Of a stretch of DNA of 64,000 nt, positions 1-64,000 are shown piece by piece. The number at the start of each line of letters is the position of its first letter. Positions within the stretch are counted from its first letter, which is position 1. The position numbers were made by a program, and so were the translations under genes. The notes beneath the pieces were generated by a model. The model made no database searches. It was not told the origin of the DNA and saw nothing but the letters and a program-made list of their open reading frames with translations. The DNA lies in the NCBI RefSeq assembly GCF_021869535.1, contig NW_026262745.1:35836001-35900000 (forward strand). The letters are read 5' to 3'. This stretch comes from Mytilus californianus (lineage: Eukaryota).

Positions 1-340
1 GAGGAAAAAAACATCATCTACAACTTATTTTCATATATAAATATTTTTATGTACAATTAACGTCTATTAGTTTTAAAGGAAAACATTTTTGCTCTCAAAG
101 TTTATATACATTATATAAAAAGATTTGTTTGTAGTCTGGTTGAATTTTAAGTTTTCATGTTAACAAAAGATAGATTTATAAAGCAAAGAAATCGGAAAAT
201 GCCATCAACGTATTGACTTTAATGTAATTTAATCTCGTTTTTTTTTATTATCTCTATTTATCAATATGATTGGTAGTAACAATATAATGGTTGTTGGTAA
301 ACACATTATACAATTATTGACTTTTGATGAGGTTGATACA

Positions 341-423
341 ATGATTTATCAACCCCAGAGATGTGATATTCACCAAGGCCAACGGCAGAGGTGAATATCA
401 CATCTCTGGGGTTGATAAATCAT
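341..423. repeat. Perfect DNA palindrome: 34-bp arms with a 15-nt loop
   Basis: 341-374 ATGATTTATCAACCCCAGAGATGTGATATTCACC is the exact reverse complement of 390-423; loop AAGGCCAACGGCAGA. Confidence 0.95.
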
Positions 424-677
424 TTTCTCTAATTCTATGGAAATTTATCCCTTTCCGAACCCATTGTATAAAAAAATTTAATCAACGTGTGGTTGCCGGT
501 GATCTCAAAAGATCATTGGATGATTTTAAGGGTCATAACCTTTTTAGCTAACTGGATGAATCAAAATATGCTAACAGGTGATAATGAAATTAACAACTTC
601 GTGGAATGTGAAAGGCACACGAAGGGGATTTTCGTTTAACAAAAAATAAAAATTTATTTTTTAATCATTAGAGAAAC

Positions 678-837
678 AGATTCTTACATAGTTACTCGTG
701 GATTATCGGATTTATCCAATCTCGATAGTTAGATTATAAATTTTAAAGTCCTCGCCGAGGCTCGGACTTTAAAATTGATAATTTAACTATCTCGATTGGA
801 TAAATCCGATAATCCACTGGTATCAATGTAAGAATCT
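678..837. repeat. Long imperfect palindrome: 74-bp arms with a 12-nt GC-rich loop, downstream of the Crypton gene
   Basis: Arms 678-751 and 764-837 match at 66/74 positions by manual alignment; loop TCGCCGAGGCTC. Confidence 0.92.
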
Positions 838-1181
838 ATATGTATCAGCTGATATTAAAAGTCAACTATTGCTTTATTATATGACTCTTTAGTTCTCAGT
901 GTCATTTTAATATTTTTTGATAATGAAATATATCCTTGGTTAGGTGGTATTTTGTTTAGACTGTTTTTATTTTATGCTTAGGATTTCTAATTTTAGGTTC
1001 ATTTGAGTCTGCATTATTGAAACTAGAAGAAAATTGTATCATTTCAATTTTTAAAGAACAAAACATGAAATTTGATCAATCATGACAATATTGAATTCAA
1101 CAGAATAAAAAAAAACTACATGTATATAGTAAATTTTCACTTTATATTGAAATTGATTGTTACATTTGAACAATTGTTCAA

Positions 1182-2954
1182 CTATGGTATTGTAAAGCGT
1201 CGGTCGATGTAATTTACGTTGCGATTGCAAATACTTTCATTGTCAATGTTTACACTCTGTAGGTTTTGAACACAAGATGAGTTAATGGTTTCTTTGTTGT
1301 GATTGTATGTAGTACATGTAGTGGAAATATTGTTTTTCTCATCTACTCTTGGAAGAATATCAATATCCAGGTCATTCATCAAACCATCAAATTGTGAATT
1401 AGATAATGGTTTTAATTCAAAGTCACCAAAATCCTGCCTACCACAGAGCTTTTTAGAAGGTGGCTTACGCAAAGTGGCGGATATAGTGTCATACATATTT
1501 TTCTTTATTTCATCACCTGTGTAGCCAGTATAGGTTTTGAGACTGGCTTCACTTTTATGTCCTGTTACAGTCATTATATGACGACTTGCAAATTTCTCAA
1601 TATTATCCAATACATGGAAAGAAGTGGCTCTTAATGAATGGTTCGTATAACGCACTAATAATCCAGCTTTTCCAGAAATTGTTGGCATTAAATTACCTAT
1701 AGTATTATGCCCCATTGGTATGTTATCATACCATTTAACGGAGTTCAGTTTTGTGCTAGGTAGTTGAAATAGGCGATCACATTTTTTTTCTCGCAAATGA
1801 CTCGTATATAATCTGAAGGATCTCACTGGGCATAAGTCATCTGCAATGAAAAATAGAATTTTATAAAAAAAATAGATTTTGCAATAAAGAAGGAATATCA
1901 ACAACAAGTATCCGAAAATGCATACATAGTAATTGGTACAAACATATACATACTACGGCTATATATATACAATGTATTATAAATTAGTGTGTATTTGTAC
2001 GACTCAATGCTATATACATGTAATAATGGATTTATTTGTACGGCTCGATGCTATTTAATAATGAATGTATTTGTATGGCTCGATGCTATTTAATACAGCT
2101 ATTATTTGGTAGGTGTCACAGAAAACTTACCCCACTGCATTTCAATTTTTAAATTTTTAATGTAGAATGAATAAAATAAATACTATATACTAACCATCAC
2201 TAGCATACATTCTGCCATCAGCAGTGTTTTCATCCTGTTGATGATTTTGTGTCAATTCACCTGATGACATATATATGTACACTCTCCCATCAACATCTGT
2301 TGTGGCTCCGAAATCTGTAGTTTTAAGTTCATGAATGTTTTCACGACCTCTTCTCCCAAAATACAACATAAGGTCAACAAAGACTTTTTCCTTGAGTTAA
2401 ACATTGTTATCACATCAAAATATTCATACAATTTCTTTAAATCTGACAATTCAGTCGGGGGTAATGATTAATTCCTCCTTTACCCTGACGTTTAAGGTCT
2501 TTCATGGTTGCTAAAATCACCTTGTTTGAGTCCTTGAAATCAGCGTCATGAATGATGTCCTTACCACTATCGAAATTTGATAGTGTCTGTTGATTCCATG
2601 TCTTAATGAAAACAGATTTGTTTTCTTGTACAGTTAACCGCTTTCCGTGCGATCATCAGGAAAAAATCTAAACAAAATACTGTTCAATTCATTGTTAGGC
2701 AAATTCTCGAAATTTTCTGGTAGATTATTCTCCCGTAAATAAGATTTGAATGTCCTTACGCGAGTATTTTTAGATTCCTTTTCTATCAAAATCGTCTTAA
2801 TTTCTTCATCATTTAACGAGGAAAAGCGTTTTTCAGTAGCTACATCTGCTGCTCTAGCCATACTTTGTTGCCGGAAACACATAACTGTCGTCTGCGAGTT
2901 AAAACGATTCTTTAACGAGAGCGTTGATTTGTTGATATTTATTTGATCGTCCAA
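1182..2954 (-). pseudogene. Crypton-type tyrosine recombinase (DUF3504/CryptonV-like), disrupted
   Basis: N-terminal RFSSLNDEEIK..KESKNTR..FKSYLRE; VFVDLMLYFGRRGRENI with catalytic Arg (about 2330-2385); GRMYASD|DDLCPV; NHSLRAT (HxxR), TGHKS and LKTY (catalytic Tyr). In-frame stop at 2634 and frameshifts between 2400 and 2590. Confidence 0.85.
1841..2194 (-). other. GT-AG spliceosomal intron inside the Crypton YR gene
   Basis: Donor GATG|GTTAGT at 2194; pyrimidine-rich acceptor TTTTTCATTGCAG at 1841. Splicing restores the frame GRMYASD-D-DLCPV. Contains about three ~35-bp tandem units (GTACGGCTCGATGCTA). Confidence 0.75.
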
Positions 2955-3769
2955 TTAAAAACCATTTTATTTATACATGCCTAAAATAGCTAACAAGAAT
3001 CTTACGTTTCTATATTTAGGTACGAGGACACTGTTCCAAATCTTATATTAACCTCTCGTGATTTTATCTACGCTGAATATATGTTTTATCAAAGAGGATT
3101 TCCTATGCTCTTAGCCAATAAGAAAACAGAAAATTTATAGTCATATCATAATACTAGATGGAACGTCCTGAGTCTTTTTATGATATATTTTCTGGAGTCG
3201 GTAACGACTTTTAATTGTGAATAATCTGTCCACCTATATATTTTTGGGACGTCTCGGGCGTTTTCCTTCATGTTAAGGATAGCAATGTGCTGTATATCTG
3301 ATTACCAAAAAAACTTAATCAACCATCATTAATGATCTAAATTTTCAAAGTAAACAACTTTAATTATGTGAAAGTTGGCTAGTACAGTTGAGAAATTTCT
3401 CATATTATAATCTTTAAAAAAGCTTTAATTTCGATTGAAAAACCCATAGGCCTTTTTCTAATATAGTATTTGTCTCCATAAAAGGCGCTTAACTGTCCTA
3501 GTCAATTTTTTAGTCTTTGGTTAAAGTTCGTTTGTACATTTTGTAAACATGCCTACAGCGAAATGTTTTTGTGTCTGTGTTACTCTCTTTTGTTATTCTT
3601 GATAAAATAATAATAATATAATAAATGCAGAGGAAATGCCAGAAACGTCCTCTAATACGGAACATCGGGAATAAAGTATGGCAGTCGACAAAGACCCAAA
3701 TTTAATGTCAAAGGAACATAAACATGAACAAGGCGACGGTACCAGTATTAAATTGTTAAAGGTTCTCGT

Positions 3770-3870
3770 AAATATTGCCCGGTCTGGGAGAAGTTATGGC
3801 CCTTGTTACCGTATGATGGCAGCAAAATGTACTGCAAATCTTGCCAAAAATCATTTCAGCTAACTTGGAA
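3770..3870 (+). pseudogene. Possible hAT-transposase TTF-type zinc-finger fragment
   Basis: One frame reads WEKLWPLLPYDGSKMYCKSCQK, resembling W.K.WPWL.YD...MYC..C; short, with no supporting downstream transposase. Confidence 0.25.
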
Positions 3871-6800
3871 TTTAATTGGTCTTGTTTTCTTATTAAGATT
3901 CATTTCTTCTTTCTCCAATTTTGTGCAACAAAATCTAGGTCAGCTACTTTTAATCTGCCATTGTCGTAGTTCTAGTAACTCAGTTTATTGTTTTTGCCCA
4001 ATATTAATGCAGAGTACCAGTTATTACTTTTATCTTTTATTATGTTACTACTATTATTGTACTGTATGGTTTGATAATTATTATACATCTATGTACAAGT
4101 TTCATGTTTTCTCAAAAGAATGAATTTTAATCAAATATCATAGATATTTCAATAATTACTAGTACATATTTTTAAAAATCAGTCCAGATCAGATGTCTAA
4201 TCTTGATATCAGCATTTCCTCATTAATGATTCTGTTCATTGAAGTGGTTTTGGTCTAGTCATATATTACTCATTTTTATGGTGTTTTATTATAAGCCATT
4301 TAAAGTGTATTTTCGGAGTGATGTTACATTTCATGAACTCATACGATGTCATTCTTAGTCACATCAGAAACATATAATCTTTATGTCTTTAGTCACATAA
4401 ATCTCCATGAACTTAATTAACTTTTATTTACTGAAACTACAAAAGCACAGGAACAATATCCATGATATCAATTAAAATCATACAGGTTCGTACCTTTTTG
4501 CTGAAATATACATATTTTCTAATTTTTGTTATAAAAGAATGGCCCACTCATTAGACAACATGGTCCATTAATTCTAAAAATAGCCCATTGATTTTATTTT
4601 TTGGGGGCCCTGGGGGCCCATAGAAAAAAATCCTTCCAGATCACTGTAATCAATGTTATTGTTTGTTTCTTAAAAATAGTGTTCCCCTCCTACAAAATTT
4701 TCAAGTGTTATTGATTTAGTAACTTTAGAAGGTATTATGCAAGGTTAAGTATAAAAAAACAATCGTCGTACGTATCTTTTGGTTAGAATTTAAATGACTT
4801 TGTTTCTTCTGTCAGATCATTTGTTTGATTAACGATATATGAGGATATAAATTCACACTGGGTCACTGCAACTCTTATTACAGGTAAATCATGTATCCTT
4901 CTTACATAACAATGACGTGTCTCCAACAAGAAATTATTAACCTGTTATAAAAAAAAAATATCACATGTTGGGAAAGGTGAACACACCATTTTTCAACGAC
5001 AAAAGATTTAAATGTCCATAAAATATATTTTTCAAGTATATTGATCATGTTGATTAAAGATATATCATCTATTGCTTGCCAACGTATTTGTTAAGAGTTG
5101 TACAGAGATGTTAGTAAGTATTAAATATATTTATAAGACTCTAGTGTATTGACTTATAAAAAAAAAACATAATTCAAAATATTTGAAATAGGTATAACTC
5201 TTCATTTCTACTAAAATATATTACGTAAAACTGGAAATAATGAAGAATAGTTATTAATTCAAAAGTATATTTTAAAAGAAGCCTATTGAGTAAATGTACG
5301 TTAAAACGGGAAGCAGAACTGTAATATTAACACATTAAGGCCGTGAATAGTGTTCATTTGTATGTCACAGTATATGTAATGTTTGCATATCCAGTTTAAA
5401 AATAACAGAAAAGTCCATTCCCAGCTAAATTCGATTTCTTTAAGTATAATTCTTTATTTCAACTTATGTGAAACTTGAAATAGTTACACAGTTTATATAG
5501 TATTTGTTTTGAATTTACAGTTGTGCTTTGTTCGTTCTTGTCTCTGCAAGACAAATCAATCATTTTAATTCTATTATCAATTAACATTGTGTGCATCTTA
5601 TTTCTTATATTCATTTAGGATATGACATTTTTGCAAAAGCTAAACTATTTTATTTCTATACATTTTGAATCAAATAATTTTTCAGCCAAAGACAATGTTT
5701 AAGAAATGCAATCTATTTCTTTTTCCCAGAAAAGGTGTTCTTTGTGCTTTTATTACACGCGGAGTCCTCTTTTTCCTATTGAGATACATCAACCGTATTG
5801 TTCACACTCTGATATGGGCGATTATCAAAATCAAAATGAGCTTCATTTTATCTCTGAATTATTAATAAATATATGTGTGCATGGATTCTTATAATAGCAA
5901 AATGATTGGAATCTTTTGATTGTAAAACATGTAGTCTACAAGGATCCTGCATCGTTCATCTCGTTCTTAATAAAACAGATTCTTTACAGCTATACAAAAT
6001 AATCAACGATACCAGGATTCTAATATGGTATGCCAGACACTCGTTTCGTCTACTTAAGACTCATCATTGGCGCTGGAATGAATACAGTTCGAATGCCAAA
6101 TTAAATACAAAGTTAAAGACAACTTAACAGAAAGTTCTACATATTTGTGCGAAAATACGACTTTTTATAACTGGAGGTAGAAACACCTTAGTGTTTCCAG
6201 TAATTCAACACGTTGAACACTGAAAATGTATAGAAAATGAACATATCAATGATAGAATCTTGAAGTTCCATGGAATTAAAATGAAGGGATCCCAACTTTG
6301 TATACAACTTAAGCTTCATTGTTTCTGGAACAGTTGTTTTAAGGACACAACAACTTCGTCAAATACTTTAGAGTCATTATTCCCGGCACAGTCGTGTTAA
6401 GAGGACACATACTTCGTAAAACAACTTTAGCGCAGTGTTCTTCGCACAGTCAGTATTAAAAAGTCACTATTTGCTTTCATCCCCTCTTTATTTCTCCCAC
6501 TCTCTAATTTTCACATCCATGTACAAGTATGGCGTTTTTCAAAAGTTCATACTAAAAAATCATAAAGGTCCACAGGAGATGCATATTTGTGTGCGTGGAA
6601 AAAGGTGGTAAAAGATTTCAAAATATTAGGGAACTTTGAAAATATGAATGTTGAATTTGAACGTCCTTGACCGTTTTTCTAACAATTTTCATTTGCATCG
6701 ATCGATATAACACGATTAAAAAAAAATGTGTTAATTTATCTTCCGCCTCTTTTTTAAAACTTTTTTATTTCTTCTTAAAGTGTACATAGATTACAAAATA

Positions 6801-7084
6801 AAGAAGACATTTTTTTTCTTTACTTCCGCATTTATAAAAGATTTAAATTAAGGCAACAGTAGTTGCCCGTTGTTTGAATTTAGTAATTCGACTAAGAAGA
6901 GGCAAATCAAGGTAACAAACAAAAACTGAGGAAATTGCATGCATTCCATAATGAGCAAGAACGGAGCGTCGACAGGGTAAGCGGCGTCTCCTGCTATCGT
7001 GTATCCCCCTCCATACGAATCAACACTCATTTAAAATGTTACATTCCCGGCACAGTCGTATTTCCGGTCTTTTTTTTTGTTTGA

Positions 7085-7500
7085 TGTTTTTCTGCTTTGT
7101 ATCGATCTGTTGAGTTAAATTTTTTCAACTGATTTTATTGTTTGTTCTTATGTTGTACTGTTATACCACTGTTCCAAGTTAGGAGGAGAGTTGGCGTCTT
7201 CAAACAAGTTTAACCCCGCCACATTCTTTATGTGCCTGTCCCAAGTCAGGTGCCTGTAGATCAGTTGTCGTTTTTTCATGTCTGTCATATTTATTTTTCA
7301 TAAATTGTTTTGATAAACATTAGGCCGTTAGTTTTCTCAATTGAATTGTTACTTATTTTCATGTAAGGGCCTTTTAAAGCCGACTATAGGGTACGGGTTT
7401 TTCTCATTTTGTAAGGCCGCACGGTTGCCTTTGATTGCTAATATCCACTTCAATTGACCTGTGGTGGATAGTTGTATCGTTGTCAAGCATACCAAATTTT
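7085..7500 (+). mobile_element. Naiad-type PLE-derived 3' end repeat (family A), diverged
   Basis: GTTTAACCCCGCCACATTC..CCTGTCCCAAGTCAGG core and a degenerate GATAGTTGT..CATACCA terminus; reverse-complement match to 45735-46060. Confidence 0.7.
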
Positions 7501-8350
7501 TATATAGACAATATGATTGAATTGGAAGGATATTGTTATTTTTCATAAATATAAAAGTTAAAGTTGTATTTCCAAGCAATACAAAATTATTTTGAACCTA
7601 GACATTTTTGTCTGAATTTAAAATTGGCACCCCAAAATTAAAACAATTACTCTCCTTTATCGAGCATCGTTATCAAGATACATGTACCCGAAATTTTACA
7701 TAATTTCAATTCAATGAAACATCTAAACAAAAAACTTTCAATGATGAGAATATTTTGATCGCTACATCATATTTTTGTTTCTTTCAAAATGACAAGAACT
7801 GTTTGTTATAATTTCAAACAATTAAGATCGGAGTCGAACGGATTTGCCACAAGCGCGATTCTAACACAAAACCTCAGTATGTGATAGACTAGTGATTTCT
7901 GTATATGAGCTACTTGAACTACTCGCCCATCAAGGGCTCGCGTGTATCTAAACATATTGGTATCAACTAACACCTGCAAGTGAAGTATATTGCAAATCAA
8001 AATCATGAGAAAAAAAAACTGACAAGATTTGATATATCAGCATCTACTGTATGCTGACTACTATTGCAGTACAATGCAACCCAAAAGGAACTTTCTATCG
8101 TATTTCTGTAATAAGTAAACAAACATTAATGGCGGGACTATTTTTTAGCGCTAACAAATTCTTTTAAACCTTTAGTACAAGGAGTGTAATAAGGTTTTTA
8201 CTGTCACCGCTCTTAAAGTTGTTATGGTAGTTATGCTTCGAAAGCACGAAATCAAGAAAATGTAAATTCCATTTATTCTATTGAAAGAAAAGTAATCGTT
8301 CAATTTTGATTTCTAATGAGTTGTCTTTACAATTCCTTTTGGAAGATTCT

Positions 8351-8390
8351 ACACACACTCTCCTCACAAACACACACACACACACACACA
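8351..8390. repeat. (CA)n microsatellite
   Basis: Interrupted CA run; 10 perfect units at 8371-8390. Confidence 0.9.
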
Positions 8391-10819
8391 AATCTGCCTA
8401 TCTACTCGGTTTATATGTATGTTTCGTAACTATTATTTTTCTTTCAGTATTGGTTTGCAGAGAAAATAAAGGGGATAGTTCTATCTACAATAGCTGTTGA
8501 AGCTTTGAGTTAATATGATGGACTACAATCTGCATTATATTGCAGGGCCATAATGGAGGACATATATAGAAAAGGTAAAAGTTCTATATCTATTACTGCG
8601 TTCATTGACAACAAAAAATATCTGAGGCATTGCTATCACCATACTTGTGGAGGACAAACGCTTAAGAAGAGATATAGCCTCAATATGCAATATGATACAA
8701 AATAAATGTGTTGACGTATTATGATGTCCAGGAAAAATTCAGCCAGCTAATTCTATGACAAAAAGAGAGACCTCTGGAAAAGAATTGTTAAATGTCCTAC
8801 AGACAAGAAGAATGCTAGGATAATTTGTGTGAATTAACAATAACACTTTTCTATATTTTTGAAAAAAGGGGCATAATAACTCCATGACTCGATGACAGTC
8901 TGATTCAATGACGGTCACTAGAAAAAGAATCAACATTTATGAATACGTGTTCTGAAAAACTTTAAATAACGGAGCATAATAATCCCTCAGACCTATGGAA
9001 AGTCTAATCCCATGATGGTCACAGTAAAAACATTAAATTACACATATAACAATAACCTTTGATATATGCCTCAAAAACAAGAGATTATTATTAATGTTTA
9101 TTACTATATATGATATTAATCTTAGGTAAGTGCACCAAGAAGGACAACTCTAACTTACTTCTTTCACTTAAATTAACTCTTTAATTTCAAAGACAGTGCA
9201 TGTTGTTAATGGATGAGGTTAAAAGGAAGTAATTAAAGATGACTAGCGCCACCTAGTTTTTACATCCAAAATAATAGGTAGAACTGCCCTGCTAATTAGA
9301 AAAGAAAATTGAAATAGTGAGAAATGAGTGTTGGCTATTGGTGTAGAAATAGCGAGAAACTTGGAGGAAACTATCTGTGATGAACAAAAGTTTCTGTGAA
9401 AATTTAGGCAAGAAGTGTTCTTCATTCATACTCTTTTGAAAACTCTAGAGCCAAAGAGTCACCTTAAAAAAAACTTTTTTCTATCAAAAAAGCTGCGGCA
9501 CCATATAAGTTTTGCAATTGTATTCACACCCAAAGATGTTGAAAATTTAGAATTTGACACTTTTTTTAACGGATTTTTATAGTGAAAACGCAGAACTAAA
9601 AAAGAGGCTACCATTGCCGCCTATGTTAATAATAACTTCAGTTTAACCAAGAATAAACACATGTTGAAACTTGAATGGTGTCTAGTGTTTACCAGGCATG
9701 TGCACAGGACATATTTCTGAATGAAACACATTTAAAACCAAAAGTTTAGAAATTGAGCAAATGTACAGTTACGTTTATTAGGACTTGGAAGTTTACAAAA
9801 AAAAAAAAAATGTTGAGACCAAAACTTATGAAAGCAAATAAAAGTAAAGTATCATTTATCAAATAATTAAGATAAAAGTTAAGAAACCAAAGAATGTAAG
9901 GTTAACTTCACAAACACATTTGAGACCTAAATTTAAGAAAGCGAACAAAAGTCAAACACATTTGACAAAACGTTTAATCAATCTAGTTATATATTAATGT
10001 TACCCAATTGGGATATTATCTACAGTTGAAAAACAATTGAGCAGTTTCTTTCAATTTTTTCTATTGTAGACCGCTATTACATAAATGTGAATTTCTCTTG
10101 CACATCTCCATCTATTCGTTTTTTGTTAATTTATAGCAGAAATCTAATTGAATTCCTTTCCGCGATAAGCCAGACAGTAACTTTCCTGTTACTTTAGAAA
10201 TGCTTCTGTTTCCAACCTTTTTCTTTATATAAGCCATCATGTCAATATGAAAACCTGCAGATTTTGGGCGAAAATCCGAGTTTTAAGTTGACATAATAGA
10301 TACTCTGAATGCCAATGTTTCTGTGGCCATTGAGCTGATATCACGAAGATCTGATAATTGTCTATTAAGATTTTATTTTCCAATTGCAGATATGCGTATA
10401 CAAACATTTTTCTCCTTGTTATTGTCAAAGCGTCTAGTGATAGGACATTTAGATGTTGCTCCAGGAACAAAGTATGTCTTTTTGACGTTTATATATTGAA
10501 TCGAAAAAATAAATCGAAGGATTCCCCAATCTTTCATATTTGAACTACACGATAGTTCAGAGACCGTTATGTATACTGAACTTAGGCATGACAAAGTTGA
10601 TCTGCTACAAATGAAAGAAGTTTTCCTTCCCGTTATATTGATTTCCTTCAAAAGTATGTTGTTGTGCAACCGCTTAGATTAATATCATCGGCTTGGCGAT
10701 CTTGTATTCCTTGATTGTGTGATGTATTGGACCACTCGGACCAGTCTAGTGTTTTCCGAATTAATTAAAAACTGATTGGCCTTCCAGATGCCTGAAAACT
10801 TATGTAGAACAGACCCTTT

Positions 10820-11045
10820 TCTAAGTAAAAACCATCCTCCTAGATACACCATATTGAATGTGGGTATTTCACTTGACTTCTCTCTGTTGATTAGAAAACT
10901 TCCTTTTTGGTAATATAGCTCTTTAACTGTTTCGGTTCTTGTACATCCTTTGCTTTCAATATTCGGCTTCTCGCGTTCCTGATGAAGGTAAATCCAGAAA
11001 AGCGCGTCGGACGCATAACATTTATAACGTGTTGTTTTCGTTTTT
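10820..11045 (+). mobile_element. Retrozyme-like repeat, family 2 (partial)
   Basis: Homologous to 36330-36490 (CCTTTTTGGT..AGCTCT..AACTGTTTCG..TTTCAA..ATTCGGC); ends in a hammerhead motif. Confidence 0.7.
10973..11014 (+). ncRNA. Type I hammerhead ribozyme-like motif, variant stem II
   Basis: Stem I GCGUUC/GGACGC; core CUGAUGA; AGG-UAAAU-CCA; GAAA; palindromic GCGC loop; GUC cleavage triplet. Confidence 0.65.
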
Positions 11046-13404
11046 TTAGTAAGTTTGGTAGATCTAGACATTTTCTCCGACTTTGCTTTTTGTGGAGACT
11101 ATGAAGGTGGTCCAAAAGGAAGGACTGCTAGCACTGATTTTGGACGCAAAATGTGAGATGCTTGCGATGTTGTTGACAAAGGCTGGACATGTAAATAAAC
11201 GTCGCTTAGTTTCATTGAAATGGTTTAGTCTCTAATACTTTTGTTAAAGTGTCCATTTTGCAATGTATTTTCTTGAAGGGTCTTAAATTCATTACTGATC
11301 TCATTTTTCCAATCTTTTAGGGAACCAGTACCATGTAATGTAAAAACCTACTGATGTTGGTATATCTGGCTGAATCTGATAAATGTTCACATTAAAAGTC
11401 TTAGTCGGATACAGTTTTCCTCGGGGATCCGAAAAGAACAATAAGTTATATCAGCTTACTTTCATCTGTCTTATTTCATAATCATTAGCTAATAAAAATT
11501 ACCAAAAATATATCTGACAAGTAAATTAAATCTATTAAAACCAAACTTAGATCACTGGCTATATCAAGTACTTAAATTGTTACTATAAGCAGTATAGGTG
11601 CTATAGTTCTAGAGACTTTAATTTTTCAATTTTCATAACGTACTACAGCACTAGAGGTACCATTTCTTTTATTAATAGTATACTCTTAAGAAATCGTGCA
11701 GTTGTTTACGTTATTCTTTAAGTTTATGAGTTTGTCCTCCAATCTTGCTATAAACTGTCTCACTAGATGTAGTACTTTGTAAATACAATTGTTTCACTAA
11801 CCACGCCACTTTTCGGGAGATATTTTATATTCATATATATGTTGTTGTGTTTACCTTCTGGTTCCCAGATATGATCTCCATGTTTCATCTCGAAAGACAC
11901 ACAACGTGAAAATTTCACCAGTATAAATATTTTTGGATAGCGGACACATTAGGTTCTGAGGAAGACTCAAAGTAAAGGAAGGGGTAGTGTTGAATTTTAG
12001 ACTAAGTTTAAACTCTAAGAAGTTCAAGGCATATACATGTTGAAAATATGCCGCACAACCCTATGTTTTGACCATTGCAAACAATAGAAGTGCATAATAA
12101 CTTTCCATTTTAGGATATGATTTATTACGAAACTTCATAGTAAAAGTAGCACAGATTTAGCCATCAAAGATGTTTCTATGGGAAATTGCATTGTCTATAT
12201 TTACAGAAGTGTAACCTATAAAGGGATGAATACAGTTGTCATGTATATCTTTCAAATTTTTCAAACCAGACTCTGAAGCTGCAGCATTTCATAGTGTCAT
12301 GTGGTGAATAGCACCGGGATGTCTGAACAAAAAAGCACATAAATCATAAACTAATTGTAAAGTTTCATTACTAACATGTACATTATCAAAACTAGCTAAC
12401 AAGGTTGATTAGGCTTGTTGTATATAACAACATTGATATCATACCCACGTAAGCAGCTATCTGACCTTGAAAAGCTGAAGTCATCCAATTTTTTTTTTTT
12501 TAATGTTGGGTAAACAATTGTTCTATTTATTTACTGACTAAACTGATTTTGCCCAATGTTAAGTTCTATTCATTTGTTCTAATAAATCTTCCACAAACGG
12601 AACTTGAAACAGCTGATAGATTTAACATTCTTACATGATTTATTTAATTTTAGAAATGGAATATTCTTCCATAGTCCTGGACGGTGATGACCCGTCCCAA
12701 AATAAATGTTAACATCTGTTATACAATTAAAGCATCGAGGAATTAAATAATAGTTTGGTAGAAAAAAGTCCACAATATGTAATTGTGTACCGAAAAAAAC
12801 CCAACGTTTATAGTTTCAGTAAAGAATAAAACACAATATCAATGCAATAATAATTGCTTTCAATTAAGATAAAGCTAATCAACTCACAGAAACTATTGGA
12901 GATTTTGAGTGAATATTTTTAACATGAAATAAAATATCATATCATTCTATGAATATTTCTCAGTAAATGGATTATAAAAAAAAAGTGAAGTAGTGTGGAA
13001 TTTAGTGGTTGTCGTTGTTGATTTCTGTCATATTTGCTTCCGTTCTTTGTTTTTATTTTACCATAAATCAGTCAGCTATTTTTCCTTACTTAAATTGTTT
13101 CACATTTTGTGATACCAGTGCCTTGGTTAGCTTTCTTTACGGTATCAGTTTTGCTTATACTTAATATATGGTGATCTAAAATGTATATGTGTTTACATCA
13201 TTTTTCGTCGGTCTATGATTGGTGGTTGTCTCATTGGCAATCGTACCACATCTCCATATATTTATACAGATTATTATTTCCTTGAACCTGATTATCATTG
13301 TATTTGGAAATAGAAAGGAGATAACAGGAATTGAAATACATGTATACAGTATGTTCACTGGTGTTAATATGTCCTTTGATTGAGTTCAGATATTTCAGTT
13401 GATA

Positions 13405-13790
13405 TGTTATAGTGTGTTTTTCTATGTTGTGATGTTACACTATTGTTTCAGAAAAAGGGTAAATGTTTGGTACCATTAAAACGTTTAAATCCGCTGCATT
13501 TGTTTGCACCTGTCCTAAGTCAGGAATCTGATGTTCAGTAGTTGTCGTTTGTTGATGTGGTTCATAAGTGTTTCTCGTTTTTCGTTTTTCATATAGATTA
13601 GACCGTTAGTTTTCCCGTTTGAATGGTTTTACACTAGTAATTTTTGGGGCCCTTTATAGCTTGCTGTTCGGTGTGAGCCAAGGCTCCGTGTTGAAGACCG
13701 TACTTTGTCCTATAATGGTTTACTTTTATAAATTTTGACTTGGATGGAGAGTTGTCTCATTGGCACTCATACCACATCTTCTTATATCTA
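13405..13790 (+). mobile_element. Naiad-type PLE-derived 3' end repeat (family A subfamily), well preserved
   Basis: CCTGTCCTAAGTCAGGAATCTG core; terminus GAGAGTTGTCTCATTGGCACTCATACCACATCTTCTT; same subfamily in reverse at 41625-41708. Confidence 0.75.
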
Positions 13791-15404
13791 TACACTTTTC
13801 ACAATAATATATTTTTGAACAAAACTGTAATAATAGAGTAAACATGTACAGCACTAAAACTCTATCTCTGAGAAAATCATCTTGGAGAAAAAATGTTATT
13901 CTTTTAAATTAATCCTTCCACTCCAAATCTCTGATATATTTTCAACGTTATCATATATCGGACGTTTTTTATTTTCACTAATGACTATTTCAATATCTAC
14001 ATATTCTTAGATTTCCAAAATACGGTGTAAAATTCGCTTTTCATTTACCCTTCATTTTCTCACAAAAAATAAAAATTACAGTCAAACAAAATAATCCATC
14101 AATCTATGTAATATATAACATAAGTTATACACTTAAATTTGTACACGTATGCCTGATATATCTTTCACTTTAAAAAGGGTCAAAGTTGTTTCCTGGTATA
14201 AACAATGATATGAATCACATCTACACTGCCCGTAAAGTGTTAATCGAGAGAACTGTTGATTGACAGGCTAGTGATTTTCGGCATTAAACTGCTTAAGATA
14301 TTTTCTTACAGTTAACGTGATACTCAACTTTGATTAAGTAAAATAAATGTTGTACATGACGATTGTATTCCAGTTTTCATTTTAATGACAGGTTATATTG
14401 TAAAGCAAAATTTTGTCCTAAGAAACATTGTCACCCAAGACAATATTTTATGACTTTTTATCATTTTGTCCGAACCTATGATATAATGTCCAGAAAAGGA
14501 CAAATTTCCATATGCAAAATTGGTCATATACAGACAATATTTAATAGATGAATAAAATAAAATTTTCACAGTAAAATATTGCCATGAACAGTATTTCATA
14601 GTTCCATATTGTCTAGAAGGAGCTGAAAAAATTTCGTGGACAAGGACACTATTTCATAGTTAAATATGTTATATGAAATTTTGTCTGGTTATTTCATGTT
14701 ACAATATAACAAAGTGTTCTCTTTATAAACATAAATATACAATATCTACTGTCTTCTGTATATGACGTTAATCGTGCAACCAGCCATCTGACAATACTAA
14801 TACATGTATACAAATACTTGCAAGCGTATGCGATAATCTTACAATATTCAAAAGTCGTCTCCAGGTGCCATGTTGTTGTTATGAATGAAAGGCGGTATTC
14901 ACATAATTGTTTGCAAGCAGTCAATTTTGTGTTCCTTTCGCAATCCGCGTCCAAGTATTGCCAAACTCTTAAAATACCAAAGTCAACGACTGAATTATGC
15001 GCGTTACGTCTACACAAGACGCAGGACAGGATAAAAGTTCTGCAAGCCTCGTCCCTGTGTTTCTTTCTATTTCTAGAGCTTGTACAAATCCGACAATGCA
15101 CTTATAGTGTTTATGTATCCAATTGGTTTCAAGTCATTCCCAGTATATTGTTTTATACTGTATTTTTTATTCTATATATAACGACAGATGGATGAAGCAG
15201 GGAAAATTTGGACTGCCACTTAAATACAATTGCCAGTCGAAAAAAAACTAAAGTTACATATTCATATACCCAAGTCACCATTGATATAATATTTGCTTTG
15301 ATGTAAGGATACTTTTTTACTTTTGGTAAATTATTTATCCTTTTTTGCATGTTGATAAGTGCTCATCGAAAACAAAGTTTAACTATAATCGTGCAATGAA
15401 TGTA

Positions 15405-16038
15405 ACGTGAGGGTACCCAAATTGCACCTATTTTGACAGTTTTTTCACCTACGTTTATTTATGATCAATACAAAAGTTTCCATTCTGTGTTTATTTTATA
15501 GATGTATCCTTATTTACTATATAGTTACACCACTTTAATTTTTAATCCATCTTGAATCATAGAAAAATAGGTTTGAACCAACCTCCAAACGATCCATGAT
15601 TCTGTAATGAGGAGTACCCAAATTGCATCCATGCTTAAATTAACATCCTTTAAAAATCGAATAACAGATGTTTTGTTTTATTTCTTCAAATATTTAGAAC
15701 AATTTGACATAAGTTCATGTTTACTATTAATTTTTTAAGAAATGGATGCTTGTATATGATATTTTATTTGCTCATTTTTAAAAGATGACTTTTTGTTGAC
15801 GCCGCATGGCAACGTTCCGTAGATTTTACTTTTTCTTGTGAATACATCATCTCTTGGTATATACTGTGAACGTTTTGTGTACATTTAGATATATTTACCT
15901 ATGTCGAAAGACGTGTATAATGTCAAATCATGAAAATACAAATTGTTTAGTCTCAAGGAAAACTTGTAAGATTCCCGCTGCTATTTTTGCTGAATTGGTG
16001 CAATTTGGGTACTCGGTGCAATTTGGGTACTCTGACGT
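15405..16038. mobile_element. MITE with ~24-bp terminal inverted repeats
   Basis: ACGTGAGGGTACCCAAATTGCACC at 15405 versus reverse-complement GGTGCAATTTGGGTACTCTGACGT ending 16038 (22/24); extra internal copies at about 15612 and 15997-16014. Confidence 0.75.
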
Positions 16039-16855
16039 AAGCATGTGTAGGACATTTACTAGCTCGTTACCATATGATATCAGCATAGGAATAAAATATC
16101 GGTTGTGAATCGTTTTACCGATTACCCTTGTTTACATCGTGTTTAGTAGGTTACAACAATGGTTTTATTTCCCTGTCTATATTTCATAGGTAGAATTTAC
16201 AACTGGATTGTTTATTTGTGTATCTTTCAAATATGGTAAGTTTACTTTTTTGGAAAAGGGAACGTTTGATTTTAATCAGGAAAACTAAAAACTACCCAAG
16301 TTTGATGAAGTCTCTTTTCTCCTCTTTTCTTTTATTCAACTTTTGTTTTTCAATGAATTGTCCAAGTATGATTCTTTTTCTAATGTATGGGGTCATTTTT
16401 CGGTTTACATGTAACAATATTAATCTAAAGCTTTTAGATCTTTTTTCCCTGCCAAACTGTTCAGTAAATTCTTATTCTCTTTTCAAAATGCATGAGTTAT
16501 TTTTTTTATAAGATTTTTATAAATAATAATTGATATGGTTTAATATGTTGATCCGGTTTCTTTTCAAATACATTTGGTAATTATATACTGAATGTGTCAT
16601 GCGCTCTAGTATGGCATTACAAAGCTTTTAATACAATCTTCAGTTAAATGAACAAAGATACATTATCTAACATTCTTTTTAAAGTCGACCTTCTTCCAAG
16701 AACACAGTTTTGACTTGTAAAATAGTTTGAAATACATAGTCATAGCAGTACATCCTGAATAGTTTTGAGAAGCTTCGATGGAAATTACTTGTTTATATAT
16801 ATACATGGATATTCATATTTTCTAATAGTGTAGATAATGAAACCAGATCTCAATA

Positions 16856-17079
16856 ATGGATAGTGTGGATAATATGGAAGAAAAGTATGACCAAGCCAAT
16901 TGGAAAGGTTCTAAATCTGATGCCTTAGAAGATATTCATGACTTAAAAGAGAAATTGGAAAAAAACAATCATTTCGATACTGAAGTCAGTAACAAAAATG
17001 AAGTTCTTCGCAACGAGAATAAGAAGTTAAAGGAGGAAAGGGCAGTTTTAGTAAAGGAAAAAGATGAGGCTTTATCAAG
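16856..17079 (+). CDS. Mieap-domain protein, coding exon 1 (coiled coil)
   Basis: ATG at 16856; MDSVDNMEEK..LKEERAVLVKEKDEALSR; donor AG|GTTAAT (phase 2) matches exon 2. Confidence 0.8.
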
Positions 17080-17553
17080 GTTAATTATTGTATTGTGTCG
17101 TATAATAATATGTATTCTTTGAACGTGAGTGACGTTTGTTTGTCCTCAAAAAAGGTTACACCCCATTAGCGAGTATTTCTTGAGGTTTTTTTTTAAAGTA
17201 GAATAAGTAAATTATAAAATTTTGGGACTCATTTTAAAATTAAGAAATGCATTCCCGTCATGCAATGCTCTGATTCCTTGTCCGAATTTGGATTTACCTT
17301 TTGGTCTCTTTTGGTTTAACATGCTCTTCAATGTTTCCATTCTGATTTTGATTTTCAAATATTTTGACCTCGAGCATCGCAGAAGACAGAAATTGTCGAA
17401 ATGCGCATCTGGTGCAGAAAAAATGGTACCATTAACGTTATTACTTGAACATGGTAAAAGTCTATATGGTACATGTATCGTTTCGTCGTAGTCAATATCT
17501 CTTTGGATATATGTATAATAAAATCATCATAGATACCAGGCTCAAAATCTTGT

Positions 17554-17597
17554 ACGCCAGACGAGCGTTTCGTCTACATAAAACTCATCAGTGACGC
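17554..17597 (-). ncRNA. Type I hammerhead ribozyme (retrozyme family 1 fragment, about 17527-17655) in intron 1
   Basis: Minus strand GCGUCA CUGAUGA GUUU-UAUGU-AGAC GAAA C-GCUC-GUC UGGCGU: intact core, 6-bp stem I, 2-bp stem III. Confidence 0.8.
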
Positions 17598-17872
17598 CCG
17601 AATCAAAAAAGTTAAAAAGGCCAAATACAGTACGAAGTTGAAGAGCATTGAGAATATCCTAAACCTTAAATATTAATTGTAGATGTACAATTCCACTGTG
17701 TCTAAAGTATCCCGGCAAAAAATATTTCATCCCAATGGTATTTAATATCCAATAGGATGAAAGACCACCGAGAAAATGTAGGATTTACTTTTATTTATTT
17801 TTTATTTGTATGAATTTGTAGAATATACATACACAAATTACTATTTTCGATTGTGGAAAGTAATATTTTCTT

Positions 17873-18175
17873 CAACCGTTCCAGATTGAAAGAGAAATAA
17901 GAAAAAAATACACGTCAAAAAGATGACTAGAGTGAACATTACCTCGAATTTGTTGCACATTGTACGGAAAGAAACGTTCAAAAAGAAAGATCTATATATG
18001 GAGATTACAGAACAAGCTACTTTGAGCACCTCAATATTTGTATTTCTATGCATGGAACGAAAGAAATGGGCCATGTCAAAATGAAAGGACCCGGTTTTGT
18101 CAATATTGTTTATAATATAAAGACCCGGTTTTGTTTCGTTTTGAAACCACAAATTTATGAAAAGCAGCACGGATC
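17873..18175 (+). repeat. Left arm of ~300-bp inverted repeat pair in intron 1
   Basis: Reverse-complement similarity to 21425-21724 (e.g. AACCGTT.CAGATT..AAGAAAAAAATACACGTCAA and AAGAAATGGG.CATGTCAAAATG). Confidence 0.8.
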
Positions 18176-18403
18176 TGAACATATTCCGTCGAAAGAAATT
18201 TTATATACAAGTATATGATGGTGTGTTAAGATATATTTTCCTGGGAAAATAGGGAGTAAACACATTTTGCGTTATCAAAATGTTGCTATAAGCATACCTC
18301 ATTGCACTTAACTAAGAACTAAGTTGCAGTGGAATACAAATACTTCATAGCACTTACAATCAAATCTGGCATTTCAAGATGAAAATTGTTTGTATATACT
18401 AGT

Positions 18404-18925
18404 ATGAGGGTATAGATGGAGGGTCCTTCATTTCTAAAATTGAGAATGGAAATGGGGAATGTGTCAAAGAGACAACAACCCGACCATAGAACAGACAACA
18501 GCAGAAGGTCACCAACAGGTCTTCAATGCAGCGAGAAATTCCCGCACCCGGAGGCGTCCTTCAGCTGGCCCCTAAACAAATATATATACTAGTTCAGTGA
18601 TAATGAACTGTATTCTTTAATTTTTTAGGCCATTTTTCTCCATTTTTATACTTCTAGGCCGTTTTTCTCTATTGTTTATACTTCTTGGCCATAATTCTCT
18701 TTTCTTTATATTTTAGCACCTCATTATTCTCTATTCTTTATATTTTAGCACCTCATTATTCTCTATTTTTTATATTTTAGCACCTCATTATTCTCTATTC
18801 TTTATATTTTAGCACCTCATTATTCTCTATTCTTATTTTGTTGGTTCATTTTTCTCTATTCTTTATATTTTTTGCCCATTATTCTCTGTTTTGTAATCCC
18901 CCATCCACAACCTCTATTATGTAAT
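18404..18925. mobile_element. MITE-like element with internal 32-bp minisatellite, interrupted by a Naiad 3' fragment
   Basis: Imperfect inverted ends ATGAGGGTATAGATGGAGGG / CCCCCATCCACAACCTCTAT; 32-bp unit TATTTTAGCACCTCATTATTCTCTATTCTTTA at about 18709-18830 with degenerate flanking units. Confidence 0.6.
18437..18608 (-). mobile_element. 5'-truncated 3' end of the SECIS-bearing Naiad family (family B)
   Basis: Identical to 61943-62116 except for one AT-dinucleotide indel. Confidence 0.9.
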
Positions 18926-19289
18926 GAAGAATGTATCGAATCTGTATTGTAAACGCGCAATTGGCGCTCGAGGTTGTATCTTTTCTATGATAACCTCCAC
19001 TAGAATATGTAACCAAGCTTAGATAGCTTGGATTTTACGGGTATTTTGTTGGGATTTTGTTTTTTGTTTTGGGGGGGGGGGGGGGGGAGGGGGGGTGGAC
19101 GAGGGGATACATTTGGTCCAAAATTTACTATAGTTATAAGATCACGATTTCCAAAGAAAATATACTCGTATACCATATTGTTAAACATTTATAACGCCGT
19201 CCAAAATATTTCAAATGACAGGAATGTGCCACAATTGAGTGTGCAGATGAATCATTTCATGAGCTCATTCGTGATATCTAATGTGCTGT

Positions 19290-19710
19290 TACAGCTTAAA
19301 ACAACACCAACGTCACAATGACCAATGAACCATGAAAATGAAGTCAAGGTCAAATTAACGCTGCTAGAAAGACATGTGCACCATACACCAAATGAAGTTG
19401 ACCTATTACTTCAGTATCAGAGATACGGACTTGACAACGAAAATTAACCTTGACCACCGACTCATAAAATATGATCAAGGTAAGCTTAACCTGTCTGCCG
19501 GACAAGTAGAACTTGCAAGGACCCCATGTATCAAATATAGATATCCTATCAATCATAATAAGTGTGAAATTCACAAAAACAACTATGCATTTTTTGGGCA
19601 GTCGCACAACCATAAAAATGAGTTCAATAACAATGAACATAAGACAGACGAATTTCGTAACATAAGGGATGTGTATGCAAGATATACTTGTACATGTATT
19701 AACTTCTGAA
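19290..19710. mobile_element. Non-autonomous Helitron/HINE-like repeat fragment
   Basis: GAAGTCAAGGTCAAA and AACCTTGACC motifs shared with 30610-32370 and 24200-24360; class assigned by resemblance only. Confidence 0.35.
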
Positions 19711-21004
19711 ATAGAAGATTTATACAAATCGTTCAAGGGCCACCGAATTTGCATCCCTCGGTCTAGTAAAAAATACCAATGTTAATTTTGTGAAGAAACA
19801 TGATAATCCAATTCACATAACATCCAATTCGATAGATGTCTGAATTTTCTGGTTTCTTAATAAATTTAATGATGATATACGACATAGTTATATTATTTTA
19901 ACAATCATAAACCTGACCAACGTCACTTGCATCTAAAAAAAATTGCCAATGAACTAAAATCTTTACACAGTTTTATGTAACAGAACTGCTTATGTTTCCT
20001 GTATTAATTTAAGGTTCGAAGTTGCATTTTCTAGAGGGGCTGGGACTATTTTACTAACTTCTACTTAATTTAAGTATCATATGTACTTTTTTGTTTGTTT
20101 CAATACTTAACATATGTAGATAGTAATACACAGCCTTTCCCCTTGTACTCTTATATTTGACAATTTTGCACTTTTTAATAGAAAAGGGATTAATGCATAC
20201 AGTGCTAGCAATGATTTCCTTAATACAAATTTTTGAGTAAAGATATAAATTAAAACATGTACCTATATGGACATATTCAAGTACACCTTCTAGGGTGCGC
20301 TCGACTTTAGTGACTGCACGATGTTTTTTTTTTATTATGGTAAAGGTTGTTTATGAATTTTTGTAAGGAATAAACGCTAGAATAACATGGACAGACTAGT
20401 GAGTAATCTATGTTTAAAATGTTATAACGAAAATCTCTTTAAAAAAGTCTATGCATTTTCTGTAAAAATCTTTGCTTAATTTGCCAAAAAGTTCACATTT
20501 TCTATTAAATCCAATGAAACAATAAATAGCATTTGTATGAACGACGTTTCCCTTTGGTATATATATAAAATGGCACTTCTCTTCAGTATTTTTGCTGTTT
20601 TTTTGCATTATTGCAGTTTGAAAATTTTGTGATACACAGGCCTACAGAAGGGATCATAAACCTTAATAGTCCTAAAGTAGGGGAAGAAGATTTTTCAACG
20701 CATAATTTTTGTGATCCTTGGGCCGCATGTTTTTTTCAAGGGCAATTCTTCAAACATATATGTTCAATATTTTGTGTTCAAGATATTGATTTTCAAACTA
20801 TCATAGGAAAGATTATCCCCCTCCCCAAGGTCGAGTGGAAGATTTACATCCTGTTGTCCTAGAAAATCACATATCAAATGGGCGTCTTCAAATTGCCAGG
20901 CTGTACACTACCAAGTTTGAACATTAAAGTTTACAGAACTCACACCAAAAACCGTATAGAGAGTTGAGAAAATCAAATTGAGTTATACATTTTGTATTTG
21001 GATT

Positions 21005-21230
21005 TTGTCGTTAAAGAGTGGCGGAAATAACCAAAGGGATAGTCAAACTCATAAGTCGAAAACAAACTGACAAAAAAACCAACAAAAAACAAACGATAGT
21101 CTACAAAAAACGACATAGAAAGACAAAAGAATTATCAATGTAAACCAATAAAATCAACCGGCGGTAATATAAGGTTTTTCGGAAGGGTAAGCAGATCCTT
21201 CTACACATTTTTCACCCGTCGTGTTAAAAT
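21005..21230 (-). mobile_element. Interspersed repeat family D (probable PLE 3' end)
   Basis: GGAAGGGTAAGCAGATCCTTC..CACCCGTCGTGTT; diverged homolog on the + strand at 54480-54650. Confidence 0.5.
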
Positions 21231-21424
21231 TCATTTTCACACAATGCAAAATTAAATTATTTTTATTTTAGTAAAGCAGGAATTCAAGTGTTTATGGATT
21301 CAAATAGATCTAAATAATAATTTGTCCCCTTATAGAAATCGTTTTTGCAACGAGCTACTAATCGCCTTTTGAACGTCAGAATTTAATTCATATAATACTA
21401 GTATGCATTATTTGCAATGACGAA

Positions 21425-21724
21425 ACCGGATCCTGCTTTGTTGAATTTTAGGACAAAACGTACACATTGACAAACCCAGGTCCTTCCATTTTGACATGAC
21501 CCATTTCCTTCGTTCCATACATAAAAATATGGCGGTGGAAATAGTGGTTAAATAGTTGTTAATCTCGCAATCTTCATGTATATATCTTTCTTTCCGTACG
21601 TTTCTATCCGTACAATGAGCACAATTCCATGAAAAATTAAACAAATTCGAGGTAAGGTTCAATTTAGTCATCATGTTGACGTGTATTTTTTTTTTCTTAT
21701 TTTTCTTTTAATCTGAAACGGTTG
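21425..21724 (-). repeat. Right arm of ~300-bp inverted repeat pair in intron 1
   Basis: Inverted, diverged copy of 17873-18175. Confidence 0.8.
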
Positions 21725-22053
21725 TAACTTTTTAAAAGACTGTTATGAATTGATAGTATGTAAATAACAAATCAATTGAAAATTTGGCGGGATATGATCA
21801 GCTCTAGATTTTTATGCATTTAACAAAGGCACCTTGATTTTTTTTTAAAACTATGAACTGGATTTTATAAAATTTTCAAAACGGTCTCTTTAAACTATAT
21901 GTAATAAAATAATGAAAAGAAAAGTATGGGTTAGCGGGCAAAATTTTTATTGGCCCTGCATTAATAAACTAGAAGATTCCGAATATCTAAAAAAAAGTCT
22001 CAAAAAAATAATAGCGAACATCCTTTATGAGATCAGTTAATTGTTTTTTCTAG

Positions 22054-22264
22054 ACTAAGTAAATTGGCAGGTCAAAAGCTGACGGAAGGGAATCCAGCCA
22101 TTACTGATCTTGGTAATCCAAACAGGCCTGCAAAAATTGAGGAACGTTGGGCTTCTTTGTACACAGATGAATGGACAGATGTCTTTGAAGAAATCATTCA
22201 AAAGAACGAAAAAATGGAAAACAAAGATGAAACACCAGAGAAACAGCTATTAAACATAGTAGAT
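22054..22264 (+). CDS. Mieap-domain protein, coding exon 2
   Basis: Acceptor TTTTTTCTAG; (R)LSKLAGQKLTEGNPAITDLGNPNRPAKIEERWASLYTDEWTD is a motif typical of bivalve Mieap-domain proteins; donor GAT|GTAATT, phase 0. Confidence 0.88.
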
Positions 22265-22674
22265 GTAATTATAAGATTATTGTTACATCTTATCACTTTG
22301 AAATAAATATGAAAAGACCTTTCATAAAACGAAGAACTCCTATTATGGTATCATATCATATCATGCAATTTAGACAGTGAAAAAATCAAATATTTTTTTC
22401 GAATTTACTCTTTTTATTCTATATAATAAGTTAATACGGTATAGATTTTACTCATTGTTGCAGGCCTACGGTGACCTGTTATAGTTGCTCACATCCACGT
22501 CATTTTGACTGGTGGATAGTTGTCTCATTGTCAATCAAACCACATCTCCGTATTTTCATAATAATGATTTATCGAAGATTTTTTAAATGCATGAATATGT
22601 AAAGCAAACCCCCCCCCCCATTATTTGGATCACAGCCAAGGGAAACTTAATTTTTTTTCTTCATATTCTTTCAG

Positions 22675-22794
22675 TGGTGTTATAAGCAATGTACAAAAAT
22701 ATTCAATTCACAGACCACGTCAATGCATGAAAAAGTATGGGAACTCGTTGGCATACTTCATCTTCCTGGAGTGAAAGAAATAACACTCAAAAAG
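22675..22794 (+). CDS. Mieap-domain protein, coding exon 3
   Basis: Acceptor TTCTTTCAG; 120 nt open: WCYKQCTKIFNSQ..EITLKK; donor AAG|GTGAAT; phase 0-0. Confidence 0.8.
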
Positions 22795-24205
22795 GTGAAT
22801 TTCTATCGTCATTAATTCTTGATTATGTCTTTTAAACTGTAGATTGTTGAGAAGTCAATTGAGCAATTATGAATATTGTAATTGCTTTTGCAATTATCAA
22901 ATTTGCAATTTTCAAATGTCATTTGCAAAGATGTAGATCTATAAGTTTGTCCAGTCAATTTAAAATCATCGTGAAATAATCTATCATATTTTCCATGTAA
23001 TAATGTATGTGTAATGGACGTTTATTCACAACCACAGTTACACATGTTTGTAAAATAAAAAAAAAGTATCAAAAAGTGATGTCTAAAACCAAAACCAAAC
23101 GTTAAAAAACACTCGACATATCATCTTTGAAACAAAATAAAAGGCTTAAAATGTTATGGTGAACTTCGTCATATATCTTCTGTTCAACTTAAATTTGTGG
23201 AGGATAAGGCCGTATAAGGAGAAAAAGAGGCACTAGTAAAAAGAACTTTCGTAAGTGATATATGGCTGCGAGTATAATAATTCCGAACCAATCCTATTCG
23301 AGATCAAAACCATAATATGGCAATATAATTTGAAAAATGCATATCATAATTTACATGTTTTAAGCTGATGTGACCACTACTTCATTGTAAACTACTTTAA
23401 GCAAAAACTTAACCGGAGAATGTCCTGGTTTACACTATCACACTTCAATGTTCAGTGAACTGTGAAATTGGGATCAAAAGCGTCATTGCGCATATAAGTG
23501 CACACCATAAATAATATAATGAACATGCGTTCTAAGTTTTAAGTGGATGTGAGCAAAACTTCATGGTACACTTAGTCTACATTAAACAAATGCTATATCC
23601 GGGATGCATGGCGGATGCACAGACTGATTAAAGAGCGGACGCAAGCACAGGGCAGAACACACAATACGCTCTTCAATCGTAACAGGAGCATATGAAATGT
23701 CTCTGATGTGGTACGTTAGACCCAAGTCTGATTGCTGAACACTGTATGTTAAAATGTGCCAGTTCTCATCTGAAAACTATATTGATCACCCTAGCATATA
23801 CGTGCTATACAATTTAGACCAACAAACACAAAATTGGCGTCTCCTCTTTAATTCAGCGCGTATACATACAATGAATATCGGTCGCAACTATTATCTACAC
23901 ATAATATGTAGTCTGATGTTGATGCACATGTGGAAGTTGAATAGCAAAAGGTACAAAAACGTTGGTTTTTTTTCTCCTCACGACCTTGATTTTAACAAAT
24001 TTAAAAACATTTGAAATGTATTTGTGCTATAGTTACTTGGTTATAAACTTTTCAAATGATAATAGACCATATATCAATTATCATATCTCATAGACAAAAG
24101 ATAATAGACCACATACCAATTATCATATATCATAGTCAAAAGATAACAAAAAATAATGTTGAGGCTAAAGAAGCTAGCTTTCACTTTCTCGTGACCAACG
24201 ATGAA

Positions 24206-24312
24206 GGTCAAGGATAAATAGCACATGTTATGATATTTGCGACACTAACGTGCACGGTCAAGGATAAATAGCACATGTCCTGATATTTGCGACACTAACT
24301 TGCACGGTCAAG
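24206..24312. repeat. 50-bp tandem duplication (2.1 units) in intron 3
   Basis: GGTCAAGGATAAATAGCACATG..GCAC starts at 24206, 24256 and 24306; a separate ~42-bp duplication lies at 24058-24146. Confidence 0.9.
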
Positions 24313-24967
24313 ATTATTTGCAAGACAAGTACAAATATTTTACCTTGAGGTCAAATTCATATGGAAAAAAAGTGTGTGCTTTTTAGAAAAACATACAAAA
24401 AAGATGTAGCAACTATGCAGTTATTCTATGTTTGAGAAGATCTGAATTTCCAGAGAATAAAATTGTGTGCAAAAAAGGATTTTCCTTGTTGAAGCCATCA
24501 CACAGGGGTTTTCGGGGTCCAAACAATCACGGCAAAACGAATCGCACTTCATACCGCTAAAATTTAAGTCTACGTGTGAAAATGTCCCAAGTTCAAAACG
24601 AGTCATCATACATATCAAAGTTTACGATATGGACAGAGGAACTGACGAAAATAATACGATTACCACCTAGAGTACCTGAAATGAATTGTGCGCATTGCCC
24701 CAAATGGTAATGTTATTGGTTAGAAAACCCCAAATTAAGGTGCCAAAATGGAATACGACATTCATTGAAAATGAAATATTATCATAACGAAAAAAACATT
24801 TTCTGAGTTTTTGAACGTATTCAACTATAGATTTTCATTTTAATAGCACAAAAAAGAACATGCTGAACATTTTAGAATGTAATTATTATTGAAATAAAGT
24901 CTTACAAGCCATATATATAATAATTTTAATCGGTAATTATGAAAAGAATACTGTTTTTCATATATAG

Positions 24968-25099
24968 AATCAACGAATCAATGCATATGACCAGAAAGGG
25001 AAAGAAAATGCAGTTTTGATAGAATCAATTGAGTCATTTCTTCAGAATGCAAAAGAACAAAGACAATGTAGTTCTACATTGGTCGATTCAGTTAAGAAG
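24968..25099 (+). CDS. Mieap-domain protein, coding exon 4
   Basis: Acceptor TTTTTCATATATAG; 132 nt open: NQRINAYDQK..VDSVKK; donor AAG|GTATGA; phase 0-0. Confidence 0.75.
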
Positions 25100-25345
25100 G
25101 TATGAATTAAATTCTTAAAACAGCTTATTTTTGTTTTTACTGTGGTACAAACTGCAATAGAGACCATTTAACGAAAAGATGAAGTCAAAGATGCATTGAT
25201 TAATAATCTAGGTAATTCATTGGGAAAATAATTTGGTTTATTCGACATTTTTCATCGATTCACTCGTATGTTTTTGTATTTAATTGTTTCACCTTTTTTC
25301 TTCTTTCTCAAATTAATTTTATTTGTTTATTTGTTTGATCTTCAG

Positions 25346-25807
25346 AAATGTTCTGATGACTATGGCTCATTAAACCAAACAACATCGGGGAGTAAAAAAG
25401 ACTTCGTACGAAAATGTTCAGAATTGTGCTGGTATATGATTTCTTCAGATCCACCGATGGCTATTGAGTACGAAAATTTCAAAAATAAGTCCATGGATTC
25501 CAACAAATTCAACAAATATAACAGAACGGGAACTATTGTTGAATATGTTGTCTGGCCTGTTCTTCTCTTACACATTGATGGTCCCGTGTTAGCTAAAGGA
25601 ACGGTTCAGACTAATCATAAACCTAATTCCGAAAGAACTGCTGTAAGAAAGAAGTCTGTCGATAACGTCGTTGCACTTCCAGAAGCATGCAAATCAGTTT
25701 CTAGTGATGACGTCCATATTACAATTCCAAGCCAAAGCACCAGAAACAATGATACAAAAGATAATAATGTGCAAGATAAGTTGATTAGTGACAAAAATTG
25801 TTACTAG
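25346..25807 (+). CDS. Mieap-domain protein, last coding exon (Mieap/SPATA18-like C-terminal domain)
   Basis: Acceptor TCTTCAG; FVRKCSELCWYMISSDPPM..KYNRTGTIVEYVVWPVLLLHIDGPVLAKGTV matches the C..LCW.M...PP / Y.VWP / GP++.KG pattern; TAG at 25805-25807; spliced total 382 aa. Confidence 0.85.
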   Translation, partial: KCSDDYGSLNQTTSGSKKDFVRKCSELCWYMISSDPPMAIEYENFKNKSMDSNKFNKYNRTGTIVEYVVWPVLLLHIDGPVLAKGTVQTNHKPNSERTAVRKKSVDNVVALPEACKSVSSDDVHITIPSQSTRNNDTKDNNVQDKLISDKNCY

Positions 25808-26705
25808 ATCAGCAAAAAAAAGTTATCGAACACGGGAAAAGATCAGTTAGACCAGACTGATGATGTACTTGATTTAGAAGAAAGTTTACAAAAGGACCAA
25901 TCCATTTCATCAAAAAATAACGGAAAAACAGATAATGACACTTACATCGGTGATTCTGGATCATTAACACAGTTCGACAGTACAGAAAAAAATAGTAATT
26001 AGTCCTCCTACGGGAATAGTTTCAAACTTTGGATTAATCGAGGAAGAGCTTAACAAATCAAGTAAAACAGGTTGTCACGTTACCGATGAAGGATGTACTG
26101 CGTCCAAAACTTTTGATGAAAGTCGTTCTAGAGATTTTAAAAATAATGAAAAGACCATTGCTAATAATAATCTTTCTAATAATCCGGGAATGATAACTGA
26201 CGCATATCAAAGTGCAACAGGTATATTAACGAATATCAGTCAGGGCAGCAAAATTCCTTTAACAGAGAATGCAAAAATCAAAATTGGAGAAAGAACAAAA
26301 TCAAAATGTGAAGAGTTTAAGCAAGTAGAAGAGACTTTCGTTCAATCGATTAAAGAAAATAAATATGGAACAAACTACATACGTCAAAACTCAAGAACAA
26401 TGTTGCAGAAATCTAAAAGCTTGACTGAAAATCACGACAACGAAACTAATCAAACATATGATCCAAATTATCACAACTCAACATCATATCCTGATAAAAG
26501 TCGTTCATTGTTGACATTGTCGTCGGGCCCAGGCATAAAAAGCAAACCTGTACTATCAAAGACAAAATACTACAGTAAATCTGAAGATCAAACAGAAGGA
26601 AACAAAGTTCATACTGACACCTTAAAAAGGAGTTTTGATGAATTAGTTAAAAAGACTAAAATACCATTTCAGTTAACTGAGGGAAAAGAGCAAACAAAAA
26701 TGTAG
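25808..26705 (+). pseudogene. Disabled continuation of the last exon (S/T/N/K/D-rich low-complexity tail)
   Basis: Frame stays open for about 63 codons after the TAG. A one-base shift at the A7 run (25986-25992) joins a frame that is open to 26705 and includes the 171-aa ORF. Confidence 0.7.
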
Positions 26706-26875
26706 AACATTAAACACTTTTATATATTTTGCAACCAATCAGTAGGTTTTCATATATAATCATTAAATTTATACTGCTATGTTTTATTAATCTGTGTTTT
26801 GTTATCTCTATTACAATGTAGTCGGAAATGCATCTTACAGTTTTTAGTTTAAAATGAAAATACATTTGATAAATT

Positions 26876-27097
26876 TGAGAGCCTCCTCATGGGGTTTTTG
26901 ATTATGTGATTATTTGGCCGTTTGTATGGTGATTATTTGATTACCAGATTAAATATTTCATGATAATTTGATAATCTAGGACTGTAGTTTTAATTATTTG
27001 ATTATCTTGTTTAAAAAAAATACTTAATGATTATGTGATTATATTGGCAAAAAATTGTGATTATGTGATTACTTGGATACCCCAATGAGGGGCTTCA
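26876..27097. mobile_element. MITE with ~19-bp TIRs and internal GATTAT repeats
   Basis: TGAGAGCCTCCTCATGGGGT ... ACCCCAATGAGGGGCTTCA. Confidence 0.7.
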
Positions 27098-28987
27098 TTT
27101 GATGTGCACGAGGCGCTTTTCGTTATTTATCGTCATCGGGAACGCTCTAGTGTTGTTCTTTGGTTTAATTATTAAGATGTGCATAACTACTATTTTTCTT
27201 GGTCAATCATCAATTATTTTAAAACTGATCGTTTCATACGATTTTCACAAAAAATCTAGCCTGTATATGTTGTATATCCTATTTCCTTGGCAAACGCCCA
27301 AGACGAGACATAATACTTTGCAAGACAGATTTTGAATAATACAATTCACTAACTTGTTCATAAACTATTAGTGAATTCAGTTGAGAAAAAATTGACACAT
27401 AGAATTGAAAAAAAACTAAAAATTTAATAAACCGGCCGTGCGTTTCGAAAGAACTTATCGTGGGGTTCGAATCAAAGTAGTTTCAAAAACTAAATTAAGT
27501 GAAATTTCATTTGATGAGCATTGAAACCAAACATTTATTGGTTAGGAAATATATGCCTAGAGTAATGTTTAAATGAAACAAACTTAAGCAGTTTACGAAC
27601 CAAACATGTACAGAGACCAGGGATTCAGAAATTTTGTTACAGCTCACTAGCCCAGGGCTCATTGGTAGCAGGATTTTACTAGCCCTGTTGGAAGAACTGC
27701 TAGCCCATCAAAACTCATTTAACTGACCTGCTAGCCCGAGTATGCCTTACAAATTCAGAGTTTGCTGCGTAATACAATGAATTTTATGAACTTAACAATG
27801 TATGTGTCATTTGGTGAATAGTTGTCTCATTGTCAATCACTCCACATTTTCCTTTTTTTATATTAATTTGATATCTTTAAATGGAATTATTGTTCTGATT
27901 ACATATAAATAGGTATATAATTAATACAATTGTATCTTTCACGCTCGTGTTACAGTAGGGAAGAAAGCTGAATACTGAAACTGATTTTCTGTAGTTCAAT
28001 ATACTATGTAATGTACTTTTTACCAGAAATATTGGTGTAAAAGAAACATTTATTTTTTTGTGAAATGGAAAGATTTTTTTTCGCAAATTTGAAATGTTAA
28101 GTGGCGGAAGTGCGGATGTCGATAGTAAAAAATGTGCAGTTTGTTTGGTGCATTTTTTAGTCTTGTACACGAAAGATACTGACAATGCAGACATGAACTG
28201 CGTATTGCTCTTATATAAAAATAAAGAAATGTGCTATGATTTTTTTTCGTCTACAGGACTACAACTATCAGAGAATAAATACGGTCAAAAGATTTCCATG
28301 CATCGGCTTTACAATATCGGTATTTCTTTATTAATTTCATATTTACCAGTTTGTCTAGACATGAAATTGAAACCATTTAAGGACTGGTTGCTACGTGTTC
28401 CGGTGTCCTCCTTCATTGCCAGACTGTCATCAACGACTGACCTTTGTTTCAATAAAAACATTTAATTTCATATAGTCTGCCGCGAAAAAAATGAGTGAGA
28501 CCGGCAAAATAGCATGTCACTCTATATAAATCGGTAAAATAGCAACTAATTGATTTGTGTCTCGCCTAAGACGAAAGTTGCGGAAAGCGAGGCATGGGTG
28601 ATTTTTTTTCCGGCGACGGCGATAGCGTCATCATTTGTTAAGTTTTCTGCCTTAGTTTGTTGACAGAGACTGCTTGTGTTAATCACTGATATTTATAATA
28701 AATCTGCATTACTAATAGTACATATAAGTTTGACGACTATTTCGAGGCAATGCCCCCTTTGTCATGGTACTGCAACTTTGAATTAACTAGCAATTTCCAA
28801 TTTAAGTTTTCTGCTTCAGTTAGTTTGAAAGTAACTACTTGTGATAGATCATTGATATTTAATAAGAATTAGGTCTTTTTTTTTAGGATTTTTACATATC
28901 TTTGTGTGAACTGTTTATCGTAATGCTACATGTTTTAAGGTACCGTTATCAATTTAATGTCTGCACGATAAACTTGTCAAGGAACAT

Positions 28988-29413
28988 CACCTAAGGGTGA
29001 CTGGAGAAACGAAATATGGTCACTTGGTCTTGTCCGACCGACAGTAAAACGCTTGCCAAAGTGGGGCGTCCGTTTGGCTGTGCGGGATGAATCAAGTTTG
29101 CAGCCACGTCCGGTCAGAATTAAGAACGTAAAATCCAATGCCTCGTGTAAAGTGAGAGCCACGCTCTTTGCACGTTAAGAACCCTTGCAACAACTATTTG
29201 AGGTATCCGTTGGTGGCCTGTTACAAGGCAAAATTTCTGTCCCTACCCAATATATCCTCATTTTCCAGTGGCAGTCCAAATTTCCCCGACCATCATCTCG
29301 AATGGCCTCTATTATTACAAGACCTACCTATTGTATTTATTGTTAACCGATTTTTGTCCTGAACATGCATAACATATTTGCCACTGGACGTTAAGCAACT
29401 AACAATCAATCCA
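28988..29413 (+). mobile_element. 5'-truncated SINE (Meta-domain-like) with target-site duplication
   Basis: TSD TCAAGGAACAT at 28977-28987 and 29414-29424; TTTGCACGTTAAGAACCC central motif; tail GGACGTTAAGCAACTAACAATCAATC. Confidence 0.8.
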
Positions 29414-29899
29414 TCAAGGAACATATATTTTCAATTTATACATGTAGAGATAATATAAATCAATTATAAGAGGTATTCTTTTGTCCATCATTTTGTTTGG
29501 GTTTAGTAATGTTGTAATGTGTGTAATGTTCTGTTGACTTATTTGTCTTTTTGTCGCCTTTCTTTTTTACCATAACGCAATGAGTATCTATTCAACTTAT
29601 GAATTTGGAATGATTCCTTGGAACCCTACACCTTTTTAAATGCGGAATAAATTAAACTTTGCATTACTTATTTATCAGAAATGTTCAAGATTATCAGATC
29701 AAATTATTATTTTATGTAATGATACAATCATGGTACTGACATGACTGATATTGATTTAGATTTTCGTTCGAATGAAAAAGAGTCGAACGAGTAAATAAAG
29801 GCGAATAGACATGAGTGGGAACGGAAAAGAGGCGAAAAGACATGAGGGCGAACGGACCCGGATTTTTTTCGCAAACCCCTTATAAGTTTTATCTCCCCT

Positions 29900-30608
29900 T
29901 GTTGACAGAACTTTTATATCCGGCAACCTACAAGATACATGTCAATAAACCTTGATGTTTTTTGTTTTGTGAAATATGATTTATACCTGCAATATTGGAA
30001 AACGCAGCTTTTGTGTGCATGGCAGTAGGACTCGTAGGAAAATTAATGAATAGTTTGTTCAATGAAAACATTGACTGGTACACCAGCTTCACTGCTCTTC
30101 CAACGCTCCTCACGCTAACCCCGATCAAGTCTCCAACCTCTCTATAGAAGCAACCTGTTGCTAAAAATTGTAAACAGGTCAAGATTTGTAATATGGGGGT
30201 TAAGGCTTGGTTCCTCTTGGATTTTATTAAGGAATTGTATATCAGTCCAGTAATGTAAATGATAGAATCTGGCCGAAATCTATAGCAAGACCTCCTCTGC
30301 TGACAGGGATTCCAATGGGTTTGACCTGTCTGCAAAAATCGCGTTGAGGTGCCCGGCGTCTCCTTTGTCGCCTTCTTATTTCTCTATGTCCGGCAGCCGG
30401 CATTTTTTTCTTGAGCACGAGATTCGAGACAAGTGCTTGCCATTCTCAATTATATGGAGTATACTCAACAGTCTTGAGCACGATTCTCGTACTCCAAAGT
30501 TTTATGACCGCATGAAATTTGGAGTACAAAATTTTCGAGCACGAATTTGAATTTGGAGAACAAATTTTGTACTCCGAGTACTGAGCAAAGTTTTATGACC
30601 GCAAGGCC
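29900..30608 (-). mobile_element. Truncated Harbinger/PIF transposon: 5' end plus first transposase exon (29987-30403), frameshifted
   Basis: After correcting two frameshifts: DRSNPLESLSAEEV..RFRP..RNQALTPILQILTCLQFLATG..VGDLIGVS..FPT..KAAFSNIAG|gt (HARBI1-like HTH); terminal GGCCTTGCGGTCATAAAAC with an internal repeat. Confidence 0.8.
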
Positions 30609-30609
30609 A

Positions 30610-32370
30610 GAAGTATGATATGTGTAATGTAAACTTGTTGACCTTTCATTTGATGTGCAACAACACCATCATCTAGTAAGTTTGATTTTTCGACTTATTA
30701 ACCCCATTCAACTCATTTTTAAAGGACAGGAATTTGATATTTGAAATATACATACAACGACCTTTCATTTGATATGCAACAACCTTACCTCCTAGGACAA
30801 TTTATTTTTTGCACTCAGTGACCCCACCCAACCCATTCTTGGGGGACAGAAATTTGATATTTAAAAAATACGCTTTCATTTAATATGCGACAACCTTACC
30901 ATCAGAAGTTTTAATTTTTGCACTTGATGACCCCACCATTCTTTTTTCGGATGAAAAAGGGGTTTAAAATTTTCATTTTTGAATAGAGCTCGTTTGGATG
31001 TTCATTTTCAAATGTCACATGACTCTATTTTGCAAAGTCCAAAAAAATAGAACTTATGAAACTTACAAAGTCAATGTAAAACATCAAAATTTCAAACTGC
31101 TTTTTTTCTTTGTTTTCCATCAAATGTTTTTGGTATTGAAAATTTGAAGGGGTTAGCTGCTGAATTTCAGAAACTTTTGCCCCCACCCCCTGCAAAAAAC
31201 TTCAAACTGCAATATCTCTAAATGGAAAACAGGTATTTCAAATCTACTTAGTGTAAGATGATCTGCAGATGAAGTATAATACTGTCCAAAGACAATTGGG
31301 GCAATTCCTTAGCTCATTAGGGTTCAATGAATAATTAAATATATGATGCATACCGAACTTGAGAACCGGAAGTCTTAGAGACATGAGACTACCACCATTC
31401 AACTCAGGACCCCTTCCCTTTTCAAAAGGTCACAAGGTTATAATACCCTTTGAAGGTCAAGGTGAAATTTCCTCATGATCTTGACATTGACTTCAAATTG
31501 AAGGCCTTATAATACTTATCATTTTTGCAGTATATAGAAGGTTGATATCTGTTACCGTTTCAAAGATATACACAAAAAACTATACTTTAAAGAATCATTT
31601 TGTCGTAACGTTTGAACAGATGACCGGACAGTTTTAGGTCGAATGTCTAAAATGTAGAACTTTTCGAGAGGAACATTTAATACGCTGTGTAAATGCAGAT
31701 ATCTCTTATCATTTTGTAAATATTGAAGCTTGAATTTAAGCGTAAAAATGTTTTTGCACTCTATGACCATTGACCTTGGCTGCAAATGAAAGGTCACATG
31801 AACTAAAGATTATTGGTGAAGGTCCAATGTATCTACGACTTCCGGTTCTCGAAATATAATTTTTCAAAATTTGTGTACAATATTTCAAGGGAAATAACTC
31901 TTATAAGGGTTGATAACAAAATAATTGTTTATTATCTGTTCCTGTACATGTTGTCATTTTCAGATCGACTCTATCTGTTACAATTTTTAAGATATATGCA
32001 AATAAAAGAAATTGTTTCAAGGGGATATAATGGAAATGATGAAATCCTACGCAGCCTCATCTCATAATACTTCCTGATGAGATCTACCTATTGTCCAAAT
32101 AAGGTTATGATATCTTCAAAAACAACAATGGGGGGCCATGTCGAAAAACAAAAACAATGAAAGGGAGATAACTTCTAAGGAGGATAATGAAATCCTACAC
32201 AGGGCATCTATAATACTTCATGATGAGGTCTATCGATGGTAAAAATTTGGTCATGATGACTTCAATAGAAACGGGGGAGGCCATGTCAAAAAATGTTGGA
32301 AGAAAAAAACCGAAAAAAAACCATTAGAAAAACAATAATGTCTTTCTTAACGTAGGGGAAAGACCTCAAT
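30610..32370 (+). mobile_element. Non-autonomous Helitron/Helentron-associated (HINE-like) element with internal satellite units
   Basis: ~115-bp units (TTTCATTTGATATGCAACAACC at 30644, 30762, 30874); ~150-bp AAGGGAGATAACT units; 3' hairpin GTCTTTC-11nt-GAAAGAC at 32340-32364. Confidence 0.55.
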
Positions 32371-32374
32371 CATG

Positions 32375-35300
32375 TTAGTATCGCAGCACTGAATCAGTAC
32401 TGAAAATACCCTAAGTGGAAATAACAATCACCAAAACAATAAACCGGTATCAAGCTTGTAATCGTTATTAAAAGAAAATACTCTTATTGATATTTGGCGT
32501 GTGATGAATGAAAATGTACAACAGCTTACCTGGAGGAGAAAAGATAAATCTCAGGCGAGTAGAATAGATCTAATATTGATTGGTAACAATTTAAGACCTC
32601 AGATGGATACATGCAACATTAAACCGGCAACGATTCAGTATACTGATCATCTGAGTGTTTGATTAACATTTAAAACGGGGGCGTCAGAAAAAGGACTTGG
32701 ATTTTTGAAACTAAATAATTCTATCTTAGAAAATAAAGATTATCAAAGTTTAAATAACAATTTGATTACGAACATTTTAAATCAATACCAAAATAGAGAA
32801 ACAGAATGTCGGATTTGTTGGGATATATTAAAACTTAAAATTAAAGAAGCTACTGTAAAATATTGTAAATCAAAAGATAAACCCAAAAGAGAAGTCACAC
32901 GCACCTTAGAAAAAGAATCACAAGAAAAGATGGTTGAAAGAGACCAATTAAATTTGTTTAACTCTAGTTTAGATGATCGTATTAAAAATTTGGAATCAGA
33001 ACTGAATAAGATCTATGACGAAAAAGCCATTGGTGCACAAATCAGAGCCAGAGAAAAATGGGTTGAATTGGAGAAAAAAAAAATGCGTATTTTTTGGGAC
33101 TTGAAAAGCAAAGACAAATTAAGAAATCGATAAATAAATTATTAGATGAAAAAAACAATGTTTTAAAAGATCAAAGCAAGATATTACTTGAAATTAAAAA
33201 CTATTATGAAAAATTATTTTCTTCACAAAATCCGAATGATACATTATCTCAAGAATACATTAAAAATACAAAATAAGAAAAAAAATTAAATGACGAAGAA
33301 AAGCTATAATGTGATGGTTTTGTTACGCTTGAAGAGAGTTCTGAAGCAATTAAAAATATGAAATTGAATAAGTCTCCTGGGCTTGACGGTTTAACCGTAG
33401 AATTTCACAAAATGTTTTGGGAGAAGCTTACATATATACTTGTTAAAGTATATATTAAGGCTCATGAAGATAGTTTATTGACTTACTCGTAGCGGTCTAG
33501 TGTATTTGTCATTAATATTAAAAAAAGGGGACCCATTAAATTAAAAAATTATAGACCAATGTCATTATTAAACGTAGATCTTAAAGTTCTGTCCAATGTA
33601 CTAGCTCAACGACTGAAAAAAGTGCTACCAAAACTCATAAACACAGATCAATCTGGATACATACAACATAGATTTATTGGATTCAATTTAAGGCAGATAC
33701 AAGATATTATAGATTATGCAGATATATATATAATATAGAAGGGGCTAAAGCCTTTGACACTCTAGAATGGAAATTTATGTTAGATACTTTATATCACTTT
33801 GGATTCAATGAATCATTCATAAATTGGGTGAAAACTTTGTATACTGATATTCAAACATGTATTATTAATAATGGGTGGATTTCAGAAATGTTTAAGAATT
33901 CAAGAGGGATTAGGCAAGGGTGTACTTTATCTGCTCAACTTTTTGTCATATCCGTTGAAATATTGGCACTGAAACTTCGAAATAACAAAGATATAAAGGA
34001 TTTCAGATAAAATTTGATAGAAAAACACATTGTATTTAAATAGACCAATTGGCTGATGACACAACTTTATTTTTTTAATGATTAAAATGACATCGAACTA
34101 GCATTGAATGAAATTGAAATCTTTGGATTTTATTAAGGATTAATCATAAATAAAAATAAAACAGAAGGGATATGGATAGGAAAACTCAAAAACAGTAAAG
34201 ACAAAATAGCAAATATTAACTGGACAGATAAATCTGTAAAAGCTTTAGGGATTTATTTTGGACATGATAATGAAGAATATGAGAAATTAAATTTTTAAAA
34301 TAAATGAGAGAAAATGGATAAATTGTTTATTCTTTGGAAAAAGCGAAATCTCACTATGTTGGAATGACAAACCAGATAAAGTTAAAAGAAATACGATGAT
34401 TGGTAGATATGAAAACGGGAGAATCTTAAATACAGATATTGCCAGATGGCAACTTATACCTTTAAAATATTTATAAGGCTTAGGAAAAAAATGCCTAGTA
34501 GTTTATATGAATATGGATTATAATAAAGTTGATCTATATCTACCTAATATTCCAAAATTTTCATTATTAAAAAAAAAAAAATATTCCAAAATTTTATAAA
34601 AATGTATTAAAAAGCTGGACGAAAGTAGGAGGAGGACAGACAGATAAACCAAAAACCTTTTACGAAATTAGAAAACAAATTATTTGGGGGAATAAATACA
34701 TTAAATTTGATAACAAAAGTCTATTTTTCAAAAATTGGATAAACAGGAAGTTGATTTATATAAATGATATTTTAGATGAAAATGGGGAAATTTCACAAGA
34801 TGTAATTTTGCAAAAAATAGAAAATAAATCCAACTGGATAGCTGAGTTAACATCCTTAAAAAACGCAATTCCAAAAGATTGGTTACAATGTCTTAGATCA
34901 GAGAATTTTACGAGAAGTAGAGTCAATGTAAAAAGACAATGTTTGTCAATAAGTGGTAATTATATTGACATTTCTTTTTTGTCAAATAAGTTATTATATA
35001 ACAGATTAGTAAAGAAAAAAGTTGTGAAACCGATTGGTATAAATGTATGGTTAAATGTATTACCATTACAGACAGAATTTCATTTGAAACCATTGTACAA
35101 CTTCATTTTTTACTATTTAGAAGAAAATAAATTGAAGATGTATCGATGGAAACTTTTACAAAGTATATTACCTACTAAAAAGTTACTGTTTAGATGGAAG
35201 GTAACAGACAATTATTTATGTAACAAATGCTTTACTGAAGAAGATTATCATCACCATTTTATATCATGTTCTTTTTTAAACAATTTTTGGAGAAAATGTA

Positions 35301-35694
35301 TTGCAAAAAGTAAATATAGAAAAAGCTATCACATTAAAAGATATTGTTTTTGGCTATAAAATATCAGATGAATATTACTTTAGCTTAAACTATCTTATTA
35401 CTATTATTGGATTTTCAATTTATAAATCCTACTATGTATCTGATCAAAAAATGAAAGGACTTGATGTATTTGTCTATTCATTAGAGAATTTACAAAACGA
35501 TTGTATTATACAAAGAAGTTGGAAGAAGTTAAATTCTTAGTTAATGTAAAAAACTATTTGTTAGATTGATGTTTTATTTATTAATATAATAGAATTGAAA
35601 ATTATACTTATTCTTCACAAGGAGCTTGGACTTGTTGAAGACAATGTAACAAGCAACTGATGGAAATAAAGAAATTTTAAATTAAAAAAAAAAA
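32375..35694 (+). mobile_element. L1/Tx1-clade LINE, 5'-truncated ORF2 pseudogene
   Basis: EN end (SRIDL..TDHLSV, LKLNNSIL); RT (KSPGLDGL, NYRPMSLLNVD, KAFDTLEW, RGIRQGC.LS, QLADDTT); C-terminal CNKC..EDYHHHFISC; AATAAA and A-tail at 35665-35694; many stops and frameshifts. Confidence 0.92.
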
Positions 35695-36132
35695 GTAAAT
35701 ACCTTAAGGGACTAGCAAGACACCAACAGTTGAACCGATCGCAAACCAATGCTAGAAAATCGTATCCTAATTCATTTTGGAAATTTAGTGCATCGGAAGC
35801 GTTTTTCTCGATTTACATATTGAATTATTGACGTTGATGTATTTACGTTTGAAAAAAAGAAATCGTCAGTAAAGGAGTCGAAAAACGAGTATACACTAGT
35901 CAACATAATAATCTAAAAGAATAACGCTGACATATTCTGTTTAAAGTTAAGGAAACATTCATTAACTTAAAGTTAATTATGTAAACGATAGGTTATTTCT
36001 TTAACTGTACTTGTAAAAACTACGTATCCTATATATAAGTAAATTATAATAACAATATCATGATTTGAATGTACCTGTCTTCGATGCCATCCTTTGTATT
36101 CTTATATGCAATGTATACACACTAGTTGCCTG

Positions 36133-36490
36133 ATGAAATTAATAAAGTGTTTTCATTTTTAACAGCGCTGGGTCCATACCGCTGCGGGTGGACTATAAGT
36201 CCCCGAGGAGGGTATCATCAGCTCAGTAGTCAGTCCTTCGGTACTGACATGATTTTTATCAAACCTTTATCAAATTGATAAGACACTAAGGTTTCAACTC
36301 CCTCAGGCAAAGATGACCTTAAATGGATCCGGCTATTATTCTTATGTCCTTTTTGGTCATAAAGCTCTCCAACTGTTTCGATTTTTATTCATCTTTGGCT
36401 TTCAAACATTCGGCATTGAGCGTTCCTGATGAAGGCAAATCCAGAAAAAGCGATTTGGACGCATGAAATTAATAAAATGTTGTTTTAATT
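36133..36490 (+). mobile_element. Retrozyme-like monomer, family 2 (~330-bp period)
   Basis: ATGAAATTAATAAA repeated at 36133 and 36463; hammerhead-like motif at 36420-36462 (GCGUUC CUGAUGA AGGCAAAUCCA GAAA..GGACGC) with a degenerate cleavage site. Confidence 0.7.
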
Positions 36491-36724
36491 TTTTGCCGTT
36501 GGTATTTTGTTGTCTCACGTTGTATATTTCCTGTAGATTGCTAATTCCTTGTTGTCTCATTGTCAATATAATTCAACTAATTCAACCTAAAGTACGTAAT
36601 TTCACAGTAACTCTAAAGCCCAGCTTATAATTGCTGATAACATTGATGTTTATAGTTCGGAAAGAGATTTCATGGGGCACTAGAAAGACCCATCAATAAG
36701 GAGATGTGATATGATTGCCAATGA

Positions 36725-39700
36725 TTCAATTCAAAATATTTTTTATTGTTCAAATATCAAATCGTTGTTGCAGTGAGTCAGGGGAGGCAATCCCCCCACT
36801 TCTTGAAATATTATATTGGGTATACATATATAAATAATAACTATGTGACAAAAGTCTTTGCAAGATCTACTGAAAGTGGTGTCGAATTTTATACAATATT
36901 GATAAGTGTTGGTAAGGAATCAAATAGATCGTTTAAGTGATATTTTTCCTCAAATTCACAAACTCACTGCAACAAAGTTGTTCTATTTATATGAATAACA
37001 AGAATTATTGGCCTTTATTTTGCAATACATAAGTAATTTAGTATACCATCTTATTACAAGACTATTAATTTCTTGATTTTTTTTTTTGAAAATATAATTA
37101 CTAATACAAAATATGAAATAAAATATTTATAAATTTATTTGCAAAAGGATGCTAAACACAATTGGTTGTTTTTTGGTGTTAGGGGTTAGGTTTGTCTTTA
37201 ACTAAGACTAAAGAGTGGTACACTGTGGTTATAGGGTGATTTCTAAACAGTTATATTATCACATGAAATATTATAAAAATCTTCCAGTTTCATAAATATA
37301 TTGATGTACATAAGTAAATATCTATGTGTTTTCATCAATATTTAAGTCTGAGCAACCCTGTAGTAGGATATCAAGATTGACATTATCAAAGTTCCTTAGT
37401 TTTCGAAAGAGCTCATATCTCTGACAAATGTAAAATGGACAAGCATAAAAGAAATGAAAATTATCTTCTATCGGGTCTCCACAGGCACATACAGAGTCGT
37501 CTGACAAATGATCACAGAAGAGATGATGTTTTAGATCACTAGCCTCATTTCTTAATTGGCAGTGGATTATATTAACTTTTCGTGAACCAGTGGAAAAGAA
37601 AACCGGACAAGGACTTATGTCCTCATTCAGTTTTCTTTTGAATCCTGTAAAGCTTATAATATTTTTAACTTCTCCATCAAGTGAATTCCACTTATCAAGA
37701 GTATGTGGAATAAAACTGTTCTTATAGGCTGTGGTTCGACACTGAGGAGTTTTAATTTCCCTTTCATTTCTTAATCCATACTGGACATTAGTGTTTGCAT
37801 ACGACAAGATATCAGCAGCAATGTAATTAGAAATATCCCCAGAAATAGTTTTATGAAGAAACAATAATTCTTTTTTCTGACGTCTATTCTGGAGGGAATC
37901 CCACCCTAATTCCTTGTATAGTTTCAATCTAGGAGTTCCCTTTCGAAGCCCAGTTACAATTCTAGCAGCAGGTAGTTGTACAGACTCAATTAGATCTGAT
38001 TCTTCTTTTGTGCAGTTATCCCAAATTATGTTCCCATGTTCCAAAATAGGCCTAATAAATGCAATATAAAGTCTTTCCAGAGACTGTCTATCAATCTTAT
38101 GTTTTAAATATCTCATAATATTAAGACGTCTACAAGCTTTTGAATAAATATCCTGTGACTTGCCCATCTGGCATTAGATGATAGGGTTCTTCCAAGATGT
38201 TTATGTTCTGAGATATTTTCTAGAGGTGCATTATTCATGCATAATGATGCGACATCAATATTACTTTTTCTCGTAAAGTACATAAATTTGGTTTTGTCTG
38301 CATTGAAGGTTACACCCCATTCTCCTGCCCACTGATCTAATTATTCTAGATCATGACCCAGGGAGTCAGCTGCTGATTTCTCATCATCTACAACACAATA
38401 TAGACAAGTATCATCTGCAAACAGTTTTATTTTGTTTGTAACTACATCTACTATGTCATTCACAAACAATAAAAGCAGAAAAGGGCCCAAGATGGACCCT
38501 TGAGGGACTCCTGCCTTGACAGTATTCAAATTAGACAAAAAAAAACATTTACTCCAACGCTTTGTTGTCTTTCAGAAAGATAACTTTTGAACCAGTTAAG
38601 CAAATTACCCTTTATTCCATATTTTCTTAATTTATACAGAAGTCCCATGTGCCAAACGCGATCAAATGCCTTTGACACATCACAAAAAATAAATCTGACA
38701 TTTTCCCTTTGTCAAGATTTTTTACAATCTCATCATATAATAAAAGTAACTGATTTATAGTAGAATCCTTGTTACGGAACCCTGACTGTTGATCAGTTAA
38801 TATTGCATGATCATGTATATAGTTACTTAAATTCTTAAGAAATAATTTTCTTCAATATTTTGCTAAAACAATTAGTAACAGAGATAGGCCTGTAGTTTGA
38901 AACACTGTCCTGATCTCCTTTAACCTTGTAAATAGCTGATACATTTGCAAGTTTCCAATCACTGGGAACTATTCCAGTTTGTAAGCTTTTATTAAATATG
39001 AATGTTAGGGGTGTAACCAGTGATGGGAAAATTGCCTTGAGAAATTTTGGAGGTAGCTTGTCAGGTCCGGCTGGTTTGTTAATATTTAAAATTTGGAAAT
39101 GGTCAATCACGTCCTGCTCTGTTATCACTATGTCAGGCAGCTCATAGGGTGCCAAAGGTGGGACATTAGGCAATTGCGGTTCTGTATCAAATCTTGATAT
39201 TGTGCAAAAATAGTCATTAATGGCTGTGGCTTTTTCAACGGGGTGAATTAGAATCTCTCCATTTACCTTAATGGGAGAATTTTGACTCTCTTTATTTTTA
39301 AATTTGCAAACACTCTTAGCTATTCTCCACCACTTCCCGGGGGGGATTGATTTATCGACTAGGGAATTGTGCAAATTAACCAGGTACTGACGTCTAGCTT
39401 CTCTTACTAGATCAATCACTTCATTTCTAAGTTCTTTAAATTTTTTCCGATCTGAAACTAAATTTCTTGATTTAGCTTTTTTGTAAGCACGGTTACGCTT
39501 TCGCATTTAAGCTTTAATACTGGTTGTGATCCAAGGTTTGTCCCTGGGTCTAACCAGTACTTTTCTTTTAGGAATATATGTGTCCATGACATGATGAACT
39601 TCTTGGTTAATTATACCATTTATTCTATTAATGTCATGAAGATTTTTGAAGCATTCATTCCAATTTTTTCCTTGTAAATACATGTTTGCTGATGCATAAT

Positions 39701-40850
39701 CACCACTATCATAGTCATAGACTACTTTTGAATAAGCCTTTTGTCTAGCAATGGAAAAATTTATCTCAATAAGTGTTGGACAGTGATCGCTACAGAAACT
39801 TGGTAGAACCATACTATTTCTTAGTATACTAAGATTATTTATATATATATAGGGTCTAAGAGTGTTGCAGTTGAGGAGGTTATTCGAGTAGGTTCCTGAA
39901 CAACATTTTCTATGCCATATCTATCACAGATTCTTGATATCCTACTAGTTGGACTTGCTTTTAGTAAATCTATGTTCAAGTCACCAAGCAATATTACATT
40001 TTTATCAGTATCTATTACATTATCTAATAAATTTTCAAAATGGTCTAGTGATGTGCATTTGAAGGTCTATAAAAACATACAACTAAGAATCTACCAGTTT
40101 TTGTTGTAATTTCAACACAAACTGACTCTAATTCAGGTATCGCCAAGTCGCTACAGCGTTTACAATGGAGACTATCTCTAATATAGATCAAAATCCCCCC
40201 TCCACGGTCAGTTGACCTGTCTTTTCTGAATAATTCAGGATTATGAAAATTTGGCATCACCAAGTCAGTACTGCCAACATTTGCTTCCAGTTTTGTTTCA
40301 GAATCACAAATCACATCACATTCACCTAATTCTGAATGAATTAAATCAGTTGTATAACGAAAGGAATTAACATTAATACCAGCTATTTGAATATTTTGAT
40401 AGCAGTATCTTGATGAGTTTGGTCCAGGATTTTGTTCAATGTCATTACTTTGTAGTAAGATTAAGACAATAATCAGATTAAAAATCAAGTTGGAGATATA
40501 TACAGTTCTGATTCTAAACTTATCATCAATATGGAAATTATATAAAGTGGTAATAAAATTTCATTCATGATCATTAATAAATGAGTTAGTAAGCATACTA
40601 CAAATTATTTGGATAATGCCCATAAATTTTGTTACATTAATATCATACATACTGTTTGACAACATAAGTCTATAACCATAACCACTCTGTGCTAGTATTT
40701 GAATGGATAAAATCCAGCATTTATTAGAGAAGTAGAAAAGGGGGAGTACTTACTGCATACATGTAACATGCCAAAAACCAGACATGCTGGGATTTTGTAA
40801 GTTGGGTCATGTCTAGAGCTACATGCAGCTAGGGATAATGAGGAAAAGGA
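36725..40850 (-). mobile_element. CR1/L2-group LINE, EN-RT pseudogene
   Basis: APE (INVNS, SETKL, FYRPSN, LLGDLN, SDHCP); RT (AGPDKL, NYRPIS, GVPQGSILGP, LFADDT); C-terminal CACGDPIEDNFHFFYACP; 3' end AATAAAAAATATTTTGAATTGAAT near 36725; ORF fragments 40045-40488, 39507-39812, 38835-39506, 38341-38538, 37322-38167. Confidence 0.9.
40420..40443 (-). other. 2A-like StopGo motif DIEQNPGP at the N-terminus of the LINE ORF
   Basis: LIIVLILLQSNDIEQNPGP matches D(V/I)ExNPGP immediately upstream of the APE domain. Confidence 0.8.
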
Positions 40851-40871
40851 TTGTTCATTAAATTATTACAT

Positions 40872-41087
40872 GTGCATGTGATTGCCAATGAGACAACTAT
40901 CCACCAGAATTCAAATAAAGCGGATGTTAGCAATTATAGGCAACTGTACGGGCTTCAAAAATGAGAAAAACCCATACCGTATAGTCGGCTATAAAAGGCC
41001 CCGACAGGTAAAATGTAAAATGAAACAACTACGACCTCTGAACTACAGGCTCCTGAGTTGGGATAGGCAAATAAAGAAACGGACGGG
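40872..41087 (-). mobile_element. Family A (Naiad-derived) 3' end fragment
   Basis: TGATTGCCAATGAGACAACT terminus, GTCGGCTATAAAAGGCCCCGAC and ACAGGCTCCTGAGTTGGG. Confidence 0.7.
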
Positions 41088-41812
41088 GTTTAACGCTCGT
41101 TTGGCAAACAAAATTATAAGCCTGGTATCTTTTATGACTTTTTTTCACAACCTAAATGTCGATGCTACTGCGAGTGGACGTTTCCTCTCCGATGGTGACA
41201 CCAGCCCAGTAGTCAGCACTTATATGTTGACTTGAATTATCTTTGATATGGTAATATTTATAAATTAACTGTTTAAAAACTTTGAAATCTTCGAAATACT
41301 AAGGATTGTCTACCCCAAGAATAGATTACCTTAGCTGTATGTGACAAATTTTGGTTTCTTAATGCTCTTCAACTTCGTTTTTTTTTTTTTGGCCTTTTAA
41401 CCTTTTTGATTCTAACAAAACTGATGAGTCTTTTATAGACGAAACGCGCGTCTGGCGTAAATAATTATAAGCCTGGTATCTTGATTTTTTTTACAACCTC
41501 TAGGTCGAAGCACTGCAAATGGAAGTTTCCTCCCCGTGGGTATCATCAGCCATGTAGCCAGCACTTATATTTTGATATGAATTATCATTGATATGGTCAT
41601 TTGTATAAATTGACTGTTAAAATAAATAAGAGGATGTGGTATGAGTGCCAATGAGACAACTCTCCATCCAAGTCACAATGTATAAAAAGTTAACAGTTAT
41701 AGGTCAACAACACTTTTAATTGCTCGAAATACTAAGGATTTTCTACCCCAGGAATTGATAACCTTAGCTGTATTTGACAAAACTTCTTGGAATATTGGGT
41801 CGTTTATGCTCA
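41088..41812 (+). mobile_element. Tandem retrozyme-like array, family 1 (about two units, ~350-bp period)
   Basis: CCTGGTATCT at 41121 and 41472; AATACTAAGGATT..CTACCCCA in both units; hammerhead at the junction; family A insertion at 41625-41708. Confidence 0.8.
41415..41458 (+). ncRNA. Type I hammerhead ribozyme (intact core, 5' strand of stem I lost)
   Basis: CUGAUGA GUCU-UUUAU-AGAC GAAA C-GCGC-GUC UGGCGU; upstream ACAAAA replaces GCGUCA. Confidence 0.7.
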
Positions 41813-41885
41813 TAATTTATTCATCGATCTTTAAAGAGATGTAGAGATAAAAAAAATCATAAAAGAGTCCAGACTTATAACTTGT

Positions 41886-41929
41886 ACACCAGACGCGCGT
41901 TTCGTCTACAGAGGACCCATCAATGACGC
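41886..41929 (-). ncRNA. Degenerate hammerhead of family 1, inverted
   Basis: GCGUCA UUGAUGG GUCC..AGAC GAAA C-GCGC-GUC UGGUGU; two core substitutions. Confidence 0.6.
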
Positions 41930-44334
41930 TCAAGTCCAAAAAGTTAAAAAGACAAATAAAGTACATAATTGTTCAGAGAAAAGTTTAAGGTTTTTCCACC
42001 ATTACATTTCTAAAGGGTTAATAAGAAGTCATTTCCAGTTTATGTTATAGATAATGTATATTTAAGGTTTTTCTTGTCGTAAAACACACCGAGGTGAAAA
42101 CATTTCGGACCAGGTCTTTTAAATACATCTTTAAGAGTTTCAGAGGAGATGCAGTCGCAAGCAAAAGTAAAAATTAAGAACATGATCTTAAGCTTTGACC
42201 TCAAACCCATTTTCTCTTTCTTTTGGTGGACAAAGGAACTCACATAAAGGTACTACAAGACTCTTTCACTTACTCTTCATGTGGTTCATCACTTATATAA
42301 AATACAAAAGGGGAAATAACTCTCATATGGAGTCGTCAAAATGCTCCTGTCAAAATTGAACAGAATATTCGAGGATATAACGAGCAATTTGGAAGAAATA
42401 AATTTTTTAATTTTTTTTTACGGTAAAGGAGGAGATGCGCTCACAATACAACAGTGGTTCGGAAGATAACTCGAACAAAAGTGTTTGGTTAAACAAGGTG
42501 AGTTTCAAAAGTGCAATAACTGTTCGATGTTATAAACAAAATACCTGAGCGACATCTTGCAAAACAATAATACCGAGGAAGAAAAAAAAAACAGTGGCAG
42601 TAGAAAAAGTTTGTTATTGAAAGCTAATTGTTATGAGAACAATTAAAGGTCTTTCCATCCCAAATGCACATATGTTGATAAGATTATATTAACTTCCATT
42701 GAACAATTTCGTTTCTGCTAACAGATAATAGCCTACTTTACACTGATTACAAATATATATGGTTTCTGTTTTTGCTTGAAATGAGGGAGATTAGTAGGTT
42801 CTTCAGACTTATAAATTTCTCTTCCGGTTTCATATGAACGTTACTTCACACTGATTTAAAACAATATATAGTTCTAGTAACTTAAACATGAAAATAGTGA
42901 AAAAATAGCTACGCTCGATTTACAAGATGTCACTTTCAGTTGACCTTTTTCAAGGTCATATGTCTGCAACCTTTTCGCAAAGACACTATGACTTTATCAT
43001 GTACCAATCAGAAATAACAGCAAAAGTCAACATCTAGAAATTCAATTAAACACTTTTACTTGAAATAAGGGAGACAGTTGGCTACTTCTGGTTTGAAAAA
43101 TGTCACTCTCAGTATTATATACTGACGGACTTAAAAAATGCAACACACATTTTGGTGATTTTTTTTACCAAATTATGATTGATCCTCAAATCACTACTGT
43201 TCATGCTTACCAGACTTCTTTCTGTTAAGAATAAATCAATACCTGACTTACCGGGAGAACAAACCTTAATATTGAAGTCGCACGAATTTCTTAAAACATA
43301 AATTAAATTTGAAACCCACAAATGATTTTTTAAGGTTTCTTTCTCGTGAAACCATTCTTTCAAACCATATCCACACTTGAATCAGTAAAGATATGTTGCA
43401 TTTCAATATTGCCGAGAATGAGCAATAAAAATCTGAATCAGGCCAAAAGAATATTGCAGACATAAATAGGTGAACGTGCTGTTGTTAGACAATTTCACGT
43501 CAGAAACTCCTCTTACTGATCTTACTACAACGGTACAGGCTGACGGGATCTAATGATTACCACCTATGACCAGATCAATATGTAGTCACAACACCACGTC
43601 AATAAAATTTGATTACGCAACATCATTTGCGAGACATGTTTACCACCTCAACGTTAACTGCAAATCAAGTCCTCGAATGCCATGGCAGGCACTTGCATGC
43701 CATAAATGTTTCCCATATACTGAAACGCCAAAAAAATCGAAAGCAGAAAAACATTTAAAGCCCTAAAGTTTAAACTACATAATTGCAAAAACACACGGTA
43801 ATGGGTGGGAAAGAGGCCAATTCAGAAGGTTCAAAACAGAACTCAAAACCTGCCCAACAGAACTGGTTGACCTTTCTGTCAATCATTTATGCGTTGGTTA
43901 CAGGCAGTCATTGCCTTCGACGATGACACATCCATTGATAAGGGGAAAACCATGGATTTAGTGCATACTACATGATTTGAACATTAACCACGACATAAGC
44001 AATTGATCTTTCGAACTACAAACTTTTTTTAGACAATGAAGTAATGAATGAAATTTATGTTTATTCATTTATTTATCAAAAATTTCATATTTAAAAATGA
44101 GAAAAAATAATCTAGGTTTGCTTTTTTAAAGTCTGCTAGTTTATGATAGGTGACTTGACACTAATTCCAAAAAGTTCAAAAAGGATATTTCCGGTTTACC
44201 TAAGGTCGCTTCCGTTTGACATTTCCAAAGTCATATGTATTTGTACCAAATGCAAATGAAGTCAAAACAAAGGTCAAATTCTAGAGTGTCAAATTGACCG
44301 TGTAAAATAATATGGTCATAATTAATGCTAACAA

Positions 44335-44565
44335 AACTTTGAATTTTTGGAAAACTATGGATTTTCTACCCCAGATGTATATAACCTCAGCTGTATTTGG
44401 CAAAACCTTTCGTAATGTTTGGTCCTCAATGTTTTTTCAACTTCGTACTTAATTGAACCTTTTAAACCTTTTCAATTCGAGAGTCACTGATGAGTATTTT
44501 GTAGATGGAACGGGCGTCTGGTTTACAAAATTTATATTCTGGTATCTACGATGAGTTTATTTACC
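44335..44565 (+). mobile_element. Retrozyme family 1 fragment with degenerate hammerhead (44481-44524)
   Basis: GGATTTTCTACCCCAG..GCTGTATTTGGCAAAAC..TCACTGATGAGTATTTTGTAGATGGAACGGGCGTCTGG. Confidence 0.7.
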
Positions 44566-44880
44566 TGTGACTTTGACCTCAATTTCAAATTAATAAAGAC
44601 CTCAAATCAAAAGACTTTTGGTACTTATATATATGGTTAATGAGTTATATCACCATACAGCTAATTTGAAATATAAGAGAGTAGAAAACACCTATTTAAT
44701 GTCAACGTACCCTTGAAATTCATGTAACAACTTACAATTAAGAAAAAATATTTCGTCAATATCTTGTATAGTTTCTGGTCAGGAGTGATATTAAGCAAAA
44801 ATTAAAAAAAAGTAGAACGTTACCTTTACCTTAAATGTCACCAGATCGTTTTGCTCAAAACCTTCTTAGATATATCACAT

Positions 44881-45075
44881 GATTGATTGTTTTTTGCTGA
44901 ACATCCTGTGGCATATATGTCATGCATTGTCAGGACGATTAAACACCTTGACCACTACAGTGATCATTTATGGTGTTTGTTGCCAGTGCCCTGTTTGTTA
45001 TCAGCACTCAATCACGTTTAAGTGCTAATATCCGCCTCCTACGACGGGGACGAAGGGTTGGACTTTAGGAGGCAT
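44881..45075 (-). mobile_element. SINE fragment of a second family sharing the 3' tail of the 29-kb SINE
   Basis: Reverse complement of 44881-44936 matches 29356-29411 at 47/56; different body (CGTCGTAGGAGGCG, possibly Deu/Nin-like). Confidence 0.6.
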
Positions 45076-45203
45076 ATTGTTTTTCATTTTTGTTATATGT
45101 TTAAAATCAAAATTAGAAACTGATATTCATTTAATACCTTCATATTGATATCTTTGTTGATTCTACATATTTTCTTATTACTTGTATTTGTCACAGTAAA
45201 TGA

Positions 45204-45485
45204 CTATTTCAAGTGCCACGTCATAGCTGTGATATGTGAGAATAATAGTAAGCTGTGTATCAGGACATCTTTGACAGACAAATGATCAATAATAGTACCA
45301 CCCTCTATTGTTGGACGACTGAAAAACTGTCTTTGACGTTTTGATAACAAATAATTTATCGCTGTACAATTCCCTTTCAAAATATCATAATTAAAATCAC
45401 CAATTACAACAATTTGTCCTGATATTTTTTCCAAATAACATAGTAATGTCTCCAAATTCAAGTTCTTTTCTATGTTTTTTTTCAT
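45204..45485 (-). pseudogene. APE/EEP endonuclease C-terminal fragment
   Basis: IVVIGDFNYDIL..RPTIEGGTIIDH..FSH motif series; stop soon after the SDH-equivalent motif. Confidence 0.6.
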
Positions 45486-45734
45486 GAAATAAAAGTAATA
45501 ATTTACTACCTCCGGTTAAGAAAATGTCACTCCCGTTTTAATATGATAGCTTACCTCACTAATTCTAAAAAATATATCGAATATACTTTAATAAGATAAT
45601 TTGCTACTTCTTGTTTACAGAAGAACGTTTCCGATCTCAAAAGATCGGTCCATTCGTGGTGATGAAAAATATATGATTTCTATGTACTTTTCCATGAAGG
45701 AAATGCAAAAAATGTTACTTCCGGTTTACACAAA

Positions 45735-46405
45735 CCAATACCATATAGTCGGCTATAAAAGGCCCCGACATGAAAAGTATGAAAAAAATCAATTGAGAAA
45801 ACTAACGGCCTAATTTATAACAAAATAATTTACGAAAAATAAATATGACAGGCTGGAAACCAACGACAACCACTGAACTACAGGCTTCTGACTTGGGACA
45901 GGAACATAAAGAATGTGGCGGGGTTGAACATGTTTGTGAGCGCTCAACCCTCCCCTAACCTAGGACTATGGTGGTACAGCACAACATAAGAACAAACTAT
46001 AAAAATTAGTTGATAAGGGCTTAAGTCATCAGACCTTAAAAAAACATCAAACAAAACACAGACCGGACATGGCAGGGTATTTAAACATCCCTAACAACAA
46101 AAACGACACAAAGTACAGTTCTGAGAGTACTCGCAGTTACTGACAGCTAGTTCAAACACAATAACAAGTAATAAAAATATCATGTATCTAAGACTAAAAT
46201 ATCAATCTGTACACATCCACCATCCAATGGATTAATCGTAAAGACGCAATTAACAGTCAGATAAAAACATGACCTTGTGCAATGCAAAATATAGGTATCG
46301 ACAGATTGTAGTACCGTGAAAGTGCGTATGTGTAAAACAATAATATTTAGTATGGTTTTAATTTATCGATAACAAAATCAATATTTATAACCTTTTAAAA
46401 TAAGA
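45735..46405 (-). mobile_element. Naiad-type PLE 3' end (family A) with RT C-terminal remnant
   Basis: 46404-46381 reads LILKGYKY (cf. LIKKGYSY in the 62.6-kb copy); shares TGTCAGT(T)AACTGC.AGTA, AACCCCGCC and CCTGTCCCAAGTCAG with 61935-62840. Confidence 0.65.
46192..46258 (-). promoter_or_regulatory. Core-mutated SECIS-like hairpin
   Basis: Helix I GACUG/UAGUC; helix II with 8 of the first 9 positions paired; AA; 6-bp apical stem; 3' UGAU intact, but the 5' core reads AUUGC instead of AUGAN. Confidence 0.5.
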
Positions 46406-46409
46406 ATAA

Positions 46410-48250
46410 GATTAGAAAATATACTTAGTGATTCATATAAAAAATAATTGGGTACAAAGAATTAAATGGGTTGAAGAAGGGGAATAATACAAATCTCTTT
46501 TCAGAATTAAAAATACTAGACAAACAAGATAAACAAGATAAACAAAAATAGCGCTTAAAGGCAAAATAGAGGCGACACATCAAGATATTTACAAAAGTTC
46601 AAATTTCTCATTTGAAAAACGGGAACTAACTAATTAACAGAAATAGCGGTTATTTACATAAAAAAAAACTCTCTCTCTAGATAATATTGGTCAATTTCAT
46701 TATTAAATGTAGATACAAAGCTCATTCACTAGCACGAAGAACAAGTTAAATACTACCACACATTATTCATGGGGATCAAAACGGGTATGTTATAAATAGG
46801 TATATTGGATATAACATTTAAATGATTCATATCATTGATTTTGCAGAATTTCTTTTTACACAGAGGAAACTTTACTGATATTTTTCGAAAACTTTAATTC
46901 TTCGGAGTGTGACTTTATGTGTTTAGCTTTACAGAAAGGGTTAACAAATTCATTGTTGAAAGATGAAAGTTCTATATACTGATATTAAAAGCTTAGTAAT
47001 TAAAATGAGTGAATTGCAAAACATTTTTTCGTGGGATTAAGCAAGGGTGTTCATGCAATACGATAATTTACCGTGTAGGATCGGACAAGACCATGACCGC
47101 AAATGCATTTAAATTAAACTTAATGGCAAAATTCGAACATTAAACATTTTTCAACTAGCAGATGATACCACTCTTTTCCTTACATCAAAGCAAGATATTT
47201 CGAAAGCTCCTAATATGATTAAAACATTCGGAAAACTGTCAGGGTTAAATTCGAAGAGTTCTAAAGCAGCGGGTGTGGCTTGGAAGACAAAAAACTGCAA
47301 AGAAAAATAAGAAAATGTTAACAGACAAAGAAACCTGTAAAAAATCAATCAGCACAAATTATTCTTAATTAAGAAAAAACGAAACTTAATTATGATAGTC
47401 AGAATCACAGATACTAAATCCTTAATTATTCCCAATATTACATTTTTAGTGCCTGTCTTAACCAAAGATAAAGAGTATTAAGACCAGTTTATAAAGGATT
47501 TAGAATTTTTTTTAAACAACAAAACACAATAGGGCAACCGATGTGTTTAAAACTGTAATAAATTAAATTGAGGATTGAAAACGGTTAACTTAGAAAAATA
47601 CATAGGATCTTTAAAATTAGGTTAGATTAAAAAAATAACTGCATATATTTCTTCTTAAATTGCAAGTTTTACCAAAATTTTATTAAAACAAATTTGAAAA
47701 CAATCCACTTATCTTTCAAATGAACTACCATAGTTTTTTTTCTTGATATCATCAAAGTTCGGATTAAGAATAATAATAAATAAAAAGAAATATCCAAATT
47801 CTTTGGGAAATCAGTTGATTAAATTTCAGGGAAAACCAATATTATTCCATAACTGTATAGATAGCTGTATAATTAACATATGCATCTATCACATATTATT
47901 GATGATAATGGAGATAATTCAGAAAGTTTTATCAGACAAAAGCAAAAAAAAACATAAATTGGATTGCCATTCTTGTTCAGATGGAAATCGTACATTTGTT
48001 TTCTTCTAGACACCTTTACTTAAGACATTGAAAATGCGTCCTGACTCATACAATAACCCCTATAACATTACAGAACATGCCACTTCCTAAATAAGTATAG
48101 GAAAGACACATCTCATCTGTTAGAACAGATTAAACTTGGCAAACCCATTTTAAGTCTGAAGAATTTGATTTTTGGTTTCAAAATAAATGATCAACAATTC
48201 TTTGATATTAATTATTTACTCACAGTGATTATCTTTTCAATACATTATTT
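46410..48250 (+). mobile_element. Highly degenerate L1/Tx1 LINE fragment
   Basis: DQNGYV..RYIGYNI (about 46770-46820), KQGC (47040), FQLADDTTLFL..TFGKLSGLN (47150-47250). Confidence 0.6.
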
Positions 48251-48599
48251 GCCGTGGCGGGTCAAGGATAGGGCATATAGGGCGTATACCATAAGACCCA
48301 TAATGAAATTAAAAATTTAATGTTTCTTAGTATTTGTATATTTTTTTATCATAAAATCGTTCCCAAAAGATTCATCTCCCTCTGCTCGGCAGTATTTATC
48401 ACATTTTGGGGAATTACGCTCTTTTTCAAAAATCCGGGATCCGTTCCTGATTTGCCTGAATTTAGGACAAAGAATATTATTTTTTTCCGTATTTAAAAGT
48501 TTAGAAATGTGTTGATTCTAAAAAACAAATCTTTCATCACTAAAAGAAAATAAATATCAGAAAAGATTAAAGGTGTAATTCACTTATTTATTTGTCAGT

Positions 48600-49156
48600 T
48601 GTAATGGCCTGACCATTAAGTATAACCGACGATTGGGCTCAAGTAGAAAAGACTATCAGGTGCTGATACTTTAATTATGAACCAATCTTACATATGGTGA
48701 AAAGCTGAAATACAAAATAAAATACAAATTTACAATGTGTAGAATTAATGTTAAGATGAACGAAATGTCAAATATAATTAAAAGCACAGTCCGTTTAATG
48801 CGAGAAAATGTTGTACTTCCTAGAACGGTTAAATTTTCAGTATTTCACGGAGAAAAGGTTCAAATATACGAAGAGCAATTTGAAGGCTTCAAATACAATG
48901 TTATATAATTAACTCACTCTGTGGTTAGCCACAAATTGTGTCCAAGATGACGTCTCTACCAAATATTCCTTGTGATCGTAATGACCTTGCAGTTTTCCTG
49001 TAACGGATACGTGTGAGAAAGGGAAAGGTAGCGATGATACGATGTTTTAATGTTCTTATCAGGTTAAAGATGAATAATCCTCCTAGACTGGAAAACATAA
49101 ACAGATTAAGAATATAATCAAACGAGCTATAAATTGAGGAAAGGCGTAACAGAATA
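48600..49156 (-). repeat. 3' LTR (557 bp)
   Basis: Direct repeat of 53446-54004; preceded on the minus strand by PPT GGGGAG (49162-49157). Confidence 0.93.
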
Positions 49157-51259
49157 CTCCCCGTCTGATGTCTTTCTGAAATCACTATTCCATAAATTAA
49201 TCGCATATGAACATATGATAAATAAATAAATCCCAACATAAATTGAATATGTACAGGTGAAATGTCCACTTTTGATCGTGTGAGAAATATCAGGTCTCAA
49301 CTTACGACTTTTCACTATAAAGTTTCCTGAATAAATATATCCCCGGGAAACTGGGTTTGGCACAGTTTCGTGTCCTTTAAAAGAAGGATGTCTCGGATGA
49401 GATTGTTGTGTTCTGTAGAATGTTCTATTACTGCTGTATCGATAATAGGAACTGTTTTCTCCAACCTGGTAAGACGGCGATATCCTCCGGTAAGTATGAC
49501 GGGAGTTAGTACTTGATCCTCGTCCGATTTGGCGAAATGTCACATCTTTGTGAGTCTCAGACGAAATAAAGCGTTTCGTCCTAACGTTCCATCCTGCGGA
49601 TCTAGTCGCTCTATCTGTAAGGTGGCGTCCTCGATGTTTAATTTTGTCGTAGTAATGTCCCACAAAGGGTGTTGCTTTGTGATGGTGTCCAGATAAGACC
49701 ACTGGTTCCTTTTCACTAATATCCAAGTTAGACTTGGCGATATTGCTTCCTACTCGGAGCAGATGTTGATTGTTCACAGGCAGATTGAAATTGGCAATCG
49801 GTCCTTCTTTCGGAATAGATTTGTGAATGCGACTGATTGCCTCTCCATGAACTTCAGGTCTTGTTGATTTCGGAATGAAATTTTCTTCATCCATAGAATT
49901 TTCTATAGAAGTCACAGATTCTGCTTTTAGTGAAACGAGTGCTGTCCCTTTAGAAAAATTCTTGAGTTCACCAGATTTGGCACTAGATCCAGTACACTCA
50001 AGGAATTGTATGGAGTGCATTTTTGCAACCTTCACATCTGAATTTAAGTTTTGGTAGTTTTCTTCACCAACGATTGGATATTCGTCCTTGACGGATATTT
50101 CCGGTCTTGAGGCGTTGAGAAGTTGTTCTGGTTTCGTGATTGAAACGTTAGTTATCTTTGTGTTGACTTCAAGCGTAACAGTTTGCTTGTCAATGTATGT
50201 ATTTCCAATTATGACCCAACCAAGTTTCAATTTTTGGGCAAATGGAGTTCTGGATGGTCCTAGGCGTTGTTCAAGGACGTGATGTGTCTCTATAAGGTCT
50301 CTTCCAATTAAGAGTAGAATTTGGCAACGTTCCTCTATCGGTAGAATGCTTCCTTTGAGTTCTTTTAGATGAGGATGATACATTGCGACTTCAGGTGTAG
50401 GAATTTCGTCTCGATTATTGGGAAAATTATAACATTCAATTAATGTAGGCAGATTAAATTGTACGTCACCATGTACAGATTTTAAGACGAAATATTTTCC
50501 TCTTTTCCCGGAAGTAGCTACTCTGCCGGAGCATGTTGCAAGAGAGTAGTTTTTAGGTTTTTCCCGAACGTTGAACAGATTGAAGAATTCAGGCGAGGTA
50601 AGAGACCGGTTGCTTTGATCGTCAATGATGGCATACATCCGGATAATTTTGTCTGTCCTGTCCTTGTGGTACACATCCACAGGTAATATCTTGGCACAAG
50701 ATTTCTCACTCTTAGGATCTTTGTGGATCTCTGTGCAGGTTGAACTCACAGAGGTTAACTTGATTTCAGCCGATTCTGTTGGCTCCCCGCTGTAGGTTTG
50801 TCTGGGCGAGCTAGACTGAGAACTTGCAGGTTGCTGTGGTCTAGTGATGTGAAGTGCGGTGGTATGTCGTTGACTTCCACACTCATTACAACTTATGCTT
50901 GCGTTGCAGTCCCGACTTCTGTGTGTGGTTGACTCACAACACTTGTAGCACACATTGTTCTGTCTTAACAGTTCTTTGCGTTCCTCGATTGATTTGGCTC
51001 GGAACGCTCGGCATTCATTCAAGGGATGCTTTGTCTTGTGTACGATACACAGATCTTGTTGTTGACTGCTGTCTCCAGTTTGCTGTTCAACATCCGTCTT
51101 ATGGACGTTGACTTTAGAGTAGGTCTGAGGTGTGAACTTTGGCGCAGCACCTTTTGTATTTGGTGTGACTTTTGACTCAAAGATGAAACCAGGATCGTTC
51201 TTTATTTTTGCTAATTTCCCTGATGAAGGCAGAAAATTCTGTGAAAGGCGGAAAGGCAA
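49127..51259 (-). CDS. BEL/Pao Gag knuckles + aspartic protease + Pol remnants (RT/RH and IN core deleted)
   Basis: CIVHKTKHPLNEC, CYKCCESTTHRSRDC and CNECGSQRHTTALH; YAIIDDQSNRSL and LLLIGRDL; degenerate LLRVG..EKEP..HH..HYYDKIKHRGRH; joined to Gag by a one-base shift at T5 (51205-51209). Confidence 0.8.
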   Translation of the reverse strand: MPFRLSQNFLPSSGKLAKIKNDPGFIFESKVTPNTKGAAPKFTPQTYSKVNVHKTDVEQQTGDSSQQQDLCIVHKTKHPLNECRAFRAKSIEERKELLRQNNVCYKCCESTTHRSRDCNASISCNECGSQRHTTALHITRPQQPASSQSSSPRQTYSGEPTESAEIKLTSVSSTCTEIHKDPKSEKSCAKILPVDVYHKDRTDKIIRMYAIIDDQSNRSLTSPEFFNLFNVREKPKNYSLATCSGRVATSGKRGKYFVLKSVHGDVQFNLPTLIECYNFPNNRDEIPTPEVAMYHPHLKELKGSILPIEERCQILLLIGRDLIETHHVLEQRLGPSRTPFAQKLKLGWVIIGNTYIDKQTVTLEVNTKITNVSITKPEQLLNASRPEISVKDEYPIVGEENYQNLNSDVKVAKMHSIQFLECTGSSAKSGELKNFSKGTALVSLKAESVTSIENSMDEENFIPKSTRPEVHGEAISRIHKSIPKEGPIANFNLPVNNQHLLRVGSNIAKSNLDISEKEPVVLSGHHHKATPFVGHYYDKIKHRGRHLTDRATRSAGWNVRTKRFISSETHKDVTFRQIGRGSSTNSRHTYRRISPSYQVGENSSYYRYSSNRTFYRTQQSHPRHPSFKGHETVPNPVSRGYIYSGNFIVKSRKLRPDISHTIKSGHFTCTYSIYVGIYLFIICSYAINLWNSDFRKTSDGEYSVTPFLNL

Positions 51260-53198
51260 CTTCGTATTTAGACTTGTATCTTGAAGTCCTTGTTATCCAC
51301 TTTTCTTGGAGTCCATATGGCAGTTTTTCTACAATTGGATTTATCCCGGACGAAGAGTCGAAATAAGCTAGCAAACATCCCAGCTTGGGATTTTCTTTGT
51401 GATACTCTATTTCTGAGATAATATCTGACAAATCGTACAGGAGTGAGTTGTCTTTATTTGTCAGTGTTGGAAAGTTGGCAAGTTTGTTGACGAGAGACGC
51501 CTCCAACATTATTGGAGAACCATATCGGTCGTTTAGTCTCTCCCATAGTCTGTGTAGGCCCCTTGTTGGGTTGTTGGCATTTGATGCCCTTATACTCATG
51601 GCATGTTTGGCAGACTCTGGTCCAAACCATTTAATAAGTAGGTGTATTTGTTCCGAGTCTGAAACTTGTAATTCATCTATGACGTTTTTAAAACTGGCTT
51701 TCCATGTATGAAAGGATTCTGCCTGGTCGTTAAAGCTTGTAAGCCGGGAGAACAGCAGGTCCTTGCGTAGGAGAAATCTGGTTATCTCTAACGTAGGATT
51801 GATTTGTTGCAGGTGTGCAGAAGGGGTCTCTTCTATAACGCCTTGTTTTTTGTGTGAGACAGGGATCTCTTCTATAACGCCTTGTTTTTGTTGTGAGACA
51901 GGGATCTTTGCTGAAACGCCCTGTTTTCCTATGCCAGTTACTGTTCCCAGATCTGGGAATACATTAACTTCTGCTGACTTAGCATGTGCAGGTAAGACAG
52001 CAGGTGTCTGTGACGGCAAGTTCAATGCCACGGATGGTACGAACTCAGGTGCTTCATGACTTAGCTTTACAGGAGTTTGTTTTCTCTTTAGAGGGCCTGT
52101 CACTTCCTGTTCGGCGGTTGGTACAGGATGTTTGTTTATGAAATCTTGCACACGCTGGAGCGGGTCTTCTGTTTCGTTAGGGAGATCGCTAAATGCTTGG
52201 CTGCCATCGTATTCCAGGATACGAGCCTCGGCTTCTGCGGCTGCAGCTTCTCTCTGTGCTTCGAGAAGGTTCAAATTGGCCTTTAGTTCAGCCTTTTCCC
52301 GGCGTACACGTGCAGCCTCTTGTTCTAGTTGAGCTTTTCTGCGAATGGCTTCTTGTTCAAGTTGAGCTTTCCTTTGTGCTGCCTCCTGTTCCATTTGAGT
52401 TTTCAGGTACGAGGCCTCTTGTTCTATTTGAACTTTTCTTTGTGCAGCCTCTTGTTCCATTTGAACTTTTCTATGTAAGGCTTCCTGTGTTGCTTGAATG
52501 GCTTGTTGCTCCATTTCAGCTTTGATTTCAGTTTGTCTGAACAGAGCCTGTTCCTCCAATAATGCCTCTTGTTTAATGATCAAAGCATGTTTTTCGGCAA
52601 AGGCTTTTTTTGACTTAGCAGCCTCTGCTTTGGCACGCTTCCTCCGTGCTAGGCTTGACATATCAAAAACATTGGAGCTTCCGCTGTGTGAGGTGTTCTT
52701 ACTCTTGGAAGTCCTCGTTTTAGTGGATTTAGCCGTTGTCAGGGCGAGGCGGTGCTCGTGTAATGTTTCCATGACCAGGTCCACTTTGGACAGACGAATA
52801 TCTGTTGAAAGGTTACATGTATCAATGTCTTTAAGACTATTCAACGTTTTGGTATTCTTCAGAAATATCAGGTACTCGTCTATGAGCCTGCGATAATTAG
52901 TACAGGCGTGTAAGATTTTGTCCTGTGCTGTTAGCAATTGCTGCAGCTCGCTAGGAGGCGTGGCCACTTCCTATAACTGGAATTCAATACTTGACCAGAG
53001 AGCCTCTAGTTCTTGATATAACTTGTCACGTTTTTCGGTGTATGCTCCTTTACCTTTATCCGTGAGTTCACGTACTCGCCTAGTCTCGGGATTATCATCT
53101 AAATGCGTGATATTAGATGGATTTTCTAATAGTTCCCCAGAAACATCTCCCTCTGGGGGTTGAACCTCATCTTGCTGTTCCACGTGACTGGGATGCAT
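51177..53198 (-). CDS. BEL/Pao Gag, N-terminal part (one in-frame TAG at 52971-52973)
   Basis: The 75-aa and 596-aa ORFs are in the same frame; coiled-coil EQEA repeats; LLFSRLTSFND..FHTWK..LWERLNDRYGS..INPIVEKLPYGLQEKW. Confidence 0.8.
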
Positions 53199-53445
53199 GA
53201 TGGCTCAACGTTGTTGGGTTGCTGCTTGTACACACAAGTTATGTTGCGTACTGTCGATGTAACAGGTACGAGCGATGCTACGTTGTCGTTCCTTGTCTGG
53301 ATATGTATAGACAGGTTGTCGTCAATTTACTGTACGTCAAGGGGTGACGCGTTCTTGCAGGGCTAAACAGGCAGGTTGTAGCTGTAGAACTGACGTGGAG
53401 TGGCGTTATCTGTGAGACACAACAGGCAAGTTGTAGACTTTTTAC

Positions 53446-54004
53446 TGTAATGGCCTGACCATTAAGTATAACCGACGATTGGGCTCAAGTAGAAAAGACT
53501 ATCAGGTGCTGATACTTTAATTATGAACCAATCTGACATATGGTAAAAAGCTGAAATACAAAATAAAATACAAATTTACAATGTGTAGAATTAATGTTAA
53601 GATGAACGAAATGTCAAATATAATTGAAAGCACAGTCCGTTTAATGCGAGAAAATGTTGTACTTCCTAGAACGGTTAAGTTTCCAGTATTTCACGGAGAA
53701 AAGGTTCAAATATACGAAGAGCAATTTGAAGGCTTCAAATACAATGTTATATAATTAACTCACTCTGTGGTTAGCCACAAATTGTGTCCAAGATGACGTC
53801 TCTACCAAATATTCCTTGTGATCGTAATGACCTTGCAGTTTTCCTGTAACGGATACGTGTGAGAAAGGGAAAGGTAGCGATGATACGATGTTTTAATGTT
53901 CTTATCAGGTTAAAGATGAATAATCCTCCTAGACTGGAAAACATAAACAGATTAAGAATATAATCAAACGAGCTATATAAATTGAGGAAAGGCGTAACAG
54001 AATA
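53446..54004 (-). repeat. 5' LTR (559 bp)
   Basis: Differs from the 3' LTR by 5 substitutions and one 2-bp indel; minus-strand ends TATTC...TTACA; followed by GTAAAAAG rather than a TGG-type PBS. Confidence 0.93.
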
Positions 54005-55904
54005 TCAGTACTGCATACTTTATGTATTAATTAATTTATTATTCAATTTTGTTTATTTATTTAACTTACATGTACATGCACATTGCAATATTTATATAAT
54101 CTGGCATGATGTATGTACTGTACGAGGACACATTACATATCTTTACGGTTACAGTATGACTACAAATCTTTCAAATTATAACTGCCCTACCTGAATAATA
54201 ATCTAGATGTAGTATACAATCTATTCGAAATAAACGTCAACCAGAAACACTCCTATTCCACATTATTTGATATAGTTTTGTTTTGATCGTATAAAGAAGG
54301 TATAGAATCAAGGCTTCCTCATCTTAAAAGTGGAGTCATTCTTTCGATAGTTTTATTTACGCCATTAATTTGAACTACCGTTATGGAATACATGTTTAAC
54401 ACATGGCCGCTGATGAGCAACACTATTTTCCTCGATTGTAACATCACCGAATGCGACTTGTATCATAATTTTACTTCTAATGAGTGACATGACAGGTGCC
54501 ACAAGTGGAGCGGAAACTTCCTATCCTCCATGACCATATGAGATCAAAAAAGGTAGTTGTTGGATCGTGTTACACACTATTCAGCGTTCAATGGTTTGTT
54601 GACTTGTTTTTTTGTTCTTTAGTCTATAGTTTTGTCTGCCTGTCTTTTACCTATATTTCTTGTTTTAAAAACTGAACAGCCATATTTCTAAAACAATCAA
54701 GTTATGGGAATTTGAGAAAGGCTATGACCCCAGCTCACTAACAACAGTCTGGTGTATATAGTCCTCAGATATGTATTAGAAAAGTCCTTACTTAATCATA
54801 TAGCGGTATATTGATTTTTCTTGTTTATGTAATAACCTTGATTACATTTAGAACAGTTTGTCTGGTAAACACATGTTGTCTGGTTATTAAAGTGCCTCTA
54901 ATCTTTTCTCTTCCTATGTTTAGCCGCGAGATGTCGACAGCCTTCATCAGAATACGATTTTAAATACCTTGAACTCAGGGAAGTTTTAACAGTTCAGTCT
55001 TCAATGATAAAGTAATCAAATATGACGCAATTGTGACAGTGAACATTTACTTCTGGCAAATTACAATGTACTCTTAAACTCTTGAAAAATATATATCATA
55101 ATATTATTTAGTTAATTTTCAATAATCTATTTTGTTGGGGATATATATATAAATTGTTGTTTTGCTTTTATATCTATATTCATATTTTTGGAAATTCTAA
55201 TTTAATCTTATTTACATTTTGAATTATATTTCTGTTGTTAATAAACATACTTTTTATAATTTTGTTTAGCTTACAGATGTAATTTGACTAATACTTTTCA
55301 TAAACTATGATTAACAAGTTTTGATGTCTAATCATCACATGAAGACAACCGTATAATATATCAACTGATATTTATGATTAATATTGACGAGTAATAACAT
55401 CCCCTTACTTTCAAAATTGCATTGTGGTTTAGCAGTTGATAAGTCCTTTCAAACACGTTTAAGTCTCTTAAAAAGCTCAGGACAGGTCTCGTCTAACTGA
55501 ATACCCCCTGCCCAAATATAACTTCCGTTTTAACTGCCATAAAACATAGTTTGGGAATTTGTTTATTATTTCATGAAATTTCCAAATTATCTTTAGGTGA
55601 GCGTACTAATTAGTTTCATACTTGCGAAATGAATACATTTGTAAATTTTGATATATCGAGCCCCTTTTTATTCTTTATTGTATAAGCTATGTTTTAAGAA
55701 AAGTGTTTTCAAAAAGGTTCAAAAATAGATAGATAAATGTTCAATTATACACACGATGTTTTAAAAAACACATACAAAGATCGTATGATAAAAAAAAGTA
55801 TTAACAAAAATACGGAACTCTTAGGTAAATTCAGAAAAGGGGGGGGGGGGGGGGGGGAAAGCCCCTAAAAATTGACAACATCAAACGTTAGACTTCATCA
55901 ATCA

Positions 55905-56040
55905 ACGGAACGAATAGAAAATAACTGTCATATTCCTGACTTGGTGCCGGAATGGTGATTTAAACATGGTTTTATAGCTAGCAAAACCTCCCACTTGTTT
56001 GACAGTTGTAATAGTTCTGTTACATTGACAAAATCGGGTG
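55905..56040 (-). mobile_element. Family A subfamily fragment (inverted homolog at 63015-63170)
   Basis: ATTTTGTCAATGT.AC.GAACTAT..AAGTG.GAGGTTT.GCTAGCTAT.AAACCA..CCAAGT.AGGAATATGACAGTT in both copies. Confidence 0.65.
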
Positions 56041-58159
56041 AGCAACCCAAACAGACATAATGGATTAATGGGACAATAATTGAGATCCAGCAGCCAATAA
56101 TTTGCATCCATACATTAAAAAGCTTTTGTTTTAAACTTTTAGACATTTTGAGAATTAATGAGCTTTAGTTTGTTATCAGGTATGTTTGTTAATGTCACCA
56201 CATGTGTGCATGATAAAATCTCCTTAAAATGTCAAATACATTAACAAGAGCATTAAACACGTTTTCTTAAAATACTGGGAATGCACAGACCGTACCTAAT
56301 ATTTCCTCCTACCTAATGAAATAAAAAGTCAACCACATTAAAATAAGTATATTTACTAAAAACTACATATATACCCAGTTGCAGCTATACGTCTGCTTGA
56401 AACCAATAAAAGAGTCATCAGTAGGAACAGACGTTCAAATCTCGTTAACATATACGAATACACAAACTTGAAGAGAATACCAAAAAGAATCGTAACGAAG
56501 CGGAATAACATCTCCTAATATGTATGCATTACCAAATTTGGTAATCCAAAATTTTACAAGTTAACGTATGTTTTGATCGATACAACATGTTTACCTGGAG
56601 TTTGACTTTCTAGATCATTCCAACATATTTGCATTGGTGTGGGTAGATATGTTGGCTCGATATAAACATACGTAAACCTGTGTGGATTTTGCATTATGTC
56701 AACAGTCTTCACTTGGGCTCAGTCATGTTTGATGTATCCAAATATACGTATACCGGTGTCTATGTAAATTTGTTTGATGTGGCAAACAGCAATACGTACA
56801 AATGAACGATGCATTAAATGTATATGTTAATAAAGAATTATCAAACTGGTTTAATGTTTTCGTTTCGTGCTTTGAAAAGTACTTTATTTGAACCTTCACA
56901 TTGTTTTTAAACGTAAATGCACTGATAAATATCATTTCAAGTCATATGAATTGGTTAATGCACTCGGTAAAACCTGTACCGCACTCGAAAAAATCATCAC
57001 TGCTCTCGAAAAAACCCGGACATATAAAAATTAATTTATTTTCAAGATATCCTTCTCAATGTAATACAAAAAAATTGTGTAAAATGTCTATACATTAAGT
57101 ATAAATAAATTCCATGTATTCATTTCCTTTCACATTTACATTGGTGTGTTCAAACATAATTTTATTCTATGTTTTGGAATAAAAGCATTGTAAAGCTGCA
57201 TTAAACTTTTTTAATACAAAATAATGTAGGGTTGATAATATGTTTTTATCACACATACTAACTTACCTTGTATGATGTTGTATATTAAGTTCAAGCATGC
57301 ATTTCATATATAACCAGAAAGGACGTCTGTTTGTTTTAATTTTTTATCATATTCACTCGGAAAAACGTGGTCACACTCGAAACTACTCGATCATATCACT
57401 CGAAAAAAATGATCCCAGCCGGATGCTTTACCTTCTTTGTTACTAATTAGAGTTTTCTGATCTCTTTTATCTATATTGAAATAATTTACGAACGTGGACG
57501 AATTTCAATGGTGAACACTTTAGTTGATTGTTGATTGATATCTATTGGGTCCTTCATCTGACAATTATATTCTTAATCATCTGACAATTATATTTTTTTA
57601 CTACAGACTGTGTGAATAAGGTCTTGCTGCAATCTTCAAATGAACATGAACGAAATATGTTGAAGTAGTACGTTCTCTTTTTAACGTTTCGTTATTAATG
57701 ATAAATTTATGATGCTTAATCATTGATATATATATTTTTTTTGTGTGTATGAAAAACGAGAATAACACGAGGTCTGTCATGATAATCCAAGATATATTCC
57801 TAAAAACATATCTATCAGACCATGATCCTTGAGTAACATGTATAAGACAAGCTAGAAATCAAATACACAGTACACCTTTGCATAATTCATTTGTGAGCAT
57901 AAAAACGAAATAAGTTCACAAACATTACAAAAAAACTATATTTCACTGAGAGAGTCTATACTTTTGTTTAATTAGTTAAATAACTATTGTCGTTTATTTC
58001 GTAATTACTACGTACCGCCATGAGATTATACTCGGTAACACAAATTTTACCAGTAGAAATTGGAAGCTTTATGATTAAAGCTTCTAATTTGAAAGTACAT
58101 GTTACTTTCAAAAATAACCATTGTATGTTTGCGATGAAAGTAATAGAAGCCATACGCAC

Positions 58160-58370
58160 TAGCCCAGTAGTCAGTACGTCTGTTTTGAAATGAATTATCA
58201 TTGATATGGTCATAATTATAAATTTTGAATCACCATTGCTCTTAAACTTCGTACTTTATTTGGCCCTTTTAACTTTTTTAATTCGATCGTTACTGATTAG
58301 TTTTTGCAGACGAAACGGGAGTCTGGCGTAAACAAATGTTAAGCCTAGTATCTTTGATAAGTTTATTCAT
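58160..58370 (+). mobile_element. Retrozyme family 1 fragment with degenerate hammerhead (about 58287-58329)
   Basis: AGCCCAGTAGTCAG..GAATTATCATTGATATGGTCA..CTGATTAGTTTTTGCAGACGAAACGGGAGTCTGGCGTA. Confidence 0.7.
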
Positions 58371-58719
58371 AAATCATTTAAAGGCATAGAAAAAAAAGGT
58401 TAAGAACAGGAGCCTACGCAAAGCCAATTTGTTTAAGTTTCAAGTACAATTACCTGATTCTCTGATTCAGCAAGTCAAAAGCACGATTAATACCGACTAA
58501 ACTATTCGACAAACACATTCGTGTAAACGTCAGAAAAGGTTTTTTATACACTTTTAATCGTTTGCTTTTTTCATCAACAACAAATTGATCGACTCAACGT
58601 TTTTAATTTTTTTTTATGTTTTTTTATTTCAAATTTACAGACCACTTCCTCACCACCAAATGACTCCTCAGAAACCGACTTGCAAACAAACACACAAAAT
58701 AATACCTTGTAATTTTGTA

Positions 58720-58957
58720 AATGACGTTGGTCGCTGTCTGACATATTTGGTTTTGGTTTATTGTTGTGCATGCCGTTGGTTTTATCGTTTGAATTGTTTT
58801 ATATTTTGTCATGTTGGAACTTTATATAGCTTACTATGGATTTAAATGGGTTTTATTTTGCCCAGCGTTGATGGTTACCATAACTTGTTAACATAAACGT
58901 CATTTCGTCTGTGGTAGATAGTTGTCCTATAGGCAATCATATCACATCCAATTTTTC
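58720..58957 (+). mobile_element. Diverged family A 3' end
   Basis: GATAGTTGTCCTATAGGCAATCATATCACATCC terminus and degenerate internal motifs. Confidence 0.5.
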
Positions 58958-61934
58958 ACGGTACACATACAATTTATATAACATGTTTAATATTGAAGTT
59001 CTTTTTATCAAGGGAAGGTAAATTAAATGCATTAAATATTCCAGTCATTTACTTCCGACTTTTATAATTATTTCATATAAAAGTATCGCCTTTAACCGGA
59101 ACAACTAATACACGCATTATGCCTGACAATATTGGCCTTGAGATTTATGCATTTCTACAAACAAATTGAAATTCGTCAGTTCATAACAGGATGTAATTTT
59201 TTTCAACAGCAAACGACTGGTTAATACAGACATATGCTGCTTGGTTAAAAATCCGTTCAATCTTATAAATACTACATGTGCACATCAAAGTTGTTCATAT
59301 CTTATTTCAACGAGTACATCAGAGAGAGCAGGATGGCTCAAAATTACCAGGTAAGATTTCAATGCAATATTATGTATACAGTTATTAGTCTTTTCTTTAA
59401 TTATTGTGCATATTTATCATGTTTACGATAATGGTTGTTCAGTAAATCATTTTACATATTTGTTCATATATTTTCAAAATTAACAACCAAATAAATTCAA
59501 AACATAAAGGGATTTAAACATATGATTTCATTTTTGTTAACAAAACTGTTTTTGTGGCCTCTAATTAACAATCGAAAGCCATTCATCTTAGGTGTGCTGG
59601 AAGGACCAATATTCTTTCGAGAGGCGCTCATCGTTTTGTTCATAGCTATTAAAATATATCTTGTAATAATTCGTAATTCATTGCATCGCAAACGAGATTG
59701 TGGCTATAGATAGTACAATTTATCTGTGTTTATATGTGTTTATTTGTGGCGTAGCGGCCACCAAATCCATTGGTGTGTTGGTAAAATGTTCGAAACGGTT
59801 ATTTATACCTTATAAGTAATTGTCGCTGATATTGCACCTAAAAATGGGATTTGATTATCTTTCCATATTTCCTTGGAGTTCGTCTTTTTGTATGTTATTT
59901 TACTTTGTTTTTCTTTCATAACTCTTAGGAGTGTTTTGCCTGATCTTAATGCATTTTAATCCGAAAGGTAGGAGATACAAAGAGGTGATAAATACATTTT
60001 GTAATTGTTGTCATATGTGGTAAGGTGCCGTTTAACAATGTCAAAAACAAATTAAATTCAATAAAAATGTTATACATATTATGTATGATTAGCATAAAGG
60101 AAGAATATATGTATCTGGTATAAAGTATGTAAAGCAATGCAACATAAATCGACAAAACGGTTCGGTTATTTCTTAGGCAAAAAAAGAAATTTCAGCTTTC
60201 AAATTGTGACCGTTTCATTTGAATATAGCATAAATCCTGAAGCACCTGCATCTACGGCCCATAAACAACAACTTACCTAATCACACTCATATGCATATGG
60301 TCTGAACATATGAGTACGTGAAACATTTGAAAACGTTCCAAATACTCAATGTTATAGTTGTTAAACATACTCCTCCCATTTTACTTGATACGTAATAAAT
60401 ATAGATGTTTGACTAATGCCTTAAGTGTAAAAGAAAATTGCTTATTTTATCGGTCAATGTGTTGTTTAAATTTACTTTGAATTAGTTATAATATTCTTTG
60501 ATTATTCCTGTTGCCTGTAACGCGTGTTTATGTGGATATACCATTGTTCAAGAACAAAAATAGGCCTTAATCAGTTAGAATGACAATTGATCCAAAGTTA
60601 ACTAAAATGGTTTTGAAGTTATACTTAAAAACAGAAAAATATATATTTCTATTGTATGTTTATATAATAATTTCAATATTAGGGCTTTACAATAAATGCA
60701 AACTGATAAATAATGCTAGAAGGCAATGATCGGAAATAAACAATAATGAATGCGGTTGGTTGAGAAATGAAATAGTTTTATGAAAAGTATAAATTAATGC
60801 ATTTTCAAAGAATGAGCTCATATTTTTAATTCGAAGACAATCTAAGTTTGACTGTCAGATGGTGTGGTAATAAAGTGTTGAGTTGACACGATCGAGTCTT
60901 GCTAATCATAAAAATAAATAAGAACAAAATATGTCTGACTCAACTATGCATATAACTTCAAATAATAGTATTCCCATATATATTTCACGAATGTTTATTA
61001 TTTACAGCTATGTCTGTTAGTTTTGATTGTGGTATTCCTATCTCAAAGTGCTTGCTTTGCACTGTTCGTACCGGGACCAGACACGTCAGAACAATTTTTT
61101 GTTATTGAAGGCCTTGGAGATGGAGGTAATTGAATGTTGATTTCATACATGATTATGAACATTGAATATTACACATTCATGTGAATAATGATAAATATGA
61201 TTATCAATAGTATGATGTTTTATCCTCGTCTTTTATGAAGATTATATGAGTGCGTTCAAAGACTGCTTAACATAATTTGCTGTGAGAAATAAGGCAACTT
61301 CCATGCCTTTCACGCATAAGATATAAATTATTTTTAAATGCAGCATAGGGACGCATGATAAATACAAATGGATACTATTTATGTTTTGATATTTTAAAAT
61401 ATTTTGAAATTACAATATTTTTGTTTTATTTTTCTAAACGTTTTCCTTCTCACCTATGTAATAAAAAATTGAAATAAATAAATATATTTATATGATAATA
61501 CATTCTTAATGACTAGAAGAATACAATGTTTTTGTTATATCAGTTGTTTGCGTTTTTTTTTTTTTTCTGTATATGCATTAATCGTATTACTATCGACATA
61601 ATGATAAGAATCTAACCTAATATCCTTGTTAAGGCAAATACAGTTCTAAACAACAGCGATTAATCGTATTATACAGCTTTCCGGTTCCTTCATTTTCCCA
61701 GTTTGCACCCGAAGTTAGTACCAAATTGAACAATCGTACTTCAGCTGTTGTTTCGAAATTAACCCTTTATAGGATTATAAACAAAAACTATTTACCATAA
61801 GATATATTCCGCTATTTGCCAGATGTTGTTTGTATTAAAACCTTTTTGTTATACATGTACCAATCTTGTCACGAACGATAAGTTTTATGTTTAAATATAT
61901 CTCATTTAAAAGTCTGTGTTTGAAATACATAGTG

Positions 61935-62840
61935 ATAAAATCAAATTGAGAATGGAAATGGGGAATGTGTCAAAGAGACAACAACCCGACCATAGAACAG
62001 ACAACAGCAGAAGGTCACCAACAGGTCTTCAATGCAGCGAGAAATTCCCGCACCCGGAGGCGTCCTTCAGCTGGCCCCTAAACAAATATATATATACTAG
62101 TTCAGTGATAATGAACGCCATACTAAACTCCAAATTGTACACAAGAAACTAAAATTAAAAATAATACTAACAAAGGCTAGAGGCTCCTGACTTGGGACAG
62201 GCGCAAAAATGCGGCGGGGTTAAACATGTTTATGAGATCTCAACCCTCCCCCTATACCTCTAGCCAATGTAGAAGAGTAAACGCATAACAATACGCACAT
62301 TAAAATTCAGTTCAAGAGAAGTCCGAGTCTGATGTCAGAAGATGTAACCAAAGAAAATAAACAAAATGACAATAATACATAAATAACAACAGACTACTAG
62401 CAGTTAACTGACATGCCAGCTCCAGACTTCAATTAAACTGATTGAAAGATTATGTCTTCGTCATATGAATATCAGGCACAATCCTTCCCGTTAGGGGTTT
62501 AGTATCATACCATCATAACATATATGAGAAGAACATAACCCGTGTCATGCCAACAACTGGTTTTTAAATAATTGTGTTAAGTGCCGATGCAAAGACCCTA
62601 TAAGTGAATCAATATTAACGCCAAAATATGCAATCTTTAATGACCTGACAACAGTATCGTAACTATATCCCTTCTTAATAAGTCTATTTAAAGGTTTTAT
62701 TAGCTTCAGAGGTGAATACTGACATTTTTGTGCTTTATAAAGAATATTTCCATAAAAAATTGGATGTGAAATACCTGAACGTAAAAGAAGTCTGCATGTT
62801 GAGCTATATTTACGAATGATGTCCTTATACATGATAAAAA
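61935..62840 (-). mobile_element. 5'-truncated Naiad-type Penelope-like element (RT C-terminus plus full 3' UTR)
   Basis: ORF 62545-62832 YKDIIRKY..ILYKAQK..KPLNRLIKKGYSYDTVVRSLKIAY, recognised as a PLE RT C-terminus with no downstream GIY-YIG; 3' UTR has AACCCCGCC / CCTGTCCCAAGTCAGGAGCCT and terminus GTTGTCTCTTTGACACATTCCCC. Confidence 0.75.
62462..62524 (-). promoter_or_regulatory. SECIS element (type II) in the retroelement 3' UTR
   Basis: AUGAU at 62516-62512; 11-bp helix II GGUAUGAUACU/AGGAUUGUGCC with one A.G mismatch; AAA; mini-stem CCC-CUAAC-GGG; 3' UGAU; helix I AUAUG/CAUAU. Confidence 0.75.
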
Positions 62841-64000
62841 CATGAATATTGTGCAGTGATCACACCGATATTTTTATGTCGGAAGTTATACGGTTACTTT
62901 TTTGATATCGTGGAGTAATTAATGCATGAAGTTGTAAATCAATGTTTGTTTACACAGTTTTAGCTGCTACATCCCAATTATTGTCAAGTTTACCAATTAT
63001 GTCTGTTTAGGTTGTTTATCCAATTTTGTCAATGTGACGGAACTATAAACAACTGTACTGTAAGTGAGAGGTTTAGCTAGCTATCAAACCAGGTGAAACC
63101 ATCAATTGTTTCTTAGGAAAAAGATTGTACCAAGTTAGGAATATGACAGTTGTTTTTCCGTTCGTTCCGTTGGTTGATTTAGTCGAGCGTTTGATTCTGA
63201 GACGTTTTCTGGACTTCCCACTTTTTGAATATAACTTGGAGTTTGGTATTTTTCTTAATACTTCTTGATATTTACGTGTGTGTTTAACTTCCATTACAAT
63301 ATAAACATCAATGGTTTAAACTGGTTAAGTAAATACTTATAAAGGTGATAAGAATATGAAATATCCTTTTACTCTTTCCTTTTTTGCTGACTTGATTTAA
63401 TGATAAATAATATGATTATAACTATGTATTATTGTTGCTTTTTTAATGAAATCTACACTGAGCTATGCACATCGATATAAGAGTGTAGGACGGCATGGTT
63501 ACATATCAGTATGTCTAGCCAGCTTTAATAATTTCGAGCAATTTGACAAATGTCTCTGCTATTTTGTTGTTTATTTTTTGTAAGTTTTATTATTTTTTTC
63601 GGGGGTGATTGGCGGCTTGTTATATCATTTGTATCGGATAAAATTGAAAAGCTCTTACCAATATTTGTATGTTCCATATCTTCAATAAATCAACTAATTG
63701 GGATTCACAAGGGAAGATAGAGATAAAAGAAAATAAACTGAATGCTACCATATGATTTTGTGTTTTTTCTGTCAGGAACCTAAACAACAGTAGTCTTTCC
63801 TCATATCTTTATGAATTGTCATTCGGGGAAATAGGTGTCAACGACAAAGCTTGAATAATATATTTTTTAATATTTTATTTTATCTAGTTTAAGCACATGG
63901 TGAATTTGAGCATAATTTGTTTAATGAAAAAAATGTTATATTTTGGACGACGAACTGTGTTATCTATATATCTGGTATTGTGGTGTGTGGTTACTGTCTC

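Follow-up and report, generated by a model that had tools for sequence, protein, structure and literature searches.

A young but broken mussel copy of an old BEL/Pao family that keeps Gag and protease and likely primes from its own spliced RNA

The window, a stretch of 64,000 nucleotides from Mytilus californianus, carries on its minus strand a retroelement of 5405 bp (48600-54004) with the target site duplication (TSD) ACTGA. An earlier, sequence-only reading had given the element as 49127..53198, a span that takes in neither the leader nor the 5' LTR and covers only a small part of the 3' LTR. We annotated the following features in window coordinates.

54005..54009, no strand: TSD, 5' side (ACTGA on the minus strand)
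53446..54004, minus: 5' LTR, 559 bp, TATTCTGT...CATTACA
53764..53766, minus: predicted self-primer, upstream part (3 nt), abutting the splice donor
53551..53763, minus: 5' LTR intron, GT-AG, 213 nt (GTGAGT ... pyrimidine tract CAG)
53543..53550, minus: predicted self-primer, downstream part (8 nt), abutting the acceptor
53435..53445, minus: primer-binding position, GTAAAAAGTCT, no TGG
53199..53434, minus: leader
51177..53198, minus: gag, comprising its N-terminal portion, the coiled-coil repeats, and the capsid core (DUF1759, E 1.9e-5)
50849..51049, minus: triple Cys-His box of Gag
50159..50701, minus: aspartic protease with IIDDQS ... LLIGRD, predicted to take a retroviral protease fold
49511..50131, minus: decayed remnant, still in frame, covering the post-RNase H linker and the integrase zinc-binding region
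49262..49510, minus: out-of-frame integrase C-terminal remnants (helper residues about 2050-2130)
49157..49168, minus: polypurine tract (PPT) TCAGACGGGGAG, identical in the helper family
48600..49156, minus: 3' LTR, 557 bp
48705-48917, minus: twin intron within the 3' LTR
48595..48599, no strand: TSD, 3' side

Placed by its domains, the element classes as a derivative of a BEL/Pao LTR retrotransposon. Mollusc BEL/Pao clades are covered in the available part of PMC6238403, and the triple Cys-His box in Gag is a BEL/Pao hallmark in that of PMC554778 (Sinbad). Like BEL/Pao elements as described there, ours has this box, a DUF1759 capsid, an LIG protease motif, and a single gag-pol frame. Unlike them, it is without RT, RNase H, and integrase core and without a tRNA site, and the catalytic motif in both the element and its full-length helper is DDQS, not LLDSG. 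The LTRs end in TA...CA rather than TG...CA.

The LTR pair (53446-54004 and 48600-49156) differs by 5 substitutions and one 2-bp indel, as first counted, which corresponds to an LTR-LTR p of 0.009. An in-frame stop interrupts gag once (52973-52971), and its frame breaks once within an A-rich stretch at about 51200-51210; both defects were anticipated, and both are private to this copy. The window copy is recently inserted but now broken. Absence of the RT and integrase core held up when YxDD, VHVFG, DxFGP, SDRG, and GGxWE were searched in six frames of the internal region; none was found, and all five occur in the helper ORF. The HHCC cysteines do read D and F in the remnant, and the first His is Y. 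ARAGORN found no tRNA within the window.

The in-frame remnant corresponds to helper residues about 1591-1807. Its junction with the C-terminal remnants (junction 2), put at about 49516, was located at about 49511-49523. The deletion behind the protease (junction 1) is also real, but its proposed position of about 50085 was not upheld. The best placement is about 50140, and 50085 falls within an uncertain zone because the first 66 residues past the junction do not outscore shuffled sequence (42, with a shuffle maximum of 46); protease homology stops near 50150, and clear remnant homology begins near 49960. The long open frame exists, at 721 codons stop to stop instead of 710 aa. The WRKQFL and DILLLKD remnants are likewise present, but in two other frames outside it. 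In the window copy, the frame does continue past the PPT and enter the 3' LTR. This read-through was rejected as a trait of the family: of the 15 short-element copies whose protease frame is readable, 1 shows it, and the remaining 14 stop 145-711 nt earlier.

The element is a member of a dispersed BEL/Pao family, here called family A, in which Gag-protease is retained and RT, RNase H, and the integrase core are missing. We analyzed 51 copies. L020, which is the same insertion as L018, was left out before counting, as were the partial or decayed loci L030, L036, L047, L078, L079, L092, L093, and L099; L122-L125 were fetched later and lie outside the set. Junction 1 is common to 46/51 copies and junction 2 to 42/51, and a perfect 5-bp TSD was found in 23/51, all 23 of them distinct. 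Identity between copies is 80-96%, and LTR-LTR p lies between 0.002 and 0.052 in 27 of the first 30 loci. An unbroken frame of at least 1150 codons occurs in 1/51 A copies and in 9/18 copies of a second deletion family, family B. The same build is present in three Mytilus genomes. Five proteins from M. edulis and M. galloprovincialis (P0002-P0006) contain no RT or RNase H, are 75-81% identical to the A frame over their own length, and fall within the A clade of a quick protease tree with support of 100. Copy-unique deletions and neutral gag-PR, two outcomes set beforehand as refuting, both failed to appear.

These data support the proposal of a replicating non-autonomous lineage, in that dispersed copies with their own TSDs have common deletions and gag-PR is constrained. 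The further claim that Pol decay predates the insertion also stands, because dS between the remnant and the helper is 0.76 compared to an LTR-LTR p of 0.009. In the papers searched, we found no non-autonomous form of this kind in BEL/Pao; Repbase, Dfam, and subscription journals lay beyond that search and may hold these families. The accessible parts of PMC10886601, PMC3286476, and PMC10294476 have nothing on such a Gag-protease form.

Comparison of gag-PR with the pol remnants, a check proposed at the outset, gave constraint and not neutrality in gag-PR. Shared-state dN/dS was 0.16 for gagN, 0.12 for the capsid core, 0.14 for the zinc knuckles, and 0.35 [0.23-0.53] for the protease, with 0.63 and 0.71 [0.50-1.02] for the pol remnants of the tail (0.71 being the integrase remnant); the protease interval nearly touches that of the remnant. 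By the measure of private changes (dN/dS of 0.68-1.02 across A copies), A copies decay neutrally once inserted. The capsid core of A evolves no faster than the helper's. The protease rate is about 4 times that of the helper (0.24-0.27 versus 0.05-0.08), and on these rates the A protease is only partly constrained; DDQS is retained in 46/51 copies. After Gag, where LLDxG and LIG would mark an aspartic protease, we found IIDDQS ... LLIGRD, a variant common to the helper and distant relatives. It had no sequence match in Pfam or PDB and was detected by predicted fold alone (pLDDT of 88.6). Retroviral proteases were 48 of the 49 fold matches listed, which were individually weak (best E of 2e-3 among the matches listed). 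Family A is predicted to encode a putative retroviral-type aspartic protease.

Within the dead tail, codons 998-1198 contain no break common to at least 3 copies, and 52 private breaks lie in 998-1202. On these counts, the tail frame is maintained open despite near-neutral residues. In gag, 15 stops are each common to 2-4 copies, and the common frameshifts at repeat codons about 227-253 and 760-780 have the look of artefacts of the alignment. Because gag segments are exchanged with the helper, some of the constraint on gag may have come from there.

The autonomous partner that had been sought is probably a full-length helper family with a 2138-aa ORF, the same PPT, and the same first 8 LTR bases. 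The helper carries PF05380, DUF5641, a YVDD RT, RNase H, and a DDE integrase, and its residues 1-992 align to the element at about 79%. Across A, B, and the helper, gag is a mosaic of segments; the helper has tracts of 250 nt or longer, with 96% identity or more, in common with 9/51 A and 18/18 B copies, and the window copy has no recent tract in common with it. By these comparisons, gag tracts were swapped among helper, A, and B. Tract sharing could also stem from DNA-level conversion. A and B have a common capsid variant (92-94% alike), compared to 82-84% against most helpers. RT-bearing elements with A-type LTRs exist, and an A-type protease was found in 0/29 RT-bearing elements. The missing enzymes are likely borrowed from this full-length relative.

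No TGG, and by this sole criterion no tRNA primer site, follows the LTR. Instead, the 11 bases after it are complementary at 11/11 positions to the junction left when a GT-AG intron is removed from the LTR. The unspliced A LTR pairs 8 nt (9 with a G-U pair) and folds onto the primer-binding site. Pairing was 11/11 in 52/70 readable A, B, and helper elements and below that in 18/70. Among clean-ended elements, 15/29 pair over 11-14 nt, compared to 3/796 cross-family and 0/1160 shuffled controls, and such pairing was seen in 0/8 families with TGG-type sites. The pairing starts at the first base past the LTR, runs across the splice junction, and shows covariation among deep families. In a tree of own-genome families only, splice-type elements group in a single clade, separate from tRNA-primed elements. 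The intron has been lost precisely in five elements, and precise LTR intron loss is recorded for copies L009 and L021.

For family B, the splice was found in 12 RNA reads from 4/4 RNA runs, with an upstream exon of at least 48 nt in some. B joints could derive from intron-less genomic copies, and they are not assignable to the 5' or 3' LTR. For family A, no splice joint was among those listed (69-164 reads per raw RNA run). A joint at 48643-53288 in the raw RNA runs, which does not correspond to the LTR intron, was left out. In a run search, none of the indexed carriers listed was an RNA record, a result without weight as evidence. Of the metagenome regions, 19/23 were without a match, and a first metagenome scan and a viral-contig scan found nothing. 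Judged from pairing and reads, the element likely primes reverse transcription with its own spliced RNA. Such a splice-built primer is described in no paper searched; a term look-up returned no PBS or priming text in the available portions of PMC554778, PMC3118150, and PMC8556966, and that of PMC3601003 mentions hairpin priming for chromoviruses only.

We think it probable that the window holds a young, now broken member of a BEL/Pao family, old and still spreading, that kept Gag-protease but not RT, RNase H, or the integrase core, that likely obtains these enzymes from a co-packaged full-length relative, and that likely uses an 11-base spliced LTR self-primer. Host splicing, seen in RNA for B, would also remove the LTR intron from A transcripts, and the junction would then pair with the bases past the LTR. 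By analogy with Tf1, the helper's RNase H would cut behind the paired stretch and RT would extend from there. The spliced 5' end would template only U5 and R; the intron would be inherited because the remainder of the LTR would derive from the 3' copy, which normally stays unspliced. If the 3' copy were spliced too, the intron would be lost from both LTRs, as in the five elements. Replicating lineages keep Gag, protease, and dead tail open as a single frame, and translating it would bias packaging toward the element's own RNA, an effect reported in mouse IAP I-delta-1. The gag swaps may have arisen by template switching in mixed particles.

Several known systems share parts of this design. Mouse IAP I-delta-1 (PMC6466679, as far as available) has an internal deletion after which a single gag-pol fusion frame stays open, depends on enzymes supplied in trans, and has a fusion reported to aid mobility in cis. 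It is retrovirus-derived and has lost part of gag, whereas our element keeps all of gag plus the protease in a lineage present in several host species. In the cattle ERVK[2-1-LTR] C/D pair, defective and competent morphs recombine, which was read as co-packaging (PMC10924933, in part); the D elements have no intact ORF, unlike the Gag-PR here, which is under purifying selection. The likeness to plant TR-GAG elements drawn by the sequence-only reading works as analogy: both have an LTR-PBS-gag-PPT-LTR build, multiple copies, and a 5-bp TSD, without RT or integrase. It does not amount to membership, since in the consulted portion of PMC4350172 TR-GAGs are defined as under 4 kb, without aspartic protease, and of Copia or Gypsy type. 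We rejected that filing on two defining features. The mussel element is 5.4 kb, with a constrained protease, a dead in-frame tail, a BEL/Pao Gag, mussel relatives, and a partner (that of TR-GAG1 was not found). Self-primed reverse transcription is described for Tf1/Tf2 (PMC7175516) and for the plant Tcn1 and TAR lineages (PMC6317226), each seen in part. As in Tf1/Tf2, there is no tRNA site, and 11 bases of the element's own RNA show complementarity with the PBS. Unlike theirs, the predicted primer is split by a spliceosomal intron and lies inside the transcript, at least 48 nt from the upstream end in some spliced reads, and the element is BEL/Pao by domains and neither Ty3/gypsy nor copia.

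We weighed other explanations against this reading. A non-autonomous family whose protein does little, with gag constraint imported by helper recombination and a frame held open for nothing but the stability of the RNA or packaging coupled to translation, would suit the gag mosaics, the relaxed protease, and the tail, which stays open though near neutral and so shows that a frame can be kept open without a functional protein. We consider it unlikely, as the A-type protease is absent from the 29 RT-bearing elements and yet is constrained, DDQS persists, and the capsid core changes no faster than in the helper. Alternatively, the family could be as described while the LTR-PBS pairing acts as a structural switch in packaging or translation, with priming left to a different RNA, for instance a tRNA fragment. 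Priming itself is inferred from pairing and RNA reads, and the upstream exon would keep the primer from the RNA 5' end, unlike in Tf1; but pairing of 11-14 nt that begins exactly past the LTR, crosses the junction, covaries, and is missing from TGG-type families leaves this decidedly improbable.

Gag-based brakes have a precedent in Ty1 p22, and zebrafish gag-only elements exist. That the host keeps the short elements as brakes on the helper family, rather than their being mainly selfish, would fit the capsid variant that differs from most helpers and the presence of the build in three genomes. Dispersal of copies of many ages, their neutral decay after insertion, and the lack of a full frame in 50/51 A copies make it very hard to credit, and no conserved host locus came to light. 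No supporting point was found for a one-off accident or assembly artefact of the window copy, which is ruled out for practical purposes by deletions in more than 40 copies with different TSDs, in proteins of other species, and in contigs assembled from an independent run.

Returning to the borrowed-enzyme, self-primed family, we lean toward a wider view in which a whole BEL/Pao branch builds its RT primer via the host spliceosome and keeps the intron since only the 5' copy is spliced. In mussels, at least two long-lived Gag-protease cheater families would ride along, with a dead open tail, their own capsid variant, and gag N-termini traded with the helper in mixed particles. One helper and two cheaters make a natural three-party system in which domain selection and partner exchange are readable from sequence, with genomic and RNA support for a tRNA-free start of reverse transcription that relies on host splicing. 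If true, this would account for the absent primer site in many BEL/Pao elements, tie BEL/Pao mobility to splicing control, and show how an intron can persist within a retroelement terminal repeat. The leader of the window copy also has a second PBS-like motif, from 53330, whose match lies at the start of the leader in the helper.

The element in the window belongs to a dispersed BEL/Pao family (family A; 51 copies analysed) that carries Gag and protease and lacks RT, RNase H and the integrase core. Its features are as follows.

48600-54004, minus strand: element, flanked by the 5-bp TSD ACTGA
53446-54004 and 48600-49156, minus strand: LTRs, differing from each other by 5 substitutions and one 2-bp indel
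53763-53551, minus strand: GT-AG intron in the LTR
53198, minus strand: Gag start, interrupted by an in-frame stop (52973-52971) and, near 51200-51210, by a frame break
down to 49127, minus strand: second frame, 721 codons

The sequence-only reading had described a young LTR pair, one stop and one frameshift in Gag-protease, and loss of RT and the integrase core. These data bear it out on each point, and RT and integrase-core motifs were found in none of the six frames of the element. The long open frame does reach 49127, but it comprises 721 codons rather than the 710 reported. DUF1759 was the sole Pfam match. The reference copy (L040) of a full-length, RT-bearing relative family, the helper, has a 2138-codon ORF with PF05380, DUF5641, RT and an integrase zinc domain; the element covers its residues 1-992 and about 1591-1807, and 2050-2130 as out-of-frame scraps. 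Because both breaks are private to the window's copy, this copy broke after insertion. The LTR ends are TATTCTGT...CATTACA in almost every one of the first 30 family A loci. LTRs of family A and the helper (window 54004; L040-L045) start with TA, not TG, and helper LTRs end in TA instead of CA; the 5-bp TSDs are nonetheless normal.

Searching the M. californianus genome with the element gave at least 58 matches (39 of 418 candidates scored), mostly colinear across the internal region. The tail, a decayed in-frame pol remnant, matched 40 of 40 scored candidates (of 122) when used alone, so copy counts are lower bounds. As predicted for a replicating lineage, copies carry the same two deletion junctions at different sites: junction 1, after the protease, was spanned in 46 of the 51 copies, and junction 2, after the integrase zinc-binding remnant, in 42 (six of the nine misses are a subfamily with other LTRs), while the perfect 5-bp TSDs of 23 of the 51 copies were all distinct. 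LTR pairs diverged by 0.2-5.2% within 27 of the first 30 loci, versus 80-96% identity among different copies, indicating that several sublineages moved recently. Family A is almost certainly a non-autonomous replicating family. Two sets of similar copies are likely segmental duplications rather than new insertions: L018 and L020, one insertion present twice (same TSD, same flanks), and L088 with two neighbours on C121, spaced at 11 kb.

The A-like build recurs in five database proteins labelled M. edulis or M. galloprovincialis, which show 75-81% identity to the A frame; the four placed in a quick protease tree all fell within the A clade (support 100). As for the helper, its ORF shares 89% identity with an M. 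edulis counterpart and 99% with an entry belonging to a third Mytilus species. The deletion lineage would either predate these species or have moved between them.

Selection was measured by pairwise codon counts within family A, taking states in at least two copies as shared and others as private. Consistent with a lineage that makes its own capsid and protease, gag and protease were constrained: shared dN/dS was 0.16 in the gag N-terminus, 0.12 in the capsid core, 0.14 in the zinc knuckles and 0.35 (0.23-0.53) in the protease (helper protease, 0.08), versus 0.63 (0.36-1.28) and 0.71 (0.50-1.02) in the tail. Private changes gave 0.68-1.02. Branch estimates, with P0011 and P0012 as outgroups, were 0.06-0.07 for A versus 0.06-0.09 for the helper in the capsid core, 0.23-0.27 versus 0.05-0.08 in the protease, and 0.62-0.72 versus 0.06-0.11 in the remnant. 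DDQS is retained in 46 of 51 copies. A predicted protease model (pLDDT 88.6) retrieved retroviral proteases as 48 of the 49 matches listed in a fold search, each weak (best E, 2e-3). The A-type protease is absent from all 29 RT-bearing relatives, which makes import hard to invoke for its constraint. The protease is likely to work in replicating copies.

Private breaks in the tail comprised 17 stops and 35 frameshifts; the shared ones were two stops in two copies each and a frameshift at codon 1199 in seven copies, and none within codons 998-1198 was common to three or more copies. About 26 shared breaks were expected from the 190 shared versus 373 private base states. The tail is nearly neutral in sequence, yet its frame was kept open; a frame of at least 1150 codons persists in 1 of 51 copies.

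No TGG follows the LTR in any A, B or helper element read (family B is a second Gag-protease deletion family). In A and B, the first 8-9 post-LTR bases are complementary to a site that lies 96-101 nt upstream of the LTR end, and compensating changes occur from one subfamily to another. This site is directly preceded by a pyrimidine tract and AG, and in every reference LTR a GT-AG intron ends there. Exactly this intron is missing from both LTRs of L009, L021, L032 and L049 (among 160 LTR copies spanning the region), and L131 is a fifth intron-less element. Of 83 elements examined (13 unreadable), 52 of 70 paired the splice junction with the post-LTR bases at 11 of 11 positions; 6 paired 10, 6 paired 7-9, and 6 had no donor or acceptor match. 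Among clean-ended elements (29 of 31 tried), 15 paired 11-14 nt and 2 paired 10; of the 12 without a match, 8 had tRNA-type TGG sites, 2 had mis-set ends and paired 11-12 once re-read, and 2 have one mismatch each. As controls for this set, 3 of 796 cross-family pairings reached 11 and 0 of 1160 shuffles reached 10. A midpoint-rooted FastTree phylogeny of RT-RNase H, with 26 rows (2 omitted) and its long branches flagged, placed splice-type elements in one clade (support 99) apart from tRNA-type elements. Upstream regions of metagenome relatives (one from a genome contig) paired in 4 of 23 cases, and none of the 23 did so on the reverse strand; 14 were too short, and misses may have incomplete LTRs. 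Folding of four natural intron-less copies formed the helix with probabilities mostly >0.85; with the intron retained, it spanned 9 bases in A and was absent in B and helper. A splice-built primer for reverse transcription is likely. The metagenome contig region L217:6178-7800 combines gag-protease homology with a splice-type primer site; no RT within 4 kb downstream and no LTR pair were found, and it is possibly another deleted element.

In raw RNA runs the A-specific tail was thinly covered. The window drew 69-164 reads per run, mostly <95% alike, from three raw RNA runs (~6% of each), with no splice joint among the joints listed. On L060, a copy of B, reads from 4 of 4 runs (1, 1, 7 and 3 reads; two studies; shorter side up to 48 nt) crossed a GT..AG joint that leaves out 293 nt, precisely the LTR intron. 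These reads may derive from intron-less copies, and so show transcription of the joined form rather than its site of origin. Run X21 covered the B tail on one strand.

The probable autonomous partner is the helper, whose PPT and first 8 LTR bases are identical to those of A and several copies of which have two identical LTRs. Outside these 8 bases most helper LTRs do not align to A LTRs, but A-type LTRs (78-88%) are found on seven RT-bearing elements. In family B (L060-L072, L074, L031, L032 and L055 in the M. californianus genome; 23 of 24 matches full, 18 copies analysed), the internal region measures 3.8-4.0 kb, 14 different TSDs occur, and 9 of 18 copies retain a frame of 1165-1212 codons without a break. 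Family B is younger than A, and its M. edulis homolog P0019 is 80% identical over the full length.

The helper has tracts of 250 nt or longer, at 96% identity or more, in common with 9 of 51 A copies and with 18 of 18 B copies (in B, as long as 1706 nt at 99.2%), and B has such tracts in common with 30 of 51 A copies; no recent tract of this kind links the window's copy to the helper. Nearly every helper tract falls within the leader or the first half of gag (5' side). In cattle ERVK, PMC10924933 reads recombination between defective and competent morphs as co-packaging; by analogy, we infer that A/B/helper exchange reflects co-packaging in mixed particles, while DNA-level conversion may also have produced these tracts. 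L033 has A LTRs flanking a B protease, and the protease of L055, a member of B, is partly of the helper type; these and L076/L126, L121, L132, L135 and L136 are mosaics, including full-length elements with A-type LTRs. In gag codons 1-200, several alleles ~80% alike are shuffled among all three families (A, B and helper). In A and B the leader has ~115 extra bases ahead of a second PBS-like motif (window 53330), which matches the start of the helper leader.

Under the co-packaging model, A and B RNAs would share particles with the helper and the A-type protease would be active. Translation of the frame would benefit its own RNA in cis, for which IAP I-delta-1 is a precedent (PMC6466679). RNase H would cut, and RT would prime from, the spliced self-RNA, as described for Tf1 in PMC7175516; the LTR intron would be inherited from the 3' LTR. 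Family A would resemble Tf1 in self-priming but differs in ancestry and in its non-contiguous primer (PMC7175516, PMC6317226). The proposed resemblance to TR-GAG holds for the mode of working, but the definition in PMC4350172 does not fit family A in protease presence or size. The literature searched, including the main BEL/Pao papers (Repbase and subscription journals outside), yielded no Gag-protease non-autonomous BEL/Pao family and no splice-built primer.

A shrimp (Palaemon) element (P0012, P0014, P0015) shares 68-75% identity with the polyprotein of the mussel helper, above oyster relatives, a likeness that possibly reflects horizontal transfer. Bacterial metagenome-assembled genomes under the name Sedimenticola contain BEL/Pao polyproteins (L219-L221, P0023), which are probably contamination from an animal host.
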